In this document: positions 1-9,281 of the stretch, piece after piece | How the letters are laid out: the number at the start of each line of letters is the position of its first letter | How positions within the stretch are numbered: the stretch's first letter is position 1 | From: a virus | Lineage: Duplodnaviria; Heunggongvirae; Uroviricota; Caudoviricetes | Direction: 5' to 3' (one strand) | DNA: 9,281 bases | IMG/VR virus record: IMGVR_UViG_3300029219_000180 | Program-made: the position numbers and the translations under genes | The notes under the pieces: generated by a model | The model's input: only the letters and a program-made list of their open reading frames with translations | The model's database searches: none | Told to the model about the DNA's origin: nothing

Positions 1-196
1 AGGTATGCCTGAAAGCGTGCGTATTGCCTGAAAACACAACCCGCTACGGGGGAGACTTACCCGAAATCTGATTTATTCAACAAAGCCACCTTTATGCCAT
101 AACTGAAGTTTATGTCTGTTATGAGCGATGAGCGGAAGTTCACTACTTCATGACTAACATTGAAGTGTCCTAAGCAACGGGGAGCAGCTCAAGGAG

Positions 197-222
197 TGTG
201 TTAGTGCAATTACACTAACACA
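197..222. repeat. Perfect inverted repeat: 10-bp stem (tgtgttagtg / cactaacaca) with 6-nt loop
   Basis: Read directly: 197-206 tgtgttagtg, loop caatta 207-212, 213-222 cactaacaca. Lies 37 bp 3' of the stop of the minus-strand 488-aa gene. The flanking A-run is on the plus strand, so it does not look like a classical terminator for the minus-strand gene. Confidence 0.5.
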
Positions 223-258
223 GCTACTAAAAATAAAAATACCAAAACTACAGTTATT

Positions 259-1725
259 CTATGCGCCTGGATTGGGTTCGATCATACTCAGCGTTTTTGC
301 TATTTTCTTAATCTCATCATCATTATCCAAAAAAGAGGCGTCTTTTATTACCACAGTACGCTCTTCTTGTAATAGCTCACCTATTTTTTCTTCTATAAAA
401 TCTAATGTTGGCATTATAATCTGGATGTCTCGAGAAAAAGTAGTTTTTGCATCTTCTATACTGTTGAATCCATTATGTATATGAGTGAATATTCTCTTTT
501 TAAACTGTATGTCTTCTGGATTTCCCACTAACTGACTGAAATCTCCTTTCATAACTCTTTCGCTTGTTTCAAAGAGCTGTATTGCTATCGAGTCGATTAA
601 TTCCTTTTTGGACAGAGATGCTTGTTCATAAAATTTGGTGACTAACTCTGTTGGCAACTTTCTTGAGACGACTTTAATGGACAGTCTCTGAAATAGGTAA
701 GGTGCCACCACGCCCACACTGAAAGGGTGAATCCTCCCTGGATTTAATAATTTTATTGTGACGTTTTCAAAAACTAGCTCATTGATTTTACTATTTATGA
801 ATTCCATTAAATACTTATCTAATGATAATGTTACCGACGCAACCGCTTCTATCACTTGTTTAAATGGCTCGCCTTTCAAGGATTTAAAAAACTCTTTGTT
901 ATAACCAAAGAAATCCACAAAACCTAAATTTATTCGATTTTCTTCTTTAGTATTTGAAATGCGAATTTGAAGTTGTTTTAAGTCTTCATCGGTCAAGTAT
1001 TTTAAACCATAGTCATCAAGCGCGTTACGTATAACTTTATCTGCAGATTCTAAGTCGATTACAGTTTTTACATTAAAAAACAATGATAACAATGAATCAT
1101 ACTTATGAACTCGCAAGGTTAAATCTGTTGCATTTGATGCGGTTACATTTATCCGTCTCAAAAGATCAATAACTTTACTAATTGGTAGGCTGTTTTCAAA
1201 AATTTTGAATGACTCGTATTCAGATACAACATCTTTTATATACTTACTGATAGTATCAGACTTTATTTCCACCTCAACTTCGGTTGAGTAAGAATGAATT
1301 AGTGAGTTTGTAGTTTCAGCGATGTCATTTGATACATACAACTTATATTCGAAACAATCAGGAGCGGGAAGCAAACTATTATCAATAATGGAAAACAATA
1401 AAAATTTAATTATTTCTCTTAATGCTTGCGGTCTAGTTATTCTACCTTGCATTTTTTTACATTGTATTAAACCACTTACAACACCGTTATGGTATAGCAC
1501 GCAGTCGCGTCCTCTTTCAGAAACTCCTTGCATTAAAGATATTGAGGATATATTTTTATGCTTTCCATCTTCAATTTCGTTCTTTACTAACAAATAACAT
1601 AGCAACTCAAATTCTCGATCACCTAATTCTGAAAAGGGAAGCAATCCGATACCAGAATCTATAGTCCATGGTCTATATCCTGATTGAGCCTCGATATTAA
1701 TTTGTTCGTCACTGATTTTTTTCAC
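259..1725 (-). CDS. Hypothetical protein with N-terminal Mrr-cat / PD-(D/E)xK-like (DUF4297-like) nuclease motif and uncharacterised C-terminal ~380 aa; candidate defence effector
   Basis: 488-codon ORF, by far the longest in the AT-rich block (~30% GC in sampled lines). Start codon is GTG (plus-strand cac at 1723-1725) preceded by Shine-Dalgarno AAGGAGA with 5-nt spacing. N-terminal residues 38-108 show the pattern FELLCYLL ... GVSERGRD (D74) ... LIQCKK (Q88, K90) ... RPQALREI, which matches the D...(E/Q)xK arrangement of Mrr-type restriction endonuclease catalytic domains. Family assignment is from motif recognition only. Confidence 0.8.
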   Translation of the reverse strand: MKKISDEQINIEAQSGYRPWTIDSGIGLLPFSELGDREFELLCYLLVKNEIEDGKHKNISSISLMQGVSERGRDCVLYHNGVVSGLIQCKKMQGRITRPQALREIIKFLLFSIIDNSLLPAPDCFEYKLYVSNDIAETTNSLIHSYSTEVEVEIKSDTISKYIKDVVSEYESFKIFENSLPISKVIDLLRRINVTASNATDLTLRVHKYDSLLSLFFNVKTVIDLESADKVIRNALDDYGLKYLTDEDLKQLQIRISNTKEENRINLGFVDFFGYNKEFFKSLKGEPFKQVIEAVASVTLSLDKYLMEFINSKINELVFENVTIKLLNPGRIHPFSVGVVAPYLFQRLSIKVVSRKLPTELVTKFYEQASLSKKELIDSIAIQLFETSERVMKGDFSQLVGNPEDIQFKKRIFTHIHNGFNSIEDAKTTFSRDIQIIMPTLDFIEEKIGELLQEERTVVIKDASFLDNDDEIKKIAKTLSMIEPNPGA

Positions 1726-1730
1726 TTAAA

Positions 1731-1737
1731 TCTCCTT
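1731..1737 (-). promoter_or_regulatory. Shine-Dalgarno (AAGGAGA) for the GTG-initiated 488-aa CDS
   Basis: Plus strand tctcctt at 1731-1737 is AAGGAGA on the minus strand, 5 nt upstream of the GTG at 1725-1723. Confidence 0.6.
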
Positions 1738-2040
1738 CTAATCTTATTGACCTACTCCCTACATTGTAACAGGGGATGATGATAAGGTGTATCTTTCGAG
1801 CTATAAGCACGATAAATAAGTGATTAAAAATGACTCTTTAAACTATTTTAATTTAAAAAATTAATTGTTAGTTCTAATTATGGTATGAGGGCATTTTCGG
1901 CATAGTTCTAACCATATACTTTGGTAAAAATGACTGTTACGGAACAGACCATAGTAATGCCTGCTATTGGCACGGAGCGGGCTGCCTGAGCGCCGTGGGG
2001 TCTGCAAACGGTAAGCATACCGATAACTATACGCTTGGCC

Positions 2041-2460
2041 TTAGTAACTTTTGCTCCCCTCAATAAATCCGCCATCTTTTATCGGACTGCAATGTCCTTC
2101 TTCATCAATCAGTTGCTCGTCTTTCAGGTAGGTATATCGATAGATAATTGAGCCATTATCCATCTCACCATTGGTTCGTTTCATTAGGAGAGTAAAATGT
2201 AACGGGCTGTCCCTATATCGAGCTATTCCATGAATATTGGCAAGTACCTCATATTGACGCTCAGGTGATAACCCTTTAAATACATCGAGATATCCATGGA
2301 ATGTTCCATAGAGTGAAGAAGTGTAGATCAGTCGCTGCTCTGGACCAGTAACTTTAAGAGTAATTTGTTCACCCGTATTACAGGTTAGCTTGGCGGGAAA
2401 TGTCTCAGCCTGAGCAGAAGAAATAGTCAAGCTTAAAATTATCAGGTAGCAATATTTCAT
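2041..2460 (-). CDS. Small secreted/periplasmic hypothetical protein (139 aa) with Sec-type signal peptide
   Basis: The six-frame ORF is 2041-2562, but the internal Met at 2460 starts a canonical signal peptide MKYCYLIILSLTISSAQA|ETF (basic n-region, hydrophobic core, AQA cleavage motif). The upstream 34 codons have no such logic. No strong SD at either start. Function not recognised. Confidence 0.55.
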   Translation of the reverse strand: MKYCYLIILSLTISSAQAETFPAKLTCNTGEQITLKVTGPEQRLIYTSSLYGTFHGYLDVFKGLSPERQYEVLANIHGIARYRDSPLHFTLLMKRTNGEMDNGSIIYRYTYLKDEQLIDEEGHCSPIKDGGFIEGSKSY

Positions 2461-2740
2461 GTGATTAGAATGTCCAAAACTAACATGTATACTCGGGATT
2501 CTATAACTAGTTGGATGTAGACCCAAGATGTATTGGACTATTCTTCGGTTGTAGTTGGTCAAATCATATATTTTATGTCAGCAATGTCTACTTTTGGCAC
2601 ATAGCAGACCAGAGACACTGGCGTAAAGCCATGGAGGATCGGTGGGAGGAGGTAAAAATCCTCTCATGCAAAAAATACGCAAAATCGATAACAGTTGGAA
2701 ATCATTCAATACTCGCACTATCGGAAGTTCACCAGCCAGT

Positions 2741-2778
2741 CGTAGCACGTTCTTGCATATGACGTGGCTACGGGTTTC
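2741..2778. repeat. Copy A of imperfect hairpin-containing direct repeat (cgtagcacg-loop-cgtggctacg-ggtttc)
   Basis: 2751-2778 tcttgcatatgacgtggctacgggtttc aligns with 3775-3800 tcttgcatacgacgtgctacggtttc (25 identical positions, two 1-nt indels, one mismatch). The upstream agcacg is also shared. Internal inverted repeat cgtagcacg / cgtggctacg. Confidence 0.7.
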
Positions 2779-2868
2779 GAGACCGACCCGATCATCAAAC
2801 GAAACATAAAATTAGCTCACATTATGAGGAAAGGTATCTTTTTGCGCTATGTAAATTCAAAGGGTTAG

Positions 2869-3738
<870 letters not shown>

Positions 3739-3761
3739 GTCTTTAAGTGATAAGCATAAAC

Positions 3762-3800
3762 CGCAGCACGATCTTCTTGCATACGACGTGCTACGGTTTC
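3762..3800. repeat. Copy B of the hairpin-containing direct repeat; candidate bidirectional terminator between convergent GIY-YIG and pin genes
   Basis: cgcagcacg-atcttcttgcatacga-cgtgctacg followed by gtttc. Lies between the GIY-YIG stop (3736-3738) and the pin stop (3799-3801), overlapping the latter. Confidence 0.65.
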
Positions 3801-4353
3801 ATTTATCTCCGACCGGAAACTTCTTATACAGTGTCGATATACCAACATCATAGATGATCGCCACCTTCTGGCGAGGAACGCCTGATGCAATTAATCGCCC
3901 GGCCTGCGCCCATTGTTCTGGTGTAAGTTTGGGACGACGTCCACCAATTCGTCCCTGTGCGCGAGCAGCTTCCAGTCCAGCTTTTGTTCGTTCAACAATC
4001 AGTTCTCGTTCCATTTCAGCCAGGGCACCCATGACATGAAAAAAGAAACGGCCCATTGGGGTACTGGTATCAATACTGTCAGTCAGGCTTCGGAAATTCA
4101 CGCCACGCTGGCGCAACTCTTCTATCAGCGTAACAAGATGCCGCATACTGCGCCCTAACCTGTCCAGCTTCCAGACAACCAGAGTGTCACCTGCCGATAA
4201 TGTCCTGAGCAGTTTTTTCAGTCCGGGCCTTTCGGACTTCGTACCGCTTATCTTGTCTTCAAAAATCAGTTCACATCCTACACAGTTCAACGCATTACGT
4301 TGTAGATCGGTGTTCTGGTCATTTGTTGATACGCGTACATAGCCAATAAGCAT
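3799..4353 (-). CDS. pin: Pin/Gin/Hin-family DNA invertase (serine recombinase)
   Basis: Protein from the internal Met ([18 protein letters not shown]...) has the resolvase/invertase N-terminal catalytic motif (YVRVST, catalytic Ser) and a C-terminal HTH ([41 protein letters not shown]). It is near-identical in pattern to E. coli e14 PinE as recalled. The ORF track extends to 4389, but the conserved start is the ATG at 4353. Confidence 0.93.
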
Positions 4354-4379
4354 GGTGGATCTCCCTGACAAAAGCAGGA

Positions 4380-4754
4380 ATGATGCCATTTGCTCGTTAT
4401 TTCTGCATTTTCATAAACGTTGGTTTGGGAGAAGCGGCAAAACGGAATGTGGGAACAGGGGAAAATCAGATACCTGATATGTCATCATATGCATCAGGTT
4501 CAGGCTGGCGAAAAATGCCAGATGGTTCAATTGAACAGTGGGGACGAATTAGTTTTCCTGGTGAACACGGGCCTGTATCCGCCAATGTTTCATTCCCGAT
4601 TCCATTTACACAGACACCGGGCATTGTAATTGTGTGCGATGGTGGTTTCGGGGGCGGGAATATGTGGGGGGCGACCAACTGGAGCACTACCGGCTTCATA
4701 GCTCACTGCAATTATGGTCTTGAAGGTGGTGCGTTTTTCGCTAAGGGCTGGTAA
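4380..4754 (+). CDS. Tail-fibre protein C-terminal variable segment (gene fragment lacking the constant N-terminal part; probably not expressed as annotated)
   Basis: Contains the motif [14 protein letters not shown], typical of phage tail-fibre receptor-binding C-termini (recalled W-x-K-L-P-x-G-x-I-x-Q-W-G pattern), and a Gly-rich tip. The reading frame runs through the gix-like site, as for invertible tail-fibre segments. No upstream constant region in the window. Stop overlaps the next start (TAATG). Confidence 0.55.
4408..4433. other. gix/hix-like 26-bp invertase crossover site
   Basis: TTTTCATAAACGTTGGTTTGGGAGAA matches the recalled Hin/Gin site consensus TTnTCnnAAACCnnGGTTTnnGAnAA at every specified position but one (C to G at position 12). 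Located about 55 bp from the pin start and inside the 5' end of the tail-fibre segment reading frame, as in Mu/P1/e14 invertible segments. Confidence 0.6.
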
Positions 4755-5251
4755 TGATGAAATATCTGTACGTAAACAACCTGGCATATCCTTACGAACT
4801 TCAGTCTCTTTATGTTGAAAAAGGTGAATGGCCTGAAGAAAAAGGTGTTGATATAGACGAAGTAATTTTCAGGGAATATTTCTATGATACACCACCAGAA
4901 GGAAAATACAGATGTGTCGGAGAGGATGGACTGCCTGCATGGGCAGACATCCCCGCGCAACTGAAACGCCTTCTTCCTGACTATAAACGGATGGAAGAAA
5001 AAATAGACGCCGTAATCCGTGAGAAATACGGGTTACCCCCGGTTATGAGCACGCCCGTGAAATATGCCGATCTCATCATGCTGGCAACCGAACGCCGCGA
5101 TCTCGGGCTTGATGATGGCTCTTTCTGGCCTCTACTGGAAGGTATCCCAGCAACAGAGATGTTCAAAGTTATTCCACTGTCGCCAGGCCATGCCTACGGG
5201 ATGTTTATGGAACGTTTTAACGAGTTATCGGAGTTACGCAAATGCGCATGA
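4754..5251 (+). CDS. Hypothetical phage protein (positionally a tail-fibre assembly/chaperone candidate)
   Basis: 165-aa ORF translationally coupled to the tail-fibre segment (TAATG) with an AAGGG SD-like sequence upstream. Sequence does not show the conserved Tfa C-terminus I recall, so the function is by position only. Confidence 0.55.
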   Translation: MMKYLYVNNLAYPYELQSLYVEKGEWPEEKGVDIDEVIFREYFYDTPPEGKYRCVGEDGLPAWADIPAQLKRLLPDYKRMEEKIDAVIREKYGLPPVMSTPVKYADLIMLATERRDLGLDDGSFWPLLEGIPATEMFKVIPLSPGHAYGMFMERFNELSELRKCA

Positions 5252-5604
5252 ATGTTTTCGAAATGGAAGGGTTTCTTCGCGGGAAATGTGTACCGCGAGA
5301 TCTGAAAGTGAATGAAACGGATGCTGAATACCTGGTGCGTAAATTCGATGCGCTTGAAGCTAAATGTGCGGCACTGGAAAACAAAGTAATACCAGTGTCA
5401 ACTGAACTGCCACCAGCAAATGAAAGTGTTTTGTTATTCGATGCTAACGGAGAAGGCTGGCTAATTGGCTGGCGTTCTCTCTGGTACACCTGGGGACAAA
5501 AAGAAACCGGAGACTGGCAGTGGACATTTCAGGTCGGGGACCTTGAAAACGTCAATATCACTCACTGGGCAGTAATGCCAAAAGCACCGGAGGCTGGAGC
5601 ATAA
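5242..5604 (+). CDS. DUF551-like phage protein
   Basis: C-terminal region WYTWGQKETGDWQWTF...ITHWAVMPKAPE resembles the DUF551 signature (Trp-rich, ending ThW-x-P-x-P) found in enterobacterial prophage early regions. GGAG SD 8 nt upstream; overlaps the previous stop. Confidence 0.65.
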   Translation: MRMNVFEMEGFLRGKCVPRDLKVNETDAEYLVRKFDALEAKCAALENKVIPVSTELPPANESVLLFDANGEGWLIGWRSLWYTWGQKETGDWQWTFQVGDLENVNITHWAVMPKAPEAGA

Positions 5605-5909
5605 TGACCACTTTTACCGACAAAGAACTGATTAAAGAAATCAAAGAGCGTATCAGCAGCCTTGACGTGCGAGACGATATTGAGCGCCGTGCTTATGAAA
5701 TCGCACTCCTATCTCTGGAAGTAGAGCCAGATGAACGCGAATCCTATGAATTATTTATGGAAAAACGTTTCGGTGGCTTAGTAGATAGTCGGAGAGCAAA
5801 AAACGGCGATAACGAATACATGGCATGGGATATGACTCTCGGTTGGATCGTCTGGCAACAACGAGCTGGCATTCATTTTTCAACAATATCACAGCAAGAG
5901 GTGAAATAA
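5604..5909 (+). CDS. Hypothetical phage protein (101 aa)
   Basis: ORF with a TGGAG SD-like sequence upstream. Start overlaps the DUF551 stop (TAATG) and its stop overlaps the xis start (TAATG), so it is translationally coupled within the operon. Confidence 0.55.
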   Translation: MTTFTDKELIKEIKERISSLDVRDDIERRAYEIALLSLEVEPDERESYELFMEKRFGGLVDSRRAKNGDNEYMAWDMTLGWIVWQQRAGIHFSTISQQEVK

Positions 5910-6259
5910 TGGAACCATACAGCCTCACGCTAGATGAGGCCTGTCATTTTCTCAAGATATCCAGACCGACTGCCATTAACTGGATACGCACAGGGCGTCT
6001 GCAGGCAACACGCAAAGATCCCACTAAGAATAAATCTCCTTACCTCACAACACGACAAGCCTGCATTGCGGCGCTTCAGTCTCCGCTGCATACTGTCCAG
6101 GTGAGCGCGGGTGATGGCATAACAGAGGAAAGAAAATGTCACTCTTCCGCAGAGGTGAAATATGGTACGCCAGTTTCACATTGCCGAACGGTAAAAGATT
6201 TAAACAGTCTCTTGGAACAAAGGACAAAAGGCAGGCGACAGAACTCCATGACAAGCTAA
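5909..6259 (+). CDS. xis: Excisionase / AlpA-family DNA-binding protein (P22 Xis-like)
   Basis: From the ATG at 5909 (GAGGTGA SD upstream): [31 protein letters not shown]..., an HTH typical of excisionases, located immediately upstream of int. Its 3' end overlaps int by 124 nt in another frame. Confidence 0.75.
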
Positions 6260-7299
6260 AGGCTGAAGCATGGCGGGTCAGCAAACTTGGTGAAATTCCT
6301 GATATAACGTTCGAGGAAGCGTGTGTCAGGTGGCTTGAAGAGAAAGCACATAAAAAATCACTGGACGATGACAAAAGCCGGATCGGATTCTGGCTTCAAC
6401 ATTTCGCAGGAATGCAACTAAGAGACATTACTGAATCAAAAATTTATTCAGCAATGCAGAAAATGACGAACCGGCGTCATGAGGAAAACTGGAAACTCAG
6501 GGCAGAAGCATGCAGAAAAAAAGGGAAACCTGTTCCAGAATACACGCCAAAACCAGCGTCCGTTGCAACGAAGGCTACGCATCTTTCATTTATAAAGGCC
6601 CTGCTAAGAGCCGCAGAGCGTGAATGGAAAATGCTGGATAAGGCACCAATTATTAAAGTGCCTCAACCAAAGAATAAACGGATCCGCTGGCTGGAGCCTC
6701 ATGAAGCACAAAGGCTGATTGATGAATGTCCGGAGCCATTAAAGTCTGTTGTTGAATTTGCACTTGCAACAGGCTTAAGACGCTCGAACATCATCAACCT
6801 TGAATGGCAACAAATAGACATGCAGCGCCGGGTGGCATGGATAAACCCGGAAGAGAGTAAATCAAACCGCGCAATTGGCGTTGCGCTGAATGATACTGCA
6901 TGTCGCGTATTGAAAAAACAAATCGGGAATCATCACCGTTGGGTATTTGTGTATAAGGAAAGCTGTACCAAACCAGACGGAACGAAAGCGCCAACAGTCA
7001 GGAAGATGCGGTATGACGCAAACATAGCCTGGAAAGCGGCGCTGAGACGAGCAGGTATTGATGATTTCAGATTTCACGACTTGAGACACACCTGGGCAAG
7101 TTGGCTGGTTCAAGCCGGAGTCCCGTTATCAGTGTTACAGGAAATGGGAGGCTGGGAGTCTATCGAAATGGTTCGTCGATATGCTCACCTCGCACCTAAT
7201 CACCTTACCGAACACGCACGGCAAATAGACTCGATTCTGAACCCATCGGTCCCAAATTTGTCCCAGTCAAGAAATAAGGAAGGTACTAATGATGTGTAA
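6136..7299 (+). CDS. int: Tyrosine-type phage integrase (P22-like)
   Basis: N-terminus [34 protein letters not shown] is typical of P22-family integrases. Catalytic residues present: [14 protein letters not shown] (Arg), [10 protein letters not shown] (H-x-x-R), MVRRYAHL (Tyr). GAGGAAAG SD upstream. A tRNA-Thr att core follows directly. Confidence 0.93.
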
Positions 7300-7313
7300 C
7301 TTATTGATTTAAA

Positions 7314-7362
7314 TGGTGCCGATAATAGGAGTCGAACCTACGACCTTCGCATTACGAATGCG
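7314..7362 (-). other. Attachment-site core: 3'-terminal 49 nt of tRNA-Thr(CGU) (partial tRNA, not a functional gene)
   Basis: Reverse complement reads CGCATTCGTAATGCGAAGGTCGTAGGTTCGACTCCTATTATCGGCACCA: anticodon loop with CGT, T-arm GGTTCGACTCC and acceptor 3' strand with CCA. The flanking sequence at 7363-7390 does not encode the D-arm or 5' acceptor strand, so the tRNA is incomplete. Confidence 0.8.
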
Positions 7363-7450
7363 TAAATTGATCTTGTAAAATCAATACCTATCGAATTTAA
7401 ATGGATTTTTTGCCACAATATTGCCACAGTTCGTTAGGAATCAGACAGAA

Positions 7451-8524
7451 ATGGCGACTATACGCAAACGTGGTAACTACCAATGGGAAGCTCAAATCCG
7501 TAAACGTGGTTTTCCCTCTCAAACCAAAACCTTTAACACCAAAGTAGAAGCAGAAGCTTGGGCCAAAATGATCGAGTCAGAAATGGCGAGAGGAGTTTGG
7601 CTTAGCCGCAGCGAAGCGGAATCTACGACATTGTATGAAGCCCTAACGCGATATGAAAAAGAGATTGTTCCCGACAAAAAAGGGGCAGTGCAAGACCGAT
7701 CATTGGTGCGGATACTAAAAGGCACTCAGCTGGCGAAAAACTATATGGCCAGCATCAGGAGTGCCGATGTCGCCAAGCTGAGAGATGAATGGTTGAAAAT
7801 CTATGCTCCTGCAACCGTTTTAAGGCGTTTGGCCTTACTTTCTCATGTATTCAATGTTTCGCGGAAAGAATGGGGCATGGAGAGCCTGCTGAACCCCGTA
7901 GAGGCCATTCGCAAACCCCAACCCAAGAACTCCAGGACCAGACGCCTGGAAGCGCTGCCTGTAGTTTCTGAGAAAACCGGTGTTACGTCAGGAAAGCAAA
8001 TAGCCAACGAGATCGAACATATCATCGCCGCAACACATTCATTAGTATTGCCAGCAATCATTCTTCTGGCGTTAGAGACAGCCATGCGCCGTAGCGAAAT
8101 CGCAGAGCTTCGATGGCGCTTTATCGATCTTGATCGGCGAGTTGCACATCTGCCGGATACTAAGAATGGTAATGCCCGCGATGTCCCTTTATCAACGAAA
8201 GCCATTACGATACTGTCCAGTCTCAAGGAACATTCTAAGCCAGCTGCTGATAAGGTTTTTGATATGCGTGCAGACGCGATTACCCGAGCTTTTGACCGAG
8301 CTGTAAAACGAGCCAGAGAACGATACGAGAAAACAAACTCATTATGTGATGAATCTTTCCTTAAAGATTTAAGATTTCATGACCTTCGACATGAAGCAAC
8401 TTCTCGACTTGCTGAAATTTTCCCTATGCATGAACTAACCAAAATTACAGGACATAAAGATCCAAGAATGCTAATGCGGTATTATCATCCAAAAGCTGAA
8501 GATTTGGCGTTAAAGTTGAAATAA
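7451..8524 (+). CDS. Tyrosine-type site-specific recombinase/integrase (second, distinct family)
   Basis: From the ATG at 7451 (the ORF-track M at 7421 is a TTG): MATIRKRGNYQWEAQIRKRG N-terminus typical of island integrases. Catalytic residues present: ETAMRRSEIAELRW (Arg), HDLRHEATSRL (H-x-x-R), RMLMRYYH (Tyr). Unrelated in sequence to the upstream P22-like int. Confidence 0.88.
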   Translation: MATIRKRGNYQWEAQIRKRGFPSQTKTFNTKVEAEAWAKMIESEMARGVWLSRSEAESTTLYEALTRYEKEIVPDKKGAVQDRSLVRILKGTQLAKNYMASIRSADVAKLRDEWLKIYAPATVLRRLALLSHVFNVSRKEWGMESLLNPVEAIRKPQPKNSRTRRLEALPVVSEKTGVTSGKQIANEIEHIIAATHSLVLPAIILLALETAMRRSEIAELRWRFIDLDRRVAHLPDTKNGNARDVPLSTKAITILSSLKEHSKPAADKVFDMRADAITRAFDRAVKRARERYEKTNSLCDESFLKDLRFHDLRHEATSRLAEIFPMHELTKITGHKDPRMLMRYYHPKAEDLALKLK

Positions 8525-8533
8525 GGACGTTGT

Positions 8534-9223
8534 ATGGATTATAAAAATAAGTTAGTTGATGCATCACCAAAATTAAACAACCCTCAACTATTGGCTATAA
8601 TATACTTAATACCTTTTGGATACTTGATTGTAGAAAACCCATTATGGCTAGAAAATATATACATTGCCGCTCCAATTTTCCTATCATCTATAGCTTTATT
8701 AACCAGTGTATACATAGGATATCGTGATTTATTAAATAAAGTATTTAATAATGCAGTAGTTAAATGGGGCGTAACTGGCTTTACATATTCCGTATGCTTA
8801 TGGATCGCAAAGTTTAAGCTTGACATAGCTTATGGTATAGTCCCAGAAAACCTTAATTACTCGACATTAGCTTATGCTTTCATGCTCTCATTTCCAATAG
8901 GGGCAATGATTTGTGCAATTACAGTCTATATATACATATTTTTGCGAGATGTATCCCCAGCAAAAATAGTAATATCCTCTATGATTTCAGTATATATTGG
9001 AAGCTTGGCTCAACATCATATACAGGTGAACAATCTTCCTGAAAAAATAATATTAATAGGACTTATAATTATGGTCCCCTATAACATGGTCAATTTAGCT
9101 AGTTCATTAGTTATTAAAAGGAAATTTAATTTTAATCGTTTAGTATCAGGCTTATCCCTTTTTGCTGTGTCAGTTGCTCTTTTTATTATTAGCATGACAG
9201 CGGTAATGACTCCAACTTATTGA
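8534..9223 (+). CDS. Polytopic inner-membrane protein of unknown function (229 aa), very AT-rich
   Basis: AAGGA SD 6 nt upstream of the ATG, 9 bp after the integrase stop. About five or six hydrophobic helix-length segments (e.g. LLAIIYLIPFGYLIV, IYIAAPIFLSSIALLTSVYIGY, AMICAITVYIYIFL, IILIGLIIMVPY, LSLFAVSVALFIISMTAV). About 23% GC in a sampled line. Confidence 0.7.
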   Translation: MDYKNKLVDASPKLNNPQLLAIIYLIPFGYLIVENPLWLENIYIAAPIFLSSIALLTSVYIGYRDLLNKVFNNAVVKWGVTGFTYSVCLWIAKFKLDIAYGIVPENLNYSTLAYAFMLSFPIGAMICAITVYIYIFLRDVSPAKIVISSMISVYIGSLAQHHIQVNNLPEKIILIGLIIMVPYNMVNLASSLVIKRKFNFNRLVSGLSLFAVSVALFIISMTAVMTPTY

Positions 9224-9281
9224 TAGTGTTTTATGTTCAGATAATGCCCGATGACTTTGTCATGCAGCTCCACCGATTTTG

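What the first reader, a model, noticed from the sequence alone, without database searches (positions are those of the whole stretch)
259..1725. Orphan 488-aa protein: Mrr-cat-like nuclease head fused to an unknown ~380-aa domain, in a defence-cargo position
Seen in sequence: residues 38-108 carry FELLCYLL...ERGRD...LIQCKK...RPQALREI, the D...(E/Q)xK pattern of Mrr-type restriction endonuclease folds. The remaining ~380 aa match nothing I recognise. The gene is strongly AT-rich (~30% GC) next to ~60% GC prophage DNA, and uses GTG with a strong SD. Established knowledge: nuclease heads of this type are fused to sensor domains in anti-phage effectors (e.g. nuclease-SAVED Cap4 of CBASS, Lamassu LmuA), but those work with partner genes (CD-NTase, SMC-like ATPase). 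No such partner is present on the same strand in the window. Inference: this may be a single-gene abortive-infection or defence effector with a novel sensor domain, or part of a system whose partner lies left of the window.
Basis: partly seen in the sequence, partly recalled or inferred. Interest (0 to 1): 0.8.

Follow-up and report, generated by a model that had tools for sequence, protein, structure and literature searches.

The report
Candidate single-gene anti-phage nuclease
A rare, horizontally mobile gene carried by E. coli prophages joins a DNA-cutting head of the Mrr / Lamassu-LmuA type to a helical domain with no detectable relative outside this family, and its neighbourhoods across bacteria point to an untested one-gene anti-phage defence.

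Summary
The 488-aa ORF (259-1725, minus strand, GTG start, AAGGAG Shine-Dalgarno) is a real gene under purifying selection (dN/dS 0.10-0.16). It is not an orphan. At least 120 full-length homologue clusters occur in Proteobacteria, Campylobacterota, Desulfobacterota and Bacteroidota.

It has two modules:
- Residues 246-488 form an all-helical domain with no relative in PDB, BFVD or Pfam.

No neighbour is conserved across 18 genome loci, so the gene stands alone. It is AT-rich cargo in several settings:
- E. coli: the slot beside pinE that holds mcrA in e14, 1.2 kb from the validated defence gene PD-T4-3.
- P2-like prophages: alone between gpS and gpV.
- Other bacteria: beside Gabija, restriction-modification and Abi genes.

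The helical domain also occurs behind a different, DUF4062-like head, as expected of a modular immune protein. The most likely function is a single-gene defence nuclease controlled by its C-domain. This is untested.

The parts
259..1725 (-). Complete CDS, 488 aa plus stop (stop codon 259-261). It equals RefSeq WP_000723924.1, 'hypothetical protein'.
   Evidence: dN/dS is 0.10-0.16 against the Pantoea and Pectobacterium orthologues.
1732..1737 (-). Shine-Dalgarno AAGGAG, 6 nt upstream of the GTG start at 1725-1723.
   Evidence: Read. The start position agrees with the N-termini of the homologues.
1763..1771 (-). Possible extended -10 promoter element TGTTACAAT, about 37 nt upstream of the start. 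This is inference only.
   Evidence: Read. The consensus scan found no canonical -35/-10 pair in the 315-bp AT-rich intergenic region 1726-2040.
1012..1725 (-). N-module, residues 1-238: a conserved N-terminal lead (1-35), the PD-(D/E)xK core, and a helical extension (136-238).
   Evidence: AF2 model. A PADLOC LmuA model matches residues 36-181. P0120 shares exactly residues 1-233.
1333..1620 (-). PD-(D/E)xK nuclease core, residues 36-131, with alpha-beta-beta-beta-alpha-beta topology. Catalytic codons: E40 at 1606-1608, D74 at 1504-1506, Q88 at 1462-1464, K90 at 1456-1458.
991..1011 (-). Inter-module linker, residues 239-245.
   Evidence: pLDDT is below 50 at residues 240-245. The domain-swap boundaries in P0120 and P0205 fall here.
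262..990 (-). C-module, residues 246-488. It is all-helical with one small beta-hairpin (R264-G274, 'RINLGFVDFFGY'), acidic and soluble. Conserved residues: D246, R255, R264, G268, D271, G274, Y343, R347, D395, S397, H417, D433, E445, T457, D462.
197..222 (.). 26-bp palindrome TGTGTTAGTGCAA/TTACACTAACACA, 37 nt downstream of the stop codon. It could be a transcript-end hairpin or an operator; its function is not tested.
   Evidence: The terminator consensus scan found nothing.

Best explanation
The gene encodes a soluble, stand-alone, two-module protein that most likely acts as a single-gene anti-phage (anti-invader) DNA nuclease.

Shown here:
- The N-module is a PD-(D/E)xK DNase of the Mrr type with an intact, invariant active site (E40, D74, Q88-x-K90). 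Its closest sequence relatives are the effector heads of Lamassu LmuA proteins.
- The C-module is a separately folding helical domain with no detectable relative outside this family. It is under the same purifying selection as the head, and it also occurs behind at least one other effector-like head (DUF4062-like).
- The gene travels alone as AT-rich cargo of prophages, plasmids and defence islands.

Inferred:
- The C-module holds the nuclease inactive until it meets an infection cue, such as a phage protein or an abnormal DNA or replication product.
- It then drives self-association, so that two heads form a working cleavage site. This follows what is described for LmuA tetramers and for the Cap4 and Avs heads.
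- DNA is then degraded, which either destroys the invader or kills the infected cell (abortive infection).
- In this reading the protein does in one chain what Lamassu does with LmuA plus the SMC-like sensor LmuB/LmuC.
For: Nuclease head:
- The catalytic residues are invariant across the family.
- The AF2 model (pLDDT 85.8) has the canonical alpha-beta-beta-beta-alpha-beta order.
- Mrr_cat matches 17 of 37 members, best E 5.7e-6.
- PADLOC LmuA model PDLC03852 matches 31 of 37 members, best E 2.1e-9.

Stand-alone gene:
- No neighbour family is shared among 18 genome loci.
- In intact P2-like prophages it is the only insert between gpV and gpS.

Mobile and defence context:
- E. coli: pinE, then PD-T4-3 (E 2.7e-140), then this gene. 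This is the slot that holds the Type IV enzyme McrA in K-12 e14 and an AraC regulator in other strains.
- Gabija lies directly upstream in a Pseudomonas locus.
- LmuB, Avs-like, BrxH/PsyrT-like and PN-effector neighbours occur in other loci.
- OLD-like and retron-like genes lie in a P2/186-type remnant.
- Nine IMG/VR viral contigs carry a relative, as does a conjugative Agrobacterium plasmid.
- Distant variants sit beside GmrSD, ImmA/IrrE and ParE.

Modularity:
- P0120 has the same head with a different tail.
- P0205 and P0276-P0278 have a DUF4062-like head on the same tail. They sit beside Type ISP and Type III restriction-modification, Abi_2 and ToxN genes.

Selection and foreign origin:
- dN/dS is 0.10-0.16 on both halves, and the gene is 9-20 GC points below its flanks in the five other hosts checked and 12 points below the rest of this window.

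Mechanistic analogy:
- LmuA is activated by tetramerisation through its C-terminal domain (PMC12663957).
Against: - There is no experimental evidence of any kind. No paper mentions the protein, and every public annotation is 'hypothetical protein', 'DUF4297 domain-containing' or 'restriction endonuclease'.
- The role of the C-module (sensor, oligomerisation or autoinhibition) rests on analogy only. Its fold matches nothing informative.
- The query itself fails the Pfam and NCBIfam thresholds.
- No match was found in 50,697 GenBank phage records.
- Some loci, such as Pantoea L002 and Pectobacterium L056, are flanked mostly by metabolic genes.
- A branch with a destroyed active site is fixed in a housekeeping synteny between prfC and wecG. 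The C-module may therefore have a cellular, non-defence use.
- Five of the 30 E. coli genomes that carry the gene have it disrupted. This fits either an autoimmunity cost or dispensability.
Confidence: 0.6

Rival explanations
1. It is a Type IV-like restriction endonuclease. The nuclease would be constitutively competent, and the C-module would read a DNA modification or structure, so modified phage or plasmid DNA is cut directly without abortive infection.
For: - It occupies the slot that holds the Type IV enzyme McrA in e14.
- It stands alone with no methyltransferase neighbour.
- Some public records call homologues 'restriction endonuclease'.
Against: - No recognisable modified-base or DNA reader was found: no Mrr_N winged helix, SRA or other DNA-binding family in Pfam across 37 members.
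- All three segments are acidic, with median pI 4.9-5.7.
- The same C-module is joined to a non-nuclease, DUF4062-like head. That is hard to reconcile with a pure DNA-targeting domain.
Confidence: 0.17
2. It is an orphaned Lamassu / ABC-three-component effector. It would still need an SMC-like ATPase (LmuB, with or without LmuC) encoded elsewhere in the genome to be activated.
For: - The head is homologous to LmuA heads.
- One locus (L022) has an LmuB gene 2.3 kb away.
- Some E. coli strains carry an ABC-3C system elsewhere.
Against: - Apart from L022, no neighbour scored one by one matched LmuB, and in the pooled scans of 122 neighbours from 17 loci only two proteins matched an LmuB or SMC_N model, one of them the L022 protein.
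- The L022 copy of the gene is itself a pseudogene split in two.
- The LmuA model match stops at position 167 of 336, so the LmuB/C-binding C-terminal domain is absent.
- In P2-like prophages the gene is inserted alone. A trans requirement would defeat mobility.
Confidence: 0.05
3. It is a selfish or phage-serving nuclease rather than host defence. Possible roles are an addiction or toxin module, a weapon against competing plasmids or mobile elements, or a nuclease used by the prophage during its own lytic cycle.
For: - It is carried by prophages at moron sites and by a conjugative plasmid.
- Copies in E. coli are often disrupted, which hints at a cost.
- It is rare, present in 30 of 5,426 genomes.
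Against: - No antitoxin-like conserved small neighbour exists, and no RNA or repeat antitoxin was found.
- It is transcribed opposite to the flanking late operons in P2-like phages, as expected of lysogen-expressed morons.
- Many copies lie in non-phage defence islands next to Gabija, restriction-modification, Abi and ToxN genes.
Confidence: 0.1
4. It is a cellular DNA repair, recombination or other housekeeping factor that merely happens to be mobile in some lineages.
For: A distant branch (P0186, P0207, P0220) keeps one fixed position between prfC and a WecG-type glycosyltransferase in different Bacteroidota-like genomes.
Against: - That branch has lost the catalytic residues.
- The active clade shows no synteny at all.
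- The gene is compositionally foreign in every host examined.
- It is patchy, present in 0.55% of complete E. coli genomes.
- It is embedded in mobile elements.
Confidence: 0.05

Closest known systems
LmuA, the effector subunit of Lamassu (Mrr-type subgroup; PADLOC model PDLC03852)
   Same: - The overall layout is the same: an effector head at the N-terminus and a helical regulatory domain at the C-terminus.
- The heads are swappable.
   Different: - There is no LmuB or LmuC partner.
- It is longer: 243 aa against roughly 170 aa left in the 336-position LmuA model after the match ends at position 167.
- The protein must therefore sense and activate on its own.
Mrr_cat (PF04471) nucleases and Type IV restriction enzymes (Mrr; the nuclease domains of MspJI and AspBHI; AF1548, PDB 1y88)
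   Same: - Same fold and same catalytic motif.
- A stand-alone gene without a methyltransferase.
- It sits where e14 carries the Type IV enzyme McrA.
   Different: - The nuclease is N-terminal rather than C-terminal.
- There is no winged-helix or SRA reader domain.
- The query itself is below the Pfam threshold.
- McrA is an HNH enzyme, so the two share only the genomic slot, not ancestry (own knowledge).
Cap4 (nuclease-SAVED effector of CBASS) and the CARF nucleases Card1, Can2 and Cdn1
   Different: - The C-module is all-helical. It is not SAVED or CARF, and no Pfam hit to either was found.
- No cyclase or CRISPR genes lie nearby.
Avs (STAND) proteins with N-terminal Mrr-like nuclease heads
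   Different: - There is no NTPase: no Walker A motif in any of 37 members.
- There is no TPR-like sensor.
- It is a quarter to a third of their size (the Avs chains matched are 1,540 and 2,028 residues).

Membership tests
PD-(D/E)xK nuclease superfamily / Mrr_cat (PF04471) | Core fold alpha-beta-beta-beta-alpha-beta, similar to solved members | tested here: met
   [not shown]
PD-(D/E)xK nuclease superfamily / Mrr_cat (PF04471) | Catalytic E ... D ... (D/E/Q)xK residues at the canonical positions | tested here: met
   E40 lies in helix 1, D74 at the start of strand 2, and Q88-C-K90 in strand 3. All are invariant. The motif is kept in 161 of 167 full-length family proteins.
PD-(D/E)xK nuclease superfamily / Mrr_cat (PF04471) | Profile match at or above Pfam's gathering score | tested here: inconclusive
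   The query shows no Mrr_cat hit even at E<=10. Seventeen of 37 homologues hit at E<0.1, best 5.7e-6. P0107 and P0250 carry a precomputed PF04471 assignment.
PD-(D/E)xK nuclease superfamily / Mrr_cat (PF04471) | Metal-dependent DNA cleavage | not testable with these tools
   This needs purified protein.
Lamassu LmuA | Effector head homologous to LmuA heads | tested here: met
   PADLOC PDLC03852 matches 31 of 37 members, best E 2.1e-9. The query scores E 0.0036 over residues 36-181.
Lamassu LmuA | LmuA C-terminal domain that binds LmuB/LmuC | tested here: not met
   [not shown]
Lamassu LmuA | Adjacent SMC-like ATPase LmuB (with or without LmuC) in one operon | tested here: not met
   No neighbour family is conserved in 18 loci. 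Among the neighbours scored one by one, LmuB was found only in L022, 2.3 kb away from a pseudogenised copy. The gene is a solo insert in P2-like prophages.
CBASS Cap4 | SAVED sensor domain and a CD-NTase in the operon | tested here: not met
   No SAVED or DUF4297 Pfam hit in 37 members. The C-module is all-helical. No cyclase is among the neighbours.
Type IV modification-dependent restriction enzymes | Nuclease without a cognate methyltransferase | tested here: met
   No methyltransferase neighbour is conserved.
Type IV modification-dependent restriction enzymes | Recognisable reader of modified DNA (Mrr_N winged helix, SRA-like, etc.) | tested here: not met
   [not shown]
Type IV modification-dependent restriction enzymes | Cleavage depends on DNA modification | not testable with these tools
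   This needs phage and plasmid assays with defined modifications.
Avs / STAND NTPase sensors | Central P-loop NTPase | tested here: not met
   No Walker A motif in 37 of 37 members, and no NTPase Pfam hit.
Toxin-antitoxin module | Conserved adjacent antitoxin gene or RNA | tested here: not met
   No neighbour is conserved. Only 125 bp separate the gene from gpV in P2-like prophages. No Rfam hit and no tandem repeats.

The most novel reading that the evidence does not exclude
The C-terminal module would be a previously undescribed, self-contained trigger-sensing and oligomerisation domain that can drive different effector heads: the Mrr/LmuA-type nuclease here, and a DUF4062-like head in P0205 and P0276-P0278. 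That would define a new modular family of one-protein immune sensors. They would achieve with a single chain what Lamassu needs an SMC-like LmuB/LmuC machine for. The family would also include a branch, catalytically dead and fixed between prfC and wecG in Bacteroidota, that has been domesticated for a cellular role.
Probability: 0.4. Interest if true: 0.65.

Novelty: new variant of a known kind. Interest (0 to 1): 0.55.

Why it matters
If confirmed, this would be a new one-gene defence system. Its design is familiar (a nuclease head plus a regulatory tail), but its tail matches nothing in PDB, Pfam, BFVD or PADLOC.

- Trigger sensing: the tail would offer a new answer to how a nuclease effector is kept silent and then switched on without an ATPase, a second messenger or a partner protein.
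- Evolution of Lamassu: the family links Lamassu effector heads to a partner-free context, which bears on how Lamassu effectors are recruited and exchanged.
- Discovery of defence genes: two prophage cargo sites emerge as places to look for undescribed defence genes. These are the pin-proximal end of e14-like prophages and the gpS/gpV junction of P2-like phages.
- Practical use: a 488-aa self-contained inducible DNase with a definable trigger is a tractable model protein.

Tried and rejected
Searches that gave nothing:
- Direct profile searches of the query found nothing usable. Pfam gave only 2CompART at E 0.042, below its cut-off, NCBIfam found nothing, and PHROGs found nothing for this protein.
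- Sequence searches of the PDB with the protein, the full-length profile and the N-module profile found no nuclease. They gave only a repeated weak hit of residues 153-229 to 3mcs, a 'putative monooxygenase' (E 0.0015-0.004), which I treat as chance.
- A profile search with the N-module returned only fragments of the same family.
- Foldseek of the C-module against BFVD gave no hit better than E 0.4. The AFDB50 library was not available.
- Literature searches on the accession, DUF4297, Mrr-like single-gene systems, e14/pinE hotspots and two recent discovery papers found no description of this family.

Ideas considered and rejected:
- Weak PADLOC WYL hits (E 0.0025-0.0038 in 5 of 37 members) are treated as noise.
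- An RNA or repeat antitoxin, or a tRNA attachment site, in the window: none found.
- The upstream same-strand ORF (2041-2460) as a partner: it looks like a secreted small protein and is not found next to any homologue outside the E. coli block.
- A partner left of the window: that side holds an IS903B end here, and IS66 or the ykfI end of a CP4-type island in reference genomes.
Full report
**1. The observation**

The window holds an ORF at 259-1725 on the minus strand. It encodes 488 aa and starts at GTG. AAGGAG lies at 1737-1732, six bases upstream of the start. The start is credible because the Pantoea and Pectobacterium orthologues begin at the same residue, and Pectobacterium also uses GTG.

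The gene is 33.4% GC (GC3 28.8%). The rest of the window is 42-50% GC (45.7% over 2563-8524), not about 60%.

The gene is under purifying selection in both halves. dN/dS is 0.10-0.16 among the E. coli, Pantoea and Pectobacterium copies. It is therefore a real gene.

**2. Not an orphan**

The window is E. coli DNA, and the protein is WP_000723924.1, 'hypothetical protein'. The exact sequence is recorded on 681 contigs. It is present in 30 of 5,426 complete E. coli genomes, and five of those copies are disrupted by IS5, IS1 or a frameshift.

A protein search found 120 clusters of mostly full-length (about 484-488 aa) homologues down to 32% identity. They occur in Gamma-, Beta- and Alphaproteobacteria, Campylobacterota, Desulfobacterota-type MAGs and Bacteroidota.

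An exhaustive profile search with the C-terminal part found only 122 clusters at 50% identity among 1.84 billion representatives. Nearly all of the longer hits (about 440-500 aa) carry the domain at about residues 236-485; many of the rest are short fragments. The family is rare but widespread, and its architecture is fixed.

**3. Anatomy**

A 37-sequence alignment shows invariant D36, R37, F39, E40, R71-G-R-D-C75, Q88-C-K90, E104 and K107 in the first part. In the second part F216, F217, G240, D246, R255, G268, G274 and Y343 are invariant.

AlphaFold2 on this alignment gave pLDDT 85.8 and pTM 0.49, with a confidence dip at residues 240-245. Two natural chimeras give the same boundary:
- P0120 (691 aa) shares only residues 1-233, at 38% identity, and continues with an unrelated tail.
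- P0205 and P0276-P0278 (436-448 aa) share only the part from about residue 232 onward. That part is 37% identical to the tail of family member P0151. It sits behind a different head of about 170 aa.

The protein therefore has an N-module (1-238), a linker, and a C-module (246-488).

**4. The N-module is an Mrr/LmuA-type PD-(D/E)xK nuclease**

- *Fold.* The predicted order of elements (H36-52, E61-65, E75-79, E82-90, H98-114, E126-131) is the canonical alpha-beta-beta-beta-alpha-beta core. E40 lies on the first helix, D74 at the start of strand 2, and Q88-x-K90 on strand 3.
- *Pfam.* The query itself hits nothing in Pfam. Seventeen of 37 homologues hit Mrr_cat, best E 5.7e-6.
- *PADLOC.* The LmuA model PDLC03852 hits 31 of 37 members, best E 2.1e-9. 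The match covers query residues 36-181 and model positions 20-167 of 336.

The nearest sequence relatives are thus the effector heads of Lamassu LmuA proteins, and the similarity reaches into the helical extension.

**5. The C-module matches nothing known**

Modelled alone, it is confident (pLDDT 85.4, pTM 0.76). It is all-helical apart from one small hairpin, the conserved 'RINLGFVDFFGY'.

- Foldseek against BFVD gave nothing below E 0.4.
- Pfam, NCBIfam, PHROGs and PADLOC have no model for it.
- It is acidic (median pI 5.7) and has no membrane segment.
- Conserved polar residues (D246, R255, R264, D271, Y343, R347, D395, S397, H417, D433, E445, D462) suggest a specific binding or interface function. 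That is inference.

**6. It stands alone**

I took 18 genome loci from different genera and clustered all neighbouring ORFs within 8 kb. Apart from two closely related Pseudomonas loci (L014, L021), no neighbour family was shared by more than two loci.

In intact P2-like prophages of Kluyvera and related hosts, the 46%-identical homologue is the only insert between gpV and gpS. It lies on the opposite strand, 125 bp from gpV. No Rfam RNA, tRNA or tandem repeat is present in the window. That side is an IS903B end here, and IS66 or the ykfI end of a CP4-type island in reference genomes.

**7. Context: mobile and defence-associated**

In E. coli the order is tail-fibre genes, pinE, a GIY-YIG gene, a capsid fragment, a 139-aa ORF, then this gene. 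The GIY-YIG gene is PD-T4-3 (PADLOC E 2.7e-140, full length). By name this is one of the systems from the Vassallo et al. selection (PMC9519451), which lists a GIY-YIG nuclease among its validated domains.

In K-12 e14 the gene after pinE is mcrA, followed by the attachment site. In O157:H7 and other strains an AraC regulator follows PD-T4-3. The slot is therefore variable. PD-T4-3 is in 839 genomes and this gene in 30, so the two are independent cargo.

Elsewhere:
- Gabija GajA/GajB lies directly upstream in a Pseudomonas locus.
- An LmuB gene lies near a pseudogenised copy in L022. Other loci have an Avs1b-like gene, a BrxH/PsyrT-like helicase or a PN-superfamily effector.
- bSEFIR, mad3, PDC candidates and toxin-antitoxin genes appear among the pooled neighbours.
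- An OLD-like nuclease and a retron-like RT plus ATPase lie in a P2/186-type remnant.
- In Acinetobacter the gene lies in an island with PAAR, umuDC and an integrase.
- One homologue lies on a conjugative Agrobacterium plasmid.
- Nine IMG/VR viral contigs hold relatives, and one homologue cluster includes a record named Caudoviricetes.
- The gene is 9-20 GC points below its flanks in the five other hosts checked.

The chimeras are also in defence islands. The DUF4062-like-head variant sits next to a Type ISP restriction-modification enzyme, Abi_2, a Fic-like gene and ToxN, or next to a Type III restriction-modification system. P0155 sits with GmrSD, ImmA/IrrE and ParE.

**8. How it most likely works**

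Shown:
- an intact Mrr/LmuA-type DNase head;
- a separately folding, conserved C-module;
- no partner gene;
- swappable heads on the same C-module;
- mobile, defence-type neighbourhoods.

Inferred:
- the C-module controls the head.

For Lamassu, LmuA is inactive as a monomer and becomes a nuclease when its C-terminal domains assemble a tetramer that pairs two heads into one cleavage pocket (PMC12663957). Cap4, Card1/Can2 and Avs heads are likewise activated by oligomerisation (own knowledge).

By analogy I propose three steps. The C-module senses an infection cue. It then self-associates. The assembled heads degrade DNA. The outcome would be abortive infection or direct destruction of the invader. 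I put 0.6 on 'single-gene defence nuclease' and roughly half of that on the specific oligomerisation mechanism.

**9. Rivals**

- *Type IV-like restriction enzyme (0.17).* Favoured by the Mrr-type head, the McrA slot and the lack of a methyltransferase. Weakened by the absence of any reader fold, the acidic C-module, and the fusion of this C-module to a non-nuclease head.
- *Orphaned Lamassu effector needing LmuB in trans (0.05).* Disfavoured by the missing LmuA C-terminal domain and by solo carriage in phages.
- *Selfish or phage-serving nuclease (0.10).* Not excluded.
- *Housekeeping role (0.05).* Not excluded.

The housekeeping reading has one point in its favour. Three distant members (P0186, P0207, P0220) have lost the catalytic residues. 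All three sit between prfC and a WecG-type gene in Bacteroidota-like genomes. This looks like domestication of a dead branch.

**10. Comparison and novelty**

The protein works like a nuclease-plus-sensor immune effector (LmuA, Cap4, Avs heads). It is not a member of Lamassu (no LmuB/C, no LmuA C-terminal domain), CBASS (no SAVED, no cyclase), Avs (no NTPase) or the classical Type IV enzymes (no reader domain). See the membership table.

No PADLOC 2.0.0 model, solved structure or paper found here describes it. I could not run current DefenseFinder or DefensePredictor, so a recent name cannot be excluded. I rate it a new variant of a known kind, with interest 0.55. It is a well-supported candidate with a C-domain that matches nothing in the libraries searched and a clear experimental path. 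However, it belongs to a class in which many new members are reported every year.

Noticed in passing
window 2965-3738 (+): The GIY-YIG (LEM-3-like) gene 1.2 kb from the finding is PD-T4-3, a named E. coli anti-phage gene (PADLOC PDLC04031, E 2.7e-140, full length; phrog_5356). It is in 839 of 5,426 complete E. coli genomes, against 30 for the 488-aa gene, so the two are independent cargo.
   Followed up: yes
L025-L032 (proteins P0186, P0207, P0220): A distant branch of the family has lost the nuclease motif (GRD becomes GRI/GRL/GRM; QCK becomes FAR/LHM/CTR) but keeps the C-domain motifs. All three proteins lie in the same housekeeping synteny: prfC (RF3), this gene, then a WecG-type glycosyltransferase, with Hcp, YkuD_2 and PgpA upstream. 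It looks like a domesticated, catalytically dead lineage.
   Followed up: partly
Proteins P0205, P0276-P0278; loci L062-L064: A head-swap variant: a head of about 170 aa, 36% identical to P0348 (which carries PF13271, DUF4062), is fused to the same C-domain. It sits beside Type ISP or Type III restriction-modification, Abi_2, Fic-like and ToxN genes. P0147 (445 aa) may carry a third, unidentified head.
   Followed up: partly
L051-L053 and L033-L036: In P2-like prophages the homologues (45-46% identity) occupy the junction next to gpS. In intact phages that is between gpV and gpS, on the opposite strand. This site is distinct from the two P2 hotspots usually analysed (old/tin and Z/fun; own knowledge). 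It may be a third cargo site worth mining.
   Followed up: partly
window 8534-9223 (+): A second strongly AT-rich ORF (31.7% GC, 229 aa) lies just after the second integrase. By eye the sequence is a multi-pass membrane protein. It has no Pfam or PADLOC match and is probably another foreign cargo gene.
   Followed up: partly
window 5825-8524 (+): An HTH_17 (AlpA-type) ORF is followed by two tandem tyrosine recombinase genes (6136-7299 and 7421-8524). This right-hand part matches CPS-53/yfdS-type prophage remnants in other E. coli. No complete E. coli genome holds the whole window in one piece, so the source locus is a mosaic of prophage remnants.
   Followed up: partly
window 1-87: The left end of the window is the terminus of an IS903B-like (IS5 family) element, inserted about 170 bp downstream of the gene's stop codon. 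Reference genomes have IS66 or the ykfI end of a CP4-type island there instead.
   Followed up: yes
E. coli genomes H60, H86, H88, H89, H90: Five of the 30 E. coli genomes with the gene carry a disrupted copy: an IS5 insertion, an IS1 insertion, and three copies annotated as two ORFs (apparent frameshifts). The copy in Pantoea sp. Eser (L022) is also split in two. This fits a fitness cost, but also dispensability.
   Followed up: partly
window 2041-2460 (-): The 139-aa ORF between PD-T4-3 and the finding starts with a signal-peptide-like stretch (MKYCYLIILSLTISSAQAE). It has no family match except a weak PHROG hit (E 0.009). It accompanies the 488-aa gene only within the E. coli block.
   Followed up: partly
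L060 (E. coli O157:H7 FRIK2533), locus 247-1947: About 4 kb beyond the same PD-T4-3 slot, O157:H7 carries an integrase-linked ABC-three-component system (AAA ATPase, middle component 2, ABC-3C protein). This is the wider family to which Lamassu-type effectors belong (own knowledge).
   Followed up: no
window 197-222: A 26-bp near-perfect palindrome lies just downstream of the gene's stop codon. It is not followed by a T-run, so it is not a canonical terminator.
   Followed up: no

What the first reader, a model, noticed from the sequence alone, without database searches (positions are those of the whole stretch)
3799..4754. Degenerate Pin inversion switch: invertase plus a single gix-like site and an orphan tail-fibre tip
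Seen in sequence: an intact pin gene, one 26-bp site (4408-4433) matching the Hin/Gin crossover consensus at all but one specified position, and a tail-fibre C-terminal variable segment reading away from pin through that site. I found no second inverted site and no constant tail-fibre N-terminal gene; DUF551 and early-type genes follow instead. Established knowledge: functional G/P/C inversion systems need two inverted sites flanking alternative fibre C-termini. Inference: the switch is locked or decayed. The retained, apparently intact invertase could still act in trans on sites elsewhere in the genome.
Basis: partly seen in the sequence, partly recalled or inferred. Interest (0 to 1): 0.5.

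Follow-up and report, generated by a model that had tools for sequence, protein, structure and literature searches.

The report
Dead e14-type tail-fibre inversion switch
This is the leftover end of an E. coli e14-family prophage: a 31-kb deletion removed one of the two crossover sites of its tail-fibre inversion switch, leaving an intact Pin invertase, one site and a silent fibre tip, which is an ordinary kind of prophage decay.

Summary
One 26-bp crossover site lies at 4408-4433, and it is the only match in the window down to 5 mismatches. A promoterless tail-fibre C-terminal cassette (4434-4754) reads away from pin through that site.

Both flanks of the window are 100% identical to one intact e14-like prophage at thrW in E. 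coli 0H26. The window differs from it by a single 31,153-bp deletion. The junction (4946/4947) lies at an imperfect microhomology and fuses Tfa residues 1-64 in frame to the C-terminal 101 residues of a YfdR-like HD hydrolase.

In the intact prophage the same site pairs with a second inverted site 1.87 kb away. The closely related isolates 0H26 and 0H24 carry that segment in opposite orientations, so this Pin and this site are active when the system is complete. The site is 26/26 identical to the pin-proximal site of K-12 e14, and Pin is 94% identical to PinE.

The remnant occurs unchanged in many public assemblies, so it is not an assembly artefact. Action of Pin in trans is plausible, because PinQ/PinR invert the e14 P segment, but it could not be tested here. 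The finding is ordinary and of low interest.

The parts
3799..4353 (-). pin. An intact 184-aa Hin/Gin/Cin/Pin-type serine DNA invertase. The mechanical ORF runs on to 4389, but the true start is the ATG at 4353.
   Evidence: Resolvase and HTH_7 domains. E 1.9e-93 to Gin 3UJ3, with the VRVSTNDQ serine motif conserved. 173/184 residues identical to K-12 PinE. DNA 100% identical to pinE WP_000905043.1 of the intact 0H26 prophage.
4408..4433 (.). Single surviving 26-bp crossover site, the pin-proximal P/gix-type site. The central dinucleotide TT is at 4420-4421.
   Evidence: 1 mismatch to the consensus and unique in the window. Identical to site 8709-8734 of L002, which pairs with the inverted site at 10582-10607. 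The inversion breakpoints between 0H26 and 0H24 fall inside these sites. 26/26 identical to K-12 e14 L014 5606-5631. Homology of many other E. coli pin loci to the window ends at 4434.
4434..4754 (+). Silent tail-fibre C-terminal cassette, about 107 codons beyond the site. It has no constant N-terminus. It is annotated elsewhere as a 124-aa gp53-like protein starting at the ATG at 4380.
   Evidence: Gp53-like_C match. The last 110 residues are identical to the C-terminus of the expressed 207-aa Stf in the inversion isomer 0H24, where they follow a 101-aa constant N-terminus.
4754..4947 (+). N-terminal 64-65 codons of the cassette's tail-fibre assembly gene (tfa), truncated by the deletion.
   Evidence: Caudo_TAP match over residues 13-71 only. 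100% identical to L002 up to position 9248, inside the 147-aa tfa WP_000978831.1.
4946..4947 (.). Deletion junction. The 2 bp shared by both parents sit within an imperfect microhomology GA(T/C)AT(T/C)CC, which encodes Asp-Ile-Pro in both parent genes.
   Evidence: Three-way alignment of the window, L002 and L003. The deleted interval is 31,153 bp in 0H26.
4948..5251 (+). C-terminal 101 codons (residues 78-178) of a YfdR-like HD-family hydrolase, fused in frame to Tfa. The H69-D70 motif of the parent lies upstream of the junction and is lost.
   Evidence: 100% identical to L003 from 24792 onward, inside the HD family hydrolase WP_000008356.1.
5242..7299 (+). Distal end of the prophage early-left operon: DUF551 (5242-5604), a YfdT-like gene (5604-5909), an Xis-like HTH gene (5909-6259) and a tyrosine integrase (6181-7299, ORF from 6136).
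   Evidence: Pfam matches. Annotations of the 100%-identical and 97.8%-identical relatives.
7314..7362 (-). 3' 49 nt of tRNA-Thr (thrW), the prophage attachment-site copy. A second integrase island (int 7421-8524) follows it in tandem.
   Evidence: The alignment to L001 and L003 ends inside their annotated tRNA-Thr. ARAGORN finds no complete tRNA. A 56-64-bp repeat of this stretch lies at L002 4103/4111-4166.
2965..3738 (+). Neighbouring cargo gene: PD-T4-3 / CMoRE, a GIY-YIG type IV restriction enzyme. It sits where mcrA sits next to pinE in e14. It is context for the switch, not part of it.
   Evidence: PADLOC PD-T4-3 E 2.7e-140. Pfam LEM-3_GIY-YIG. PMC12923530.

Best explanation
The region is the fossil of a P-type (e14-family) tail-fibre inversion switch.

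The parent was a prophage of about 38 kb integrated at thrW. It combined lambdoid regulatory genes with contractile, Mu-like tail genes. At its far end it carried, in order: stf (constant N-terminus plus variable tip A), tfaA, then tfaB and variable tip B on the opposite strand, then pin. One 26-bp crossover site lay inside stf and the other lay next to pin.

In the complete element, Pin exchanges the 1.9-kb segment between the two inverted sites, so the constant 101-aa Stf N-terminus is joined to tip A or to tip B.

In the lineage sampled here, one illegitimate recombination event deleted 31,153 bp. It occurred at an imperfect 8-bp microhomology. It ran from codon 65 of the silent tfaB to codon 78 of an HD-hydrolase gene in the early-left operon. 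The deletion removed the distal site, tfaA, the whole expressed stf, and all structural, lysis, replication and immunity genes.

What remains is pin, the pin-proximal site, the promoterless tip B and a Tfa::HD fusion. With only one site there is no partner for synapsis, so the locus cannot invert. The fibre tip cannot be expressed as a fibre.

Shown: the anatomy, the deletion, the activity of the identical module in intact relatives, and the absence of a second site. Inferred: Pin is still made and could invert P/G/C-type segments of other prophages in the same cell.
For: Window 88-4947 is 100% identical to L002 4389-9248. Window 4946-7362 is 100% identical to L003 24792-27208. Both loci are from E. 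coli 0H26.

The 0H26 prophage runs uninterrupted from pinE through baseplate, tail, head, lysis and early genes to HD hydrolase, DUF551, YfdT, Xis, Int and thrW.

There are two sites in L002 and one in the window.

0H26 and 0H24 differ by an inversion of L002 8716-10600, while their flanks are 99.99-100% identical.

The Stf of 0H24 is the constant 101 aa plus the window's tip.

The site is 26/26 identical to that of K-12 e14, and Pin is 94% identical to PinE.

The exact fusion protein is indexed in 67 blocks of public assemblies. Seven of the eight contigs shown are 100% identical to the window over up to 4.4 kb, with pin at 184 aa wherever the contig includes it. The eighth, L011, is 98.6% identical but has the same fusion.

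The parental breakpoints show no gix-like sequence.
Against: The source genome was not available. A compatible site elsewhere on the chromosome therefore cannot be excluded.

No read-level or expression data exist for this locus.

No convincing sigma-70 promoter for pin was found. The scan was at chance level, with 3 matches found against 2.4 expected.

Copies of the remnant are identical, or nearly so in the case of L011. Nothing can therefore be said about whether pin is under selection or simply has not yet decayed.
Confidence: 0.9

Rival explanations
1. Domesticated trans-acting invertase. The remnant is kept because Pin, like PinQ/PinR in K-12, flips P-type segments in other prophages such as e14 to change surface or defence phenotypes. 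On this reading the lone site might serve only as a Pin-binding operator for autoregulation.
For: PinQ/PinR/PinE all invert the e14 P segment, and this blocks T2 adsorption (PMC12529663). The window's site contains 15 of the 16 bases of the e14 repeat TTGGTTTGGGAGAAGG, and Pin is 94% identical to PinE. pin is intact in every contig that carries the remnant and includes the gene. It sits beside a proven defence gene, PD-T4-3/CMoRE. 2,779 of 5,426 complete E. coli genomes hold pin-type modules that could serve as targets.
Against: Seven of the eight remnant copies examined are 100% identical over up to 4.4 kb, so the intact state of pin is fully explained by the deletion being recent. No target segment from the same genome could be examined. 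Retention may simply be hitch-hiking with the adjacent defence gene.
Confidence: 0.12
2. The switch is still functional because its partner site lies just outside the window.
For: The window is only 9.3 kb and is bounded by IS elements: an IS903B end at 1-87 and an IS1 end from about 9217.
Against: The left flank is the natural prophage end and the right flank is int plus the thrW fragment. In the intact relative, the only other site in 62 kb lies inside the deleted interval. Longer contigs carrying the same remnant (10.4-12.7 kb) have only the one site. The constant stf N-terminus, which is needed for any output, is gone.
Confidence: 0.03
3. The deletion was made by Pin itself, through site-specific recombination between the crossover site and a pseudo-site.
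For: Serine invertases can occasionally use secondary sites (established knowledge).
Against: The crossover site is intact and lies 514 bp from the junction. Neither parental breakpoint resembles a gix site: there is no hit at up to 4 mismatches in L003, and L002 has only the two real sites. The junction shows ordinary microhomology.
Confidence: 0.02
4. Assembly chimera: the tfa/HD junction is an artefact that joins the two ends of an intact prophage.
For: Neither the 5,426 complete E. coli genomes nor the GTDB representative genomes contain the junction.
Against: The exact fusion protein is listed in 67 blocks of the collection. The contigs read come from ENA, NCBI and Logan, from different samples and assemblers. 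The surrounding contexts differ: an IS66 insertion in L006, an IS in L010, and proA directly downstream in L011.
Confidence: 0.01

Closest known systems
e14 P-segment / PinE inversion system of E. coli K-12 (stfP-tfaP / tfaE-stfE / pinE)
   Same: The invertase is orthologous (173/184 residues identical). The pin-proximal 26-bp site is identical. The layout is the same, with pin divergent from a silent stf C-terminal cassette followed by tfa. A type IV restriction gene lies on the other side of pin: mcrA in e14, PD-T4-3/CMoRE here.
   Different: e14 keeps both sites and a 1.8-kb segment that still inverts (PMC4272514, PMC12529663). Here the distal site, the constant stf part and one cassette are deleted. 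The variable cassette differs, because homology to e14 stops at 4434. The prophage sits at thrW rather than icd.
Intact e14-like thrW prophage of E. coli 0H26/0H24 (NZ_CP081782.1 / NZ_CP081774.1)
   Same: 100% nucleotide identity on both sides of the junction, with the same pin, site and cassette.
   Different: That prophage is complete, has two sites, and is seen in both orientations. The window lacks 31,153 bp of it.
Orphan invertases PinQ (Qin) and PinR (Rac) of K-12
   Same: These are pin-type genes left in decayed prophages next to stf/tfa remnants, with no working invertible segment of their own. This is the same category of remnant.
   Different: The paper reports PinQ/PinR as only 38% identical to PinE. 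They have been shown experimentally to act in trans, and no such test exists for this copy.
Mu Gin/G segment and P1 Cin/C segment
   Same: The same enzyme family (E 1.9e-93 to Gin). The same 26-bp site consensus. The same logic of swapping tail-fibre C-termini together with their chaperones.
   Different: Those are complete two-site switches in viable phages. The tail-fibre proteins and segment sizes also differ.

Membership tests
Hin/Gin/Cin/Pin small serine DNA invertases | N-terminal resolvase catalytic domain with the active-site serine (position 9-10), plus a C-terminal HTH DNA-binding domain, in a protein of about 185-195 aa | tested here: met
   PF00239 at E 3.2e-52 and PF02796 at E 5.1e-13. 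184 aa. The motif YVRVSTNDQ aligns to Gin residues 1-181.
Hin/Gin/Cin/Pin small serine DNA invertases | Close sequence relationship to a characterised invertase | tested here: met
   173/184 residues identical to K-12 PinE. E 1.9e-93 to Gin 3UJ3.
Hin/Gin/Cin/Pin small serine DNA invertases | Catalyses inversion between two 26-bp sites | tested here: met
   Indirect evidence. The gene and site, 100% identical in DNA, flank a 1,885-bp segment that is found in both orientations in the closely related isolates 0H26 and 0H24.
Hin/Gin/Cin/Pin small serine DNA invertases | Fis-bound recombinational enhancer inside the 5' part of the invertase gene | tested here: inconclusive
   A degenerate Fis-consensus scan gives candidate sites centred at pin nt 101 and 151. 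They are 50 bp apart rather than the canonical 48 bp, and each has 1 mismatch. This is not discriminating.
Functional invertible tail-fibre segment (P/G/C type) | Two crossover sites in inverted orientation | tested here: not met
   Only one site in the window down to 5 mismatches, and only one in seven further contigs carrying the remnant.
Functional invertible tail-fibre segment (P/G/C type) | Constant tail-fibre 5' part reading into one site | tested here: not met
   The 101-aa constant Stf N-terminus of the intact relative lies inside the deleted interval. No such ORF exists in the window.
Functional invertible tail-fibre segment (P/G/C type) | Two alternative stf C-terminus plus tfa cassettes between the sites | tested here: not met
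   One stf tip is kept. Its tfa is cut after codon 64-65, and the other cassette is deleted.
Functional invertible tail-fibre segment (P/G/C type) | Invertase gene adjacent to one site | tested here: met
   The pin start at 4353 is 55 bp from the site at 4408-4433.
e14-family prophage (complete) | Structural, lysis, replication and immunity modules present | tested here: not met
   All of these lie in the 31,153 bp missing relative to 0H26.

The most novel reading that the evidence does not exclude
The remnant is not just debris. On this reading it is a small retained defence islet in which Pin survives as a trans-acting invertase. Pin would flip P-type segments of other resident prophages, as PinQ/PinR do for e14 to block T2 adsorption. 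It would be co-inherited with the adjacent type IV restriction enzyme PD-T4-3/CMoRE. The lone site would act at most as a Pin operator.
Probability: 0.1. Interest if true: 0.35.

Novelty: already known. Interest (0 to 1): 0.1.

Why it matters
It matters little beyond annotation. It is a clean, fully reconstructed example of how a tail-fibre inversion switch dies: a single microhomology-mediated 31-kb deletion, with the intact parent still circulating at 100% identity.

It shows that the 124-aa 'gp53-like' protein and the 165-aa 'tail fibre assembly' protein called at such loci are a silent cassette and a chimeric fusion, not real genes.

The only open biological point is whether orphan Pin copies like this one add to trans-inversion of other prophage segments. 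That phenomenon has already been demonstrated for PinQ/PinR.

Tried and rejected
Second site. I ran the consensus search at up to 3 mismatches, my own scan up to 6 mismatches with shuffles, half-site scans and an inverted-repeat search. None found a partner.

Source genome. An exact search for the junction in GTDB representative genomes found nothing. None of the 5,426 complete E. coli genomes spans the junction.

Pin-mediated deletion. Rejected because of the position and sequence of the junction.

Assembly artefact. Rejected because of independent contigs.

Selection on pin. Not testable, because the remnant copies are identical.

Promoter for pin. The consensus scan was at chance level.

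Fis enhancer. The degenerate consensus scan was not discriminating.

NCBIfam. It gave only sub-threshold matches to other serine recombinases and no specific name for Pin, the fibre tip or the fusion.

tRNA. There is no intact tRNA in the window, only a 49-nt thrW 3' fragment.

Full report
**Observation.**
The window holds an ORF at 3799-4389 on the minus strand. Its real coding region is 3799-4353, giving 184 aa that start [13 protein letters not shown]. It has a resolvase catalytic domain (E 3.2e-52) and a resolvase HTH domain (E 5.1e-13). It aligns end to end with the solved Gin invertase 3UJ3 (E 1.9e-93), with the active-site serine motif conserved.

The 26-mer TTTTCATAAACGTTGGTTTGGGAGAA at 4408-4433 has one mismatch to the Hin/Gin consensus. 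It is the only match in the window at up to 3 mismatches, against 0.01 expected by chance. My own scan found nothing else down to 5 mismatches, and the 6-mismatch hits are at chance level. No inverted repeat in the window involves the site.

ORF 4380-4754 (Gp53-like_C) reads through the site away from pin.

**What follows the fibre tip.**
ORF 4754-5251 matches the tail-fibre-assembly family only over residues 13-71. Megablast against 5,426 complete E. coli genomes showed that many genomes match the window up to position 4947 and no further. No genome spans the whole stretch.

**The intact parent.**
E. coli 0H26 (NZ_CP081782.1) matches window 88-4947 at 100% (L002 4389-9248). It also matches window 4946-7362 at 100% (L003 24792-27208).

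In 0H26 these two stretches are the two ends of one complete prophage. Its order is PD-T4-3-like GIY-YIG gene, pinE, stf tip, tfa, then tfa and stf on the opposite strand, ymfQ, baseplate, tail, head, terminase, lysis, Q-like and early genes, ymfK, HD hydrolase, DUF551, yfdT-like gene, xis, int, thrW and proA.

The window is this prophage minus 31,153 bp.

**The junction.**
The junction reads GCAGA|CATCCCC. The parents read GGCAGATATTCC (tfa) and GTCAGGACATCCC (HD hydrolase). This is an imperfect microhomology GA(T/C)AT(T/C)CC, which encodes Asp-Ile-Pro in both genes.

The result is an in-frame fusion of Tfa residues 1-64 to HD-hydrolase residues 78-178. The fusion lacks the parent's H69-D70 motif. 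Nothing at either breakpoint resembles a crossover site. The deletion is therefore ordinary illegitimate recombination and not a Pin event.

**Is the site real?**
L002 contains exactly two consensus matches. One is the window's site (8709-8734). The other is an inverted partner at 10582-10607, inside the expressed stf gene.

The closely related isolate 0H24 is 99.99-100% identical to 0H26 in the flanks. It carries L002 8716-10600 in the opposite orientation, with breakpoints inside the two sites. Several other isolates of the same series also fall into the two match patterns.

In 0H24 the expressed fibre is a 101-aa constant N-terminus followed by 110 residues identical to the window's orphan cassette.

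The window's site is also 26/26 identical to the pin-proximal site of the K-12 e14 P segment. Its Pin is 173/184 identical to PinE. Homology to e14 stops at 4434, the inner edge of the site. Many other E. coli pin loci likewise lose homology to the window at 4434.

The site is therefore a genuine, active P-type crossover site whose partner has been deleted.

**Is the remnant real?**
The exact 165-aa fusion protein is indexed in 67 blocks of public assemblies. Eight contigs from ENA, NCBI and Logan were read. Seven are 100% identical to the window over up to 4.4 kb, and the eighth (L011) is 98.6% identical with the same fusion. pin is intact at 184 aa wherever the contig includes it. The contexts differ, with IS66 or IS insertions, and with or without the second thrW island. 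Each contig that reaches the site carries only the one site.

This rules out an assembly chimera. It also shows that the deletion is recent and clonal, so there is no divergence from which to judge selection on pin.

**Mechanism.**
With a single site there is no synaptic partner, so the locus cannot invert. With the constant stf 5' part gone, the cassette has no way of being expressed as a fibre.

A second, independent decay of the same prophage end exists in strain SRY149, where the homology breaks at window 4348, at the 5' end of pin.

**Trans action.**
It is established that Gin, Cin, Hin and Pin complement one another. A 2025 paper shows that PinQ/PinR, which are orphan invertases of Qin/Rac, and PinE all invert the e14 P segment at the repeat TTGGTTTGGGAGAAGG. 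That inversion yields a chimeric StfE2 that blocks T2 adsorption (PMC12529663). The window's site contains 15 of those 16 bases.

About half of complete E. coli genomes carry pin-type modules. Trans action is therefore plausible. The host genome was not available, so the idea remains an inference.

**Comparison and novelty.**
This is a decayed member of the e14/PinE P-inversion family. It belongs to the same category as the orphan pinQ/pinR remnants. The invertase passes the family tests. The locus fails every test for a functional invertible segment except adjacency of the invertase.

Nothing here is new in kind. Interest is low.

Noticed in passing
window 2965-3738 (+): The gene next to pin is PD-T4-3, now named CMoRE. 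It is a single-gene GIY-YIG type IV restriction enzyme against 5hmC/glucosyl-hmC phage DNA (PADLOC E 2.7e-140; PMC12923530). It occupies the position that mcrA, also a type IV restriction enzyme, holds next to pinE in K-12 e14. This suggests a conserved defence-cargo slot at this end of e14-family prophages.
   Followed up: partly
window 4754-5251 (+): The deletion produced an in-frame chimeric ORF, Tfa(1-64)::HD hydrolase(78-178). The microhomology at the junction happens to encode Asp-Ile-Pro in both parents. Gene callers report it as a normal 165-aa protein in many assemblies.
   Followed up: yes
window 259-1725 (-) and 2041-2562 (-): A 488-aa protein has no Pfam or NCBIfam family and only sub-threshold PADLOC hits (LmuA, WYL; E about 0.004). 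A small 173-aa ORF lies nearby. Both sit between the prophage end and PD-T4-3 and may be further uncharacterised cargo or defence genes.
   Followed up: partly
window 7314-7362, 7421-8524 and 8534-9223: A 49-nt 3' fragment of thrW is followed by a second tyrosine integrase and a 229-aa multi-pass membrane protein. This is a second island integrated in tandem at thrW. In other genomes PGAP calls an odd 112-nt 'tRNA-Ser' at this junction.
   Followed up: partly
window 1-87 and about 9217-9281: The window is bounded by insertion-sequence ends: IS903B (IS5 family) on the left, inserted at 87/88, and IS1 on the right. This fits a draft or metagenome contig that breaks at repeats. The IS903B insertion is absent from the other contigs that carry the remnant.
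   Followed up: yes
L001 (E. coli SRY149) 6100-6971: This is an independent decay of the same prophage end. Homology to the window stops at window 4348, just inside the pin start. The crossover site is lost, and an 'ECs1072 family' gene abuts a pin with an altered N-terminus.
   Followed up: partly
NZ_CP081745.1 (strain CX15, 18,368-bp extra record): The CX15 assembly holds the pin locus twice. The chromosome matches the window through to 4947, as 0H26 does. A separate 18-kb record shows the shorter match seen in 0H24-type genomes. This suggests both inversion isomers were present in the sequenced culture.
   Followed up: no

What the first reader, a model, noticed from the sequence alone, without database searches (positions are those of the whole stretch)
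7314..7362. 49-nt tRNA-Thr(CGU) 3' fragment sandwiched between two different integrase genes: likely tandem integration at one att site
Seen in sequence: the fragment matches the anticodon loop through CCA of a tRNA-Thr(CGU), and the 5' half of the tRNA is absent. Upstream is a P22-like int ending 14 bp away; downstream (~90 bp) a second, unrelated tyrosine recombinase begins. Established knowledge: P22-family integrases target thrW and the att core is the tRNA 3' segment; tandem island arrays form by successive integrations into duplicated cores. Inference: two elements are arranged head-to-tail around this core. The intact tRNA is expected beyond the right edge of the window.
Basis: partly seen in the sequence, partly recalled or inferred. 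Interest (0 to 1): 0.55.

Follow-up and report, generated by a model that had tools for sequence, protein, structure and literature searches.

The report
Shared thrW att site between two islands
The 49-base piece of a threonine tRNA gene is the shared attachment-site scar where a decayed P22/SfIV-type prophage abuts a second, unrelated mobile island, both inserted one after the other into the E. coli thrW gene; this is a well-known kind of arrangement.

Summary
Window 7314-7362 (minus strand) is identical, 49 of 49, to nt 28-76 of E. coli thrW, tRNA-Thr(CGU). It starts 14 nt after the stop of int1 and ends 88 nt before the ATG of int2.

- **Left of the fragment:** the int-side arm of Shigella phage SfIV attP. 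int1 is 99.5% identical to SfIV Int and 89% to P22 Int. The first 46 nt are the SfIV/P22 core.
- **Right of the fragment:** the arm of a second element, B, whose own tRNA repeat is 49 nt.
- **Each element occurs alone.** Strain 0H26 has A next to an intact thrW. Strains A23 and H1 have B without A. Sixteen of 5,426 complete E. coli genomes have the same sandwich. In Z0117EC0040 the intact thrW lies 18.7 kb to the right.
- **int2 in other genera:** close homologs in Enterobacter and Pantoea carry the same 49-nt fragment. Three loci also show an intact tRNA-Thr at the island's far end.

In this window both elements are remnants. A has a ~31 kb internal deletion and ends at an IS903-type end; IS1 cuts B at 9202. 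Tandem integration at thrW is already documented, so interest is low. RefSeq's "tRNA-Ser" call here is an artefact.

The parts
1..87 (.). Terminal part of an IS903-family (IS5-like) insertion sequence; it replaces the outer end of prophage remnant A
   Evidence: matches features annotated as IS903B-family transposase in about 2,000 E. coli records; identity to the 0H26 prophage starts at window 88.
88..7313 (.). Element A: a 7.2-kb remnant of an SfIV/e14-like thrW prophage. It runs from the distal cargo end to int, with a ~31.15 kb internal deletion.
   Evidence: 88-4953 is 99.96% identical to 0H26 L002 12279-17144, and 4946-7362 is 100% identical to 0H26 L005 19792-22208; in 0H26 these are the two ends of one ~38.6-kb prophage between thrW and a 46-nt thrW fragment.
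259..1725 (-). 488-aa ORF of unknown function in the prophage cargo slot; low G+C (31-35%)
   Evidence: No Pfam or NCBIfam family. Only weak PADLOC hits to LmuA and WYL (E about 0.004).
2914..3738 (+). GIY-YIG protein matching the anti-phage defence gene PD-T4-3; cargo of element A
   Evidence: PADLOC PD-T4-3, E = 2.7e-140. LEM-3-like GIY-YIG domain.
3799..4389 (-). pinE-type serine invertase
   Evidence: Resolvase plus HTH_7 domains; annotated pinE in 0H26.
4380..4754 (+). Tail-fibre C-terminal segment (gp53-like C)
4754..5251 (+). Fusion ORF across the deletion joint: tail-fibre-assembly N-terminus joined to the C-terminus of a YfdR-like HD hydrolase. The two BLAST segments overlap at 4946-4953.
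   Evidence: the two segments overlap by 8 nt; the 0H26 annotations on either side; no complete E. coli genome holds this joint.
5909..6259 (+). Excisionase (xis) of element A; the ORF is open from 5825
   Evidence: phrog_2907 excisionase, E = 1.3e-50, residues 29-144. HTH_17. SfIV annotates the equivalent gene as excisionase.
6136..7299 (+). int1: P22/SfIV-family tyrosine integrase of element A, full length
   Evidence: 99.5% identical to SfIV Int and 89% to P22 Int. The nucleotide sequence is 100% identical to the 0H26 prophage.
7300..7313 (.). 14-nt spacer; start of the int-side (P') arm of A's att site
   Evidence: the same spacer follows int in SfIV attP (1 mismatch) and a related one in P22 attP.
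7314..7362 (-). thrW 3' fragment (tRNA nt 28-76), a hybrid att site. 7314-7359 is the 46-nt P22/SfIV core, serving as attL of A. The whole 49 nt is the repeat of element B, serving as attR of B.
7363..7450 (+). int2-side arm of element B, carrying two TTGCCACA repeats (7410-7417 and 7421-7428, 11-bp period); candidate Int2 arm-type sites
   Evidence: the pair is conserved upstream of int2 homologs. A second TGCCACA pair sits in the tRNA-proximal arm of B in L001, L004, L008, L009 and L021.
7451..8524 (+). int2: tyrosine integrase of element B (357 aa)
   Evidence: Pfam Phage_integrase; at most 41% identical to any deposited phage integrase; 92-99% identical in Enterobacter and Pantoea.
8534..9223 (+). 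Membrane-protein ORF that travels with int2, here cut by IS1. Only the first 224 of about 296 residues are native.
   Evidence: phrog_26661, profile positions 1-224 of 296; 97% identical next to int2 in L007 and L020; a 296-aa version follows int2 in Z0117.
9202..9281 (.). End of an IS1 copy that interrupts element B
   Evidence: 98.8-100% identical to the ends of annotated IS1 copies in strain H1; the same IS1 junction occurs in H1.

Best explanation
The fragment is a shared attachment-site scar in a tandem array of integrative elements at thrW. Two elements with different tyrosine integrases both recombine within the 3' part of the tRNA-Thr(CGU) gene. Each integration regenerates the tRNA at the proA side and leaves a displaced 3' copy at the far side. 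Element B (int2; 49-nt repeat) lies between the intact thrW, to the right of the window, and this fragment. Its int2 gene and int2-side arm abut the fragment's 5' side. Element A (a P22/SfIV-family prophage; 46-nt core) starts at the fragment's CCA side, with its P' arm, int1 and xis. The site is therefore attR of B and attL of A at once. Int2 would pair it with thrW to excise B. Int1 plus Xis would pair it with A's distal 46-nt copy to excise A. Shown: the sequence identities, the hybrid arms, and the independent occurrence of each element. Inferred: the activity of the enzymes, the TGCCACA repeats as Int2 arm sites, and the order of arrival, which the structure cannot tell. In this window the array is a fossil. 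A has lost ~31 kb internally and its outer end is replaced by an IS903-type element. B is cut by IS1 1.84 kb from the core.
For: The 49/49 identity to thrW ends abruptly. The left flank equals the SfIV attP int-side arm, and the first 46 nt equal the SfIV and P22 attP core, which then diverges to TATAAGAA in the phages but continues GCG as in the tRNA here. The 23-bp core annotated in the P22 record (21300-21322) corresponds to tRNA nt 38-60 and lies wholly inside the fragment. A alone: in 0H26, proA-thrW is followed after 14 nt by the int gene (identical DNA) and a 38.6-kb prophage, and a 46-nt fragment carrying the SfIV gtr-side arm lies 223 bp beyond the DNA that matches window 88. B alone: strains H1 and A23 have the fragment plus int2 with other DNA on the left. 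Both together: Z0117EC0040 has thrW, then an 18.77-kb B, then the 49-nt fragment, then A, then a 46-nt fragment, then a third island with its own integrase. Sixteen of 5,426 complete genomes have the junction. The opposite order also exists: in H1 a P22-type prophage is tRNA-proximal and B is distal. int2 homologs (92-99% identical) in Enterobacter, Pantoea and a MAG have the 49-nt fragment ending GCG|TAAATT at the same distance upstream, with Pantoea-type substitutions in Pantoea. Three of these islands (2.7, 7.7 and 10.9 kb) are closed by an intact tRNA-Thr(CGU). Paired TGCCACA repeats occur in both arms of B. Literature: a 46-bp attP and thrW targeting for SfIV (PMC3851460); experimental tandem SfI+SfX integration at thrW (PMC3306764); the Islander definition and counts of tandem arrays (PMC4383910).
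Against: The window's own genome was not found among the complete E. coli genomes, so the intact thrW and the further core copies are inferred from relatives. The window holds no second core copy. IS elements bound both remnants, so neither element can be shown to be excisable here. No excision, circular form or Int2 activity has been observed. No recombination directionality factor for B was identified. A simple sigma-70 scan found no promoter for int2 in the arm.
Confidence: 0.9

Rival explanations
1. There is one element with two integrases. The fragment would be the attP or att scar of a single phage or island that carries both int1 and int2.
For: The two int genes are only 151 nt apart and on the same strand. 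The same pair recurs in 16 E. coli genomes and, as a remnant, in Enterobacter vonholyi.
Against: Free SfIV and P22 genomes have gtrA, not int2, after the core. 0H26 has int1 next to thrW without int2. H1, A23, Enterobacter and Pantoea have the fragment plus int2 without int1. Sequence identity to each partner set switches exactly at the edges of the fragment.
Confidence: 0.03
2. It is a real, unusual tRNA gene, namely the 112-nt 'tRNA-Ser' that RefSeq annotates over the fragment plus 63 nt upstream.
For: PGAP annotates tRNA-Ser at this spot in every genome listed with the junction. Rfam's tRNA model gives a weak hit at 7321-7388 (22.3 bits).
Against: ARAGORN finds nothing. The Rfam score is below the gathering score of 29, and the hit borrows only the thrW anticodon and T arms. 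The supposed 5' part is B's arm carrying the TTGCCACA repeats. Mis-listing of integration-derived tRNA fragments as tRNA genes by tRNAscan-SE is a documented error class (PMC9897764).
Confidence: 0.01
3. thrW was simply destroyed. Under this reading, insertion of the int2 element or a deletion removed the 5' half of the only local thrW copy, with no duplication and no tandem array.
For: The window contains only one copy and no intact tRNA. IS1 and IS903-type elements show the locus has been rearranged.
Against: In every relative where the int2 side can be followed, an intact tRNA-Thr(CGU) closes the island. The break point after 49 nt (GCG|TAAATT) is the same across genera, as expected for site-specific recombination and not for random truncation.
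Confidence: 0.03
4. It is an assembly artefact, with contigs wrongly joined through the repeated 46-49 nt core or through the 8-nt overlap at 4946-4953.
For: No complete genome contains the whole window or the 4946-4953 joint. The window is a mosaic of 0H26-like and H1-like DNA.
Against: The int1|fragment|int2 junction itself is present in 16 complete, mostly long-read-era genomes at 96-99% identity. A 49-nt repeat is shorter than typical assembly k-mers (own knowledge). The doubt applies only to the internal deletion joint, not to the finding.
Confidence: 0.03

Closest known systems
Tandem SfI + SfX prophages at thrW in Shigella flexneri (Sun et al. 2011, PMC3306764)
   Same: The target gene is the same (thrW, downstream of proA). 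Both have a displaced tRNA 3' core between two integrated elements. In that study the second element entered at the attL of the first, giving a shared att site.
   Different: There both elements are complete serotype-converting phages, and integration was produced experimentally. Here the tRNA-proximal element is a non-phage island with a distant integrase (29% identical to int1) and a 49-nt rather than 46-nt repeat, and both elements are decayed.
P22 / SfIV / SfI / SfV attP-int-xis module
   Same: int1 is 89% identical to P22 Int and 99.5% to SfIV Int. The 46-nt core, the 14-nt spacer after int and an overlapping xis gene are all shared.
   Different: The gtr (O-antigen) cargo on the other arm is absent. 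This lineage carries PD-T4-3 and unknown ORFs in the cargo slot, and most of the prophage is deleted.
Tandem island arrays at tDNAs as catalogued by Islander/TIGER (PMC4383910)
   Same: [quoted passage not shown] In Z0117EC0040 the array has three members.
   Different: Nothing differs in principle. Whether these particular islands are already in that database could not be checked.
CP4-6 cryptic prophage at thrW in E. coli K-12
   Same: It is another occupant of the same hotspot. CP4-6-type genes (ykfI, yafW and others) lie beyond the 46-nt fragment in 0H26. That K-12 has these genes next to thrW is from my own knowledge.
   Different: It is a different element and integrase, and it is not present in the window.
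KplE1 (CPS-53) attL / intS promoter overlap (PMC2951348)
   Same: It is a possible analogy only. The int2 upstream region lies inside the att arm, and its candidate arm-type repeats sit 22-40 nt before the ATG, so Int2 binding could also regulate int2.
   Different: This was not tested. No promoter was predicted, and that paper appeared only in a search listing and was not read.

Membership tests
Functional tRNA gene (tRNA-Thr, or the RefSeq 'tRNA-Ser') | A complete cloverleaf with acceptor stem and D arm, recognised by tRNA finders | tested here: not met
   ARAGORN finds no gene. The Rfam tRNA hit scores 22.3 bits against a gathering score of 29. Only nt 28-76 of thrW are present.
P22/SfIV-type prophage attL | The 46-nt core identical to the phage attP and to the thrW 3' end | tested here: met
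   7314-7359 is identical to the SfIV and P22 attP segments.
P22/SfIV-type prophage attL | The int-side (P') arm and the int and xis genes directly adjoin the CCA side of the core | tested here: met
   The spacer and the int 3' end match SfIV attP. int1 is 99.5% identical to SfIV Int and 89% to P22 Int. xis matches phrog_2907.
P22/SfIV-type prophage attL | A partner attR (a 46-nt copy with the other phage arm) at the far end of the same prophage | tested here: not met
   The window has no second copy, and an IS903-type end sits where the last ~223 bp plus attR lie in 0H26. The partner is present in the relatives 0H26 and Z0117. It may lie beyond the IS in the source genome.
int2-type thrW island (element B) attR | A 49-nt tRNA-Thr(CGU) 3' repeat ending GCG|TAAATT about 88 nt upstream of the int2 ATG | tested here: met
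   The window and five loci from other genera share this layout.
int2-type thrW island (element B) attR | An intact tRNA-Thr(CGU) in the same orientation at the other end of the island, with the conserved proximal arm | not testable with these tools
   This lies outside the window, because IS1 interrupts B at 9202. It is met in Z0117, L008, L009 and L021.
Tandem array at a tDNA (Islander definition, PMC4383910) | [quoted passage not shown] | tested here: inconclusive
   Within the window there are two integrases but only one fragment. The criterion is fully met in Z0117EC0040, which has the same junction.
Tyrosine recombinase (both int1 and int2) | A Phage_integrase catalytic domain with the Arg, His-x-x-Arg and Tyr motifs | tested here: met
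   Pfam PF00589 scores E = 2e-47 and 1.5e-26. The aligned motifs are RRS, HDLRH and RY(A/Y)H.

The most novel reading that the evidence does not exclude
Element B would be an undescribed family of small thrW-specific islands, made of int2, a conserved membrane protein, a 49-nt core and paired TGCCACA arm repeats, and as short as 2.7 kb in Pantoea. It would preferentially end up next to P22-type prophages and be moved together with them, for example by composite excision or packaging through the shared hybrid att site, as reported for phage-ICE tandems in other bacteria.
Probability: 0.05. Interest if true: 0.5.

Novelty: already known. Interest (0 to 1): 0.15.

Why it matters
It matters mainly for annotation. 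The fragment marks the exact boundary between two mobile elements. It explains a recurrent RefSeq "tRNA-Ser" mis-call. It also shows that in this genome both elements are IS-bounded fossils rather than active units. More widely it is one more example of thrW as a hotspot shared by several integrase families, where different strains stack the same elements in different orders. The less-studied int2 island family, with its clean 49-nt repeat and conserved arm repeats across Escherichia, Enterobacter and Pantoea, could serve as a simple model for target choice. It is not a new principle.

Tried and rejected
- **Second core copy in the window:** searched with up to 3 mismatches; none found.
- **tRNA finders:** ARAGORN found nothing, and Rfam was sub-threshold only. 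I therefore rejected the RefSeq tRNA-Ser annotation.
- **Source genome:** searching the whole window and the 4946-4953 deletion joint against 5,426 complete E. coli genomes found no genome with either. The source could not be identified and the flanks could not be read.
- **Promoter and terminator scan of 7200-7500:** nothing found, so the idea that the int2 promoter overlaps the arm repeats stays untested.
- **Unknown ORFs:** Pfam, NCBIfam, PHROGs and PADLOC gave no family for the 488-aa and 173-aa ORFs, and only weak PADLOC hits.
- **Literature on the int2 island** (terms thrW, trbJ, integrative, mobilizable): nothing specific found.
- **Order of arrival of A and B:** considered, then rejected as undecidable, because both orders give the same junction. 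Strains with the opposite stacking exist.
- **ATTTAAATGG repeat** at 7307 and 7395 as an older att relic: considered. The left copy is not conserved in SfIV or P22, so I treat it as probably chance.

Full report
**1. The observation**

Window 7314-7362 reads TGGTGCCGATAATAGGAGTCGAACCTACGACCTTCGCATTACGAATGCG. Its reverse complement is the last 49 nt of E. coli thrW, tRNA-Thr(CGU). The same 49-mer occurs inside the annotated tRNA-Thr next to proA in E. coli Z0117EC0040 (L001 40030-40078 of tRNA 40030-40105). Base-by-base extension shows that identity stops exactly after 49 nt. In tRNA numbering this is nt 28-76, from the second position of the anticodon stem to CCA. ARAGORN finds no tRNA gene in the window. 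A 20-mer of the fragment is unique in the window and never appears in shuffles.

int1 (6136-7299) stops 14 nt before the CCA end. int2 starts at the ATG at 7451, 88 nt from the other end, and this start is conserved in homologs. The only refinements are that the tRNA is on the minus strand and that the two integrases are distant relatives rather than unrelated (29% identity over the catalytic domain).

**2. The left side: element A**

- int1 is 99.5% identical to the integrase of Shigella phage SfIV and 89% identical to P22 Int over all 387 residues.
- The ORF that overlaps its start is an excisionase (phrog_2907, E = 1.3e-50).
- In the free phage genomes the int stop is followed by the same short spacer and then by the same 46 nt of thrW. 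After that the phages diverge into TATAAGAA… toward gtrA.
- In the window everything up to 7359 follows SfIV attP. The next three bases (GCG) continue the tRNA identity rather than following the phage, and from 7363 the DNA is unrelated to either.
- The 23-bp attP core annotated in the P22 record (21300-21322) maps to tRNA nt 38-60, which is inside the fragment.
- The SfIV paper reports a 46-bp attP identical to that of SfI and SfV, and integration into thrW (PMC3851460).

**3. Element A is a remnant here**

BLAST against fetched loci shows two matches to strain 0H26. Window 88-4953 is 99.96% identical to one end of a thrW prophage there, and 4946-7362 is 100% identical to the other end. In 0H26 these ends are 31.15 kb apart. 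The layout there is proB-proA-thrW(intact)-14 nt-int-xis-…-tail genes-pinE-PD-T4-3-488-aa ORF-46-nt thrW fragment carrying the SfIV gtr-side arm, followed by CP4-6-type genes.

The window's copy therefore has an internal deletion. The two matches overlap by 8 nt at 4946-4953, and the joint creates a fusion ORF of a tail-fibre assembly protein with an HD hydrolase (4754-5251). No complete E. coli genome has this joint. At the far end, identity to 0H26 begins at window 88, which lies 223 bp short of where the 46-nt attR copy sits in 0H26. Window 1-87 is the end of an IS903-family element. A's partner site is therefore not in the window.

**4. The right side: element B**

int2 (357 aa) has the Phage_integrase domain and is at most 41% identical to any integrase in the phage collection. 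The following ORF matches positions 1-224 of the 296-position PHROG family 26661. It is cut by an IS1 end that starts at 9202. Strain H1 has the same IS1 junction.

Several observations show that this side is a separate element:

- In E. coli H1 and A23 the fragment plus int2 have quite different DNA on the left and no int1.
- Sequence identity to these strains starts at about 7297, just left of the fragment's CCA-side edge at 7314.
- A scan of one genome per species with int2 found 92-99% identical homologs in Enterobacter vonholyi, E. quasiroggenkampii, two Pantoea and an Enterobacterales MAG.
- All five have a 49-nt tRNA-Thr(CGU) 3' fragment ending GCG|TAAATT at the same distance upstream of the ATG. 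In Pantoea the fragment carries Pantoea-type substitutions.
- In three of them an intact tRNA-Thr(CGU) in the same orientation closes the island 2.7, 7.7 or 10.9 kb to the right.
- Both arms of B carry a pair of TGCCACA repeats with 11-bp spacing in the same orientation. In the window these are at 7410-7417 and 7421-7428. The proximal-arm pairs sit about 90-100 nt from the tRNA end in L001, L004, L008, L009 and L021.

I read these repeats as Int2 arm-type binding sites. That reading is an inference.

**5. The array**

Z0117EC0040 has the same int1|fragment|int2 junction at about 99% identity. Its order is phoE-proB-proA-thrW, then B (18.77 kb, with int2 at the far end), the 49-nt fragment, A (int1 through pinE, carrying Avs2 as cargo), a 46-nt fragment, and a third island with a 645-aa integrase.

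The exact junction (at least 80% of 7150-7520) occurs in 16 of 5,426 complete E. coli genomes, and the fragment plus int2 alone occurs in many more. E. vonholyi has a P22-type int remnant left of its fragment, so the same sandwich exists in another genus.

In H1 the stacking is reversed. A 46-nt fragment there has a P22-type prophage arm on its tRNA side and B's proximal arm on the other, so the phage is proximal and B is distal. The elements therefore arrive independently and in either order.

For the window's junction, two histories give the same sequence and cannot be told apart: A first and then B into the regenerated thrW, or B first and then A into B's displaced 49-nt copy.

**6. Mechanism**

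The site is attR of B and attL of A at once. It consists of the B arm, the 49-nt core (which contains the 46-nt A core) and the A P' arm. Int1 with Xis would recombine it with A's distal copy. Int2 would recombine it with thrW. The sequence relationships are shown; the enzyme activity is inferred from family membership and from the integrity of both genes. In this window excision of either element is doubtful, because A's partner site is missing or displaced by an IS, and IS1 interrupts B.

**7. Comparison with what is known**

- thrW is listed among the most used tDNA hotspots in E. coli (PMC7545054).
- SfI and SfX have been shown experimentally to integrate in tandem at thrW, with SfI entering at the attL of SfX (PMC3306764).
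- Islander defines tandem arrays by exactly the features seen here and counted 125 of them in 2,168 genomes (PMC4383910).

The finding is an instance of a known phenomenon. I found no paper describing the int2 island family, but I cannot exclude that it is catalogued.

**8. The RefSeq "tRNA-Ser"**

Every genome listed with the fragment plus int2 carries a 112-nt tRNA-Ser annotation over window-equivalent 7314-7425. ARAGORN rejects it. Rfam gives 22.3 bits against a threshold of 29, and that hit uses only the thrW anticodon and T arms. The supposed 5' part is B's arm. This is the error class described in PMC9897764.

**9. Verdict**

The arrangement is ordinary and already known. Interest is 0.15.

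Noticed in passing
window 7314-7425 (minus strand); L001 21215-21326, L004 20018-20129, L024 16018-16129: RefSeq (PGAP) annotates a 112-nt 'tRNA-Ser' over the thrW fragment plus 63 nt of island DNA in every listed E. coli genome that has this junction. ARAGORN and Rfam do not support it, so it looks like a systematic mis-call.
   Followed up: yes
window 2914-3738 (+): The GIY-YIG ORF is a strong match to the anti-phage defence gene PD-T4-3 (PADLOC E = 2.7e-140). It sits in the cargo slot between pinE and the prophage's distal att site. Z0117EC0040 carries Avs2 in that slot and SfIV carries gtrABC.
   Followed up: partly
window 259-1725 (-) and 2041-2562 (-): A 488-aa ORF and a 173-aa ORF lie in very low G+C DNA (31-40%) next to PD-T4-3. 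They have no Pfam, NCBIfam or PHROG family and only weak LmuA and WYL hits. They may be further defence cargo.
   Followed up: partly
window 4754-5251, joint at 4946-4953: A fusion ORF (tail-fibre assembly N-terminus joined to an HD-hydrolase C-terminus) marks a ~31.15 kb deletion of the prophage, across an 8-nt overlap between the two BLAST segments. No complete E. coli genome has this joint.
   Followed up: partly
window 7410-7417 and 7421-7428; also L001 39931/39942, L008 12500/12511, L009 20710/20721, L021 17546/17557: Paired TTGCCACA/TGCCACA direct repeats with 11-bp spacing lie just upstream of int2 and again in the tRNA-proximal arm of the island. Similar pairs precede int2 homologs only 58-69% identical (Yersinia, Thiobacillus). 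They are likely integrase arm-type sites.
   Followed up: partly
window 7307-7316 and 7395-7404: An exact 10-nt repeat, ATTTAAATGG, flanks the fragment, with one copy in the phage arm and CCA edge and the other in the island arm. The island copy is conserved in other genera, but the phage copy is not exact in SfIV or P22. It is unexplained and possibly chance.
   Followed up: no
window 8534-9223 (+); L007 11084-11755; L008 11085-11603: A polytopic membrane protein of unknown function (phrog_26661) always follows int2: 97% identical in Enterobacter and in Pantoea sp. 1.19 (L020), and 23-27% in the two Pantoea loci with full-length int2 (L008, L010). In the 2.7-kb Pantoea island it is almost the only other gene. 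Here IS1 cuts it at 9202.
   Followed up: partly
L006 6490-8560 (Z0117EC0040): A third thrW fragment (46 nt) is followed by a third island with a 645-aa integrase, which makes a three-member array at thrW in that strain.
   Followed up: partly
L013 (Thiobacillus denitrificans) about 9865-9910; L017 9819-9894: More distant int2 homologs (61-67% identical) sit next to a different tRNA. L017 has an intact tRNA-Ala(CGC) on the same strand. L013 has a 3' fragment with a CGC anticodon loop on the opposite strand. This suggests target switching within the integrase family.
   Followed up: no
L004 21921-25290 (E. coli H1): In H1 most of element B is replaced by an IS1-corA-IS1 segment, and 118 bp of B's proximal arm survive next to a 46-nt fragment and a P22-type prophage. 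The window shares the first IS1 junction.
   Followed up: partly
window 3799-4754: A pinE invertase lies next to a tail-fibre C-terminal segment and a tail-fibre assembly gene. This is the usual e14/Mu-type invertible host-range switch, here stranded by the deletion.
   Followed up: no

What the first reader, a model, noticed from the sequence alone, without database searches (positions are those of the whole stretch)
7451..9223. Second tyrosine recombinase tightly linked (9-bp gap) to a very AT-rich polytopic membrane protein
Seen in sequence: the recombinase stop and the membrane-protein SD/ATG are separated by only 9 bp, implying co-transcription. The membrane protein is ~23% GC in sampled sequence, far from the recombinase composition, and has five or six predicted helices with no recognisable family. 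Inference: this is the first cargo gene of a second island. An integrase-coupled membrane protein might be an abortive-infection or superinfection-exclusion effector, but the window ends 58 bp after its stop, so any further system components are unseen.
Basis: partly seen in the sequence, partly recalled or inferred. Interest (0 to 1): 0.45.

Follow-up and report, generated by a model that had tools for sequence, protein, structure and literature searches.

The report
Integrase-linked membrane gene, cut by IS1
The second integrase and the AT-rich membrane gene behind it are the edge of a small mobilizable island inserted at the thrW tRNA gene of E. coli. The membrane gene sits in a swappable slot that may hold an exclusion or defence gene, but in this window an IS1 insertion has cut it short.

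Summary
int2 (7451-8524) is an intact tyrosine recombinase, and a membrane-protein ORF starts 9 bp after its stop. That ORF is truncated. IS1 begins at 9202, so the last 7 codons and the stop come from IS1. Intact copies are 296 aa: 7 TM helices plus a conserved C-terminal domain with two cysteines, predicted to be periplasmic. GC is 31.7%, not 23%.

Both genes belong to a ~12-kb relaxase-less element (TraJ, TrbJ/K/L) bounded by 50-bp thrW repeats. It was catalogued in Salmonella as StmGI_0323 and resembles GIsul2/PIME elements.

The gene after int is a swappable slot. Between islands with 93%-identical integrases, the membrane protein is only 22-26% identical, or is replaced by an unrelated 2-TM coiled-coil protein.

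The family is tiny: 18 clusters in 1.84 billion proteins, PHROG 26661, no Pfam match and no fold match. Outside the island it occurs alone, at the P2 orf30 moron locus or next to R-M or TIR genes. The "VbhA antitoxin" label on its small partner is not supported.

Most likely function (inferred, ~0.4): an inner-membrane exclusion or defence factor. Moderate interest.

The parts
7313..7362 (-). 50-bp copy of the 3' end of tRNA-Thr gene thrW. It is the att direct repeat and the boundary between the left prophage and the thrW island. It is not a functional tRNA.
   Evidence: The 49-nt thrW 3' suffix is found on the minus strand at 7314-7362 (the thrW sequence was recalled from memory). The same 50 bp is repeated perfectly at the intact thrW 11,989 bp away in NCTC9088. 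ARAGORN finds no tRNA. The Rfam tRNA score is 22.3, below the gathering score of 29. Prophage matches in other genomes end at 7359.
7363..7450 (+). Leader between the att repeat and int2. It holds a TTGAT..ATCAA hairpin (7367-7384) and two TTGCCACA direct repeats (7410-7417, 7421-7428), which are candidate recombinase-binding or regulatory sites.
   Evidence: Read directly from the sequence. The consensus scan finds no sigma-70-like promoter here. Function not tested.
7451..8524 (+). int2: tyrosine recombinase (357 aa), the integrase of the thrW mobilizable island.
   Evidence: PF00589, E 1.5e-26. Catalytic motifs are present. It is 99% identical to the integrase at the same place in intact islands and occurs in 94-107 of 5426 complete E. 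coli genomes, always on the chromosome.
8523..8533 (+). Junction: the AAGGA Shine-Dalgarno sequence overlaps the int2 stop, and a 9-bp gap precedes the membrane-gene ATG.
   Evidence: The spacing is conserved in 36 of 36 island loci.
8534..9201 (+). Native part (codons 1-222 and two bases of codon 223) of the 7-TM inner-membrane protein gene (slot type A, PHROG 26661). It is truncated here and has lost residues 223-296, including the conserved C-terminal domain with two cysteines.
   Evidence: Identical to intact 296-aa copies up to 9201. TM prediction and AF2 model with pLDDT 78.5. Conserved D238, C245, Y254 and C262 lie beyond the break. dN/dS is 0.24.
9202..9281 (-). Terminal 80 bp of an IS1 element (inverted repeat GGTAATGACTCCAACTTATTGATAGTG...). 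It supplies the last 7 codons and the TGA stop of the reported ORF.
   Evidence: Exact match to the IS1 end (recalled from memory) at 9202-9281. An IS1A transposase is annotated immediately after the same truncated ORF in strain H1. This end of the query matches 5414 of 5426 genomes at a median of 11 places each.

Best explanation
SHOWN. Window 7313-9281 is the integrase end of a ~12-kb relaxase-less integrative mobilizable element. It is inserted in the 3' end of thrW, in tandem with a prophage that used the same site.

In intact copies the element reads: att repeat, int, a slot gene (here a 296-aa 7-TM protein), a 75-aa soluble protein whose gene overlaps by 14 bp, a bidirectional terminator, then on the other strand a 70-aa ORF, trbL, a trbK-like gene, trbJ and traJ(nikA), a weak HTH gene, a HigA-like gene, variable defence cargo (NACHT, Gabija-like, GmrSD/HEPN and others), and intact thrW.

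The position right after int is a recombination-swapped slot. It always holds AT-rich (29-32% GC) genes for membrane-anchored proteins. Most are very divergent alleles of this one 7-TM family, with or without the small partner.

In this window IS1 has cut the gene after codon 222. That removes its most conserved domain, so this copy is probably inactive.

INFERRED. The protein has its N-terminus in the cytoplasm and its C-terminus in the periplasm. Its invariant residues cluster on the periplasmic face, in the loop KxKLNxxYGIxPExLNYS and in a small beta domain with two conserved cysteines.

I propose that it is made at a low constitutive level together with int. There it would act as an inner-membrane gatekeeper that blocks DNA arriving from outside, either a phage genome or a competing element. 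This would be superinfection or entry exclusion, or an equivalent membrane-based defence that benefits the element's host. The small cytoplasmic partner would be a regulator or assembly factor.

The confidence figure of 0.4 refers to this function. The anatomy is about 0.95 certain.
For: Anatomy:
- Island gene order and direct repeats.
- IS1 truncation.
- The same island was described in Salmonella as StmGI_0323: PMC5575072.

Slot:
- Between two islands, int is 92.7% identical, TrbJ 82% and TrbL 72%, but the membrane protein only 26%.
- Nucleotide identity falls from ~85% to ~40% exactly at the int stop and recovers at the 70-aa gene.
- Other occupants are a 315-aa allele (22% identical) with a 66-aa partner, a 309-aa allele alone, and an unrelated 465-aa 2-TM coiled-coil protein.

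It is a real, constrained gene:
- dN/dS is 0.24.
- Copies 84-100% identical occur across at least 10 enterobacterial genera.

Pointers to exclusion or defence:
- Distant homologues stand alone at the orf30 moron locus between gpS and gpV of P2-like prophages, on the strand opposite the late genes. That locus is a recognised site of horizontally acquired genes (PMC3091744, PMC6823313).
- Other homologues lie next to a NotI-type R-M system with an AAA_15 ATPase and next to a TIR protein.
- The island's other cargo is anti-phage.
- In a related PIME element (PIME1MmNCTC12028), an accessory region between int and the regulatory module carries a restriction-modification system (bioRxiv 10.64898/2026.01.12.698999).

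It is not a T4SS part taken from plasmids: only 1 weak hit in 72,556 plasmids.

Topology and periplasmic conservation.
Against: - There is no experimental or homology link to any known exclusion or defence protein. PADLOC, Pfam and NCBIfam give nothing. Foldseek against PDB and BFVD gives nothing, with best E 0.16-0.36 and TM below 0.26.
- No homologue was found in 50,697 sequenced phage genomes.
- Conserved polar residues on the periplasmic face would suit an enzyme as well as a binding surface.
- The closely related alleles show purifying selection, not positive selection.
- One homologue lies between housekeeping genes (ychF-budA) with no mobile-element context.
- Co-transcription with int and constitutive expression are inferred only. 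No promoter was identified.
Confidence: 0.4

Rival explanations
1. Toxin-antitoxin or abortive-infection module. The 7-TM protein would be a membrane-damaging toxin held in check by the small cytoplasmic 'VbhA-family' protein. The pair would stabilise the island (addiction) or kill infected cells.
For: RefSeq labels the partner 'antitoxin VbhA family protein'. The two genes overlap by 14 bp. The partner also accompanies a 22%-identical allele and stays 67% identical itself. The partner is found only in this pairing.
Against: Family members occur without any partner in the 309-aa island allele, in P2-like prophages and at standalone sites. A toxin that needs an antitoxin should not. The VbhA label fails testing: Pfam VbhA E 0.16 (12.4 bits against a cut-off of 25.9), and no VbhA chain appears in a profile search of the PDB. 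The inhibitory (S/T)xxxE(G/N) motif reads S-L-F-L-S-(S/G) (with my own alignment to VbhA from memory). No Fic gene is nearby. The IS1-truncated gene is found without the partner in several genomes, which would be expected whether or not it is toxic.
Confidence: 0.15
2. Transfer or establishment accessory of the island. The membrane protein would work with the island's TrbJ/TrbK/TrbL to remodel the helper IncP-type mating pore, or would help the incoming island establish itself. That would explain its expression with int.
For: It holds a fixed position in the int operon in 36 of 36 island loci. The island carries mating-pore subunits thought to subvert helper plasmids (PMC5704250). The protein is a polytopic inner-membrane protein, like TrbL/VirB6.
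Against: It is absent from conjugative plasmids, with 1 weak hit in 72,556. It is present as a lone moron in P2-like prophages and at non-conjugative sites. In about 20 E. coli islands the slot instead holds an unrelated 2-TM coiled-coil protein, so the island backbone does not need this family. It is disrupted or partial in about a quarter of the E. coli genomes that carry it.
Confidence: 0.12
3. Lysogenic-conversion enzyme. A periplasm-facing membrane enzyme would modify LPS, O-antigen, peptidoglycan or lipids, and so change phage receptors or host fitness.
For: The invariant polar or aromatic residues (N97, Y100, Y109, D238, Y254) and two cysteines are all predicted to be periplasmic. Prophage morons often encode envelope-modifying membrane enzymes (general knowledge).
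Against: There is no sequence or fold similarity to GT-C glycosyltransferases, acyltransferases, Wzy/WaaL or any other solved membrane enzyme. Seven TM helices plus a ~70-aa domain is small for those classes. No partner genes such as gtrAB are present.
Confidence: 0.12
4. Hitch-hiking AT-rich ORF with no selected function, and in this window simply a pseudogene.
For: This copy is cut by IS1. 18 of the 72 E. coli genomes that carry the gene have only part of it. The family is very small.
Against: dN/dS is 0.24 over the whole length. Length and motifs are conserved down to 18-26% identity across Gamma- and Betaproteobacteria. The AF2 model becomes confident once distant homologues are added.
Confidence: 0.05

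Closest known systems
StmGI_0323, a thrW genomic island of Salmonella Typhimurium (PMC5575072)
   Same: Same insertion site (thrW). Same gene list: HigA, TraJ, TrbJ, a 57-aa ORF, TrbL, a 70-aa ORF, a hypothetical, a 'putative membrane protein' (ORF13) and a 'shufflon-specific recombinase' (ORF14). A Salmonella locus with a 96%-identical membrane protein was recovered here.
   Different: That paper only lists the ORFs. It assigns no function and does not mention slot variation. The window's copy is cut by IS1 and lies in tandem with a prophage.
GIsul2 / IncP island / PIME family of IncP-dependent integrative mobilizable elements (PMC5704250; bioRxiv 10.64898/2026.01.12.698999)
   Same: An integrase at one end, TraJ and TrbJ-TrbK-TrbL without a full T4SS, large defence-rich accessory regions, and in one characterised PIME an accessory region next to int.
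   Different: PIMEs are defined by int + alpA + replicase + trbJ/trbL, and members of different subfamilies use the attB next to guaA. This island has no replicase, only a weak HTH_17 candidate in place of alpA, a different integrase and thrW as its site. Mobilisation by an IncP helper has not been tested for it.
Inner-membrane superinfection or entry-exclusion proteins (P22 SieA, T4 Imm, HK97 gp15, F TraS, SXT Eex), recalled from general knowledge
   Same: They are encoded by a resident mobile element, located in the inner membrane, usually single genes, allelically diverse, and expressed in the resident state. The gene here sits at a prophage moron locus and at the island's int slot.
   Different: No detectable sequence or fold relationship. 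Seven TM helices plus a periplasmic two-cysteine domain is larger than those proteins. The function has not been tested.
P2 orf30 variable locus between tail genes S and V
   Same: Two distant homologues (33-36% identical to the window's type) occupy exactly this locus in P2-like prophages, as AT-rich genes. The locus is a recognised site of horizontally acquired genes.
   Different: P2's own orf30 is a 261-bp ORF. No family member was found in 50,697 deposited phage genomes.
VbhA antitoxin of the VbhT Fic toxin (the label given to the small partner gene)
   Same: Small helical cytoplasmic protein with a G-E-L-T-x-E-E-like segment. RefSeq names it 'VbhA family'.
   Different: Below Pfam threshold. 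Not found in a PDB profile search. The inhibitory Glu-Gly is replaced by Ser-Ser/Gly. No Fic partner. A weak SHOCT-like hit scores at least as well.

Membership tests
Tyrosine recombinase / phage integrase (PF00589), for int2 | Catalytic domain match above the Pfam threshold | tested here: met
   93.7 bits against a cut-off of 27.1, E 1.5e-26, profile positions 6-170 of 172.
Tyrosine recombinase / phage integrase (PF00589), for int2 | Catalytic R..HxxR..H..Y residues present | tested here: met
   R213 (AMRRSE), H310/R313 (HDLRH), H335 (GHKD) and Y344/Y345 (RYYH), read from the translation. Assignment is by motif, not by structure.
Integrated element bounded by att direct repeats at a tRNA gene | Perfect direct repeat of the tRNA 3' end at both ends, with int next to one of them | tested here: met
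   50-bp perfect repeat, 11,989 bp apart, in NCTC9088. The same repeat lies at window 7313-7362. The far end is outside the window.
Relaxase-less IME of the GIsul2 type (TrbJ/K/L carriers) | TrbJ, a TrbK-position small lipoprotein and TrbL, plus a relaxosome accessory factor, with no relaxase, coupling protein or full T4SS | tested here: met
   TrbL (PF04610), NikA-like (E 4e-24), TrbJ (RefSeq annotation; weak PF07996 hit) and a 57-aa ORF with a signal peptide and a Cys-rich end. The 12-kb island has no other transfer genes. All of this lies outside the window.
PIME family (bioRxiv 2026.01.12.698999) | Core set int + alpA + replicase + trbJ + trbL | tested here: not met
   The 12-kb island has no replicase gene. 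The only alpA-like candidate is an 89-aa ORF with HTH_17 at E 0.031, below threshold.
PIME family (bioRxiv 2026.01.12.698999) | Excision and mobilisation induced by an IncP helper plasmid | not testable with these tools
   Needs mating assays.
VbhA antitoxin family (small partner of the membrane protein) | Pfam VbhA match above threshold | tested here: not met
   12.4 bits against a cut-off of 25.9, E 0.16. No NCBIfam hit. A profile search of the PDB finds no VbhA chain even at E 10.
VbhA antitoxin family (small partner of the membrane protein) | Inhibitory (S/T)xxxE(G/N) motif and an adjacent Fic toxin | tested here: not met
   The invariant segment is A-S-L-F-L-S-(S/G)-K. No Fic gene lies in any of the island loci.
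Known anti-phage defence systems (PADLOC-DB v2) | Match of the membrane protein or its partner to a defence-system model | tested here: not met
   No hit at E<=1 for slot type A and its partner, and none at E<=0.1 for three distant homologues and the 465-aa slot variant.
Known exclusion or immunity protein families in Pfam and PHROGs | Profile match to an annotated Sie, Imm, TraS or TrbK-type family | tested here: not met
   No Pfam family for any of 22 members beyond scattered single hits at E>0.001. The only PHROG is 26661, of unknown function.
IS1 | Terminal inverted repeat and adjacent InsAB' transposase | tested here: met
   80 of 80 bp match the IS1 end at 9202-9281 (IS1 sequence recalled from memory). 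An IS1A transposase is annotated right after the identical junction in strain H1. The transposase itself lies beyond the window.

The most novel reading that the evidence does not exclude
The 7-TM protein, with its small SHOCT/VbhA-like partner, is a new family of membrane-based exclusion or anti-phage systems carried by mobile elements. Highly divergent alleles would be exchanged as cassettes at a dedicated integrase-adjacent slot of thrW mobilizable islands and at the P2 orf30 locus. It would act on the periplasmic side of the inner membrane to stop incoming DNA.
Probability: 0.3. Interest if true: 0.6.

Novelty: new member of a known kind. Interest (0 to 1): 0.35.

Why it matters
If the intact gene blocks phage or plasmid entry, it would add a compact membrane-acting system with no known relatives to the defence and exclusion repertoire. 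It would also mark the integrase-adjacent slot of these thrW islands, together with the P2 orf30 locus, as a place to look for more such genes. An example is the unrelated 465-aa 2-TM coiled-coil protein that occupies the same slot.

For annotation there are three concrete corrections:
- The 229-aa 'hypothetical protein' (WP_020244647-type) is an IS1 truncation product.
- The 'VbhA antitoxin' and 'tail tape measure' labels in this slot are unreliable.
- The 112-nt 'tRNA-Ser' next to int is an att remnant of thrW.

For this particular window the biology is ordinary: a decayed island edge.

Tried and rejected
- The first AF2 run, with only near-identical sequences, was unusable (pLDDT 42). Adding distant homologues raised it to 78.5.
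- The word-indexed search found only relatives >=84% identical. A second run with a profile added only one distant member.
- The scan of GTDB representative genomes returned only near-identical copies. The scan with the broad alignment failed because no stretch was conserved enough.
- Phage-genome searches with two family members found nothing.
- The idea that the protein is a dedicated, indispensable backbone gene of the island was rejected once an unrelated protein was found in the same slot.
- The idea that the small partner is a true VbhA antitoxin was rejected.
- The RefSeq 'tRNA-Ser' was rejected as a functional tRNA.
- No complete E. coli genome in the collection carries the whole window mosaic. 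I therefore could not see what lies beyond the IS1 in the source strain.
Full report
**What is in the window.** ORF listing and composition show two co-directional integrase genes. int1 lies at 6136-7299 and int2 at 7451-8524 (annotated start; a TTG at 7421 is also open). An AT-rich ORF follows at 8534-9223. int2 has a full Phage_integrase domain (E 1.5e-26) and the catalytic motifs R213, H310xxR313, H335 and Y344/345. Its TAA stop is followed by 9 bp (GGACGTTGT) and the ATG of the next ORF. An AAGGA Shine-Dalgarno sequence overlaps the stop. The consensus scan finds no promoter-like or terminator-like site between the two genes.

**Corrections to the observation.**
- The ORF's GC is 31.7%, against 45.7% for int2. 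23% is only the lowest 100-bp window.
- The ORF is not complete. From 9202 to the window end the sequence is the terminal 80 bp of IS1, and at exactly that point it departs from intact copies of the gene.
- In E. coli H1 the identical junction is followed by an annotated IS1A transposase.
- The last seven codons (VMTPTY and stop) are therefore IS1 sequence.
- Intact copies encode 296 aa (WP_001471079).
- Of the 72 complete E. coli genomes (out of 5426) that carry the gene, 54 have most of it. Several share this IS1 break.

**Where it sits.**
- Between int1 and int2, on the minus strand, lies a 49-nt copy of the 3' end of thrW (7314-7362; thrW sequence from memory).
- ARAGORN calls no tRNA. Rfam's tRNA model scores below threshold. 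RefSeq's 112-nt 'tRNA-Ser' or 'tRNA-Thr' at this place is therefore an att remnant, like ptwF in K-12 (my knowledge).
- Matches to the prophage on the left end at 7359 in other genomes.
- In strains without that prophage, the remnant abuts yagP/paoABCD.
- In NCTC9088 the same 50 bp is repeated perfectly 11,989 bp further on, in the intact thrW next to proA.
- Between the repeats lie: int, the 296-aa gene, a 75-aa gene overlapping it by 14 bp, a bidirectional terminator, then on the other strand a 70-aa ORF, trbL, a 57-aa ORF in the trbK position, trbJ and traJ/NikA-like, then a small weak-HTH ORF, a HigA-like gene and a NACHT protein.
- Other copies carry different cargo at the thrW-proximal end: a 960-aa DEAD helicase, an OLD-like ATPase with a UvrD helicase (Gabija-like), GmrSD + HEPN + a methylase, or Tn10.
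- Some copies have a second insertion point just after the small gene.
- This is the island listed in Salmonella Typhimurium as StmGI_0323, where the two genes are ORF14 'shufflon-specific recombinase' and ORF13 'putative membrane protein' (PMC5575072).
- It is of the relaxase-less TrbJ/K/L type discussed for GIsul2 (PMC5704250). It resembles the recently described IncP-dependent PIMEs, but it lacks their alpA/replicase core and uses thrW rather than the guaA-adjacent site that several PIME subfamilies share.

**The membrane protein.**
- Hydropathy with the positive-inside rule gives seven TM helices, N-terminus in the cytoplasm and C-terminus in the periplasm.
- AF2 with 22 diverse sequences gives a confident model (pLDDT 78.5, pTM 0.74). 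It has the same helices plus a small three-stranded C-terminal domain.
- The family is very small. The word-indexed search found only relatives >=84% identical, in Escherichia, Salmonella, Enterobacter, Klebsiella, Kosakonia and Cronobacter. Pantoea, Dickeya and Pectobacterium were added later.
- A full HMMER scan of 1.84 billion cluster representatives found just 18 proteins.
- Nearly invariant positions are K77-W78, T81, N97, Y100, I102 and Y109 (the loop KxKLNxxYGIxPExLNYS), and D238, C245, Y254 and C262 in the C-terminal domain. Except for K77, W78 and T81, which lie at the cytoplasmic start of TM3, these are predicted to be periplasmic. The two cysteines fit a disulfide.
- The IS1 break in the window removes the whole C-terminal domain.
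- There is no hit in Pfam, NCBIfam or PADLOC. All members match PHROG 26661, of unknown function.
- Foldseek against PDB and BFVD finds nothing.
- The gene is under purifying selection: dN/dS is 0.24 between the two close allele groups.

**Linkage to the integrase.**
- In all 36 island-type loci recovered, the integrase lies directly upstream, with the same 9-bp gap or a 10-bp gap.
- Comparing islands shows that the position is a slot. Between NCTC9088 and locus L039, the integrases are 92.7% identical, TrbJ 82%, NikA 79% and TrbL 72%, but the membrane proteins only 26%.
- Nucleotide identity drops from about 85% to about 40% exactly at the int stop. It recovers at the 70-aa gene.
- A survey of E. 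coli (int2 in 94-107 of 5426 genomes) gave five occupants:
  - A: 296 aa + 75 aa.
  - B: 295 aa + 72 aa, 85% identical to A.
  - C: 309 aa alone.
  - D: 315 aa, 22% identical to A, plus a 66-aa partner that is still 67% identical to A's partner.
  - E: an unrelated 465-aa protein with two N-terminal TM helices and a long coiled coil, mislabelled 'tail tape measure'.
- All occupants are 29-32% GC.
It is cargo in a dedicated, recombination-swapped slot that has so far been seen to hold only membrane-anchored proteins.

**Homologues outside the island.**
- Two are single AT-rich genes between gpS and gpV of P2-like prophages. In the locus where both flanks are visible, the gene lies on the strand opposite both. 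This is the orf30 locus, one of three recognised acquisition sites in P2-like phages (PMC3091744, PMC6823313).
- One lies beside a NotI-type R-M system and an AAA_15 ATPase.
- One lies beside a TIR protein on a Pantoea megaplasmid.
- One lies beside IS remnants in Advenella.
- One lies between ychF and budA.
- None of these has an integrase or the small partner next to it.
- The family is essentially absent from 72,556 plasmids and from 50,697 deposited phage genomes.

**The small partner.** It is found only next to this membrane gene. RefSeq calls it 'antitoxin VbhA family', but the label does not hold up. The Pfam VbhA match is far below threshold. A profile search of the PDB finds no VbhA. 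The inhibitory SxxxE(G/N) motif reads S-L-F-L-S-(S/G), and no Fic gene is nearby. A sub-threshold SHOCT-like hit recurs in both partner types.

**Interpretation.**
- Shown: the anatomy, the IS1 truncation, the island identity and the slot behaviour.
- Inferred: the function.
- Several features point to a membrane-level exclusion or defence role that benefits the resident element's host, at roughly 0.4. These are the periplasmic placement of the conserved residues, occurrence as a lone moron in prophages, neighbourhoods rich in defence genes, cassette-like allele replacement, and absence from conjugative plasmids.
- Rivals are:
  - a toxin-antitoxin or Abi pair, weakened by partner-less homologues and the failed VbhA test;
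  - a transfer accessory, weakened by the prophage and standalone contexts and by the unrelated occupant of the slot;
  - a periplasm-facing envelope-modifying enzyme, not excluded;
  - a functionless hitch-hiker, weakened by dN/dS and deep conservation.
- In this window the copy is most likely inactive. In strains sharing the junction, the rest of the island is gone or rearranged.

**Verdict.** The finding is real and was partly mis-measured. It is the decayed edge of a previously catalogued kind of mobilizable island. It carries an orphan membrane-protein family of unknown but probably defensive or exclusion function. Interest is moderate (0.35). The most useful outcomes are a testable candidate gene pair, a newly recognised hypervariable integrase-adjacent slot, and several annotation corrections.

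Noticed in passing
window 2914-3738 (+): A 274-aa GIY-YIG protein matches the single-gene anti-phage system PD-T4-3 over its full length (PADLOC E 2.7e-140; Pfam LEM-3_GIY-YIG). It lies inside the prophage to the left of int1.
   Followed up: partly
window 3799-5251: A Pin/Gin-type serine invertase (196 aa, Resolvase + HTH_7) on the minus strand lies next to a gp53-like tail-fibre C-terminal fragment and a tail-fibre assembly gene. This is a tail-fibre inversion (host-range switch) module of the left prophage.
   Followed up: partly
window 259-1725 (-): An AT-rich (33% GC) 488-aa ORF has no Pfam family and only a weak PADLOC LmuA-like hit (E 0.004). It may be another defence cargo gene of the prophage.
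   Followed up: no
window 7314-7425 (-), and the same place in L001, L002, L042, L046-L049: RefSeq annotates a 112-nt 'tRNA-Ser' (once 'tRNA-Thr') here. It is the displaced 3' half of thrW fused to island sequence. ARAGORN finds nothing and Rfam's tRNA score is below threshold.
   Followed up: yes
window 7410-7417 and 7421-7428; 7367-7384: Two TTGCCACA direct repeats and a TTGAT..ATCAA hairpin lie in the 88-bp leader between the att repeat and int2. They could be recombinase arm sites or an operator.
   Followed up: no
L046 11540-12937 and L049 5092-6489 (E. coli HKUOPY1 and 300081): In about 20 E. coli genomes the slot after int2 holds an unrelated 465-aa protein with two N-terminal TM helices, a long coiled coil and an acidic C-terminus. 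It is annotated 'phage tail tape measure protein' but has no Pfam or PADLOC hit. It is another uncharacterised membrane-anchored candidate.
   Followed up: partly
L009, L010, L016, L021, L025 (between the small gene and the 70-aa ORF): Cargo of 2-8 kb is inserted right after the small partner gene, at the convergent terminator. In Salmonella it is an MFS transporter/dehydrogenase cluster. This is a second cargo insertion point of the island.
   Followed up: no
L042 11152-14091; L005 15822-18589; L039 13823-16656: The thrW-proximal end of the island carries different anti-phage cargo in different strains: a Schlafen/NACHT STAND protein, an OLD-family ATPase plus UvrD helicase (Gabija-like), or GmrSD + HEPN + a DNA methylase.
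   Followed up: partly
L042 vs L048 (small partner genes): The small partner stays 67% identical between slot types A and D, while the membrane proteins they accompany are only 22% identical. This asymmetry is unexplained.
   Followed up: no
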